A stretch of DNA of 64,000 bases, taken from positions 11,842,001 to 11,906,000 of the forward strand of contig CAIIXF020000001.1 in NCBI GenBank assembly GCA_903813345.2, read 5' to 3'. This DNA is from Owenia fusiformis. Its lineage: Eukaryota. Positions 1 to 64,000 of the stretch are shown here, in pieces (within the stretch, counting starts at the first letter, position 1; each line of letters begins with the position of its first letter). The position numbers and the translations under genes were made by a program. Below the pieces are notes generated by a model, which was not told the origin of the DNA, searched no databases, and saw only the letters and a list, made by a program, of their open reading frames with translations.

Positions 1-1684
1 ACCTTTCACTCATCTTTGAAATGTTTTTAGTTGGATCAACACCCGTCATATTAATATGATCCTTAGTCCATTCGATCAAACACCGAACAGGAGTGTGTTT
101 GGCTCCACAGGAGCAGAAATGGAGAAAGGTGCTTTTTGCGCAAAATAGTAATAGTATCCCCTACACTGGACTAAATCCACATGGGCTCATTCCCCTAACG
201 CATTGAAAATGGCTTTTTTATTTTACGAATAGCAAAAAACAATTCCCTAAATTCTAGTGATACTTTTTTACATTCCATAACCTGCTAATGGTCAAAAGTG
301 TAAAAAGTACAAACCTAGCAAACTTGTACAGTTTCGTTCATCTCAACCTCTTAAGATATATCAGAAATCTCCGTACGTTTTTTACAGTTTTATGCAATTA
401 TCTTTTGTTTATAGGATTGTGGTAAGGTATAGCTACGTGGGAGTGTGCCATAAAGAAAACAAACTGCTAAAGAATGCATGTTGATTTTTTGCGAATCCTG
501 GACAGCAAAATTCAAATAAGTAAAGGATTCCGAACTCAACTTAAAAATATCAATTTTTCCTGTATGCTCTTACTCTTTAATTGTTGCGATTACATAATAC
601 CTTTACCAGTGTGTGCATCCAGAGTGTTAACGAGTTCATTGAACAACGAATCTTCTCACTTGTATTCGGACATAATCTTTTGTGAACACATGATTATGAT
701 GATCTTTATTGTATTCTATAGGCAATTTGCACGTCATGGATCAGATCTTTTGAGTCCGGTAACGCGAACGTATACTAAATCTACTTTAAATGTCCATTCG
801 TTTCAATGTAGGACTCACTGGATGGACTATCAAAGTGGCTCATTTGCATGCCCAGAGCAACATAAATTGGTTGCTAAAAAGGTATATTATTCTGTTTAAA
901 AAACTTAATTATCAAAAAGAAAATATATACCTTTGCATCAGGCACTTAACTATTGCTTTTCCACAATCATACGCATCGTGATCCCACCATGATCAACAAA
1001 AGGTGGAAAAACTAATAACCCAGGCCTGCGAGATAAAAAAAACAAACTAAAAATCAATGAGCATATCAATGTTATCTGATACTAGGATGAAGAAATTTCT
1101 CGTCTTCAACTACCCAGTCTGATATGACCATCGTCAGTCTGATCGTTGCGGCGTCTCATTTCCACGTTTTTTCACTTCACTTTGGACTTTTAAAACATAC
1201 CACAAGCTTCACATGACAAACTGTGATTGACATATCATACTGGATCGTCGACAGACCATACATCATTACTTCACTCCATCTGCAAACATCAAGATAACAC
1301 ATAAACAGTTATACACATATTTTATTTTTTCGTTTAAACGGAGCAATAAATCAAAACACTCACTTATAAAGGTGTATGAATTACTGGTAATCATAGATTA
1401 TGGTGTGCCGAGTGATTTATAGGTATTTGACATATTTTTCCAAAAGCGTGTTGTCTTGTTGGTATTTACCCCACCTGACTAAAGAGAAACTTGAAAGATT
1501 ATATTACTAAATACAACTTTGTAAATAAGGAATTTGCATATAACACTGCAATCTACTTTTAATAGATTGGTGAGGTTAACACAGATAAAGATGTCACTAC
1601 GTTACATTTGTATTATAGTGGTATTTTCACACAATGTGTGATGGGTGTACATGAGAGTAGATACTTACACGGTATATATGTGCT

Positions 1685-1915
1685 ATGGCGGATCCGGGGG
1701 GGGGGGGCCATGGGGCCCGCCCTCCCCCCCCCCTAAGGTTGGCCCAAAAAAAAAAGTTGGGTCCAAAAAAATTTTAGGCCAAAAGAGGCCTTAAGGCCCC
1801 AAAAAGTGGGCCTTTTGGTCATTATTGGGCCTTCTAAGGCCTTATTTTTTTTAATTTTAGGCCTAATTTTGAAGAAAATGGGCCTCAAATTTTCAAAATT
1901 TGGGCCCACTTTTTT
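1685..1915. mobile_element. Truncated copy of the GGCC-rich MITE family
   Basis: TGGCGGATCC start, poly-G/poly-C, and AAGGCCTTATTTTTT...GAAGAAAATGGG block matching 11640-11760. Confidence 0.6.
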
Positions 1916-3106
1916 GATGTGATTCTGCAATAACGGAAAATATGGCATCACTTCATTTGTCAGCCTCGAATACGATTGAATTTCCTTGTCTTTGTGTTGA
2001 CAGTCTTTGTAATCTGAAACGGGATTTTATAGCCGTTTCGTAATCGTAATACTTTTTGTTGTGGATGCAAAACGTGACTGACGTTTAATCATGGCTTTCA
2101 AGAGAATTCTGTGTACAGAGGCAGGGGAAAGTGCAAAATAAAAAATATTACAATTAAGATAAACAAAATTAAATGTTAATTCATCAAAATAAAGATTTAA
2201 GCATGGTGTCTTATTCCGAGTTGGGTTCTATCAAATTGAAATGCTAATTACATTAATTTATATGTATAGGCTCAAATGATTCATGAAGCACCGAGATATT
2301 GACATTTTTGTTCTCAAAATTGAATAATGTCACATTAATATTTTTATTATTTTTGCCCGGCCTTACCCGTGTGGAACAATTGAAAATACATCATATTAAT
2401 TTGTTTTTAATTTTGTCAAACTATATTCAAAGTTGGCGCTTTTCTATTTTGAATCAGGACTTTTGATTGGTCCGACAGATAAACTTTTTTGATTGGATAC
2501 AAATTCTATAGCTAGTATTCACATTTTCAACGAACGATGAGGTACACTAAAACGTTCACGTGAATTTCTGTTAAATAACCTTTCAGTCAATCAACATCAT
2601 TTGAAAACTGAATACTAAAATTGCTAGCTATAAATTATAACGTTTAGACTTACTTTTACCTCCTTTTACACATAAATAAAAAGCGTGCGTATAAGCTTAC
2701 TGAGAGTGAAATCTGTTCGTTTTGCAGGTCGATTATCTCAAGCCTCGTTTTGAACTTACCTGGTAACGTTCTAAACAAGTGTGAAATTACATGTCGAGTA
2801 AGAAGATGATCCATAATAAAGCGATTATGTGCAATTGAACCTTCACGGACAGGTAAGTTGTGATAATTCTCATCGATCTTCACCTTTGACACTTTCCAGT
2901 GTGGAATCAAGCTCAAGTGGGTTTCAAATGATGTCTAATTTCTAGTTGCAGCCCAAAAACTTCAAAAACTTCATAAAATTTAAAAAGTTTTTCAAAAGTT
3001 GTCACACCGTAGAAGTAAGCGTACACGTCAAAAAGTATATCTAAAAGACTACTGAACTCTGATAATGAATGTTTGGATCATTCTAGTGAAGGATGACAGT
3101 GAGTTA

Positions 3107-3903
3107 CAGTGGCGTAGCATGGGTATGGGTTACTTCGGTCCAAAGCCTTCTCTATATTCCGGCTTTGAGGAGGAAGATTGAGCTGCCTTAGTATTGTAAA
3201 TATTGTAAATCATTGTGTCACACGCACAGTAAATATCATATGGCATAATAATATGAAATATACCTTTATGTATAGATTTGAAGAAAATCAGCTCACATCC
3301 CCGTCTGAATCTATTGTTATATTTGATTTCTTTAAGCGAGAATAATTTCAAATTTTATTCACGTACAGAACCGGAAGCCATTTTTAGCTACAGCGAGAAA
3401 ATTTCACCATGTTTCAAACTCCGAAATGAAATTTTGAAATATCTAAATCTAGACAAGCAACGCTTCATCCTAAATATGATTAATATTCTTAAAAATATTT
3501 ATAAAATTTATTAAAAATGAATTCTAGGTGCGTGTAGGTGCGTGTAGCACCTTTTCTAGAGTACATACGAAATCAATGAAGTTACGTCTAGCTGTAAGCT
3601 AGAGACTCGAGTAAGGTATGGGTACAAGTGAGTGAAGCGAACAAGCTTTGAGGGGAATTGGAATGAGATTCAGTCTGAATTTATTCAGACGAAGAATACA
3701 GTCTAGGGGTTCGGGGCTGGGTTCCGCCAAGTAAATTTGAAAAGGAGATTGCATTTGAAGTGTTCTGGGGCATTCTAAAATACGAAATTCTGACTTAACG
3801 GACTAATAAAATGTAAGTTATTTGGCATTTTTTGTCAATTTTTAAAGTTTAAATTTTGAGAGTACGCCATGGCATTCTATGCATATATGAGGCTAGGCCA
3901 TTG
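3107..3903. mobile_element. Degenerate hAT-like non-autonomous element
   Basis: CAGTGGCGTAGC ... GCTAGGCCATTG ends; flanks AGTTA/AGTTG. Confidence 0.45.
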
Positions 3904-6225
3904 AGTTGATTGGTTGATATTTGTGGGTTTTGGGAATTTTAGCTGCATAGCCTGGCAAATACAGTGTATAATCAGCTAATAGTCTTCCCACAATCCATGC
4001 TCCTTGCCATGTATTGTACATGTATAGAGACAGAGGGCTATCCCTGCTGTGAAGAGTTGGGCGAGAGCTATACTGTATATGTTAGCTTGGATAAGTGCAA
4101 TCCACATTTGCACTCATCATTAAACTTTTTTCTTCGTTGGCGGGTTATGCTTGGAAGTTAAACCTAGTCGCAGGCCAAAGAGATGTCAGATAAGAAAGCC
4201 CAGACTAAGTTTAACTTGTTGAACTAAGTTTTTACTAACAAACATACCCTAGACTTAAATCACCATGGCCATGAAGTTACTTTGAACAAGAATTCAGGAG
4301 CCGATGGTTTTAATTAATAGAGGTCAGATATCATAGTATGTGGCACAAAGAAAGTCCACTGACTACACTTGGAAGATCCTATAAAAACTGATATTTTGTA
4401 AACAGGAGATTCATTTTTCTCAGAAAGCTTTATATAGATGCCGGTCAATGAAGCGCCATGAATTTTTCACGAATCATATAATGCCCCCCCCCCCCCTATA
4501 ATGAAAGCAATTTTAAGTATTTGATAATTATAATAACATGCTACCATGAGACTAATTTATTTGAACCTTTATTAAGAACATCTTGATTTGCAGGTTCATT
4601 AAATTTTCATGGCTGAAAGAAAAACTATAATAGATCTATACTGTACTGGTATATAGTATAATGAAAGAAAAAATATCAATAGAACAAATCGAAGTTCGGA
4701 AAGGAATTTCCATATCAAATTCAAGTCTATTATACTGCAGCAGTTTCACTTGCAGGCAGCAGCATTCAGTGTTATATTTCACGATTGATCATAATCGTTA
4801 TCGAGAGAACATGGCACTCTATTTGATTTTGTCGTGTTGAACCTCTGGAGTTACTGTTTTGTTACATAACATGTTAAACATACCCTTACAGTGTATACAA
4901 ATGAATGTTCAGTACTGTTTACTGATATACTGTAACCTAGGTATTTGACCATAGTTTTGCTAATTTGATTTATTTGGTATATTTATTCCCTTAAATTGCC
5001 CTTTGATAATGTTTAACTCAAATTGATCACTCACAATAATTATCCAATGAATTAACATACCTTGGTTAAATACGAGTATTTTAAAAAAGGCCATATCACC
5101 AACATAATTTAAAAGTACATATAATTACATTGAAGCATAGTAAAACTTGAACAACTATGAAGCCACAAAAAGTGTTGACTGTAAGTAGGTGTTTACTACA
5201 GAGAGGGGATTTCATATAGAAGTCAATGTAAAATGTGTCTTAAGTGGTTTTCACTAACCACAGGTGTTCACTAAGACAGGTTTTACTGTATTGCAGCATC
5301 AAATATGAAATTGATCACAGATGTCATTGTTTTGTTCTCGTAACTATGGTGATAAACATTATTCTGTACATTAGTTTAATAATACTACTGTAGAATAGAG
5401 TATTTTCACCTATGTTTAATATATAATTTATTACTTGTTAATATGTTACATAATATGCAATGGCATAATCAGATGAGAATCATGTGAATCATCATCAAAC
5501 ATGTGTAAATTAACAATGATTCATATTGACAAGTTTGTTAACTTTAAGTTCATCTTGGGATCAATGACCAAAACTTCATACATTAAAGAATTCAATAGAT
5601 AGAAATTCTTATCTTAACATTTTTATATCACTGCCAAAAGCGGTGACATATTGTTATGGTCTCCAACTTTTTTTGTGATGGTGGTTGGCATTCAGTGTGT
5701 GTAACAAATGGCATGTTGTAACATTTTTCATGTTAAGGCCTTGCTTGTTTTGTAAATGAGTCCCTGTTGTTTTAATTCTATTAATCAAACACTAAATGTA
5801 AATAGCCCAATTGAAACTATGATATTTAGATCCGGTACACTGTGGTACACTTTGCTAAATGCTATATTTTTAGATCATTCCATAATAGAATTGGACATTT
5901 CTATTGAATTCACTTGTATTTACTGTAATTATACAATCTTAAATATCATGAAGAGTGAATGATTAATATCATACATGTAGATCCACATAAAGGAGAGAAT
6001 CCGAGTCTAATATATTATTAAATTATATCATTTTGAATAAAGGAATGGTCTTTTTCAATTGCATTAATGTCATTATTCTCCCTTGGATTTAGTTGGATGA
6101 TTCTGATGAGCTACGGGCGATATTCCCATGAAGAAAATGTAATTTCTGATACTGGTTATAATGAAAGGGCATAATATGGGGACAAAATCAATATAAATCA
6201 ATATTTGCCATAAATAATTAATTAA

Positions 6226-6448
6226 GGCCAGGGTGCATGTTCGAATTTTTTTGCAATTTTGAAAAGTAAACCACTGAATATTCTACTTATTCAACTTTTC
6301 TGAAAAATTATCAACCCTCAGTTAATAGTCTAGGTACACCAATGCATCTTTTGTGCAAGAATGAAAGATGTAGATGATGTGTGGAATGAGTTATGTTTAT
6401 CTGAAAATAGCACTTGGTCATGAAATTTCACCAAAGTGCACCCTGACC
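6226..6448. mobile_element. TTAA-target MITE (Kolobok-like)
   Basis: TTAA|GGCCAGGGTGCA ... TGCACCCTGACC|TTAA. Confidence 0.7.
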
Positions 6449-7397
6449 TTAATACATTTTGGGGAGAGGGTAAAATTGCTTTTCATTTCAAAGAAACAGA
6501 CTTCTAATTTGAAAGTTTCAATTAATGTAAAATTGCATCGAAAGAGAGAGGGAGGGTCTCTATTTTTCTTCCACATTGTTTAGTATGAAAACCCAGTTTG
6601 AAAGTCCATGATGTTTTTTTTGTACAGGATTACATGGTTTTATAATCTATATTTTATCTTGCTATTGATTGATTGTAGGATTACATGCTCTGTGTGTTAA
6701 CACAGGGAGATAACATGAAGATGTGAAACAGTGACTACCTTATATTGATTTATTTTGTTATCTCCATAGTAACATCACGTTTATTATATCTAACTTATTC
6801 TATTGAATAAATATCAAATGATACTAACCAACCTGTATGCACATTGTAAATTCTAGTTAAAACTAGTCTTATCTCAACACTTTGTACCCCCCCTACCTCC
6901 TATACTTTGGAAGGTGATGTAAATGGGGGAAACAGTTAAAACCACCATTCTTCAGAATCAGACTCTCTCATCCATTGATGAATATGGAGAAGGGGTGGCT
7001 TAATTACTGCAATATAAGTGTGGAACAAGTCTGATTGAATGGTTCGATTGTGCAATGCATTGTTCAGTGTTTTGTTGAATGTGTGTTATTTCAAATGTCG
7101 ACCTTATGCCTTCTCATATTGTGTTTATCAATCTGAGCGCCCTAAGACACATACACTATGTCAGTGACAAGATACTCAAAAGTGTTTTGATTAGATATGA
7201 ACTGGAAGAAATGTTACAATATGTAAAAATATTTATTCTGTAAATCAGTTTCCAATATCAGATGTTTTGAGTGCATTATTGTCTAAAAGAATTATAGGTT
7301 CTGTGATACATGTTTTACATTAAATAATGAAATTGTAATTTATGATTCCAGATATACTTCTAGAATATCACAGATCTTTGAGAAAGTGTGACTAACT

Positions 7398-9827
7398 ATG
7401 CCTCCCAAGAAGAAAAAAGATGATAAGCCCCCTCCCCAGGTGGGGCCTGGGAGTAAAATAAGTGCCTTGCCCGATCTGCTGAAGAAACACATTATAGTAG
7501 TGGAAGACTCAAGAGACAGACTCCTGAAGTTTTCAACCCAAAAACTGAAAGCCATACCAACTGAAATATACAAAAATGAAGAGGTCTGTGAACGTGCTGT
7601 TGATCTTGACGCGCCAAATAATTTCATTAAGAAGCTACCAGGTGCAATATCGGGACTGTCCGAATTAAGACGACTGAACTTTAAGAACAATGTATTGACT
7701 CTATTGCCAAGTTCTGTGTCAAAGATGAAGCAACTGGTTTTCCTTGATGCTTCAGAGAATAACATTCGGATGCTGCCTACTACGATTCACAAGGCAACAT
7801 CTTTGAAACATCTTCAAGCCAACAACAACAGAATCAAATCCCTGCCGAGAAATATTGGAAAATGTCCAAAACTGGCATTCATAAATGTCTCACACAATAA
7901 CATCAAATCCCTAAAGAAAAACATTTATAACTTGACAGCTACAGTGGATGTGTCTCATAATAAACTGACCACTCTACCAGAAGTGACTGTTACAAAAAAG
8001 CTACAAGCCAATCTGAATAATCTGGATGTTTCACATAACATGATCGAAATTCTGCCTGAAGGACTTGACAAACTCCTGTGTCTTCAGAGATTCAACCTTT
8101 CCCATAATGAACTTGAGGAATTACCCCCATCTATTGGCTCCCTCAAGTATGTGAGCTTCTTGGATATATCAAACAACCATCTAGGTCAGCTCCCAAGTGA
8201 AATCTGTAATTTGGCCTTTGCTCTTCAGGATTTCCACTGTAGCAACAATGAGTTAAAGTCTCTCCCAGAAGAGCTCGCTAATTTCAAGAAATTAAACATT
8301 CTTGAAGCGTCTGGCAACAAAATCGCAACCTTGCCCCCTAATTTTGAATCAATGAGGACAATAACCCGTCTAGATTTGTCAAATAATAACCTCTCTAATG
8401 TAGATGCTATTGTTGGATTGGTTAAGTGTGACTTCATCGATGTGTCTAACAATAAAATTGAAACCCTGCCAAATCAATTTGCAGAGTTGAAGGTTCTTAC
8501 AGAGTTCAACTGTTCCCACAATCTTCTGAAGGATCTTCCAGATGAGATTGGACGAATCCAAACCCTCAAAAGCTTATATGCATCTAATAACAGCATACAT
8601 GCCCTCCCAATTGGTCTTGGAGATGATCAACTGCTGAAGACTCTCATAGTGTCATACAACAAAATCCTAGTTCTACATGAAGACATGAGGAAGCTTCGTG
8701 CTTTAGAAGTCCTGAAGGTTGACCATAATAAGATGACCCAGATGCCAAAATCCTTTGAATCATCCCTCACAATGCTCGAAGAGTTTGATATATCTGGAAA
8801 TGAGGTGATCAACCTTAAATTGCCAACTTCAATAAAATCACTGAACATTTCTGGGAACTGCATTGACCTTCCTGCCATGGATCCAAAACATTCTCTCCTT
8901 GTCACCCTTGGAGATGACAAATATGGTCGTGTCCTGAAGGAGCTTGATATATCGCACCTTGAAATGGATGAGCTACCCAAGTCAGTGTGTTCCCTGAGAT
9001 TGCTTACAAAGCTGAACATATCAAACAATCAAATTACAGGTCTCCCCAGCAAAATATGCCGCTTGAAAATGTTGATATATTTCGATATGTCGCACAATCA
9101 AATTGAGGAGCTCCCAGATGCATTTGGTGAATCCATGGGTGCATTAAAGGTGTTCAATGCTTCACATAACAAATTATCCCAGTTCAATGAGAGCCTCACT
9201 CAACTTCACATGATTGAGAAGTTGGATCTATCCCATAATAACTTCTCCCTGTTACCAGAAAACTTTGGACAGCTTCATAAACTCACGTCTCTTAATATAT
9301 CAAACTGTGAGGTTCTCTGCTTGCCCAATGATAGAGTTGATATCCTTGCATCCTTATTGGAACTTGATTTGTGCCATAACCACATAAATGCCATTCCCAC
9401 AGATTGGCCGTATCTTTACAGAATTGAGACTCTTAACCTAGCTTCAAACGACATATCGGAGCTGCCTAAAGATATAATCAAAATGAAATCATTGAATCAT
9501 TTGGATTTGCACGACAACATCATTGAGTCACTTCCTGATACCATGGTGAAGATGAATTGGTTAAAATTCCTAGATGTGAGTGACAATAAAATCACCAGAG
9601 CGATCCCAAAATGTATCGAGGTTCTGAAGAGCAAAGGATCAAATATCACAATGTCGGAACAATCTGGTTATAAATCACGAGAAGCTAGAGAAAGGCCAAC
9701 AGATATCAAAGAGGAATCGCCAAAGCCAAAAAAGAAAAGTCCGAAAGGAAAAAGGAAATCAGCAACCATGCAAACCAGCCCAACGCCATCTAGAAAAAAC
9801 AAAGTTGTTCCCACAGCTGCAAGCTGA
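7398..9827 (+). CDS. Leucine-rich-repeat-only protein (809 aa), single coding exon, Lys-rich N- and C-terminal tails
   Basis: Long ORF of consecutive LxxLxLSxNxLxxLP repeats. An in-frame TGA at 7389-7391 fixes the ATG. A splice acceptor (ttccag, 7350) precedes it, implying a spliced 5'UTR. Candidate AATAAA at 11902. Confidence 0.9.
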   Translation: MPPKKKKDDKPPPQVGPGSKISALPDLLKKHIIVVEDSRDRLLKFSTQKLKAIPTEIYKNEEVCERAVDLDAPNNFIKKLPGAISGLSELRRLNFKNNVLTLLPSSVSKMKQLVFLDASENNIRMLPTTIHKATSLKHLQANNNRIKSLPRNIGKCPKLAFINVSHNNIKSLKKNIYNLTATVDVSHNKLTTLPEVTVTKKLQANLNNLDVSHNMIEILPEGLDKLLCLQRFNLSHNELEELPPSIGSLKYVSFLDISNNHLGQLPSEICNLAFALQDFHCSNNELKSLPEELANFKKLNILEASGNKIATLPPNFESMRTITRLDLSNNNLSNVDAIVGLVKCDFIDVSNNKIETLPNQFAELKVLTEFNCSHNLLKDLPDEIGRIQTLKSLYASNNSIHALPIGLGDDQLLKTLIVSYNKILVLHEDMRKLRALEVLKVDHNKMTQMPKSFESSLTMLEEFDISGNEVINLKLPTSIKSLNISGNCIDLPAMDPKHSLLVTLGDDKYGRVLKELDISHLEMDELPKSVCSLRLLTKLNISNNQITGLPSKICRLKMLIYFDMSHNQIEELPDAFGESMGALKVFNASHNKLSQFNESLTQLHMIEKLDLSHNNFSLLPENFGQLHKLTSLNISNCEVLCLPNDRVDILASLLELDLCHNHINAIPTDWPYLYRIETLNLASNDISELPKDIIKMKSLNHLDLHDNIIESLPDTMVKMNWLKFLDVSDNKITRAIPKCIEVLKSKGSNITMSEQSGYKSREARERPTDIKEESPKPKKKSPKGKRKSATMQTSPTPSRKNKVVPTAAS

Positions 9828-10329
9828 GGAAATGTAACATAGTATATAGCCATATATGGTTTAAAAAATTCGCTTGTCGAAATACATGGCGATTCTTCAA
9901 GTAAGCATTGAGATCACTTGGACGAATTTCAAACATGCTTTTCTTGGAAAACAAGAGTGTCAGTTGTCGAAGAGTGTCAGTAGTCACTCATTCCAAATGA
10001 ATGTGTGAGAAATGAAAATGAAGGATACGCTGAAATTCTGTGCAAAAGTATTTAAATCAGGAACATAACAATATAAATGCGCACACAGGGGACTCAATTG
10101 AGTCAAAATATCACTGGACTTCATTTTCTTTTCAATTGAAATATAAACACCTGAGAAAATATTTTTGAAAATTTTGTCAAGGCAATTGCCTCCCCTCTTA
10201 TCCAGCTATGCCTCTGACACATGTACTCGTTTGTACTTACATGAATCCTTATAGTATTTCCCTTTGAGTAAAGGGTAATATTTTTCATATTGTTTCTGAA
10301 TTGAAATTGCTTGCTTACAAGTATCTTGT

Positions 10330-10535
10330 CAGTGATCTCCCTAGCATTAAAGCAAGTGGGAGCAGCACCCACCTGAGATTTTAAAAACAGGCTTGCATCC
10401 ACCTGAAAATCTATTTGCACCCACTTGAAAATGACAAAAATTATGAAAAATGGGCATAATTTAACCAATTTCGGTCTGAATTGTGAAAATGAGAATTTTG
10501 CACCCACCTGAGCAAAAATCCTGGGGAAATCACTG
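10330..10535. mobile_element. CAGTG...CACTG MITE with near-perfect 5-bp TSD (hAT5-like); second copy at 30981-31186
   Basis: TIR CAGTGATCTCCC / GGGGAAATCACTG; flanks CTTGT/CTTAT; body aligns with 30981-31186. Confidence 0.75.
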
Positions 10536-11601
10536 CTTATGTATATAATGACAATGACACTCTATAGAGGCAACAATATTATACTAATGACAAGCTTGAT
10601 AGCATAAAAGTCAAATAGCCAAAAAATGTGAGATTCTTCTGGCTTTTAAAAGCTTCTGTACTCAAGAGATTTTTGCATGTTACAGTATATATTTTTCATA
10701 AATTCATATTTTTATGTTAAAAGGCAGTAGTTAATTAATTGTAAATATATATAAATTGCTAACTGAAATTACAGAAAACTGATAATCTGAACTGAACATG
10801 TTGTTAGCAACAAATTACCAAAGGGCAATATACCGCATACTGTACATTCTGTCATTCTGATCTCACTTAAGAACAGACACACATATATGCTTATAAAAGT
10901 GTCAAATTATTTAAAAATTATTGTAGATTTGTTTCGTGTAGAAGTGCACATTTCTAGATTTGATATTAAAGGCAGAATCATACATTTAGCTCAATATTTG
11001 TCATGAATATTTATCTATTTTGGAAGATTGTCTCTTTAAATTTTACATTAAGTTTTATTAACATCAAATTACCTACAAATAATGTATGTATATTGTTTTG
11101 CAATTTGTTTATGTTGTCCATTGTATATGTCAACAAGTATATGGAAAAAGTGCCTTCTTTAAAATATGTTCCACATTTTTGTAAATATTATTTTTATACT
11201 TATTATGCTAGGTTTAGGTGCTCTATCATATTTAGTTTATTTACTTCGTGTAGCTGTGTTTTCTATGCTGTGTAAATTATGCACATTGATTTTTTAGACT
11301 ATGTTTGTTAATGCACACCAGTAAGGCATACTTGTAAATTTTCTGTTTTATTGTATATTTATTTCTGTGAACATATGAGTAGTGGTCTTGTTGGAACAAG
11401 AAAAATTGGTTTTGGAACCATTAAAGTTTAGAACTGTATTTAATATTTCACAATTAAAATCTTTCAAGAAATCACATTTTTAGTTACCCTGTATTATATT
11501 TAAATTCATACATTGTCTGATGCATTATAAATAACTGCTGATATACCTTATGTATGTGATGTTTTATAGGATGACTTTTCATCAACTCTTCTTCAACTGT
11601 T

Positions 11602-11829
11602 CACTGGCGGATGGGGGGAGTGGGGCTGGGTAGGCCCAGAAAAAAATTTTGGGCGAAAAAAGACCTTAAAGCCTTTTTGGTCATTACTGGGCCTTTTAAG
11701 GCCTTATTTTTTAATTTCAGGCCAAATTTTGAAGAAAATGGGTCTCAAAATTTCAAAGTTTGGTTTTCAACTTTTTCCTGACATAAAATCCCCCCCCCCC
11801 CCCCTTGTTGGTTCCCAGATCCGCCTCTG
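11602..11829. mobile_element. GGCC-rich MITE (CACTGGCGGAT...ATCCGCCTCTG) with 5-bp TSD; relatives at about 1685-1915, 24860-25080 and 40037-40250
   Basis: TSD CTGTT on both sides; internal GGGCC/GGCCT motifs shared with the other copies. Confidence 0.75.
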
Positions 11830-13159
11830 CTGTTGCCATTGTAAGTAAATGTATGTAATTTGTATGTATTAAATACATGTCATGTACTGCTTTACAACTG
11901 CAATAAAATATTATTCATTTCTATAACAGTCAGATGTAGTTTACTAGTATATTTTTTATATGAAATATTGCACCCAGTATTGTGAACCAAATCCAGCTGT
12001 TGAAAAAGTATGCAGTTCCAGTTAAGTTGACTAGATCTTCATGATCATGATTTATCATGATTATTCACCTCTTATTGAAGTGCATTGTTGACACCATACC
12101 AGAAGTTCATATTTAGGCTACATGAATATAAGTTACAAAAAGATACTTCCCCCTCTTTGGTATTGTTGATATAAAGTTCACCCTGCTATTGCCATCTTTT
12201 TATTCCAAAATCTGCAAAAGTCACAAGAGAGGGGAATAAATAATTACCCAGAATTTAAAGATAACATATTTATATAAAAGGCATCCACATCGAAACCATG
12301 TGCATGAAGATGTTCAATTTTCTGCCAAATCAAACATTATAAAATGAGTCGATTGAGTCCCCACATAATAGAACCAAGGCTGAAAATCACTGCTGCCATC
12401 TTTTTTATGAAACAGTATTGAAATCTCCATCTTCATTTACAGTAAACGTGAGAACAAGAAAAGCTTTCCTCAAGGCCAAACTGTTCCATGTAGACAGGTG
12501 TTCCATACAGAGGTTCCGAACTTTGGCCAATCAAAATTGCATAATAAGGTTAAACATGTTCTCCAGGTTGGATTATTAAATCACAAAACTATTTTCTTCT
12601 TTTCGCAACTTTTTTTTAACTTCACAGGACGTTTTTGTAGCGCTTCAGTTCAGTTTTTAACAGTAGTCTGGTTTCCCATAAGTCACATTGCAGATCGAAG
12701 ATAGTGAAAGAATATAATTCTAAAATGTTATGCTAGGACACCTCCAAGGTTGCTCCATGTTTCTGCATACTATTAACTGAATCAGGTCAGAAGTCATTAT
12801 AACTTATCAGTTAATAGTGGATCCAATTTGACTGACGGAGGGATCTCTTAAATGTAGGTCAAGGAAGGTCATTCATTTACAATAACAACTGCATGTAGTA
12901 AATAACACCTTAATTAGAGCATATATTATTTTATGTTTAGAGAGCACTAATTAGATTTTAACAAAACAAAGTATTATGAAGTTTCAATTATAATGAAAAT
13001 CACCATTGTTAAGCCACCATTATGAAATTGCATTTATCAAAAGGGATGTGTTTAATTTAATTTAATGATACTTCCGTATGTGTTTGCTAAAATAGTCTAA
13101 TCTGAAGACTTATCAGGATCTCGGATGTCTTAATTAAATGAAATAGAATATGTTGTTAA

Positions 13160-13880
13160 AGGTCTCGTGCAAAGTTTAACATAGTTAATCATTCAACTTT
13201 TTATTATTTTCCATGACTTGAAAAACTATTTGAGACATTTTTGCACAATTTGATTTATAAAAAATCATCATATAATAGATAAATAAATCATTTTCAAACA
13301 TTTGAATTTCTCCCCATTTAGAAACAAACGTTGAGATTTTTAGATCATCAAACACAACACTTAACACTGTAAGCAAATCATTTTTCTACTCCATTGAGTA
13401 GATCAGGCAAAAGTTATAGTATTTCAATCATTCAATCTACGATTTTATACATACCTGAAATGTGTACTTTTAAAGCATTTTTAAAAAATCGTGATATCAC
13501 GAGGATACGCTGTTTTGTCATTCAGGTGGCAAAAATATTTTTCAAAAATGTTCTCGTACAAATATTTTCTAAATATATGCTACACTTTCAAAATAAAGCA
13601 ATATTGTTGGCTTATATAGATTGAAAATAATGAATATCATATTTCAAATATTTATGTACCAATGGATTCAATGAGAACTAACATTTCAAAATATTTTTTT
13701 CCCTGAACCTGCACTTATGAGTTAGTCCATTGCTTATTTTTGAAACGATTTTCTTAATTTTTTTCCCAACACAAAATAAGTAAATTTTTGAATGAAATTA
13801 AAAAGTTGGAACCACATTATGATAACATTGGGTAAGACTTATAATATAATCCAAAGTGGTTTAAACCTTATATGGGGCCT
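13160..13880. mobile_element. TTAA-target non-autonomous element (Kolobok-like), just upstream of the astacin-like ATG
   Basis: TTAA|AGGTCTCGTGCAAAGTTTAA ... TTAAACCTTATATGGGGCCT|TTAA imperfect TIRs. Confidence 0.6.
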
Positions 13881-14010
13881 TTAAAATTATGTTTGAAGAC
13901 CCGGTCTAATCAGCTCATATATAACACATTTACTAAAGAGAACCCTGGAATCCTGCGTGGAAAACTCATCAACATCCGATAGTACTCAAAAAGTTTAAAC
14001 CATACTGGCA

Positions 14011-17000
14011 ATGGCGAAAGCAATGATAACATTTGTGATATGCATATTGATGATATTTCAAGATATCATGGCTAAACCAATGGAGGTATGTGGATATTTA
14101 GAATTTTATTTTGATTATTAATATTTGGTGGTTGAAAGCCAAGGCCAATGTTATCATACATGAAAAATAGTCTCGTATTGGTCTAAAATTCTCTTTTCTA
14201 ACATTAGGTCTTCCAGGATATTTCAGTTCCTTTGCATTTGCAGTAAAGAACACGAGTAGATGAAATATGGTTTAGCCCATTTTAGATCCTGCAATGCAAT
14301 AGCACTTTTTCCAAGGGTTTTGACATTTTGACCTTGACATTTTGACCTGCACAAGTACCCACCTTGCTATTCATTATTTATAGTTTTTCACTCAACTGTA
14401 TCATCAATTTCACTGTTTCTATAAATAGTCAGTTATCTGTTGTAATTTTAAAATTATGAATGCATATCATACTAAATTAAATTGTTCTAATTGAGTGGAC
14501 TTTATAGGAAGATGATGCTCCGGTCAGGCAAGAATCTATATGGCCAAATGGTGTGGTACCTTACACTATAGTTTCAAAGTATGGTCAGTTCCCCTTTTTG
14601 ACATCTTATCTTGCTATTCCTGTTTGTTAAAACAAATAATCGTCATGGTCTTTCGATATTATTTGATCGAAGGACCAGTTTCAATTTTACCGTTTCAGAT
14701 GATACATAAATTATTTAATCATTAAGCTGCACAGTCTTCTTGTACAAATGAACTCTTCAAAAATAAAAAGAAACGAAATTTTGTAATTTGAAATCTCTAA
14801 TTCAGAACAAAGTGAGGTGGATATTATAAAAGACGCAATGGATAAGATTACAAAACGTACTTCATTAAATGGTGAAGAATGTATCGTCTTTAAACAAAGG
14901 GATTCTGAGGAAAACTTTATTCAAATCTACCACACTGAAGGGTGAGTGGTTACTTATATTATTCCAAAGCATGTTGTTGCTGTAGAAATCGGACTCTACA
15001 ACATTTTTGTTAAGGGTACAGGTATTATTTTGAGCGAAAATGAACCAACGGTACCAAATTCAATAATAGTCACACTTAGTAATGAGGAACCAAGTGAATC
15101 CCCGTATTCTCAGCTTTCCAATGGTACCAATTTATCCTATAGATACGACGTCAGATACTGTACATCGCGGCATTTTACCGCATTTTTACATGCGTACTTA
15201 CTTTTAAAACCGCAATATCTCGACAGCAAAATCATATTTTTCTACAATTTTTCGTCATCAGTTGAACACGTATGTCCATGAAATATTTTGCCTATCAGAA
15301 TTCCAAATAACTGATTTGGGACTTTTCAAATGAGAATCACGCAAGCCGTATTATGCGACTTTCTATGCTAAAACCGGGTGTGTAACATTTTGAAGAAAAA
15401 TGATTTTAATTTTAAACGAAAAATGAAGATAACTTTTTCATTTCTTAACGAATCTTTCTCAAATTTTCACAATATTTATATTCACCATTTTGGAAAAGAC
15501 AAACAGATTCTGTGTGATGACGTCATAATATAACAATGCCAACTTAACGCTTATATTTATGCAAAAAAAGTGTGGACAGGCAGAATTTCGTACCAACAAG
15601 ATATATATTTTGATCAATTAAACATTAAATCGTTTGAAAGGTGAATTATTCTTTTTTGATTCCTGAAAGGCATATCATATTCTATATTTTTATCAAAAAA
15701 CTATATCATTTCGATTAAAATTCAGTCTGTAAGAAGTATAAATTGAAAGAAATATGAAGTGAAGCCATGTGAAAAATTCACAAAATTACGTTTCATTTTT
15801 TGAGTTCAAATATTTCTAATTAAGGGATAAACATTCAAAACTTTCCAATGTTTCAGCATGTTCTTTTAAATATACCCCTCACTACATACAATTAATTTCA
15901 TTTAATTTGAACCAGTATATATTGAGATAGACATCATTTTATCACCGCAACCCCAAGTGAAGCCTTTACAAAATAAGACCGTTATGCCGCTAGCGTATTA
16001 TATGTTCTCCTTTATTATTTATTGTGTTAAATAAAAATTCGAGTTAAAATAAATTACAAATAATAAATTTAACAATCCTTAATATTTTCCCGTATGTGGA
16101 TATCAGTTTAATATGACAAGGGGCACTGTGAGAGTCTAGAAAGACGGTGCGACAACGAGAGCGCAGGGCCGAAAAGCGCGACAAAGAAGAAAACGGGTAG
16201 GGTTTGAAATGTCTACTTTCTGGTGATTCTAATCCTGTATATCGTGACACAACCTTTTTGAATATAGAATTGTATTGAAGCGCACATTAATCTGAACAAA
16301 ACTTGAAGTTTAACGAATATTAAAACTTTTGCAATTACTTGGAGGAGCATTGCGCATATTCATCGCGTAAATCTTTGCATTTTGTCGGTAAAATGAACAA
16401 TTACAATGTTACGCCGTGATGTACAGTATCTGACGTCGTATCATAGTGTTCTTACCTCAAAATGATTCGTTATATGATGTAGGTTAATAGTCACACTTAG
16501 TAATGAGGAACTAAGTGAATTCCCATATTCACAGCTTTCCAATGGTACCAAATTATCCCGTGTGCCCTTACCTCAATACGATTTGTTATCTTTTGTAGGT
16601 CTTTTGTCGTCCTTGGTAACGAGGAACCAAATGCTGAACCAAATAACAAGTAATCATATTTTTGTAATTTTTTTCTTATCGTATTTTCAAATGATGGTCA
16701 AGCCAAGACGAAGTTTATCTTGTTTAAAAGAAGGCTTGTCTGATCCACATGTGGAAAATTTCTGTTTCGTTTTCATGATTATAATTGACAATAATTGATG
16801 AATTTGATAATTTAGCTTTTGTGCTGTAAAAGTATTAACAATATCCTCTACGTATTGAATTCTTTTGACACATTCAGTTGTAGATTTGATTATAATATCG
16901 TTATTCAGAGACTAAATGGAAAAGCAAATTTTTGCATTATCATTGGACCATGGATTTCGTTTTTGGAAGGATGAAACTCAAGATTCGGCCGAAAGTGTTG

Positions 17001-20000
17001 TTTATCTAAAAGCATATGTAAATAGAATCGTATCAAAAGCGTTCTCTGTTTCTTTATACATTAGACCAAATGAAACTTTCAAAGAAGCAAACTTTTTTAA
17101 AGGCTAAACTACGATGATACATGGAGTCTAAATCAAATCTTATTTCAGGTGTTATTCGCGGGTAGGTATGACAGGGAAAGGGCAACCAGTTGCCCTGGGT
17201 AAGAAGTGCATCACCCAGGGAACAGTAATGCATATACTCTTGCATACATTGGGGCTCTGGCACGAGGAGAGCAGGGCAGACAGGGACAAATACATCGACA
17301 TTGACTGGAGTAACATCCAAGACAGTTAGACATTTAGCACATATAGAGAACACGGTACCCATGTCAAGCTGCGCGCCTACTTAGGCGCGCAGTTTGTTTC
17401 GATCACAAACTGCGTGCCTAAGAACATTGCATCATTTAAGTTGGAGTCTGTATTTTGAAACGTAATTTAAAGACATTTATCCTGCATTGTTTTCTTGTTC
17501 AATGCGCTCATTCTGTGGCGAATATACGAATCTTGCAAATACTAGCAAAAACTATGTGCAAATGAATCTAAGTTTTAAAACATATATATTAATGGCATTT
17601 TCGTCACTGATTTAACGGGAATTTATACGTAAATCGATCTAGCACTTTAAACATAAATGACAAATACTTTAGACTCGTTTTATATTTAATTCCTTACACA
17701 TTTATCATGTATAATTCAAAATATTTCGAGATAAAACAGATAATCAGGAGATTAAAAAGAAATAAATCACAAACTGCGCGCCTATTTTAGCCAGAAATTA
17801 CAAACTGTGCGCATACACTATTAAAACTACATATATATTATCATTGGAATTTCTACAGAGGCACGTGTAGGTGTTTTTCATGTAGCTTTGGAAATTTTGC
17901 TTTATCGTCAGATTTTATGAGATTTTCATATTGAAAGTCAAAATGTATAATAGAAGTGACAAGTTGGGAACGAAAAAAACTTTTATTTTCAGATCACCAT
18001 CTTGGTGGATGGACTCCCATAGTGTTTCAATTATGGGGTTCTACTATTAGACACATATGTGCCTTGTATGGCGCTTATGTTTTCTAATAATACAAAACAA
18101 GCTTGGATAGGCAAGCAGTTTGGAAATATTAGGCACGCAGTTTGGGAAATACAAGTGAATATAGGCGCGCAGTTTGACAAGAAAAATGTTTAAATCACGT
18201 TTATGGCGTATTATCGTTTTGAATACAAACTTTGCTGATTTAATCAGATGGAGTGATCCTATATATTCTAGCATACACAGACACAATGGCTGAATAAACG
18301 GCAAATGACAATAAAAAGACATAGATATAACTTTACACTGTAAATTTTGAACACAGAAGTTACTTAAGACCCTTATATTGAGATAACTAGGTTTACATCG
18401 GGAAAAACATTGAGTACTATGAGTAAATTAAGTTCATCTTCACAGAATGGTACTATCTTTAGAACGAGACTAACCTTGTATTTTTCGTATTTTGGCTCTT
18501 TTTGGGAGTCGTGTCCTCCCCGTCTCACATTTTGAAATATGCGCGCAGTTTGTCAGAGTTTCAAACTAGTAGGCACGCTGCTTGACATGGGCATCGTGGA
18601 GAAAACGATACTAGATATAGTGGTTAAAACAGTATTCACACACATCACCCCATGCAGACAGATCGCCTAAAATTACATTCGCATGATGCGAGACTCGAAA
18701 TTCACCAGGAAAGTAGAAAAAATTTGTCACCCATGAAGCAAATTAATTTTTACTGCTTAATAAATGGTCAAGGTTAGAAACATTGAGTTCTATTCGTATG
18801 AGAATAGCTTGACGTCTTGATATTTCAAGGTAACACGTTCGAAAAGTGATTAGATAGCGGTGATCGAAATTACGATGTAAAGATAAAACCGTAATGAAAT
18901 ATTTGTAGATTTCTTTGAAAAACTTAGAAATATAATCACATATAGAATTTTTCAAAACAGAAAAACATGTATAAAATATAAATAGTAAGGCCTGCAGGTC
19001 AGATTCCCCCTGGTAGCATTAGCATTGGTCTCATACATGTCATACAATTAATATTTGAAACACAACTATTATTCGATGATCGGACAAGTATGATGCTACT
19101 TTATTAATATCACATTGAAGTGCATAGTGATTTTGTATCTTTTAGGTGACTTAATAGAAAATATTTTGCAATGTGTGAAAAAAATTAAGCCCAACACTCA
19201 AAACATTGTGACTGCTTCATTCCACTCAGATGTTATTTCTTAAACTTTGCGTCCCCCTGCGTTATTAAACCCAATACAAGATCATTTCTCGTGATATCAT
19301 TTTATGGCCTCGTAGCAAATATCTGATATATTGCTCTTTTAACCACTATATCTAGTATAGTTTTTTAAAACAGCTGTTCTACATAAGCTAGGCAAGTGTC
19401 AATGGAAACGATAACTTACAAAATTAATTGACTTTAACATAAACTTTATTTTTTGACATAAACTTTATTTTTTGACATAAACATTATCTAATCATTCAGG
19501 CTTGAAAGTAAACAGTGAGAATTAGCCTAATCAATCAATTAATGACAATAATTATAGTATAATCATTTTCAATTTTTATCATGTTTTTCTTCAAATGATA
19601 TTTGATCAACAATTCATGTTAAACATTATAGGCCATGCCGGGAATTTTGAAGCTTTGAACATTGAGCAGTTTGACATGCCCTATGACTATGATAGCATCA
19701 TGCATTCCACCTCGACATCATTCGCCAAGGTATATTACTCTAATTGAATGTTACAGTGCTACGAATCTTCAATCAAGATTGACATCTGACTTCTGGTTGA
19801 TCTCTCATGATATTTCTAAAATTCAACATAATATGAAATCCAGCTTACAATCCAAAAGTAGAAAAGAGAATGGAAGGTTGTAAAAGATTCTGGAGTCTTG
19901 AATTGAACCTTGTTCGATTTCACCTATCTAGTTATTTTACCTTTGTAGGATAAAAAGAATCCCACTTTAATACCAAGAGGAGATGCTACAATAGGCCAAA

Positions 20001-20098
20001 GAATCTACTTGAGTGCAAACGATATCAACAAGATCAGAAAATTGTATGGTTGTAAAGGAGAAAAGAAAGTTGTTATTGCGCGCCCATTTTCTGTCTGA
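14011..20098 (+). CDS. Secreted astacin (M12A)-like protein, 236 aa, 6 exons, predicted catalytically impaired
   Basis: Exons 14011-14085 (signal-like MAKAMITFVICILMIFQDIMAKPME), 14508-14583 (WPNGVVPY), 14806-14941, 17149-17324 (GCYSRVG...HILLHTLGLWHEESRADRD), 19632-19729 (PYDYDSIMHS), 19949-20098 (IGQRIYLSANDINKIRKLYGC). All introns GT-AG with compatible phases; total 711 nt; AATAAA at 20110. Confidence 0.9.
15136..16448. mobile_element. Non-autonomous TIR element with CACTATG right terminus (Transib/ProtoRAG-like), in astacin intron 3
   Basis: Right end read inward is CACTATGATACGACGTCAGATACTGTACATCACGGC; left end is CCTATAGATACGACGTCAGATACTGTACATCGCGGC (degenerate terminus, no clean TSD). 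It interrupts one copy of a local repeat (15066-15135 vs 16487-16560). Confidence 0.7.
17351..18598. mobile_element. Non-autonomous CAC...GTG element with 5-bp TSD, in astacin intron 4
   Basis: TIRs CACGGTACCCATGTCAAGCTGCGCGCCTACT and CACGATGCCCATGTCAAGCAGCGTGCCTACT; TSD GAGAA (17346-50, 18599-603); repeated internal AAACTGCGCGCCT motifs in both orientations. Confidence 0.82.
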
Positions 20099-20767
20099 TG
20101 GGTCAATGGAATAAAACTAAAATAGACATATGTCTTTCTTTTAAAAGAATTGCCACCAAAAATAAAAGTTCATGTATTCAAAAACTTAACATTATTTTAT
20201 TCACATTTTCAGCAACTTGAACGGTACTGATGATCTTAGGCATTTAGATTTGGCTTTAGATACAAACAACCTGTTTACACTGCCCTCTTCATTCGACATT
20301 CGACAACGTAGCTTTTTTGAAGAACTGCCATTCTTTGGTACAATTTCATTTTAAAATAAATGAATAAAAATAAAAATACGTAATTGTATTGATTGTCTTG
20401 TGTTATGTGGCCAGGTAACATTAAAGTCACTGGCTAATTAAATATGAAAAATTGGTGTTGAAAATCATAAATCATGTAGTCGTATATACTATTAACTAGG
20501 TCACAGGGAGTGAAGGTCATGTTCAAAATATGTGTATTTCACTTTCTGGCATTTTATTGACGGATTTGATGACGATATGGAGTCTGTTTAATGTTCAGTT
20601 CATAACTATTTCGTCATGTGATTTCAATGTCAGCCAGTGCTGAATGTCAGCCAAATTTCAATAGGTGAATAGAATCAACGGCTCTAATCATAATTAAATT
20701 AAAGCGATATCAAATTAAAGAAATCATGAATAATACCATGGGTTCCTCTTGAAAGCTCATTATTAAA

Positions 20768-22000
20768 CTAATCGATGCGCTCAAAAATAACATCATGCCC
20801 AAGCTGCCCTTTTAGATTTTCTGGTATGATGCCTACTTCCTTATACAGTCCGGTTTGTTTGAAGAATTGGCGGAATTCTGTCAGCCTTTCTAAACTTTTT
20901 CTCGTGTCTTTCACATGACCATCGTTGAACTTGAATTCTATTGTGAAAACCTTTATATAAACTTTGTCAAATGGGATTGTTTTTAACACAGCCATTTCTG
21001 CCCCTTCCACATCCAAACTAAAATAATCAACGTACTTGGTGCCAACTGCTCGTAAGAGAGTATAAACAGTGAAACATTGTATTTGAAGTTTATAGGCATT
21101 CACAATATCGTCATCTCTCATCATGTTGATGTCTTTCAATGCCGAATATCCTGGTCGCATCGACTGATAAATAAATGGTAGTTTTCGCTGTTCGTTTGAA
21201 GGACACAAGAGAATGTTGGCTGCATACGCGTTCCTCTTCAGCTTTATAAGGTCTGAGAATGATTCCGGATGAGGTTCGACAAGTATCCCAGTCCATTTCC
21301 GAAATCGTTCAAAGTATAAAGTGTTTGATAGATCCTTTCCGTTCATCGCTCCACATTCGATGAAAAAACCACGAGTTTTCGCATTTAAAAGCTTGTCAAT
21401 AACTTTGCTTTGGCCGAACTGTGAGAAGTCATGATCAAGAGGCTCAGAAATATCGAGAACGTCAACACTTGGGGAGTGTATCCAATTCTCTCGAATGTAC
21501 TCCACCTGTAAATTCATAACTAATATTTTACGTATCCACACGTGAAAGGATGTGATATTTTCAATAACCATACCACTATACCAGTAAGTTATAAAATTAA
21601 TTTCCCACTTACCTGGGCAAGGTGTGTGGATTTATATCTTTTAAGTGATATAGTATAAAATATTTTGCAATGTGTGAAAAGAATCGAAGTCAAAGACTCA
21701 GTGGATTGTGGCTGATTCGTTCCGCTCAGGCGTTGTTTCGGAAGCTTAGCACTCGATGCTACGAATCTCGTGTAAAGTTTGAAATAACACATTTGAGGAA
21801 TGATGATCTGTCAACAATGTACCGAGTCCAGGGCTTAAATCCTTAAATGAAGATGGTTCACGTTATTCTATGGAACTTACCAATTGTCCATCACTAGGGT
21901 CGAAAAGGTTGGTCTCGGACACTTGATGTTCGCCTTCTACTATACCATTGTTCTTGAGGTGTTCTTTGTAGTTGAATAGCCGTATCAGCAAAAGGACCAT
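20768..22000 (-). CDS. Star-like FkbM-family (Methyltransf_21) methyltransferase-domain protein, probable type II membrane anchor; start uncertain
   Basis: Exon 21505-20768 has SQFGQ, FFIECGA, SNTLYFE, WTGILVEP and VDYFSLDVEGAE motifs. An upstream exon ending at 21881 (GTAAG donor) reads ...FYVYILTLTMVLLLIRLF...FDPSDGQL and joins in phase 0 to VEYIRENW. First in-frame ATG is at 22000. Confidence 0.8.
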
Positions 22001-22697
22001 TGTTAGGGTCAAGATATACACATAGAACTTCTTAAAATATACATTTAAACAAGATAAGTTCGATTGTTTTATTTGATGTTATTAAGACCTATGAAAGAAC
22101 GTGATCATGAAAGTGCTGATATTATTTTGTTGCCTCACTCGCCATTCTTCAACACAGAAACCTAAGTCATGTTTAGTCGCTTTTGTCTCTTGAGGTATCA
22201 TATAGATGGTAATCAAATGATTAAGAGACTTAACCTCTTTCAAAAGTTAATCAGATCAGTCAACCTTTGAAACTAAAGACACGTGACGAAATATTTCCCA
22301 CAAATGGCAATAAATATACACTAAAATATATTGTGTTTAAATGTTGTATCAAAGAAAACTACCTACTGGCATCTGGGTAATTACCCACACACCATTCCCC
22401 ATTAGATTTTGTGGCAAACCTGAGAAGTCCAGGAAAAAAATTATATTGTGAACGACATAGAGCATCGAACACATGCTCAAAATATGAATTATGGTATTTA
22501 AAGTAAATGTACATTCACCAATTTCCTCATTATCCCTCTGTATCCGATTACTCAAATTTACGTTATGGTATATGTGATAATACGTGACAGGAGCCGCATT
22601 GAGTGCCTAATTCCGACCAAGAGGTAATATAAGACTGTTGTGTGTTGCCTTCTGTCCTATTCGATCCACATTGTTATAATGTTCAGTCGTATGCAGC

Positions 22698-23312
22698 TTT
22701 TTGTCGTACCTAAAAAAGGTACGATATTGTCTTCAGCTTGGCAGGCGGGTGAGGGGCGGCGGACGGCGTCTCACTTTTCTTGTCATCACGGTTCCAGGAA
22801 CACTATTTCATGGATCTACTACATGTTACATGGTAAGAAGTTCTAGAGCTGATTAACTTTTTGGCGGCCACCTTGTATTCTGGTGGCCATCTTGGAAGTT
22901 TTTAGATAAAAATTGTCATCGCGATTCCAGAAAAACCACTTGGATTTATTTCAAATTTTTACACATGTTACATGGAAAAAAGTTCTGAAAGTGATTATAA
23001 CTTTTCGGCGTCCATCTTTGATTCTGGTGGCCATCTTGGAAGTTTTTAGATACATTTTGTCATCGCGATTCCAGAAAAACACTCAACGGATTTATTTCAA
23101 ATTTTTACACATCTTAAATTACATGGTAAGAAGTACTAAAAGTGATTAACTTTTCGGCGACCATCTTGCATTCTGGCAGCCATTTTGGAAGTTTTGAGAT
23201 AAATCTTGTCATCGCAATTCCATGAAAACCATTTAACGAATTTACTTCAAATTTTTACACATGTTACATGGGAAGAAGTTATACAGCGATATTGTTCACC
23301 ATGTGCCTTGTT
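22698..23312 (+). mobile_element. Helentron-associated (HINE-like) element with internal 135-150-bp tandem repeats
   Basis: 5' hairpin GTCGTACC...GGTACGAT, GGCG-rich microsatellite, about 4 units starting TTGTCATC(G/A)C, T-rich insertion context. Confidence 0.6.
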
Positions 23313-23919
23313 TTTTCTTCCTTTCGATAGATTCTTAATATGCCAAATGGTACAATGCATTCAACCAGTAAACGTGGTGATAAATTTAATAAATGGAGAT
23401 ATGTACTTATATGATATGTAGGCATGAAATTATTTATTATTTATTACTCACTGAAAGTTGTAACAGAAGGCAGCAATGCTCAAACACGGGTTCCCGTGTG
23501 TGGAAGCTCAATACTGTTCTGGGCTACCCAGGTGTTCTGACAGTTTTTTTAAAATTGAGGCCCATTATTTTAAAAAGGACCATTTTTTTCAAAAATGAGT
23601 CATTTTCCTGAAATGGAGACCCAGCTGCCTCAATATATTGATGTATTCAATCGAAATCAAGAGTTTGATTAGCAATGTCCCATAGTACATGAGAAGCACT
23701 CTCGGAGATCTGCCATTCCTCAATGGGTACGATGTTGGTTTATATAAATAACACAGGGGCTGTACCAAATTAAGTGTGGTAGTTGAACGTGCGTGATAAG
23801 GTACAACACGAGGGTGATGAAATTTGAGCAAACGGATGTCTTCATTGTTTCAGAAAGATCTGGTCTAGTTTTCTAGATATTTTACATGTAAATGTCAATA
23901 ACAACATCCTATTCATGAA

Positions 23920-24168
23920 GATCGTCAATGTAACAAAAGCGAGGAACTAAATATGTAAATTGCGTCTTTGTCAATATACCAAACATAGAACCGCCTGCAT
24001 ATTTTCAAACGGGACTATCTTCCTCTTTGAGCCAAATTATTGTCCACAACTTGACTCGTAAGTGGTGTGGAATCGAGAAATAAAAATATTTTACCGAAAA
24101 TGAAGCCCAGAAGTTCTTCCATCTGGTTACGCTGACGTATTGTCAGCGTAACCAGGTGAGTAGCAGTG
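23920..24168. mobile_element. Diverged single arm of the 41616-42155 fold-back family
   Basis: Shares TGTAACAAAAGCGAGG.ACTAAAT, GAGCCAAATTAT, GAGAAATAAAAATAT and terminal GTAGCAGTG with 41910-42155; left end not found. Confidence 0.6.
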
Positions 24169-24498
24169 AGCCAAGCTTGAACTCACAATTTGACAATTTA
24201 CGTGGAGTTTTAATTTACTGTGAAATCAATAAACTTTATTCGGCTGGCTGAACACTCGTCGGAGCTGTTACGCGGAATATACCATACATTTAGTCACGCG
24301 GAGCAACGGACAATGACGGAAGAAGTGCAAAACACGGATTTATTACCCGCGGAAAGTGGGTCACGTGCACACTATATTGCAATTTACCCTAAATGGAGAA
24401 TTTCCCACCATCTGTGGCATTACCTCCGAGTAGGTCGTTATGAAAAATGTAGTTCAAATGAACTTCGGGCCTGAGAAATTTCAAATTCAAAACCATAA

Positions 24499-24638
24499 TG
24501 CCGTGGTCACATTTGCTCCGATTTTCAGTACCGGCTCCCGGCCGATGACTATTTTGTTCAAAATTGTAATCAGATTTGAACAAAATATTCAATCGGCCGG
24601 GCGCCGTCGTGAAAATCGGTGCAAATGTGACCACGGCA
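24499..24638. mobile_element. PIF/Harbinger-like palindromic MITE
   Basis: TAA|TGCCGTGGTCACATTTGC ... GCAAATGTGACCACGGCA|TAA, 3-bp TAA TSD. Confidence 0.8.
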
Positions 24639-25484
24639 TAACCTACAGTGTAAGGTTTTGAGTGACGTTCAAAATGGGTCAAGATGACCTACATGAAGCT
24701 AGTTACAATTGGTACATTTATTGTCCGAATTCAAACCTCCATTTCAATATACTGGAATCCTAGATATAGTATAAAGCCGAAGACATGATGTATAGGTATT
24801 AGACTGAGGTTTCTTTAACATCACTGTTTGAGATCGTCTAACTAATTCAGAAATCTAGAAATCCGGATTCAGAAATTAACAAGGGAGGGGCAAATTTTGA
24901 GTCTGGAAAAAAATGTCCGCCCTTTTTGGGCCCTAAAACCAAAAATTGGACCCAAATTTGACAAATTAATGCCCATTTTAATAAATTGGCCAAAAAGGCC
25001 TAAAAATACCAATTATGGCCAAAAAGGTCCATTTTTGAGGCCCTACAAAAGTTTAGGACCCAAAAACTAAAAAAAATCGGCCTATATCATTCTTCTGCAG
25101 GTCGGAATTTTTATTTTTTAGGTCTGATCCATCTATTGAAAAACCAAAGCAATTCATCTGACCTTGCACCGAACTAGCTCTCTTCCGTTACCAAGAAATA
25201 GGAACATTTCAGGAAGACCGAAAGGGATAACGAGTGTAAATAGGAAGCCATCAAGTTTTTAAAGCATGCCAATGTTGTTATTCATTTCTGAATATAGAAG
25301 TTATTGAATATTTTTAAATAATGCAGAAATAGTTAAATTCTCTCACAAATTTACCCCCAACTCGCTTCTATCATGTCTATCCCTCATTTGGATACTACTA
25401 ATTCGGATGACCAAAATGAGCTGACACCAATGGATCTCACTTAGGCAAATTGAGAAATAACATGGTGAAACTTGAACCTCAATA

Positions 25485-26609
25485 TATAGTAGCCCGGACA
25501 GAATTGTTCAATGGTCACTTTTTCTTTAATAACTTTTTTAATTTTCAGTATTATCATAATCTGATCACATATTTGAAAACTAGAGTAAAATTCTGACATA
25601 CAAAAAAAATATTTAAGGAACATCTCTTAATTTTTTGATATTATAGGTGTTCATAGTATGACTGACGCAAATACAAAATTCATCATTTTGCCTCATATTT
25701 GTTCAAAATGGCGGCATATTTTGTGAATTTGAATGTTCAGTTGAAAGCTAATATTTAAAGATTGTCATAGGACTATAGGGCCATGCTGCCACCGTTGCAA
25801 TCCTGATGTAACGCAGCAACTGACCAGTCATCAAATACAAGAAGTCAAATCCCTCCAAGGGTATATGAAATCAACTCTATTGAAATGTTCGGGGTTGTGT
25901 TCAAGAGGATGGGAAAAGGTGGCGCCCCAATGTACGGGATGTGATGAGAGTAGGTTCTTAATATTTTCAAGAGCTCCAAACAGCCATCTCAGAGGCCATT
26001 GAAAAGCTGAAGAACAATCACATGCATGCCAAGGCCCAAGGATGGGTTGAGAGGCGTGTGACTGGGAAAGATTACAAACTGTGGCAGTATGACTCTATAG
26101 GTGCCCAGGTTCAACGAACTAGGGTTGCTTATCCACTACGAGTAACAATGGAATGACCAAAAAACTTTAAGTGCTGCGACCTTAGCAATATACTGTACAT
26201 ACAATGTACAAACCTTTTTTAGTGCTTGTATACATACAAATCAATTTGAAACAAAAGGTTATAAATGCAGTCCTTACCTCATACCAAGGCAGCAGTCTAC
26301 ATGATTTCGTAGGCCTATGACATTTCTTGAATATTAACTTTAATTTCAACTGAACATTCAAACAACAAAACATGACGCCGTTTTTGAACAAATATGAGAC
26401 AAAATGGTGAATTATGTATTTGCGTCACTCAGTTATGAACACCTATAATACCAATAAATTAAGAGATGTTCCTTAAATATTTTTTTTGTATGTCAGAATT
26501 TTACTCTAGTTTTCAAATAAAAAATGTAATCAGATTTTGATAATACTGAACATTAAAAAAGTTATTAAAGAAAAAGTGACCATTGAACAATTCTGTCCGG
26601 GCTACTATA
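25485..26609. mobile_element. Long-TIR (about 290 bp) element with a GC-richer internal segment
   Basis: 25485-25772 is an imperfect reverse complement of 26313-26609 (TATAGTAGCCCGGACAGAATTGTTCAATGGTCAC...). Confidence 0.8.
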
Positions 26610-26742
26610 TTAAAGGGACAAGGTGCGTAAATGAAGTATCACTTTTGATCTTCATAGTATTTCCAATGGATTAATAAGTACCCGATCTTTCATTTGACAC
26701 CAAAAACAGCTCAAACAGACCACATCAGAGTTGACACTAGAT

Positions 26743-27882
26743 CACGGGGGATAAGCAAAACGAGGGCGAAGCCACGGACTGCGACTCGCGTAATTCAAAA
26801 CGAGGTTACAACGCATTATAGCTGAACAATGGCGGTAAGTCCAAACTTAATTTGGAAGGCATGTTAGGATTTGGGGTAGATTATTGGTTTGGATATTCTA
26901 CAGAATAGCTAGTATGTTCCAGTCGGTGATCAACATATTCATACTCCACCTGCAATGGCATTCTTGGTGCTCGGCTGTCCAATAGTTTAGCATGAACACA
27001 AATGAATTCGAAATCTGCCACAAAAAATGTAATTTTGTCAATATTTGTCCCTAATATACCGATTTAAACAAAGGAATCAGAAATGACATCGAATTAATAT
27101 AATTATTCATGTTCTGTTGTTACAATTACATCTTCGTGTGATATTTGGTAAGCGGAAAACGTACAATTACATAGAAAATTGGAATTTATAATAGTCGCAG
27201 TCCATCCATCTGCCCAACGCAGTCCGCGACTCAGTGTTGCTTTATATCTGAAGCTGAACACAATCACAGCCAAAGGTAGATAGCACAATGTGTGTACAGG
27301 TGTGGCCGAAATGGAGCAACTTTGGACAAAGGGCTATTTTAATAGACCTACATCGTGTCTCAATCCATTCTGCAAATATATACAAGCTGTCAAATACAGC
27401 TGAAATCACGAAGTTATGGTAGCTAGCAATTGATGGACTGTTGGAAAGATCATCCAAAATTACATTAACTCACCAACTCTCCAATTATTTGATATTTTCC
27501 TGATATCTTAAATACTAGTTAATGTACCCTTCCCCAACAGCTTTTATTGCATCATCAAAAAGTTAATTGTTTCGCATTTCTACTTCTTATAAAAAGTCTC
27601 ACCACTATCCAATTATCTATATATTTAACCCTATCCACAAATTGGTTTGTAATAAACATATTACGTTGTCATCTTGCGCTTGACTGTTCTGCCAAATACG
27701 CTATTGAATTGCCATATTCAGTTCTAGGTCTTAAACGATACAATATAGCAATTTGGGACATTGATTCAGGTAATAGATATATGTTAATCAACGGATGTCC
27801 CTCCATTTTGGCGCTGGGCTGCGGTGTAAAGTTACGCGAGTCGCAGTCCGTGGCTTCGCCCTCGTTTTGCTTATCCCCCGTG
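26743..27882. mobile_element. Non-autonomous DNA transposon with CAC...GTG ends, perfect 51-bp TIRs and 5-bp TSD (Transib/RAG-like signature)
   Basis: TIR CACGGGGGATAAGCAAAACGAGGGCGAAGCCACGGACTGCGACTCGCGTAA at 26743-26793 and inverted at 27832-27882 (51/51). TAGAT flanks both sides (26738-42, 27883-87). Confidence 0.88.
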
Positions 27883-28612
27883 TAGATCATGAAAAAATAT
27901 TTTTGATCTATCAATTTATAGATGTCAAGTTTTTAGCAATATAGAAAGATGGCATTGTTGTTTGCATTAATTTTCCATTCATTTTTGATAGGATTTTCAA
28001 CCATACGCCATCTTTTAGTCCAAGAGTTATTTAAAAACATACACTTTGTGAAAAGTGGTAATTCACTTCTTTTGATATCTGAACTTGAAATGCTGTTTTC
28101 TATGCGAGTAAATTTTTTTTTCACTTCAGTATTGACATTATAATAACATTACATGTAACCATGGGCCCAAAGAGTGACCCTCCGCATCTGTAGGCTACTG
28201 CTGTCTCAGCGAGCACTCTAGGCCTAAGTACTGTGTGAGCATTAAAAGACTAGGCTATCAAAAGGTTTCCATTATGCTTCTTAGATCTAAAAATATAATC
28301 GTCTGCTGATATTTCATTCATATCTACAGACAAAAAAGATTTATTTTGATGGACAAAATTTAGCCGACGTCGCAAATAATACGTTCGTATTTTTAAAGCA
28401 ACAGTGCAAGTTAGTGTCCTTATGTCGTAAAATGATATATATGATACCAATCTGATCGTCTAAGTCTACCAATGGATCAACAGCTATATTACGTTTATCC
28501 ACAGTCATAAGATATCATAAGAATTATTGATTATAATATATACCTCGTATAATTCGAAACCTCGGATTTCGGAAATAATAGCTCTAGATCTACTTCCTGT
28601 TTCTTCAGCAAA

Positions 28613-31600
28613 ATGGAAAATAAAGTTCTTGAGTACAAGAAGTATTTGGAAAAATATCCAAATGGCGACAAGGTACAGCTTTCAAACTATTTAAATGTGT
28701 TGATGAAGCAATTGCAACTATACACAAGAAATTTCAATTCAAACAGAAACGTATGTGGTTGTTTATTTAGAAGCATACGGTAGCATTTGCTTTAAATAGG
28801 GACTATAAAAAAATTAAAAAAAGTCAAGGACTTCGAATTAGACTACTTTCATATTCAGAAATTTGCACATATAATACTCTTTTAGCCGTCTTGGACAGAG
28901 AAATTGGTAACTACTTAAACACCCTGAGTTGTACACTGGGTCACTAGCCTACAGCTGGCCTTTTCATAACGGGGCTTCCCTGGGATGAGTTTGGCTGGGA
29001 CTATCAACAACATAGGCCCCGGGAACATGTATAAAATAGCGAGTCTACATCTGTATTACTACTTCTTCTTTTAGGTGGTCATCCCCAACCAGAATCTTAC
29101 TGCATTAAGGTCCGATTCGCGAATTTTAAGCTTTGCCAGCTTACCAATTATCACTCAAAAGTAGGATCGATACTTCGTTCAACTTTTGTGTGTATTAATA
29201 AATTTTTATACTGTCTATCTCTAGCTTTAAATCACCTGTTAATTCGAAATCATTCCCTTTCGAATTTTGTCCGGACCCGCAGCCATCTTGTTTTTGTCAT
29301 AGCTGGTTGGGGTGTCACTCCGGTAAATACCACTCGCGGTGTTTTTAATACTTTAAAAACGAAGCCATGCCAACTTCTATGGTGTGTATAGTAGGTTTAA
29401 GTGTATGCAATATGGAACCAAGATGTCGACTCGCTATTTTATACATGTTCCCTGGGCCTATGATCAACAATTTGACACAGACGGGGCTGCCCTGGCTATG
29501 ATGAGTTTGCCTATCAGACTCTTGACTTATCTAATATATAAATACAGTCAAATGGCCAAGACTTATAGTCACGGTCTTGTGAGCGTTGATTACATTATAT
29601 TTCAAAAGTCGAAAAGTGGTGATGTTATTTATGCATATATATTTCTTACCTCAGTCGATTATAAACAATGTCAGAAATGTTAATCCAAAGTCAAAAGAGA
29701 CACGATTGTCTCATATTGCAGTAATATACACTTCAATCTTTAAATCAATCAGTATTTCAAAATGTTTGCCATCAGAGCCACAAATCGTGAGTGTTACAAA
29801 CACATCAATGATTTCACTAAGAATTGGTGTTGTATTGGACATGTTGTTAGGTAAAATGCACTTGGAAATTCCTGCGAGTGAACAGTTAGACTATATCCTC
29901 TAGTCTGAAATTTTTTTTGAAATGTTCTGACTATAGCCCATATATGTTAAAATTTGGGATTGAAAATTATTTGTTTACTGTACATAGGAAGTGCCATTCA
30001 AAATGGCCGATTGGGTAAATTAATTTGCATATTTGTTACTTCCCCTAGCTTCATTTCCATTTGACAATATGCTGTGTTACTTTTTATAGCATTTAATTGT
30101 ACCTTACTACTTCATTGAATTGTTATAATGCTTATTTTTTGGAAGTGAAGTTTCCTAAAATTGATAATTGTGTGCAGGAAATTTCCTGTTTTTTTCCCAC
30201 AGGAGGGACATAATGATCAATAGACTGAATTCTCAGGAAATTCAGTCTATTGGATATAGACTAAGTGATCAGTGACAGCGGGCAAATCTGAAATGACTTG
30301 GAGCAGTGCTTCCACTTTAGCAGCAATGTCTCTTAGCTTCTTTGAAGAAAGGCTTTAATGTCACCTTCTTTTCTGTATAAAAATTACACCATCATGAAAT
30401 AAACCAAAACTTATAACTAAAATATTTGCTGGTACTGTTCATTTTAAATTAGATTTCATATGACTATGACCTTACCAATCACCTATTTTGTATTGTTCTT
30501 TTAGGTCATGCGAGTGTTGGAGAAACTTAAGAAAATGGAACTGCCTATAAAAGTTTTACAGGTATGTATGATCAAAAAATTACTCAGTATCATAAATCAT
30601 ATTGATTTGTTTTTGAATTTCATCCCGAGTGCCCATGTTGAAAACAAACAAAGAATTCATATTGAAGAACCATTCACTATCTTAATACAGGTTGACCCAA
30701 AAATGTAACACTGTCATTTTGGAATAACTTAATTTTGGTAGAATTTTCTTGAATCTTCTGGCTTACATAGAGAAGTCAATGAAGCAAACAGTGTTGTATG
30801 TATATCTCATCTTAATCTTAAGAATTTAGAGAAATCATGTTTTCCATCTAAGCATGCCCTCCATTGAATTGAAAGTTTTGGTAAGCTTTTAGGACTACTC
30901 AGAATACTCAGAAAAATATGTGTGAAAATTAAATTCGAGCCGTCAACAGTTGTAGAAATATCAGGTGCTCATACAATATACAGTGATCATCCCAGCATTA
31001 AAGCAAGTGGGCGCAGTACCAACCTGAGATTTTATAAACAGGCTTGCACCCACTTGAGATTTCATTTGCATCCACTTGAAAATGAGAAAAATCATGTAAA
31101 ATGGGCATATTTTGACCAAAATTGGACTGAATTGTGAAAATGAGAATTTTGCACCCACTTGAGAAAAATTCCTGGAGAGAACACTGATGTACAGGTTGTA
31201 ATCATTTTTGTCACCCTGTATATTATAAAGTGCTGTATGTATGTGTATACAAGTATTTCATTGTATGATCCTAGCCCCATAATTAAGTCCTATACTCTAC
31301 TGAAATGTAGTTATTTGTCTCTGTTGATAGGCAACCAGTATTGGTAAAACACTGAACAGCTTCAGAAAGCGTGATGGTGAAATTGGTCTCAAAGCAAAGG
31401 TGATTGTTGCTGCATGGAAAGAAATGGTTTGTCGAGAAGAGGCTGCCAGAATTGAAGCAAAAATCAAGAAATCACAATCTAAGACAAAACGTGATTCGGA
31501 AAAACAACACAAGTCTTCAAAACATAAACAAAGGGAAAGGTTTACACATGATGATGTCACTCCTGAAGTTGATGAACGCAGAGTAAAGACAGAGCCGGAA

Positions 31601-34600
31601 ACAAATGGATACGAACCAAGAAATGCAAATTTATCGATAAAGCAGGAGAATGATTCGAGTGCATTGACTATAAAATCTGAGCCAAAGGATGAAACTTATC
31701 CTGTGAGTCTTCAACCTACCATTGTGAAGCAAGAAAAAGTTGATACAGAGGATAAAACTACTATAAATGATAGTATTCAAATCAAAAAGGAAAAGATTGA
31801 CAAAGGTTGGCAAAATGACTCCACAAAAACGATTGCATCTACAAGTCATCAAAAACTTCAACACTCTGATACTAAAAAAGTACAGCGCACACCCAAAAAG
31901 AGTAAAACGATCAATCCATACAGTCAAACCTCTTTTGATGACTACTGTAAGCAGAGTTTTGAACAAGAGTTCAATGCATTCATTAGTGAAGAAGCACTAG
32001 ATGCAGAACAAAATTCAACGGAACAATTTTTCTCACCAAGATACTGTGACCAAACTGCAAGTGACAATAGATCACCTTATACATCTTTAAATGAAAGGGA
32101 TAATGATTTAACAAGCAGGAGGGACCACACTTCATCAAACAAAGCAGATGACATATCAAATTATTCTGATGAAAATGACTATAACTCAGCAAGTGAAAGT
32201 GAGCAAATATCAGGGAGTAGAAGTGAAGGACAATCTGGAAACTCTGATGTCAAATCCAATTCCAAAAATAGAACTGAATTTGCATCATTGAAAGATGATG
32301 AGAAAAACAAATATGAATCATCGAGTCATGACAAGCACAAATCATCAAGTTATGACAAGCACAAATCATCAAGCAAAGGTGACCATAAATCTTCAAGTCA
32401 CGGTGAGCGCAAATCCTCAAGCAAAAGTGACCATAAATCCTCAAGTAAAAGTGACCATAAATCCTCAAGCAAAAGTGACCATAAATCTTCAAGTCATGGT
32501 GACCATAAATCTTCAAGTAAAAGTGACCATAAATCTTCAAGTCATGGTGACCATAAATCTTCAAGTAAAAGTGACCATAAATCTTCAAGTCATGGTGACC
32601 ATAAATCTTCAAGTCATGGTGACCATAAATCTTCAAGTAAAAGTGACCATAAATCTTCAAGTCATGGTGAGCACAAATCTTCGGGTAAAAGTGACCACAA
32701 ATCCTCAAGCAAAAGTGACAACAAATCTTCAAGTAAAAGGGACCATAAAACATCAAGCCAGGGTGACCACAAATCATCTAGTCATAGTGACCATAAATCA
32801 TCCAGTCATGGTAACCATACATCTTCAAGTCATGGTGACCACAAATCTTCAAGTAAAAGTGACCATAAATCTTCAAGTCATAGTGACCATAAACCTTCAA
32901 GTCATGGTGAGCAAAAATCCTCAAGTAAAAGTGAACACAAATCTTCAAGTAAAAGTGACAGTAAATCATCTAATCATGGTGACCATAAATCTTCAAGTCA
33001 AAGTGACCACAAATCTTCAAGTAAAAGTGACAGTAAATCATCTAATCATGGTGACCATAAATCTTCAAGTCATAGTGACCAAAAATCTTCAACTAAAAGT
33101 GACAGTAAATCATCTAATCATGGTGACCATAAATCTTCAAGTAAATTAGAAAATGAATCATCAAGTGAGCACAAATCATCTGGAAAAGACAATAATCAAA
33201 AATATTCGAATGAAGAGCATTCCAATCAATATTGTAAAGATGAAGACAAAGCTGTACATGAGGTATACATTGACAGTAGTCAGAAATCGTCAAGTACATT
33301 TAAAGAAAATTCATCCATCAACAATGATCTTGCCTCATTAAGCAGTCAAATAGACCAACTTTTGAATTCAAGTGATAACCCCTTAAAGACAGACAACAAT
33401 ATAAGTGAATCTAAACCTTCGGTATCAATACACAAACATAAAAAGATTACAAAGTACCATGATTTGAGTGGATCTGAATCAGATGATGATCAACAAAACA
33501 AAAGGGCTAAAGAAAACAATAAAGCTCGGGCACATATGATAAACGACAAAGCAGTCAGTGAAACGTCTGGTGTAAATGAGAATCTGATTGACCCAAGTGC
33601 AATAGATGAAGGAGATATCGGTCTTTCTTTTGACGATTTCTTAAACTACGATGCTGTTGCTACAGGGAAGAAAGTCAAAAAGACGAATGAAAAAACAAAA
33701 GAAGAATCCAGGTTAAGCATGGAAGCAATAAGGGAAAAGTTTAAAGTCAAGAAAAAATCCGATGGAAATAAAGATAGCTCTCAAAATGACTTAAATGATA
33801 TAGGATCTAATGAGTCAAAGAAGCATGACAGCTCAAGTAGTAGTAAGCACAGCAGTAGTAAAGACACTAGTAGTAAGCACCATAGTAAAGACCACAGAAG
33901 TAAAGATAGCAGTGGTAAAGATGACAGTAAACACACCAGTAGTAAAGACAGTAGTAGTAAACAAACTACTTCAAGCAGTAGTAAACACAGCAGCAGTAAA
34001 GACAGTAATAGTAAACACACTAGTTCAAGCAGTAGTAAACACAGCAGCAGTAAACACAGTAGTAGTAAACACACTAGTTCAAGCAGCAGTAAACACAGCA
34101 GCAGTAAAGACAGTACTAGTAAACACAGCAGTAGTAAAGACAGTACTAGTAAACACACCAGTTCAAGTAGCAGTAAACATGGTAGTTCAAAAGACCATGA
34201 TAAAAAACGTTCCAATTCATCAACACATCATAAAAGCTCAAGTAAAGACAAACATTCGAAGTCTGACTCTAAGCATAAAGACTCATATAGAGAATCAAAG
34301 AAAAATCATTTACTAAACATGGGGTCTGAATCAGATGCTGACTTTATGGACTCTGACTCCAACTCTGCTCTACTGTTGTGTGGAGCTAAGAAACGTAAAG
34401 CTGACCTTACTAAGTTGGATGTCCCTCCTCCTCCAACAAAGCAGGTATATCTATGGGAACATTTATAAAAGCATTTTAAGGTTAATATTTAGATTGTGTG
34501 TGCAACTTAATCTATTTGTAATATTTTTATAGAGCTGTTTTTATGTCGCCACCACAATTACCACCAAGAAGTGCTTCTTGTGACCAGCATTTAGTATCTG

Positions 34601-37600
34601 TAACTAATGTACTACCTGTCTTAGAATTTTAGGCAATATACAATACCTGTTTTTTTATTTACATACTTTTATACTATAATGCAACCAGGTTATGTTTTGA
34701 GTTTGTATTACTTGTATCTCCGAGGACTTATAAAAAGTATAATCTTGTATATTTTAGGTAAAGCTGTCTAGTAGTGATATATTTGGAACACTCCCGGAAA
34801 TCTCCCCCAACTACAAGCCCCTGCCTTACCTACCCATGGGTATACCGTCCAAAAATAATGGTAACATTGTTTAACAACATAAAACATGATTTAGAAATAA
34901 TTTAATTTCTTAAACTTAGTCAACAACTTGTTAGGAAATTGATAAAAGTAATACATTATCCAAGCAATAGTACAAAAATGATACATTATCCAAGCAATAG
35001 TTCAAAAGTGATACATTATCCAAGCAATAGTTCAAAAGTGATACATTATCATTATCCAAGCAATAGTTCAAAAGTGATACATTATCCAAGCAATAGTTCA
35101 AAAGTGATACATTATCATTATCCAAGCAATAGTTCAAAAGTGATATATTATCCAAGCAATAGTCAAAAAGTGATAAATAATAATTATCCAAGCAATAGTT
35201 CAAAAGTGATACATTATCCAAGCAATATTTTCATTTTGTATTGTTTGGTATCAAATCATAAATATTTATTTTCTACTCCAAGCATTCAACGAGAAGGATA
35301 GTGTATGCCAAGCAAGTATATATGTTTTACAGGTACATATAACTAAAGGCATTTTCTAATTTTTCTTACATTCCAGAATCTATCCCTGTGGACATAGGCA
35401 AGAAGAGTCATTCCCGAACACAGGTCTATTCTGGACGTAAACAAAACCTCACCGAAGTTCCAAGTCTCTTTGATGCATGCATGAGAGTTGTTATGGACAA
35501 TATTGATGGTAAATACATTTTATCATGCCATCTTTTGATATTTCTTTTTCCGTACTTGAACTAAAATCCTGATTCTATATTCATATAGACAAAGAATGCC
35601 ACACCCATATGTCTATTAATCCATTTGTCTGGAATCAGATTTACATATCAGTCTGATTCAGTTCATATTTTATTATGATTAATTCACAACTTATATTAAT
35701 AGGTGATAATATTGACTTTCATGATATCAAAGATAATTGCCAATGATTAGCTTGTATAAGGGCAATTATCTAAGTGCATTACATGTACATCTATATTGTT
35801 CAATAACATGTCCCCTACCCTAAACAACAGCTGTCCCCTAAACAACAGCTTCGCGCAAGTTGTTACACTTTGGATTCTCATGTTATGTCATGTGGTGAGC
35901 ACCAGTAATCGGTTTTGATTTTTTCAGATATTGATGGGTTTCCAACATACATCCCATATGATGTTATCAAGCCTGTATTGCAGAAGTGCAATCCTTCCCA
36001 GCTCTATAATATTGAAGACTGTAACCCAGTAAGTAATGCAAGTTATGTCACTACTACAAGTGGTAACATATTGTTATGGTCTCCAACTTTTTTGTGGACA
36101 TTGTTCGGTGGTTGGTGTTTGGCATTTGGTTGTTGGTATTCGATGGTCGACATCTGTAACAACCAAAATACTAATAATAAAGTAGGTAAAAATTGGATTT
36201 AACAAGGTCAGAGAGAATTGGGAAAAACTGATTATCCTCCTGACATGCTGTTTGTCCGTCCATATGTTCATCCTTCTGTATGGATGGTAACTCTAAAACC
36301 AGTTTATGGAATTGATTTAAATTTAAAGGCTTATTCCTTATGTTAACAGAACCTCTGCTCGGGAATGAATTGCCAATATGGCTGCTTAATTCAAATTGGC
36401 AACCTTATTTTATGAAAAATGGAATCCTTGATAGCTCAAATACCAACCAGTTGACTTATTTGGTTCATATTTCATAGGCCAATGCTTTATGGATGTAGGA
36501 AGTCTGCTCAAGAAGGAATTCCAATATGGTGTCACATTGGTGTAGATTTTGCCAAAAGCAGACAATACATCCTGGTTATTTCTATTATGTATGTAAAAAA
36601 TGATGAGTGATTTGATAAAGTTGGATGTTCTGGATTATGTCACCAAAATTACTAGTTGTGTTCCTGTTCCCGCATTACAATTTTCAGTATTTCAAAATTC
36701 AGTGTTTGACATTTAATGTTCATAATGTCTTCTTCCAGTATCTCATTGAGGACACGGAGCAACTGTGGAAGTTACATGCAGAACGAGACTTCAGAAACAA
36801 AGAACCAAATAAAGATGACTGTGAAAGTTATAGAGAAATGTACCTGGTACGGAAATACTGTTTTTAAATATGATAATGAGTCCATACATATAACTTTTGC
36901 ATTTTATATTCGAGATTTTTTATTTGAAAATATTGTGACAATGTTTTAATACTTTGGAGCTCTGTATGTCATGGATAAACTCTTCTACTCATATCAACAA
37001 AGAATTATTTTTTTGTATTTGTTATAGAAACTGCATGACGAGCGTGATGCAAGGTTGAAAACGCTTACCAGTTCCATAAGTAGAACTGCCCAAAAATCCC
37101 AGAAAGATGGTAAGACATACAGTAAATTTGGCTATTAGACATTACATGTTGTATTGGTTTTCAAAACCTAGTGTGATATGTTGATAAATTGATTTAGAGC
37201 CCTCAGTAAAATGGATATTATCCAGAAATAACATCTGCTGTATCATGTGTGAAGAGACTCAAAACATTATCAGACATAAAAAAACACTAAGTCGTCTCAG
37301 CCTAATAGGAAAATAGCCAATAATATAAGTGTAAAATTCAATGGAATTATCAACAAGATGCATTTAGTATTTTTAGTACCATGCAACAATTTTAAGGTAT
37401 TTTTATTTTATTTCAGTGAGGAAGGCTAAATTAGCATATGTTGATACATTTGTGAAACCCCCTAGAGAAGTTTTAAGAAACCAGAAGAGATATGGCACGG
37501 CAGGTCCTGTTGCAACAGATCCTTTGTCCAGACTGTCAAGCCATGGGGGCCAGAAGTCAAAGCCAGGACGGAGTGTAGGTCAACATAGAAATCGTGAAAT

Positions 37601-38274
37601 GGAACAAAACCTTGGAGCAAGCTTGAGGCGAAATAAAGGTAAGAACTTACTTTAGGAGTATTGAAGGAAATGTGTTTCAGGACCAGGGTGTGGTCCTGAC
37701 CAGTTTCTTTTTTTGGTCTGGACCAGCTTACTTTTTCGACATGTGTAGGAAGATTACATTGCAACTGTTTTGACTAACATGTCTTAAATCCTTATGTAAA
37801 ACGTAATCTGAGGCATTTATGACCACCAAGTTGTTCTGGATCTCCAGATAGATAGGGCAACCCTAAATGCAGCACAAGATAACAATGGATATTTTGTAAA
37901 ATTTGTAATTGCCCTCATATCATTGAACACTTTCAACTCCCTGATAATGAAGCATTTATTATACTGTAATTGTTACAAATGAAATAAAGCGAAAAAACAG
38001 TGGGATACATTATATTATTTGTTCACTGAAATTATTTTAAGACCAGTGGCATGTCCAGTACTTCGATAAAGGTGGTGCACTTATTTTATTGTTAAATTAA
38101 AAAATACGAAGTTGACATTTAGATATTCCAATGCCAATCCGTGTTGACACTGAACAATCTGTATTATTAATTTGTAAAAGTTTAACCAGACTGTCTGATT
38201 ATTTTTCAGAGGCCAAAAGGGTTGCCCCAATGATGCAGAAAACCCTACAACTGATGAAGAGACTCAAGAGATGA
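28613..38274 (+). CDS. ELOA: Elongin A (transcription elongation factor B polypeptide 3), about 1347 aa, 10 exons
   Basis: Exons 28613-28672, 30505-30561, 31331-34444, 34758-34860, 35377-35508, 35928-36028, 36739-36846, 37028-37109, 37417-37638, 38210-38274 (4044 nt, frame-consistent). N-terminal TFIIS-like domain (LQATSIGKTLNSFRK...AKVIVAAWK), PNYKPLP, RTQVYSG, BC-box VPSLFDACMRVV, KPPREV, and C-terminal APMMQKTL. Confidence 0.93.
29888..30263. mobile_element. Degenerate MITE, ELOA intron 1
   Basis: TAGACTATATCCTCTAGTCTGAAATT vs the inverted AATTCAGTCTATTGGATATAGACTA. Confidence 0.45.
30981..31186. mobile_element. Second copy of the 10330-10535 MITE, ELOA intron 2
   Basis: Shared AGCATTAAAGCAAGTGGG...GAGAATTTTGCACCCAC body; CAGTG/CACTG ends; flanks ATATA/ATGTA. 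Confidence 0.75.
32320..33145 (+). repeat. Coding 24-bp (8-aa) tandem repeat in ELOA exon 3
   Basis: Units SSHGDHKS / SSKSDHKS (TCAAGTCATGGTGACCATAAATCT and variants), about 34 copies. Confidence 0.92.
34950..35226. repeat. 30-bp minisatellite with 36-bp variants, about 9 copies, ELOA intron 4
   Basis: Unit GATACATTATCCAAGCAATAGTTCAAAAGT; some units carry an extra CATTAT. Confidence 0.92.
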
Positions 38275-39005
38275 TCTTAACATAGCATCACCATCTCACC
38301 ATCTACAAATAACTCAAGAGCCTATCTATATGCCAATCGTGATATTGCCTCTATATTACACAAGCAAATTCAGCCTGCTAGTCTAAATCATGCCAAATCA
38401 AGAGGGCTTGGAATGTGACTAAAGAGATGATGGCATCTTGTAAAACTTGAAAACCTGCCGTTATGCTATGTTTAGTGATATAATGTTACTCAAGCAAATT
38501 CAGCCTGCAAGTGTTATATATAGCCTAAATCGTACCAAATCAAGAGGGCTTGGATTGTGCAATGAACAGCTATAGATTGCTCATTATCTGGCACAAATTG
38601 TCAGAGTAACTTAAATAACTAATTATTGGAAGTGGAATTACATGTATTTATTTTATTTTATATGCTAAGCATTACAAGCAGTTGGCCTAAGCCAACAAAA
38701 TGATTGCCATTTGTTTGTATATTACAAAGCAGGAAATGCAGTTGGAGCAGAGAACTCTGCCAAAATGATATGCCAATAGAACATACTGGAAGTGACTTGA
38801 AATCTCCCTGTATTATGTTGTTGGACCAGATTTATTTGTATGATATAATCTAGGTGATCACTCCAGTTAATACCTACCCCTAGTAAACACAAATTATCCA
38901 AACATACTCTATTAACATTTGTACAGAAAACCCTTTGTAATGGACACCTACTTATAGTGAACACTTCTTTTGTGTCTCCAAAGGCATTCCCAACCTTACA
39001 CCGTA

Positions 39006-39235
39006 TACTGTACTTCTACTTCATTTGGCAGCCAAGTTAATTTGGTTGATCTGCCAAATTGTTAAAGTCTGCCAAATTAAGTAGCCACCAAATTCCCTGG
39101 TAATTTGGTACCACGTTAATAAGTACAATTAGCGCATTCTAATATTGCAAGTCCAACAAATAAAGTTAGACGCCATATGTTCAAAACAGCAAATTCGCCA
39201 AAATAAGTGGCGCCAAATTAAGTAGAAGTACAGTA
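39006..39235. mobile_element. TACTGTA...TACAGTA MITE downstream of the ELOA stop (probable 3'UTR)
   Basis: TACTGTACTTCTACTT ... AAGTAGAAGTACAGTA with internal GCCAAAT repeats. Confidence 0.7.
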
Positions 39236-40036
39236 CCATGGTTGAATCAGCATCTAGAATATACAGCTACTTAGAGTAAGGAAACAGACTTAAATGCAAC
39301 ACAAGGCTCACTTCCAACTACCTGCACAAATGTGGCTTACAAAGACAATATGTTATTTGATAAACTTGCTCAAAATAATTTATAAACAAGACTTGTAATA
39401 TGGACTGCAAATATGTTTGAATAATGAAATAATGATTAATATACTGTGTAGTATCGTTCCCTTCAATTAAGATTATAAAAATTGTATTTGTTAAGACAAA
39501 TATTTTCCCTATACTAGTAAATGTGTATGAATGTATTTTTATGATACAACAGTATTCCAGGATTTTATTTTAGTTCATTTGTATAGTGGTGTGATATTTT
39601 TAATTTTAGACACTTGGATTGGTTGTAAATTCTCATTGTAAAGCAAACAGAAAGATTCAGTAATGTGGTTTTAAATGTGTTGTAAAAAGACCATACTAGG
39701 CCTCTCTACAAAATGAAATCATCATACCATTGTCATTTATCCTAGAATCAAGGTATTTATTACACCTCTAATGTGAGAAACAAATCCGAAAACAGCTGCT
39801 TAAAAAGTCATTTTGACCAAAGTCAGGAGTCCTGTATAGTATACCCCAACAGACCCATGAAAAGACATTCCCAATGAACTGATGAATTGAATTTATTGTT
39901 AAGATTTTTCCAAATTATTATTGTGAGACTGAACCAATATAATAACATCATATTTAATTGGAAACACATGATTTACTGTTACTTTGTTGTATATTATTCT
40001 CTAGATCACTTATTGAAATTCCCATTACATACCCTC

Positions 40037-40250
40037 CACTGGTGGATCCAGAACCTAACAAGGGGGGCCAAATTTAAAATCTAAAAAGTTTTGGGCCATG
40101 GAAGCCAAAATTTGGGCCCAAATTTTGAAAGTTTGAGGTCCATTTTTTGATAATTTAGCCTCAAAAGGCCAAGTAATGCCCATAAAGGCCCACTAATTGA
40201 GGCCCTACAAAAAGAATTCTGGGCCCCATGCCCCCCTGGGTCTGCTAGTG
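40037..40250. mobile_element. GGCC-rich MITE copy with 5-bp TSD, downstream of the ELOA stop
   Basis: Ends CACTGGTGGATCC...TCTGCTAGTG; TSD CCCTC (40032-36, 40251-55). Confidence 0.75.
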
Positions 40251-41053
40251 CCCTCCCAATTTTATAAAGTGTGCAATACTCATAATTATGTATAGCTTAT
40301 TATTATTTATAAAAAATGTTTTATGTTCACTAGAAATTGGTTGCATGTGTGAATATTATTGTTTGAACATATTTAATGGAAAAAAGAGATCACCAAAAAT
40401 GTGAATTGTTATTTTGTTGAATGCAAGCATCATATGCATGCTTTTATGATGGAATTTGAATGTAAATAAATAAATAAATTTTAAATTATGCAGAAATTAC
40501 AGATTTATGTTCACTTTTCCTATCACTCCATGAATCTTATCTTATGAACAGACAAGTTGTTGACATCATGTTGCTTTAAAGTTGAGACTTGTGTATAGTT
40601 CTACTGAATCAAATAATTAATAAGTCTCTTGTTCAAGGGACAAGAAAGGATAGGTACTAGTTTACACAGAGCCAGATCCAGCCCCCATTGGTAGTAGGCT
40701 CAAAGGATAAATGGGTATATTTATTGAGCCTATACACCACTGAAGAAGACAGTGATCTGGCAGAGGTTCGTGCTAGTTTAGAGGGAAATTATTCTTGCAG
40801 CGCTCGGTTGAAAAGGAAAGTTTGATCAGCATATGATGATTGACCTGTTGGCAACCCTTTGAATTAATTACATGCAATTTTTTACATATTTTCTTTTGTG
40901 AATTGGCATTTGTTACGAAAGAAAGAAATATGTACTGGAAAGATCTTGCTAATATTTGTACCCAACTATGTTCTATCCCGGGGATGTACATTGGTAGTTT
41001 TCGTTCAGTGCAACAAATCAATAAAGGACAAATATTCAGTCCGCAAAGAAAAC

Positions 41054-41062
41054 AACATGGCG
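41054..41062 (+). promoter_or_regulatory. YY1-like motif overlapping the PPP1R7 start codon
   Basis: AACATGGCG matches the AANATGGCG consensus often found at housekeeping-gene starts; motif match only. Confidence 0.3.
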
Positions 41063-44000
41063 TCCAAAGATTCTCAAAATGTCAATGGTAAGTTTGTTTT
41101 TAGATTTTCTGCTATATCATGGCAATACCGTGGTACTGAATTAATTATAAGCATTATCCTATCTCATGTCCCATCACAGGTCCTTCAATTTTAGTGAAAT
41201 TATATTAAATTTTGGTAGATTTCATGAGAAAATGTATGTATCCTTTACTTCCGGGTGTAATAATTGAATGTGTCAATCAATGTAATTTCATTGGAGGCTG
41301 ATGGGAAAGAAGTAGACAATCTAGTCAACACAGTATAAAAGATCTTTTATATTGTGTTTGATACTTCTTTTCCCTCAGCCTATGGTCATATTCATAAACC
41401 ATGAATCGGAAAATGCAACATCGTTGTCAATATCTCCATAAAATTGACAAGCCATGATGCTTCAGTTGGCATTGGGTTTACGAATAAGACCGACCACCGC
41501 CCAGTCACTCTCCACAGTTCGGTACATTAGGTCGTCGGCTGTTGGTCTTTTACATACAGATGAATAGATGTAAAATTAGAAGAGGGAAATAAAACTAAAA
41601 ACAAAAGTTCACCATCACTGCTACACACCTAGTTACACAGACGTATCATCAGTGTATCATGGTGGAACTACTTCCGGGACTAGGTTTCGGTAAGATTTTT
41701 TTATTTCCCGATTTACACCTACTTATAAGTCACATTGTGGATAATAATTTGGCTCGAAGTTAAGAAAGATAGTCTAGTTTGAGAATGTGTCGATGGTTTT
41801 AGGTTTTATATGTTAACGAATACACAATTCACGTATTTAGTCCCTCGCTTTTGTTACACTGACGAACGACCAATATCAGTGTAATATTGGCAATATTAAT
41901 GCCAATCGTCAGTGTAACAAAAGCGAGGGACTAAATGTGTGAAATGCGTCTTCGTTTACATACCAAACCTAAAACCATTGACACATTCTCAAACTAGACT
42001 ATCTCCCATAACTTCGAGCCAAATTATAATCCACATCGTGACTTATAAGTAGATGTAAATCGAGAAATAAAAATATCTTACCAAATTCAAATCCCGGAAG
42101 TAGTTCAGCCATGATACACTGACGATACGTCTGTGTAACTAGGTGGGTAGCAGTGACCATGTGAGCTAAGATTTTCGACATCTAAAAGGTCACTCGACTT
42201 TTTTGTGATTTTGAATCACAGAAAGCATTCTGAAGTTTCAAATTGGCGCCATGTTTAATTTTTGTCATCCGCCTAATGTTAGACGGTGAACACCGCCTCT
42301 AATGCGTTAGATTGTCGTATGGACTTGCATTAGATCCAACACGATCCTCAGAGACCCAGAATGAATGCACCTAGCCTAATGTATACCACTTACCTTTTAT
42401 TGATTCTTTCATCATAAGATTCTTTTGTAAGTACGACAATGTGAATTCATTTTTTGGAAGTTTTTTTGCAAAAAAGTCGAGTGACTTTTTAGATGTCGAA
42501 AATCTTAACTACAGTATGTAGGAAACTATACTCTAAAAACCTTCCTGTTCGTCAGTCAAAATATCATTTTTTAGAAAAAGTTTTAATGCCTCAATTGAAT
42601 CATTTGGTCTACTTACTCATATGTACTTCCCTTATTTTTGAAGTCAAATGCTCGTCCATTCCATAGTCAGTAATAGTGATACTCGAAATTGGATCCAAAT
42701 GCTGTAAGAAACTCAGTCATTTTCTTCAGAAAATCTTCTCTTGCCCTCTGTCTGAATGACGTCAGAGTTCATAGAAGTTCAAACTCTTGACAAAATTCAT
42801 GGAATCTCCTCTCATTTCAGGGAAACTACTCTGTTCTAAATGACTTGCTTCTTGCCTTTGAAGATTGCTTCAAACATTTTATGATCAATTGATTTAAATG
42901 AGGCAAAGAGTTGACTTATTACAATAATCATTTTATGATCAATTGATTTAAATGAGGCAAAGAGGTGAATTATTACAATAATCATTTTATGATCAATTGA
43001 TTTAAATGAGGCAAAGAGGTGAATTATTGCAATAATCATTTTATGATCAATTGATTTAAATGAGGCAAAGAGGTGAATTATTGCAATAATCATTTTGTGA
43101 TCAATTGATTTAAATGAGGCGAAGAGGTGAATTATTTCAATAATCATTTTGTGATCAATTGATTTAAATGAGGCGAAGAGGTGAATTATTACAATAATCA
43201 TTTTATGATCAATTGATTTAAATGAGGCAAAGAGGTTAATTATTACAATAATCATTTTATGATCAATTGATTTAAATGAGGCAAAGAGGTGAATTATTGC
43301 AATAATCATTTTATGATCAATTGATTTAAATGAGGCGAAGAGGTGACTTATTACAATAATCATTTGATGATCAATTGATTTAAATGAGGCAAAGAGGTGA
43401 ATTATTACAATAATCATTTTATGATCAATTGATTTAAATGAGGCGAAGAGGTGAATTATTACAATAATCATTTTATGATCAATTGATTTAAATGAGGCGA
43501 AGAGGTGAATTATTACAATAATCATACATAGACCAATAGGCTAATCAATGTAGATATCTTCTATATTTGGATTTCGTACCTGTTGTTATTTGTAGTGGTA
43601 TCAAGTGATGAGGAACCTGATACTGGCCCCTCAGAGAACCAGAAGGCAAAGGAAATAGCTCTGATTGATCCAAATGTCATAGTGAGTATCAGAATTTGTA
43701 TAATCAAAGGTGCTGACTTGATTGAACTTGATTGTGATCAATTTCTTGAGAGAATGTATAAATACGACAAACAATTATGACGTGTACGATAGATTGTGTC
43801 TCATGCCATCTCTCTTGAAAATAGTTTGAGTGTGTATTCACAAGAAAATATTTCAACTAGTGATGTTCTTTTTATTATGTAATCTATTTTTATGCGGTAT
43901 CTAGTGACATGTTGTCAGTTGATGCAAGTTATGATCATGGTTATCATGCTAATAAGCTCTACCACTATTGATATTCTGAATGAAAACCCTCTTTAGTAAA

Positions 44001-47000
44001 CACATGAAACCAATATTTGGGTCAAAAGTTGGCCCTTACCTGTCAGTTTCAAATTACCAATCTCCTCAGCAGCAGGTAATAAGTAAATCCTAATTGACCT
44101 TTTGCGAACAGAATTCAAGTTTTTTGTTTGTGGATACTGTTGTCATGTATTTCGTCTTATTGGTATGACGTCATATAACATGTTATTATGCACCTCATTA
44201 AAATACTCAAATCTGATTGGTTCTTAGTTGCTTGTAATTTGGCAATACTCTGCTCTTTTCTGAAAACTGCCGGATATTTTTTTAATATCTGACCCTTTCG
44301 AGAAAAAGGGTCGGATATTTTTTTCAATGTTTTTGCAACATTCCCACTTCAGAGTTTTATTTCTTAATAACTGGAGTACTGCTTAAAGCTTACATCTGAA
44401 ACTGGCGGAAAATAGAAGAAAAAATGCACTTAATCAAGCACAATTACCCTTATCATTCAAAAGTTACATATAATTCTGCAAGAACGTATCGAATAAATAA
44501 AAATTAAATTCCCGGGGCAAATATTTTCCTCCAGTGTAGCGAATAAACTGGCCGGAAGTCGTCTGAGTTTTGAAAGAAAAAAAAAATAAATGTCAAAATA
44601 ATGTCAACTAAACGACAGTTTAAGCCTGTGCTCCAGTAAGTACTCCACTTAACTTTGATTGGGAGGTGCATAATAAAACAAATACTGGATGATCAGGAGC
44701 TGGATATGGCCAGAATACCTATCCTCGAAAAAGTATTGGGCTCGGCTACCGCCTCGCCCAATATTTTTTCTCGAATAGGTATTCTGCCATATCCAGCTCC
44801 TGATCATCCAGTATTTGTTTAATATTAGACATGATGGAATCACGAAATGACGGACACGTGGCAGTTTTGAGCTAAAAATACTATCGTTTCTTTTCTGAAA
44901 GCAATGGGTCGGATATTTACCAGGTATGCCGATTTGACTAGATCATGAGTTTATCTTTATATGTGTGAAGTTTCGGTGAAATTCATACAAAACATCGATG
45001 CCTATAAGCACCCCCGTTTTTATCAAAATTGGGGGGTGCTTAACCGCTGTCTAAATCATGTCAGTAGGATCTAAGACTTGGCATGTGCTTAGAATGGATG
45101 TTGATTTAGTCAAATCGAGCACTTTCGTGAAAAATAAATCAATAAAGCACGAAATATAGAAGATAATCTCTCAAAATCAAACATCTAATGCTGAGTAGCC
45201 TAATTGTGACGTCACTACAAGATAGAATGCATTCGGTGAACGCAAATCATCAATTGGGTAATCATTATTTCAATGCATGAATATTATCTTATAATCGAAA
45301 AAATCTTGCTTGACAAGATAGGCCAAGACAAGGGACATAAAATTCTCCCAGTATCATTTTGAAAAAATGTCACTTAATAATTAATCCAATGATGGATTTG
45401 CCTCACTAGATCTCATTCTGCCTTTAATTTTTAGAATATATTTGTTGAAACTATTCCAGGATATATCAGTACTTTAATTTTGGAAGCTTGATTACCCGGT
45501 GGTTTCACCCCAATATACTTCTTAATACCCATGTGCCGCCCCAAAGACCCCCTTTTGAGCATTTTTTCCATGTCAATTTCCTCTCAAGATTGAAGGTTTC
45601 CATGTTTTTCCTCTGAGACTTATAAATGACTAAAAAATCAACTTTTCTAGTGATTTGTTCCAGGCCTCAGCAACAGATTTAACGAATTTAATACAATTTC
45701 TAGAGAAAAACTGAATTTTGACTTAAAAAGGGTACTTTCTCAGACAATTTCCATGATTGATTCCTCTCAATTTCACCAATTTACATGTTTTATGCTCAAA
45801 GCCAAAATTGACCCTGCTGCACATACCTACCCAAATTATTTGGAGTGAACCCCCCGGGCTTGATTATTTCTCTGGAACCCTGTTCATTCAAAGGTAAAAC
45901 TACATAGTGTTTGAAATACATAATTTAAATCTATTATATAAAATATATTTTCCTCAGACATGTACATGTATTTACATTTAGGACTTGGATCTTAACCATA
46001 CGAGGATAGGAAAGATAGAAAAACTTGAGGCACTAACCAAAGTTGAGGTAAGTAAATTCCTATGAGTATTGCATAATGATATAGTATAGATACTAAAAAG
46101 AGCTCTTCAATTGTAGTATTTTAACAGATGTACCCTGATGTCCAATCAACATCATTCGAGTATCTCTGTGTTCCTGACACGTTTGGGCATCCGGTAATGA
46201 CAATGTCTACCCAATGTTTGCACGCGAAATTGACGTAATTCATGACTGAAATCCGGAAGACAAAAATATGTGATATTCTTTCAGAATTGTTTATACATAA
46301 TAACTATTTACAAAAATGTTCCTGAGACACAAATCCATTTAGATAAGGTTTGAGTTAAAGTCGAAAAGCCCCAATAAGACAATACAAACCCAGATATAAC
46401 CTGGAAGACTGCAGATTTCATGTAATGATTTACGTTCATGTCAGCAAGTAAAGTACATATAATCCTCATATAAAACACTGGCCTACGTGACATGTAATAA
46501 CATGTTCAAACTGAAATATAGAAAATTTTCAACATAGCACTTGCTTCCATTTTCTGTATCCCCCTCTACCCGCTTAATACGGAAATGTATCTTCAAATAA
46601 AACCTTAGCCAAGTAGATTAGAGTCTCTAGAACACTTTTGTAAATAGTTTTCACAAGCAATATTGTTTGTGAATCTCAAATTTTGTCTTCCCGATTTCAG
46701 TCATGAATTACATCACTTTTGCGTGCAAACTTTGGGTAGACGTTGTTATTCCCGGGCGCCCAAACATGTCAGGAACACATAGATACTTGAATGATCTTGA
46801 TTGGACATCAGGTTGCAGACAAATCATAATTTTACTGAGTGGCTTCACGAAATAATAAAAAGGCTAGCTATTTTTCTAAGTGTGACCACTTTCAAACCGC
46901 CACTGTGATCAACAGTTCATATACATGTATATCAATATCTCGATAAGATCATGTAAGTTTTGATCCATTGACTGCTAGCCATATAAGGCAAAACATCACT

Positions 47001-50000
47001 GACTTTGTTCACTTATATATTGTTATAATTACAGACAATCTGCTTTCGCCAGAACCTCATAAGTAAGCTGGAAGGACTTGACACGCTTGGAGACACACTG
47101 CGTGAACTAGATGTCTATGACAACCAGATTACTCAAATTGAGGGTATCCAGAATCTAGTTAATCTTGTGTAAGTACTCTTTTATGTAAATGTTTATCTTG
47201 AAGAGGAAAATATTTTTTCCATCCTTTGTTGCATGGTTGCCAATGTCTTCTACTCAAAACCCACAACAATTTGTCACTAAATTCTGCATACTACAGAGTG
47301 AGCCAAAAAAGGTAACCCAAACAAATGTTAATTATTCAGTTATCTAGTAGTTTCCAGCGCTTGCATTAGGTTAGAAAATTTGTGAGTCCCAAGGACGCAA
47401 TTTTTTTAAAAAAGTGTATCCTTTGAAAAAAAAGTGTGTCCCCTATTACTTGTCATATTTTCAGTTTTTGATTTAAGTATGGACTGAATAAATGCATATT
47501 CGTTCAATCGACAATGAATACATTTTATTTCATGAATAACCTAATATTTGTTTCTGAATAGGAAAAACTGTGCCGTGTCATGGTTTCAAATCTAAAAATA
47601 AACTAAGTCGAAAAAATTCGAGAGAATCATGATTATTTGTAAATATTCAACATGTTGAGCCTTATTTACGATTCAAATAAAGGTGAGAGATCATAATTAT
47701 TTGTTTTTGTTAGGTATCGTTGTAAACACATTGTAGTATTGACCTAAAAACATTTGCGTCCAAAAAACGGAAATATTTTCAATTTTTGCGTTCTCCAAAT
47801 TATTTTTGAGTCCTTAACATGTACGGGACGCCGTTAATGCAAGCCCTGAGTTTGGGTTACTTTTTTGGGTCACCCTGTATTTTCACTGGACTCGGTATTC
47901 AGTATGAATGTCACTATTTGTATATTATTCAAATAGTTATGCAAAGCATGCAATTCCTATATGAAATTAGTTTCTGATTTGCCTGGAGCTATTTGTGTTT
48001 GTCATGGAGCTATTTATGTGCCTATGGAGCTATTTGTGTGTCTATGGATGCTATTTTATCTTGTGTTGGTGGATAGTTAACAATTTGAGCTGATTGTTGT
48101 GTGTTATCCATCACTACGGTAACCTCTTCGTGTGCCAGTTGCTCCTGCAAATTATAAAAGAAAACGATAAGTTCAAAAGTAATTAACAAAATACATAAAC
48201 AGTCATGTTGTTCAGAACTGAACAAGTATCAAAATGCATCCACGTCTAGGCACCAACAATAAAAAGAGGTAGTTTTTGGAAAATATCTTTGACTTTGGAC
48301 TTATTAAAATATCATACCTTTGAATACAACCTCCAGATAGCCATAAAACAAATAACTGCAGATGTTACACACAGAGCCCCCTCCACAATTGAGATGAAAA
48401 CCAGCACTGCGTTAATTGCAGCATCTTTCTCCTGAATAAGATGTAGTATATTGAAATATATTCTGTCATAACAGAGATCTAAAAGGACAATTGTTTGGAG
48501 TGATCTCAGTTTGCAGGACCATATGGAAAAGTTTCAAGTTATTCAAAGTCAGATTATTCATTATTCTACTTGGCTTATGTTAAGTGGGTCACAAAGATGT
48601 TATGATCAAGCAAGAACAGGTTATATGGCTATACTGTACAGGGTTCTCACTAGGCTTTTAGAAACTGGCACAGTACCATTCTCTCTTGTGTTCAAACCTG
48701 ACTGGACCATTCTCTTAATTTCTCTAGCCCATCCTATGAATTGCACCAGGCTCTGATATTTTTTAATTTTGTACCATTCTTCCTCTTTCACTTCAATTAT
48801 TAAGCTATATCCCCTCAAAACATAAGATTAGGTATTCACTACTCCTTATGTCTGAAAAATCAGCAATTTTTAGCTGATTGCTTAATATTTCAAGAGGGAG
48901 AGGTAGTTTGGTGAGTTTTTAGCTCACATGGTGAGCTTTTGCAATCACTCACTTGTCCGTCTGTCCATCTGTCCGTCTGTCCGTCTGTCAACAATAGTGG
49001 CACGTTTAAAAACCTCTGTCGATAGAATTCCTGTTTTAAGGTATTTCTGTTCAACATCAATACAGAAAACTCCCCTATGACTCCTGGTTCAAAAGCTCGC
49101 CTATTTTCAAAATGGCCGCCACTTTTGTCTCACGAAATTCACTTTTGATCCATTTCCTAGCTTTACAAATAATTTCAGGGGTCCTACATTGTAAAAATCC
49201 ATGTCAATGTAAAGGGTAGATATATGAAATAATTTTGTTACAAAAAATCAGCGAAAAATTATATCCATTTTTTTATTTTCAGCCATCTTAGTTAACATTG
49301 ATTTGTCTATCTGACTCACGAAATCCACTTTCCGTCAATAACAGTGGCACGTTTTAAAACCTCTGTCGATAGGATTCCTGTTTTAAGTTATTTCTGTTCA
49401 ACATCAATACAGAAAACTCCCCTATGACTCCTGGTTCAAAAGCTCGCCTATTTTCAAAATGGTCGCCATTTTTGTCTCGCGAAATTCACTTTTGACCCAT
49501 TTCCTAGCTTTACAAATAATTTCAAGTGTCCTATATTGTAAAAATCCATGTCAATGTAAAGGGTAGTTGTTTGAAATAATTTTGTTACGAAACATCAGCG
49601 AAAAATTATATCCATTTTTTTATTTTCAGCCATTTTAGTTAACATTGATTTGTCCATCTGTCTCGCAGAATCCACTTTTGGACCATTTGCCTTAAACCCT
49701 CTGTTGATAGGATTCTAGTTTTAAGTTAATTTTGTTCAACATCAATACAAAAACTCTCCTATGACTCTTGGTTCAAAAGCTGGCCTATTTTCAAAATGGT
49801 CGCCATTCTTGTTTCGCGAAATTCACTTTTTGCCCATTTCCTAGCTTTACAAATAATTTCAGCTGTCCTGCATTGTAAAAAGCCATGTCACTGTAAAGAG
49901 TAGTTGTATGAAATAATTTTGTTACAAAAAATTGGCAAAATATTATATCCGTTTTTTTTTATTTTCAGCCATTTTAGTTAACATTGATTTGTCCATCTGT

Positions 50001-53000
50001 CTAGCGAAATCCTCTTTTGGACAATTTGCTTAAAACCTCTGTCGATAGGATTCCAGTTTCAAGTTATTTTTGTTCAACATCAATACAAAAAACTCCCCTA
50101 TGACTCCTGGTTCAAAAGCTTGTCTGATTTCAACATGGTCGCCATTTTTGTCTCGCGAAATTAAATTTTGGCCCATTTCCTAGCTTTACAAATAATTTCA
50201 GGTGTCTTACATTGCAAAAAGCCATGTCACTGTAAAGGGTAGTTGTATGAAATAATTTTGTTACAAATAATTGCCAAAAAATTATATCCGTTTTTTTCAG
50301 CCATTTTACTTAACATCGATTTGTCCATCTGTCTCTCAGTCAGTCCAAAATAGTGGCAAGTGGCTTGAAATAATTTTGTTACAAAAAAATCAGCAAAAAA
50401 TTATATCCGTTTTTTTTTATTTTCTGTCACCATGTGGGCCCAGTACCCACGGTACTAATTTTTTCCTCAAATTCTAAAGATTTCCTGGTGAGAACCCTGT
50501 TGTACATTAAAATAACTCACTCTAGCGGAAGAGGTGTATCTCGAGTTAATCATCTTAACATCATTGGCCAGTTCTTGAGATGATATGATAAGGAGCCCTA
50601 CAGATCCTGCCAATGCTGACACAATTGATGCCACCAGGAACAAAACAATCTGAAGAGCAGTCATATCTTTTTTATTTCATGGATATATTTACCCTTCCCA
50701 TTTGTTCCCATTTGACGCAGCTTCTAAAAAGTTTCATGTCTGTTGTAATTTATTGAATTAGTTATTTGAAGTGTTCTCACTGTTCTGGACTGTAGTTCAT
50801 TATACAAAATGATTGTCACTAACACAGTGGGTCAAACTTTATTCATATATTGCATAATAGTAGTACAGTAAAACCTGTCTTATCCAAACACCACAGGGAC
50901 CAGCCAAAAATGTTCAGATCAGCATGTTTTCACATTTCAAGTTTTTTTAACATGGACATCAGTGACAAATTAAAAAATAGGATCATAAAAAAACATTGAC
51001 ATCGAGAGGTGTTTAGAGAAGCGTGTAACTGAATTGTTGAATTATGTTTTTTAAATTAACCAGTTTATGTCTTCTAACCTGCCATGTATATTTCCTCTTG
51101 CCTGCATAGATACCAAAACATCCAGTCAATACAAAGAACTAAATAATATATAAGAATGTGATGTTAGTTTACAGTTGAATATTTTCATATATAAATAGGC
51201 CTTTTGTATTATTATCGCACCCTTGGGTGCTATATTGTGGTCAGTTTGCCAGGCGGGCAGGCTGTTAGGCGTCCCGATAAATCTTGTCTACAGGTTTCCA
51301 GCCAAACCGTTTGAGGGATTCATCTGAAATTTTTAGGGCTGTTTCTACGTATCATAGTTTAGAACTGATTTAGTTTTTGGGCATTCTGGGTAAATATTAA
51401 GACGGCCATTTGGGATTTTCTGTCCTAAAATCTTGTCTGTCTCCAGGCTTGTCTACAGGTTTCCAGCCAAACCGTTTTAGGGATTCATTTGAAATTTTCA
51501 GGTTTTTACCTCTGAAAGTTTAGAAATGATCAGTTTTTCGGCATTCTGGATAAATGTTAAGGCAGCCATTTTGGATTTTCCATCCTAAAATTTTGTCTAT
51601 CCAGGCTTGCCTAAACATTTCCAGCTAAACCATTTGGGGGATTCATCTGAAATTTTCAGGGATGTTTATACGTATGAACGTTTAGAAATGATTAGTTTGT
51701 GGGTATTCTGGGTAAATGTTAAGACGGCCCTTTTGGATTTTCCGTCCTAAAATCTTGTCTGTCCAGGCTTGTCTACAGGTTTCCACCTAAACAGTTTTAT
51801 GGATACATCTTAAATTTTCAGGGATGTTACTATGCATGAAAGCCTAGAACTGGTCAGTTTTTTCTCTCTGGGTAAATGTTAAGGTGGCCATTTTGACCAG
51901 GTGACCAGTTTCCAGGTTTCATGGATTCATCTTCTATGTGTGAAAGTTTAGAACTGATTAGTTTTTGGGCAGTCTGGGTAAATGTTAGGGCGGCCATTTT
52001 GGATTATCCATCCTGAAAACTGTATTCTATTCAAGGGTGTGATTCTGTTCACTTGTTTTTTCTTTGCTTGTTGGTCTCTCTTATTTATTTTTGTTCTCAA
52101 GAACATATAAAGTACTTACAGTCAACCCACTCCATATCCCTGCCCCAAGGGAAGCAACATGATCCATTACTATGATAAAAGCTGCTACACCAAACATTGC
52201 AGAGATTATTCCAAATGTAACCATAAGTGAACCAAGTATTATGAGATGTTTTCCATTAATTCGTTCAATATGTTTAAACATAATGTTCTCCTTCACATGG
52301 GGCAAACTTGCTGCATCAGATGGATCTGTGACTGTGTCCTAAAAATTAAGATATTATACATTAGAAATTCATTTTCAACATAACTGGCCTACCGTAGGTG
52401 GTTGAGAAAGGATATAGCGGGGCTATCTGTCTTTTCGTCTGGCTGTCGTTGTTCATTTGCCTGTTCAGTTTACAGTTTGTGAACTTCAAATGTTATAGGC
52501 TTAGTGCCTTTGGGGCATAGGATATCTACCTGAGAAGGCATTTATGATATGTTGGCATGTTACATCATGGATGTAGATTTTGACAAAAAGTGACAATTCT
52601 ACTGCCTGATTGTTATTACCATGAATTGTTTAAAATGACAAAGTGATATTGATAAGATATGTTTATGGTTGGTGGGATTTTCTACTCTTTGGGAGTTGCT
52701 GTTTTTCTACCTCTTTATTATATTAATAAATGAATAGGGATAGGTGTTCAAATGCAATAAAGTTGAAAACCACATATCCTGTCCATGGTCTTTCCCATGG
52801 ATAAAACAGACTATCCATTCCTTTCAGTCAAATTTTTGTTTCCAGTCACTTTAAGTACCATTCCACGTGTGAAGAAATAAGATTTTTCCAACCAATTGTT
52901 ACCTGAGCTACCAGTACAGTCTTGACAAAGGTTAAATTCTTACTTATTAAAATAAATGTATTTTACCTGTGACTGTAAACTGGTGATAACCCTAGAGCAA

Positions 53001-56000
53001 GTAACTGCAGATATAACACACAGAACTCCCTCCACGATGGACACAAACACAAGCACTACATTCATTGCTATTCTGGCCTCCTGAGAAAAACCATGCATCA
53101 TTATAAGTTAATGAAAACACAGAATGAAATCCTGTGCTAAGGGCTGAAGTGAAAAAGTCAGTCCACCCCAGTGGGGATCAAACCCACGACCCCTCACTTT
53201 CCAAGCAAGTGCTCTACCACTTAGCTACAAGACCGACTGGCCTTTTTGCATCAACATTGCATATATAGCATTGCAGCCATGTCTTACATGCCCATGCGAA
53301 AAGGGCATGTACAGGAGTACAGTATAAGTCCTTGTGCCCCCCTACACAGTACACTTGCTCCACATACGGTTGTGAAGTAAGTAGAAAAAAGGGAGTCCAA
53401 AGAATTGAAGCAAGACTAATATCCTATTGATTGCACTTTGAGAACTTAATATAAGGAAAAATTATTATTTAAAGTACAAACCAGTTAGTCTCTCTTTATC
53501 TAATGTACTCATCTAACAGAATGGAAATACTCACATTTTCCTTGCAGTGTCTGCTAACTACTGCATATGCCCATGAAAAATTACACATCACTCTATTATC
53601 ATTTGGGGAGTATATGATGAAATTATGCACATCAACCACTAGACCATAAGATGCTATTATGAAGAGGCTGACACATGCAACACACGCTGTCACAATAGAC
53701 ATCACCAGGAATGTGACAATCTGCAACAGAAAGAATATGTCACTGCTGCAGAAATAGAGTGTCCACATATTTCATGGTCAGTGTATTGTATTTGTACTTT
53801 GATGACTATGCCCCCCCCCCCCTATCAAAGTATTCAAACATATCCAAACATAGGGTATAAGCAGATTAAAGTGAATTCATATTGTTGTATTTCTTACCAG
53901 CCACTTTAGCTTTCTTTTGCCTGCAAAGACACCAACTACACCAGTCATGGTAAAGAACTGGAAAAAATAACAAAATGTTTGAAAAATGGTATCTGCTTAA
54001 ATGTTAGGGTTACTTACTCATAATTTATGATCATCTATTAAGAAGTATTCCCGGTGCATGTTGATTCAACATGTCAGGTGGTTATACTCTCTGATCATTA
54101 TGATCTCAATCAATTTTCTCTACTTTAGTGGCAGAATATATAGTATTGTAAAAAGCATACTAATCTTATATTTCATCTTAATTTCATTATATGGTAAAAA
54201 ATTGTTGTGAGATAACTGATCTGCTTTTAAGGTGCAGTGGTACTTAAAGACCCTAAACATGATGACATAACTTTTTCAGCCCTCTGAAAATGTGACTTGA
54301 AAATAGTTAAAAGTAGGAGCTTAGGAAAGGTCACTGAACAGAATCTTTTGATTTTTAAAATCAAAAGATTCTGTTCAGTGACCTTTCCTAAGCTCCTAAA
54401 ACAAACCAAAAACCTGAAAAGGTTATTTCATCATGTTTATGGTCATTCTGACCATGGACATCTTGATCCTTGTCTTGTAGATGATATGTGGAACTATTTG
54501 AATTGACTTGAGATCAAAAAAGAACTATGTTATCTTTGTTCAAAAAATGTTTAAAAATGCCACATTTTTTGTCACTTCCTGTTTTGTCATTTCCTGTTAA
54601 GTACCACTGCACCTTAATGTCACCACCACAAGTGATGACATATTGTTAAAGTCCAACTTTTTTTATGGATGGTGTACTGGGCACTTTAAGGAGACACTTT
54701 TTGATTTTCCATTCAAACCAGTCATTATTATATCAATCCAATGTATTTCACTAAGTTGTCGTCCAATGGTTGTACTTACACATAATCCACACCATATACC
54801 AGCCCCATGGTTAGCCCCAGCTGATCTCAAACCAATGGCAGCTGCGCCAAATGCTATAGCAATGATTCCAAATATGATCATAAGATATCCGAGCCAAATT
54901 GATCTTCTTCTATTGTAATGTTTCACCTGACCACACCATGGTATATTGTTTATATTATATGAAATACTCCGCTCAAGTTTCTTACTTTCATAAGACTCCA
55001 TTATTTTGTCTTGCTAAACGGTTATGCTGAAGTGGTTGCCGGATTTGATCAATTTTTTGTTGAGGTTGAATATATTCAGGTATTTGAATATGAGAGTATG
55101 TTCTTATACATAACCATGTGGAATCTTGTACTGTTATCCAGGGTTTGTACTCTTAACTGTGACAGCTGTAAAGGTGTTTTTATAAGTATCTTTATCAATA
55201 ATCATCAATTCCTCTCTGAGCTATTTTATTGTTCGGTATTGAGTAAAGAAAATTTTCTAGTATTCAACCTGTGAATTCCAGTTATTTCATGATATATAGC
55301 AGGTAGCAATGCGATATTAAAGTAAACAAGGTTATTATAACATGCTAGTGGTAAGTGTATTGAAGAGAATAGTGAATATTTTCAACCACTTGTTGCTTTT
55401 TATGCCTTGACCTTCTGCATAGACTCACAAAGTGATATTGTTTGTTGGGTGACGTTTTTTTACTCTCAAATATTGAAAACAGAAAACAAAAGTAAACACC
55501 ATATACAGTAAACTTTTAAATGTTTGGAACTACTTTGAATTTAAAAAATAAGCAATCAAATTACTATATTGCAACAGTATATAAAAAAAATAGAAACATA
55601 TGTACTTGTCCTAACTTTTGTATATTTCAGATAGTTATGTATAATGTGCAATAAAGCTGTGGCCTTTTGTAATTTAGGGAGTTTCAGCCATGTTAATTTT
55701 TCCGAAAATAACATGGCAGAGAAGCATCAAAATATTAGAGGCCACAGATATAATAGCTAAACTACAAAACAAACTAAAATATACAAAAGTTAGGACATGT
55801 ATAATAAATGTTTCTACTTTTACATTTACTGTTTCAATATGGTCCTTTGATTGCTTATTTTTTTTATTCAAAGTAGTTCCAAACATTTAAAATTTTACTG
55901 TAGCGCATGTAGTTAGAGCAGCAAAACATAAAGTTTGTTGTGGAATTAATAAATGTTAAGAAATTGCCTGAAATATATTTGGGGATTCACTTTCCTCATG

Positions 56001-59000
56001 ACTTGGCTTCACTCTTAGTGTTTTTCATGCCTACAACTCTATTTTACTGCATGTAATTTCTCTAAATTAGATTCAATTCATGTTGTACTTTTAGAGCTCT
56101 GAAGAATATCCAACCCACAATAAACAAAGTTACTCCAAAACTGTGTTTCCCCATATTTGGGGTCATGCGGTTGCATATTTAATCTCTTGACTAATGAATA
56201 TGTCTTGGATCCCCTGCTGAATACACAGAGTGAGGGAATCACAGACCCTAAAATGGCTCTAACTTTTGACAAATGATCAATTTACACAATTATGTATTAA
56301 AATGTGTATTATTGGTATATGTTCACTAATTTTATCAAAATGAACAAAATTAGACATAGTAAAATTGCGAAAACAATCAAAAAATGAAAAACTGGTATTC
56401 GAGGGGTTAATACAGATTTTTTGTATATTTTCAGCTTGCTTGATTTGTCATTCAATCGTATAAAAAAGATAGAAAATGTGGGTGACCTTCATAAAATAAA
56501 GAAGATCTTCTTTTCATCGAACAAAATCAGCAAGATTGAGAACCTGGATCACATGACAGAACTGGAAATGCTAGAGTTGGGTGCAAATAGAATTCGCGTA
56601 AGTAACAAACGTCATGATATTTAATACTGGTAGTAATCATCATATAATATATATTTTAACAATCAAAGTGTTTTACAGTTGGTTTATTAAGAGAACTATT
56701 TGCTTTACAATTTATGTATTAATACATTTCGAAGCTTATATAAAACAAAATATTTTGATTTGGGAGGTATCCTTTGGAAAACAAGATGCTCGAATGGTAA
56801 AATGTAGTATGACTTTTTTTTATTCTAATGCATTTTATATAGTATAACATACTCGCATGCTTGTTGTTTAGGTTATTGAAAATATCTCAACATTCACAAA
56901 GCTGACGGAGCTATTCCTTGGGAAGAATAAAATCACCACTATATGCAACCTGGATAGCTTGGTCAACCTCACTATATTAGATATACAGGTGAGTCTCATT
57001 TATGCCTTCATGTATACAAAAATAGGACTAGCATGATGAATTTTTGATGGATTGTCCACCTCAGTTTTTTTGTTTTTTTTATTAATTTCATTTAAACATA
57101 ATAACATTTTTACATATTCGTGTTCGTGACACCTACATAGGTACTGTAGATTGGGTTAATTTGGCGATTTTGCCATTTTTGGCATATTGGCGGCTATTTA
57201 ATTTGGCGGATATGCAAAAAATGTAAACGCAATGTTAAACTTACGCGCTGTTTGCGAATTACCATGTAAATGGGCATGTTTGGCTATGTTCATTTTTATC
57301 CCATCGAACGAATTAATATGGGTATTTCCTATAATTATTAATATATACTGGATTTTAACTTACCAAATATGACTTCAATATTAATATGGGTTTAAACCTA
57401 TAATAAATTAAATACTGGATATGACAAATAAATAAAATCAATTATAATCTACCTATATGATGTAGATATCCAAATGTTGGTCTGAATTTATCTTTGTGGA
57501 AAGATTGTATGCTTCAGTTGCTCTTTAACAAAACATGTGGGACAGTGTATCTATATATTACAAGACGTCCGTACTTCCGTACGTACGTCCGTACGTCCGT
57601 CCGGGCAATAACTCAAATACCGTTGGCCCGATTTTGTTCATATTTTGTACACATATACCCTATGGGTACCCATTGAAAAATGGCCGCCATTTGAACTTAT
57701 TTTACTATAACTCGAAAAGTAGTGGAGCGATTTTGTTCATATTTGGTATGTGAATATTATAAGCATGGCACACTGTCTAATGGCACTTTTGGTAGAAGGT
57801 GGCCATTTTGAAAAATGGCCACCATTTTAATGTATTTTACTATAACTCGAAAAGTAGGGGAGTGATTTTGTTCATATTTGGTATGTGAATACTATAAGCA
57901 TGGCACACTGTCTAATGATACTTTTGGTAGAAGATGGCCATTTTGAAAAATGGCTGCCATTTTTGCTACATACTTTGTTTGTAATAATGCCAGCCATGGA
58001 TGTTCGATGGGATTCGCAACGCTTTGGCGTTGCCGTTGTTCTGGTTTCTTTTGGGGACCACTTGCGATATTCACCATGTATGTACATTTTTATGAGAGAC
58101 ATTTTTTCATTGGAAAAAACTATACCGGAAGTGACCTAAATACACTGGTCGAAATACCCTTGATAATTCCCGGGGATTCATTCTAAATTTTGACGAAGAT
58201 TTATATTGGCAAATTTTTCAATTTCGCCAAGGCACCACATTAACCCAATCTACAGTATATAATTGACCACATTTAAAATCATTAATCTAAAATTTTCAAG
58301 TGCTTGAAAGTTTAACACAACATGACACTGGGTAAACCATAATTTGTCTCATGAATTAAAAACATTGGTAAAAAATAATGTACAATAAAGAGGATGGAAT
58401 CACCTCATGTTTGCTGGACATCAAAATCAGTATTTTGAAAATGTGTCATCTTTAAAAAGGCTTTTTAGTTTATAAATATTATTGGTAAGTTTAATAGTAT
58501 TAGGAATTTTGTTCCAGATAATTTCACCTTGTACTTTAAAACTGTATCTTAAGTAATATAATTGGTTTTGAATTTTAATTGTTACATGAACTTGTTCATT
58601 CTGTCTAGTGTAGAGTTGATGAACACTATTTTTTTGTCAAAGAAGTATATAAAAATGTCACCTGGAAAAGAATCGGGTCTGTTAATACATTTGTAATATT
58701 TGGAAAGTTGCAATGTTTGTCGCAGTTATGTATATGCAGTAAAACCTATGCACAGGAAACACTCTGTACTTGCTAGGGGTGTTCCTTGTAGACAAGTGTT
58801 TTTTACTGAAATGGTTAAATAACAAGTAAATTAATATTCTTTTGGAAACTGATGTTGCTTCAAAACAGGCATTCCTCCAGGTGTTCCATTAAACAGGTTT
58901 TACTGTACATCAATTTTAGGTCTTATAACCTTTATGTCTTTTACATTGTAAATGTAGTATTTAAAAAATTCAAAAGCTGGCCAGAAGTTAAATGTTGCTC

Positions 59001-62000
59001 CATGATTACATTTTTAGAGTAATCGCCTGCTAAAAGTTGAAGGACTTGAAAGTCTTGTGAACCTAGAACAGCTTTATCTCAGCCACAATGGAATCTCAGT
59101 CATAGAGGGACTGGACAAAAATGTAAGTATTATAATTACATAACCAAGCACCATTTTCTTTTAAAAATCATAGATATGAAGATATTTCTAATATCCCTGA
59201 AAAATATATTATGCATAACATTAGTTGGAAGATGATGTTCTTTATAGGAGTGAATATTTGCTTATTGAAGTCGAGGTATTTCTTACATGAATAAGTATAT
59301 TTTTCTGTCTCTAACTTAAAAGAGGCACAATACATAGAGACCGTGGCATAAATTATGTAATACAGTACTGTTTATGTAATTATTAAGTCCCTTTTGTATG
59401 GAGGTGATAGACTATTTCTTCAAAAATCATAATACACATATTGGAAATATGAGACATATTGTGGACATATAACTTTCAGTTAAAGCTCCAAACAGTGGAC
59501 CTAGCTGCCAACAGAATTGAGAAAATAGAAAACCTCAACCATCTAACAGAATTGGAGGAACTTTGGGTGAGTATTGGACAAACACTGAATAATATGGGTC
59601 TAATGAAAACATGTCTAGTGTCTTCACACTTACAGTAAATCCACATAAAATAATTTTTGCTGTGTATTCTTATTAAAATTCAGTGGGTGATAAAAAATAT
59701 TTTCTGCTAAGCATTTTTAATTGGACTTAACATCATCCAGGTATTCTTTACAGTCATAATTCTTCCCTTTGTATTACATGGGAAATCTGATTATATTGCG
59801 GTTCAAACTAAACACTAAAAAGGTTTTTATGTCACCACCAAAAGTGATGGGTCTAATGAAAACATGTCTAGTGTCTTCACACTTACAGTAAATCCACATA
59901 AAATAATTTTTGCTGTGTATTCTTATTAAAATTCAGTGGGTGATAAAAAATATTTTCTGCTAAGCATTTTTAATTGGACTTAACATCATCCAGGTATTCT
60001 TTACAGTCATAATTCTTCCCTTTGTATTACATGGGAAATCTGATTATATTGCGGTTCAAACTAAACACTTAAAAGGTTTTTATGTCACCACCAAAAGTGG
60101 TGACATATTGTTATGGTCTCCGTTTTTTTGCGACGACGGTTGGCGTCCGGCGGTTGGTGGTTGGAGGTTGGCGTCCGGCGTCTGTAACAATTTCTTACAA
60201 CTTCCTATAACTTAACAAATACTGTTTAGACTGACTTCAATTTTTTTCTAAATCATCTACATGATCTCAGAAGTTCAAATCTGACTTTAGATTTGACATT
60301 TGACCTTCAATGACCTTCTCAAGGTCAAAAAGGTCTTTTTTCAACTTGCTTCACATTGACTAAATTTTTTTTCAAAATCATCTACATGTTCTCAGAAATT
60401 CAAATCTGACTTTAGATTTGACATTTGACCTTCAAATCTGACTTTAGATTTGACATTTGACCTTCAATGACCTTCTCAAGGTCAAAAAAGGTCAAAAAGG
60501 TCTGTTTTCAACTTGCTTCAAATTGACTAAAAAATGTTTTCAAAATCATCTACGTGTTCTCAGAAATTCAAATCTGACTTTAGATTTGACTCAAGATTTG
60601 ACATTTGACCTTCAATGACCTTCTCAAGGTCAAAAAAGGTCAAAAAGGTCTGTTTTCAACTTGCTTCAAATTGACTAAAAAATGTTTTCAAAATCATCTA
60701 CGTGTTCTCAGAAATTCAAATCTGACTTTAGATTTGACTTAAGATTTGACATTTGACCTTCAATGACCTTCTCAAAGTCAAAAAAGGTCAAAAAGGTCTT
60801 TTTTCAACTTGCTTCAAATTGACTAAATTTTTTTTTCAAAATCATCTACATGTTCTCAGAAATTCAAATCTGACTTTAGATTTGACATTTGACCTTCAAT
60901 GACCTTCTCAAGGTCAAAAAAGGTCAAAAAGGTCTGTTTTCAACTTGCTTCAAATTGACTAAATTTTTTTTCAAAATCATCTACGTGTTCTCAGAAATTC
61001 AAATCTGACTTAAGATTTGACATTTGACCTTCAATGACCTTCTCAAGGTCAAAAAGGTCAAAAGGTCTGTTTTCAACTTGCGTCAAATTGACTAAAAAAG
61101 ATTTTCAAAATCATCTACGTGTTCTCAGAAATTCAAATCTGACTTTAGATTTGACTTAAGATTTGACATTTGACCTTCAATGACCTTCTCAAATTCAAAA
61201 AAGGTCAAAAAGGTCTTTTTTCAACTTGCTTCAAATTGACTAAATTTTTTTCAAAATCATCTACATGTTCTCAGAAATTCAAATCTGACTTTAGATTTGA
61301 CATTTGACCTTCAATGACCTTCTCAATGTCAAAAAAGGTCAAAAACGTATTTTTTCATCTTGCTTCAAATTGACTAAATTTTTTTTCAAAATCATCTACA
61401 TGTTCTCAGAAATTCAAATATGACTTTAGATTTGACATTTGACCTTCAATGACCTTCTCAAGGTCAAAAAAGGTCAAAAAGGTCTTTTTTCAACTTGCTT
61501 CAAATTGACTAAAAAAAAATTTCAAAATCATCTACGTGTTCTCAGAAATTCAAATCTGACTTTAGATTTGACTTAAGATTTGACATTTGACCTTCAATGA
61601 CCTTCTCAAAGTCAAAAAAGGTCAAAAAGGTATTTTTTCAACTTGCTTCAAATTGACTAAATTTTTTTTCAAAATCATCTACATGTTCTCAGAAATTCAA
61701 ATCTGACTTTAGATTTGACATTTGACCTTCAATGACCTTCTCAATGTCAAAAAAGGTCAAAAAGGTCTGTTTTCAACTTGCTTCAAATTGACCAAATTTT
61801 TTTTCAAAATCATCTACATCTTTTCAGAAGTTCAAATTTGACTTTACAAGTTCTCAGAAATTCAAATCTGACTTAAGTTTGAACTCATAATATTGTGAGC
61901 AACTAGGTGGTGACATTTTGTCATGTTAATGCCTTGTTCTTCTTGCAGATGATTTACATTGCTATTGGTATTGGTATTATAACAGCAATAACTCCTCGCT

Positions 62001-62283
62001 TTGTATTACATGAGAAATTTCGTTGCATGGGGGATTATATTATGATTCAAAATAAACAGTAAAACAAAATCTTTTTGTCTTGCAGTTAAATGACAACAAT
62101 GTTTCACAATGGGAGAATATTCTGCACCTGAAACCACTCACCAAACTAGAGACAGTCTATCTAGAACGTAACCCTATCTGGCGTGAAGAAAACAACCCAA
62201 CGAAAATTAATGTGAACTATAGACGTAAACTCATGCTTGATTTGCCACAGTTGAAACAAATTGACGCCACCTATTGTAGATAG
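41057..62283 (+). CDS. PPP1R7: Protein phosphatase 1 regulatory subunit 7 (Sds22), about 328 aa, 9 exons
   Basis: Exons 41057-41087, 43596-43681, 45982-46047, 47035-47168, 56435-56597, 56872-56988, 59018-59122, 59480-59566, 62086-62283 (987 nt). SDS22-type LRRs (LDLNHTRIGKIEKLE, LELGANRIRVIEN, LYLSHNGISVIEGL) and LRRcap C-terminus LETVYLERNP...YRRKLMLDLPQLKQIDAT. Confidence 0.93.
41616..42155. mobile_element. Fold-back MITE with CACTGCTA ends and 5-bp TSD, PPP1R7 intron 1
   Basis: Nearly the whole element is an imperfect inverted repeat with arms of about 250 bp; TSD ACCAT (41611-15, 42156-60). Confidence 0.85.
42170..42504. mobile_element. MITE with about 36-bp TIRs, abutting the fold-back element
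   Basis: GATTTTCGACATCTAAAAGGTCACTCGACTTTTTTG ... CAAAAAAGTCGAGTGACTTTTTAGATGTCGAAAATC; flanks CTAA/TTAA. Confidence 0.75.
42875..43525. repeat. 54-bp minisatellite, about 12 copies, PPP1R7 intron 1
   Basis: Unit ATTTTATGATCAATTGATTTAAATGAGGCAAAGAGGTGAATTATTACAATAATC. Confidence 0.95.
44183..44825. mobile_element. Non-autonomous element with a subterminal inverted repeat and a long terminal hairpin (Crypton-like architecture, tentative)
   Basis: TTATTATGCACCTC (44183) is inverted at 44663-44676, followed by hairpin 44676-44820 with loop TCGGCTACCGCCTC. Confidence 0.55.
45495..45858. mobile_element. CCCGG...CCGGG MITE with perfect 8-bp TSD
   Basis: CTTGATTA|CCCGGTGGTTTCACCCCAA ... TTGGAGTGAACCCCCCGGG|CTTGATTA. 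Confidence 0.8.
46131..46815. mobile_element. MITE with about 130-bp TIRs, PPP1R7 intron 3
   Basis: CCTGATGTCCAATCAA...GTGTTCCTGACA...CATGACTGAAATC inverted at 46690-46815. Confidence 0.75.
47294..47877. mobile_element. Tc1/mariner-type MITE (TA TSD) with a nested CAG...CTG element at 47355-47848
   Basis: TA|CAGAGTGAGCCAAAAAAGGTAACCCAAAC ... GTTTGGGTTACTTTTTTGGGTCACCCTG|TA; inner CAGCGCTTGCATTA ... TAATGCAAGCCCTG. Confidence 0.65.
48022..55001 (-). CDS. Tandem double MS4A/CD20-like membrane protein (about 408 aa, 8 predicted TM), nested antisense in PPP1R7 intron 4
   Basis: Exons 55001-54780, 53957-53898, 53720-53535, 53080-52967, 52338-52120, 51138-51079, 50649-50521, 48431-48318, 48144-48022 (1227 nt, all introns phase 0, GT-AG). 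Two copies of the CD20-like pattern GAGIW(C/S)GL-FF..TG..G..AGKRK-IV.FLV.SIV-N.VLVF.SIVEG.LCV.SAV.C. Confidence 0.8.
48918..50460 (+). mobile_element. HINE-like element with about 4 tandem units of about 345 bp
   Basis: TTTTAGCTCAC...GTGAGCT hairpin, (GTCC/GTCT) microsatellite, units recurring near 49010, 49358, 49695 and 50033, 3' palindrome GTGGG...CCCAC. Confidence 0.7.
51208..52060 (+). mobile_element. HINE-like element with about 160-bp tandem units
   Basis: ATCGCACCC-TT-GGGTGC hairpin, GGCGGGC tract, units TGTCTACAGGTTTCCA at about 51285, 51451, 51610 and 51770, 3' AGGGTGTGAT. Confidence 0.65.
53163..53234 (-). pseudogene. tRNA-derived sequence (SINE head or tRNA pseudogene)
   Basis: Minus strand reads GGTCTTGTAGCTAAGTGGTAGAGCACTTGCTTGGAAAGTGAGGGGTCGTGGGTTTGATCCCCACTGGGGTGG: A-box and B-box-like motifs, intact T stem, broken acceptor stem. 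Confidence 0.6.
54231..54613. mobile_element. TTAA-target MITE containing an 85-bp perfect palindrome
   Basis: TTAA|GGTGCAGTGGTACTTAA ... TTAAGTACCACTGCACC|TTAA; palindrome at 54314-54398. Confidence 0.82.
55506..55900. mobile_element. Tc1/mariner-type MITE (TA TSD) upstream of the nested MS4A-like gene
   Basis: TA|CAGTAAACTTTTAAATGTTTGGAACTACTTTGAAT ... ATTCAAAGTAGTTCCAAACATTTAAAATTTTACTG|TA. Confidence 0.8.
57142..58257. mobile_element. TACTGTA-ended MITE with a nested microsatellite/tandem-repeat element (about 57550-58010)
   Basis: TACTGTAGATTGGGTTAAT ... ATTAACCCAATCTACAGTA; inner (CGTA/CGTC)n followed by repeats spaced about 135 bp. Confidence 0.65.
59594..60099 (+). repeat. 253-bp direct tandem duplication
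   Basis: 59594-59846 equals 59847-60099 with one substitution seen (ACACTAAAAAGG vs ACACTTAAAAGG). Confidence 0.9.
60077..61940 (+). mobile_element. HINE-like element carrying about 12 copies of a 135-148-bp satellite; short relatives at 5622-5750, 36045-36160 and 54617-54670
   Basis: 5' TGTCACCACCAAAAGTGGTGACA hairpin, GGCGTCC/GGTT microsatellite, TCAAAATCATCTAC...TTGACCTTCAATGACC array 60230-61870, 3' GGTGGTGACA plus CATGTTAATGCCTTGTT. Confidence 0.75.
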
Positions 62284-62790
62284 TAGTGAAGGTGTTGATG
62301 TGGTATGGTACAATCACAGAAAATCAGGTTGATTGTTGACTTGTGACACATTGCTCATTGTTCTGAAGTATTTATTTCATTATGACTGTAATGTAGTGGA
62401 ATATGCATATGAGAGAATATTACATGCAGCTGAGTTATTAAGAGGACACTTTTATGATGTTGTGAAAAATTATTTGACATGTGGATGCAGTCAATACTGC
62501 CTCTGAAGATTATTCATTGGCCCATTCTAAATGCAAATTTGGATCTTAATATACAAAGGAAGTAATCAGAAGGAATATGAATCATAACACATATACAGAA
62601 TGGTATATTTTATAGTCGGATAATGGTTTTATTTGGGACACATTATATAGATGTAAATCATGCACTTCACATATTTAGAGATTTTGCAATTAGAATTGAT
62701 TATATCACATTAAATAAATCACACCTGGATATGCTGAAGTGAGCATTTCCCTTGTCAAAAAGAAACAAATTTTCAAGGGGCCATGCATAA

Positions 62791-63271
62791 CACCCCAGTC
62801 ACATTTGTCGTACGGAGGCAGTGCGTCGACCGCAGATCAATTAAATCAGTGTATTTCTGCAGCGAGCGAAGGAAAACTACGCTCACCTTGCAGCCTCCAT
62901 ACGGCGTATCCAGTTTTTTAAAGGCCGCAGGGTCGCTGTAGAAATTATAACTCAGAGTTATAATATTTGTTCATTTCTGAGGTCCCCGTAGAACTCAACT
63001 GGCTCAACAAGATTGAATCATTATTTGTGAATGTTTCACGATCACTTTTCATTTGATATTACATCCTAGCACTATTTATAAATTGTCCCGATGTAAATTA
63101 AATGAAAAAAGTATTATTTATCAACAGAAATTTAAAATTCACCATGTGGCTGCCGTCAGAAATGTGACTGCAAAAGTATGAGAGCGCAGAAATTCCACGA
63201 CGAGCGTAGAAATGTAACTGGCCGCAGAAATGATAGATCGCAAGGTCGCTGTAGGAAATGTGACTGGGGTG
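62791..63271. mobile_element. Harbinger-like MITE downstream of PPP1R7
   Basis: CACCCCAGTCACATTT ... AAATGTGACTGGGGTG, flanked by TAA/TTA. Confidence 0.65.
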
Positions 63272-64000
63272 TTAGTAGTTGAGAGTATACAAAATCTGGG
63301 AATGGTGATAGAAAATCAAGATACCATTTATTTATAGTGAGCACTGTAGAGTGTGCAATGTGTGAAGCAATCTTTTCAAAAATTATACCAATTTTTTGTC
63401 CAAATTATTCTGGGGTTTCAACACAAACAGCTCAATATGATATAAAATATTTTAAATGATTGGTAGTTATACCTCGTTTTGATTCCATGAGACCTCAAGA
63501 AGAATTTGTCATAGAAGGAATACAAGTAATATTCACAATTAATCTGGACAATTTTAAAATAGAGGAGTCCAAAAGGTTTCCAAAAAAGAGGCCATTTTTA
63601 GAAAATGTGCTGACTCTCTGATCTACATTTAGAGCTATTAGGTAGGCTATAGGCAATTTATTAAAAACAAAATGCAATTTTATTCTACATAAATGCTTAC
63701 TTTATTTTCCTCAGCAATGTTTGTAAAACAAATAAAATAAAACATTGATTTTTAAAAATGTTTTCACTTTTCTACTTACTATAATAACAAATCTTTAACA
63801 ATAATCCACACAAAGGGAGTATGTTACGCATCATGTAATTGGATGAATAAATAATACTTCATTGGTCAAATTGTGCAAAGTGTAGTCACGACCAAATAAA
63901 TGCTGGTCCCAAAGGATTTGCCTTGTGATGGTTCAGTATATTTCTCAGCAATAATCTTTTATTATTCCATCTATTTAATGACTATCCAGTGCATTCTTTT

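Follow-up and report, generated by a model that had tools for sequence, protein, structure and literature searches.

Results and Discussion

Gene content of the window

The region analyzed here (the window) is a stretch of 64,000 nucleotides, AT-rich with 31-40% GC, that carries intron-split animal genes. These are LRR genes, a gene for an FkbM-type methyltransferase, an Elongin A-like gene and astacin exons. The nearest clusters of the 809-amino acid LRR protein are mostly molluscan. All 242 stop-to-stop open reading frames of at least 55 amino acids present in the 64-kb window were subjected to a domain scan. The domains found were LRR, FkbM methyltransferase, TFIIS/Med26, Elongin A, Tcp10_C and astacin, together with two low-complexity matches, and a transposase domain was detected in none of the 242 frames. 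A frame of 1045 amino acids at positions 31331-34468 has a TFIIS/Med26-type start and contains long Ser/His/Lys-rich tandem repeats with units of 24 and 72 nucleotides (32363-33145). Elongin A exons lie downstream of it, at positions 35909-36202 and 36619-36864, and frame and exons together make up an Elongin A-like gene whose low-complexity expansion is unusual.

Boundaries of the 1140-bp element

Positions 26743-27882 are occupied by a non-autonomous element of 1140 bp, referred to here as F2. Its left terminal inverted repeat, which starts with CAC, covers positions 26743-26793 (forward strand), and the right one covers positions 27832-27882 (reverse strand). The two arms start with CACGGGGG, are 51 nucleotides long and are 100% complementary to each other. 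A 31-nucleotide segment of the end is present in exactly two places in the 64 kb and was not found once in 100 shuffles. The pentanucleotide TAGAT is present on both sides of the element, at positions 26738-26742 and 27883-27887.

Raw reads from one sequencing run (X16) and contigs from three others (X1, X4 and X9) were aligned to positions 26443-28182. The four runs are from the same organism as the window. The stretch occurs in runs of a single organism and, to a small extent, in metagenomes from marine plankton and seawater. All four runs included molecules in which position 26737 is joined to position 27883, with 1145 bp (1140 + 5) skipped and with seven letters at the joint, TAGATCA, that fit either side. 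This empty form was supported by 27 X16 raw reads with 26 start points, seven X1 contigs, one X4 contig and one X9 contig. Since the joint has a single TAGAT, the site had one TAGAT before insertion, and the inserted DNA consists of exactly 1140 bp, from CAC to GTG. These results indicated that F2 is mobile, that its boundaries are exact and that its insertion duplicated 5 bp. Perfect 51-bp CAC-ended inverted repeats and a 5-bp target site duplication, TAGAT, had been claimed in a preliminary description of this DNA made from the sequence alone, and both were confirmed. The flanks of F2 are repeated and have a much higher depth than the element; therefore, the molecules with an empty site may represent paralogous copies of the target rather than alleles of the same site.

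It is very improbable that F2 is no transposon and that its structure results from an artefact of the assembly, or from an inverted repeat and a 5-nucleotide match of the flanks that both arose by chance. The window holds a single copy of F2, as self-BLAST of the 64 kb recovered the element alone, and this would agree with an artefact or a coincidence. Against both stand the lack of chance matches to the 31-nucleotide end in 100 shuffles, the fact that the contigs and reads from four other runs reproduce F2 and its ends, the existence of a precise empty form, and contigs in which the ends of F2 are joined to different flanks or to different interiors.

The DNA on both sides of the element belongs to a repeat. 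The X16 depths given here and below are the sum of both mate directions over an aligned stretch that includes no sure single-copy control. The left part of the host repeat (26641-26742) had a depth of 733-960 and a loose end at position 26641 (428 reads), and the right part (27888-28118) had a depth of 328-486 and a loose end at position 28118 (207 reads). The flanking depth reached 960 at positions 26675-26732 and 364 at positions 27893-27950. F2 is thus inserted within a copy of a high-copy repeat, where it duplicated TAGAT. The repeat is about 330 bp long (26641-26742 plus 27888-28118) and its depth is far above that of F2. The major variants of this repeat differ at the insertion site (for example, ATAAATTATC), and therefore F2 resides in a minority subfamily. 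A piece of a different, higher-copy repeat lies inside F2 at positions 27441-27481. In this piece the X16 depth peaked at 321 (bin 27429-27486), and loose ends were found at positions 27441 (286 reads) and 27481 (226 reads).

Copies, coding content and age of the family

F2 is multi-copy. X4 contigs with k-mer depths of 58-72 span all 1140 bp with six other letters and 18 gap letters, and two X4 contigs continue into sequence that is foreign to the window, one of them with 519 nucleotides beyond the left end. The other, of 1599 nucleotides, has an alignment confined to positions 27792-27882, and eight X9 contigs all stop matching at position 27792. The X16 depth was 36-155 in the interior bins of F2 vs. 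10.6 in the lowest bin of the flanks, which is the last one. At the left end the two terminal bins had depths of 143 and 155 and the following bin one of 85, a step located about 105 nucleotides inside the element, and at the right end it rose from 49 to 219 around positions 27777-27834. From the depth steps and the contig breaks it follows that relatives with other interiors share about 105 nucleotides at the left end and 91 nucleotides at the right end. The left end module covers positions 26743-26848 (forward strand; the inverted end plus about 55 nucleotides) and was delimited by X16 depth. The right end module covers positions 27792-27882 (reverse strand; the inverted end plus 40 nucleotides) and was delimited by X16 depth and by the breaks of the X4 and X9 contigs. 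The shared modules include the inverted end plus the subterminal motifs described below.

Among the best-supported differences, the copy of F2 in the window departs from the X1/X4 majority by at least four substitutions (27260, 27409, 27413 and 27681) and at least two insertions or deletions (27428 and 27718). X1 and X4 have the same version of the end as the window. X16 and X9 have another version, which departs from it at end positions 27 and 32, and the changes are mirrored at both ends. In the X16 reads, the left end has C in place of A at position 26769 (121 of 122 reads) and G in place of A at position 26774 (148 of 151 reads), and the mirror positions at the right end are changed in 191 of 199 reads (27856) and in 226 of 238 reads (27851). 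The mirrored end variants that distinguish the sets of runs suggest that the family turned over after the lineages had separated. Such variants are expected if the copies in each lineage derive from their own recent master copy. The F2 family is multi-copy and young, as can be seen from its perfect ends and duplication and from the few differences between this element and its copies in other individuals.

Ten open reading frames of 43-120 amino acids are present in F2 and none has a credible Pfam match, the best E-value being 0.076. The preliminary description had proposed that F2 is non-autonomous, with a decayed interior, and that it was recently mobilized. The first of these proposals is borne out by the ten open reading frames, and the second by the perfect ends and duplication, the near-identical X4 copies and the mirrored end variants across run sets. 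With inverted ends, a target duplication, non-coding DNA and several copies, F2 has the properties of non-autonomous inverted-repeat (MITE-like) elements, although its 1140 bp exceed the length of a classical MITE.

Subterminal motifs and asymmetry of the ends

Inside the inverted ends, F2 carries a pair of related ten-nucleotide motifs, TTACAACGCA at the left (26806-26815, forward strand), 12 nucleotides beyond the inverted end, and TTACACCGCA at the right (27820-27829, reverse strand), two nucleotides beyond it. Both were identified from the sequence and the alignment of the ends, and they are located where the preliminary description had placed them. In a shuffle test that was selected after the motif had been seen, a nine-out-of-ten motif match within the first 40 nucleotides inside both ends was obtained in 96 of 5000 shuffles, and the pairing of the motifs is therefore only weakly above chance.

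The gapped alignment of the two ends revealed the origin of the difference in spacing. Directly inside its inverted repeat the left end has ten extra nucleotides, which are a copy of its own positions 14-23. This extra direct copy of CAAAACGAGG, found at the left end alone, lies at positions 26796-26805 (forward strand). The right end has a degenerate copy of the same motif, CAAAATGGAGG, at positions 27800-27810 (reverse strand), as seen in the sequence and the end alignment. Another short segment of the end, GGACTGCG (end positions 34-41), is present in two inverted internal copies at positions 27196-27203 and 27218-27225, both on the reverse strand, that is, in the orientation of the right end. 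The ten-nucleotide offset is a difference in motif copy number past the symmetric 51-nucleotide end. The preliminary description had viewed the offset as one of about one helical turn and had pointed to the bipartite, asymmetric structure of recombination signal sequences (RSSs) and ProtoRAG ends. The ten-nucleotide insertion or deletion is real, but it consists of an extra copy of a motif and does not represent a heptamer-nonamer spacer. In RSSs, in some insect Transib elements (PMC1131882) and in the hemichordate RAGL-A, as far as the available portions of the published descriptions go, it is the spacer between the heptamer and an A-rich nonamer that differs, and the offset of F2 is of a different kind. 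The second CAC of the end, at end positions 31-33, was considered as a functional inner heptamer and was ruled out, because the X16/X9 variant has a change at position 32.

Other CAC-ended elements in the window

The 64-kb window was scanned for inverted ends of the form CAC...GTG of at least 14 nucleotides, with at most two mismatches and an exact flanking duplication. Three elements had a 5-bp duplication and none was found with duplications of 3, 4, 6 or 8 bp; the mean in 30 shuffles was 0.0. When all 64 starting trinucleotides were allowed with a 5-bp duplication, there were six matches, half of which were the CAC elements and the other three marginal (14-19 nucleotides). A relaxed scan returned the same three elements at 5 bp and 0-1 chance-level matches at other lengths. 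A scan for inverted repeats and duplications without constraint on the ends was not used for comparing duplication lengths because of the palindromic pseudo-duplications that occur inside long inverted repeats.

The two additional elements are F1 (17351-18598) and F3 (41616-42155). F1 is 1248 bp long, with inverted ends of about 31 nucleotides, CACGGTA... and CACGATG..., and the duplication GAGAA. F1 contains about nine copies of a motif of 14-16 nucleotides similar to ACAAACTGCGCGCCTA, and their distances from the two ends are mirrored (left, 58, 422 and 453; right, 49, 425 and 457). The ends of F1 are asymmetric by nine nucleotides, a robust extra segment at one end that directly follows the inverted repeat and belongs to a copy of the element's own repeated motif. 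With an astacin exon on either side (17132-17326 and 19526-19744), F1 is probably intronic. F3 is 540 bp long and nearly all palindromic, resembling a foldback element, with ends that start with CACTGCT..., are inverted over more than 47 nucleotides and are symmetric over at least 110 nucleotides; its duplication is ACCAT. A tandem array with 12 copies of a 54-bp unit (42875-43525) is located 700 bp downstream of F3.

Two of the three CAC families thus have ends that differ by nearly one helical turn, ten nucleotides in F2 and nine in F1, and F3 has no such difference. In both cases the asymmetry is a difference in motif copy number beyond a long symmetric end. The 35-bp insertion sites of F1, F2 and F3 have a GC content of 29% each (n = 3). 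Past the CAC, the three elements have no sequence in common. Therefore, the evidence that they provide is at the level of the superfamily, and it concerns a class of enzyme that cuts at CAC with a 5-bp stagger.

Relationship to Transib and RAG-like transposons

Transib and RAG-like (RAGL) transposons are relatives of the enzyme that assembles the vertebrate antibody genes. To our knowledge, active or recently active examples are few outside insects and deuterostomes. F2 is a further member of the already known class of transposons with CAC ends and 5-bp duplications. We favor the reading, with a probability of roughly 0.55, that it is a young non-autonomous cut-and-paste transposon of this CAC...GTG/5-bp class, of the Transib type within the CACTA-Mirage-Chapaev-Transib (CMCT) group, to which the RAGL transposons also belong. 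Judged by published structural criteria, the most likely mobilizer of F2 would be a putative RAG1-related (Transib or RAGL) transposase, a proposition that we rate as slightly better than even.

According to the available portion of PMC1131882, the defining features of Transib elements are termini of CAC, duplications of 5 bp, the heptamer CACAATG and, about 23 nucleotides further inward, a nonamer rich in A. F2 has the CAC...GTG termini and, in the one copy of the family that could be read, the 5-bp duplication. Its heptamer, CACGGGG, coincides with the consensus at four of seven positions (CAC..G). In the published nonamer, which follows after about 23 or 12 nucleotides, positions 5-6 are AA (PMC1131882). 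The corresponding nucleotides in F2 are GA at end positions 35-36 with the 23-nucleotide spacing and GC at end positions 24-25 with the 12-nucleotide spacing, and the only run of A in the end is at positions 15-18. The lack of a nonamer does not exclude a Transib, because a functional element of this type, the active moth Transib, has ends that are described in the accessible part of PMC4840297 as showing little or no nonamer similarity. A preference for GC-rich targets and the existence of non-autonomous members have also been reported for Transib (PMC1131882, in part), and the 29% GC of the three insertion sites (n = 3) does not show such a preference.

The closest parallels to F2 in the portion of PMC1131882 at hand are TransibN1-N3, non-autonomous Transib elements from Anopheles gambiae, with which it shares the CAC...GTG termini, the 5-bp duplication, the non-coding DNA and the insertion into other repeats. 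The same portion describes Transib families in which, as in F2, the lengths of the ends differ by about one helical turn. Unlike in TransibN1-N3, the resemblance of F2 to the CACAATG heptamer ends with CAC..G, and an A-rich nonamer is absent 12 or 23 nucleotides inward. It also departs from Transib in its AT-rich sites and in having its asymmetry beyond a 51-nucleotide symmetric end.

The comparison with RAGL transposons was similar. These have CAC termini and 5-bp duplications and occur in molluscs, including non-autonomous ones in the pearl oyster, and the consensus of their ends in protostomes, as given in the available part of PMC7204232, is CACTWMCAAACKTYKBB, with a run of A at positions 8-10. 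F2 shares the termini and the 5-bp duplication with the protostome RAGL elements and their non-autonomous derivatives of oysters, pearl oyster and ribbon worm (PMC7204232). Its end agrees with the consensus at 5 of 17 positions, and positions 8-10 are GAT in place of the run of A. Moreover, the inverted ends of RAGL elements are conserved over only about 13-17 nucleotides in that source (PMC7204232), whereas those of F2 are identical over 51 nucleotides, and unlike in RAGL transposons no RAG1L or RAG2L gene was seen in the window. The identification of F2 as a RAGL/Transib element in the preliminary description thus stands as far as its non-autonomous nature, the CAC and the 5-bp duplication are concerned, but its ends fit neither the Transib nor the protostome RAGL consensus.

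Other superfamilies

Numerous short motifs that are repeated near the ends, as in F1 and F2, are a feature known best from the CACTA and hAT superfamilies. It is possible, albeit clearly less probable than a Transib-type origin, that F2 was mobilized by another lineage of the CMCT group or by an undescribed superfamily that makes 5-bp duplications, with a transposase that acts on subterminal repeat arrays in a CACTA-like manner. F2 has CA..TG termini, and the CMCT group has these termini and duplications of 2-5 bp in common (PMC12730594, available text); in one classification scheme, Chapaev is placed within the Transib superfamily (PMC4411706, in part). Short subterminal repeats, both direct and inverted, are another feature that F2 shares with CACTA/En-Spm and Chapaev elements, and in this respect the motifs repeated in its ends and interior are joined by the roughly nine mirrored copies in F1. 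The AT-rich targets and the mismatch with both the Transib nonamer (PMC1131882) and the second block of the RAGL ends (PMC7204232), in the portions of these sources that describe them, add to the case for such a lineage. So does a survey of mollusc genomes in which, in the part available, one Transib was counted among 14,275 DDE/D transposase open reading frames (PMC10294476); the near absence of Transib transposases from molluscs in this survey lowers the prior for a classical Transib. However, the duplications published for CACTA, Mirage and Chapaev are of 2-4 bp and those of 5 bp belong to Transib, as stated in the accessible portions of PMC1131882 and PMC12730594, and the duplication is exactly 5 bp in all three CAC elements of the window.

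Subterminal short repeats are also typical of hAT elements, and inverted ends of 51, about 31 and more than 47 nucleotides, as in F2, F1 and F3, are long for this superfamily. These two properties bear, in opposite directions, on another reading, that F2 is a non-autonomous member of hAT5, a group of hAT elements with duplications of 5 bp rather than 8 bp. We regard it as unlikely. The hAT5 elements occur in invertebrates (PMC9004415, PMC12730594, in part) and in bivalves hAT is one of the best represented superfamilies (PMC10294476, in part). As their duplications are of 5 bp, a duplication of this length is no longer unique to Transib (PMC9004415, PMC12730594). On the other hand, the third terminal base was always G in 22 hAT families (PMC1131882, legend of Fig. 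S7, a rule that predates hAT5), and it is C in all three elements of the window. The terminal trinucleotide of F2 is CAC and not the YAG of hAT elements, and its inverted ends are much longer than theirs. The search of the literature returned no description of hAT5 termini, so that the test of the terminal base refers to hAT in general.

The Ginger2/TDD elements were also considered, and TDD-4/5 have a 5-bp duplication. They were rejected because their termini are TGTNR and those of F2 are CAC (PMC2836005, available portion).

Proposed mobilization and significance

For the Transib-type reading, the mobilization of F2 can be outlined from its structure. A transposase encoded elsewhere in the genome would bind the 51-nucleotide ends and the short repeats located in or beside them, namely CAAAACGAGG, GGACTGCG and TTACAMCGCA, and would cut at the CAC border. 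If the enzyme were RAG1-related, cutting would proceed via a nick and a hairpin on the flanking DNA. Integration would use a 5-bp stagger. A more specific proposal, that F1, F2 and F3 are mobilized by a RAG1-related (Transib or RAGL) transposase that is active now or was so until very recently, and that this enzyme reads bipartite ends whose inner block is shifted by one helical turn between the two ends, appears improbable. Searches with the F2 end, in which letters that differ among the runs were replaced by N, had 0 matches in metagenome contigs (two patterns), viral contigs and prokaryote genome contigs, and four pieces of the end had no occurrence in the searchable literature.

The presence of a young F2 together with F1 and F3 within 64 kb means that some transposase that cuts at CAC with a 5-bp stagger was recently at work in this genome, and the three elements provide precise end sequences that can serve as bait for finding it. 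If the enzyme is RAG1-related, they are natural substrates for studying the evolution of end recognition and end asymmetry. If it is not, a 5-bp duplication combined with CAC ends is unsafe as a diagnostic of Transib here, a point that matters for automated repeat classification. An inner block displaced by one turn, if true, would be a pairing asymmetry similar to the 12/23 type outside vertebrates, insects and hemichordates. The importance of F2 would rise sharply with an intact RAG1-like partner or with a functional one-turn asymmetry.

Other repeats and minor features

Small DNA transposons are dense in the window. Just upstream of F2 there are two inverted arms of about 300 bp (25484-25775 and 26310-26610), 88% identical and about 535 bp apart, which are possibly another long-armed inverted-repeat element. 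Three further candidate inverted-repeat elements were noted: one at positions 29011-29462, with 42-nucleotide ends and the 8-bp duplication ATCAACAA; one at positions 15142-16442, with 32-nucleotide ends and ATA; and one at positions 55520-55886, with 41-nucleotide ends and TTAA. Positions 53163-53234 (reverse strand) have an Rfam tRNA match of 38.5 bits with no ARAGORN call, and may be a tRNA-derived repeat (the head of a SINE) or a pseudogene.
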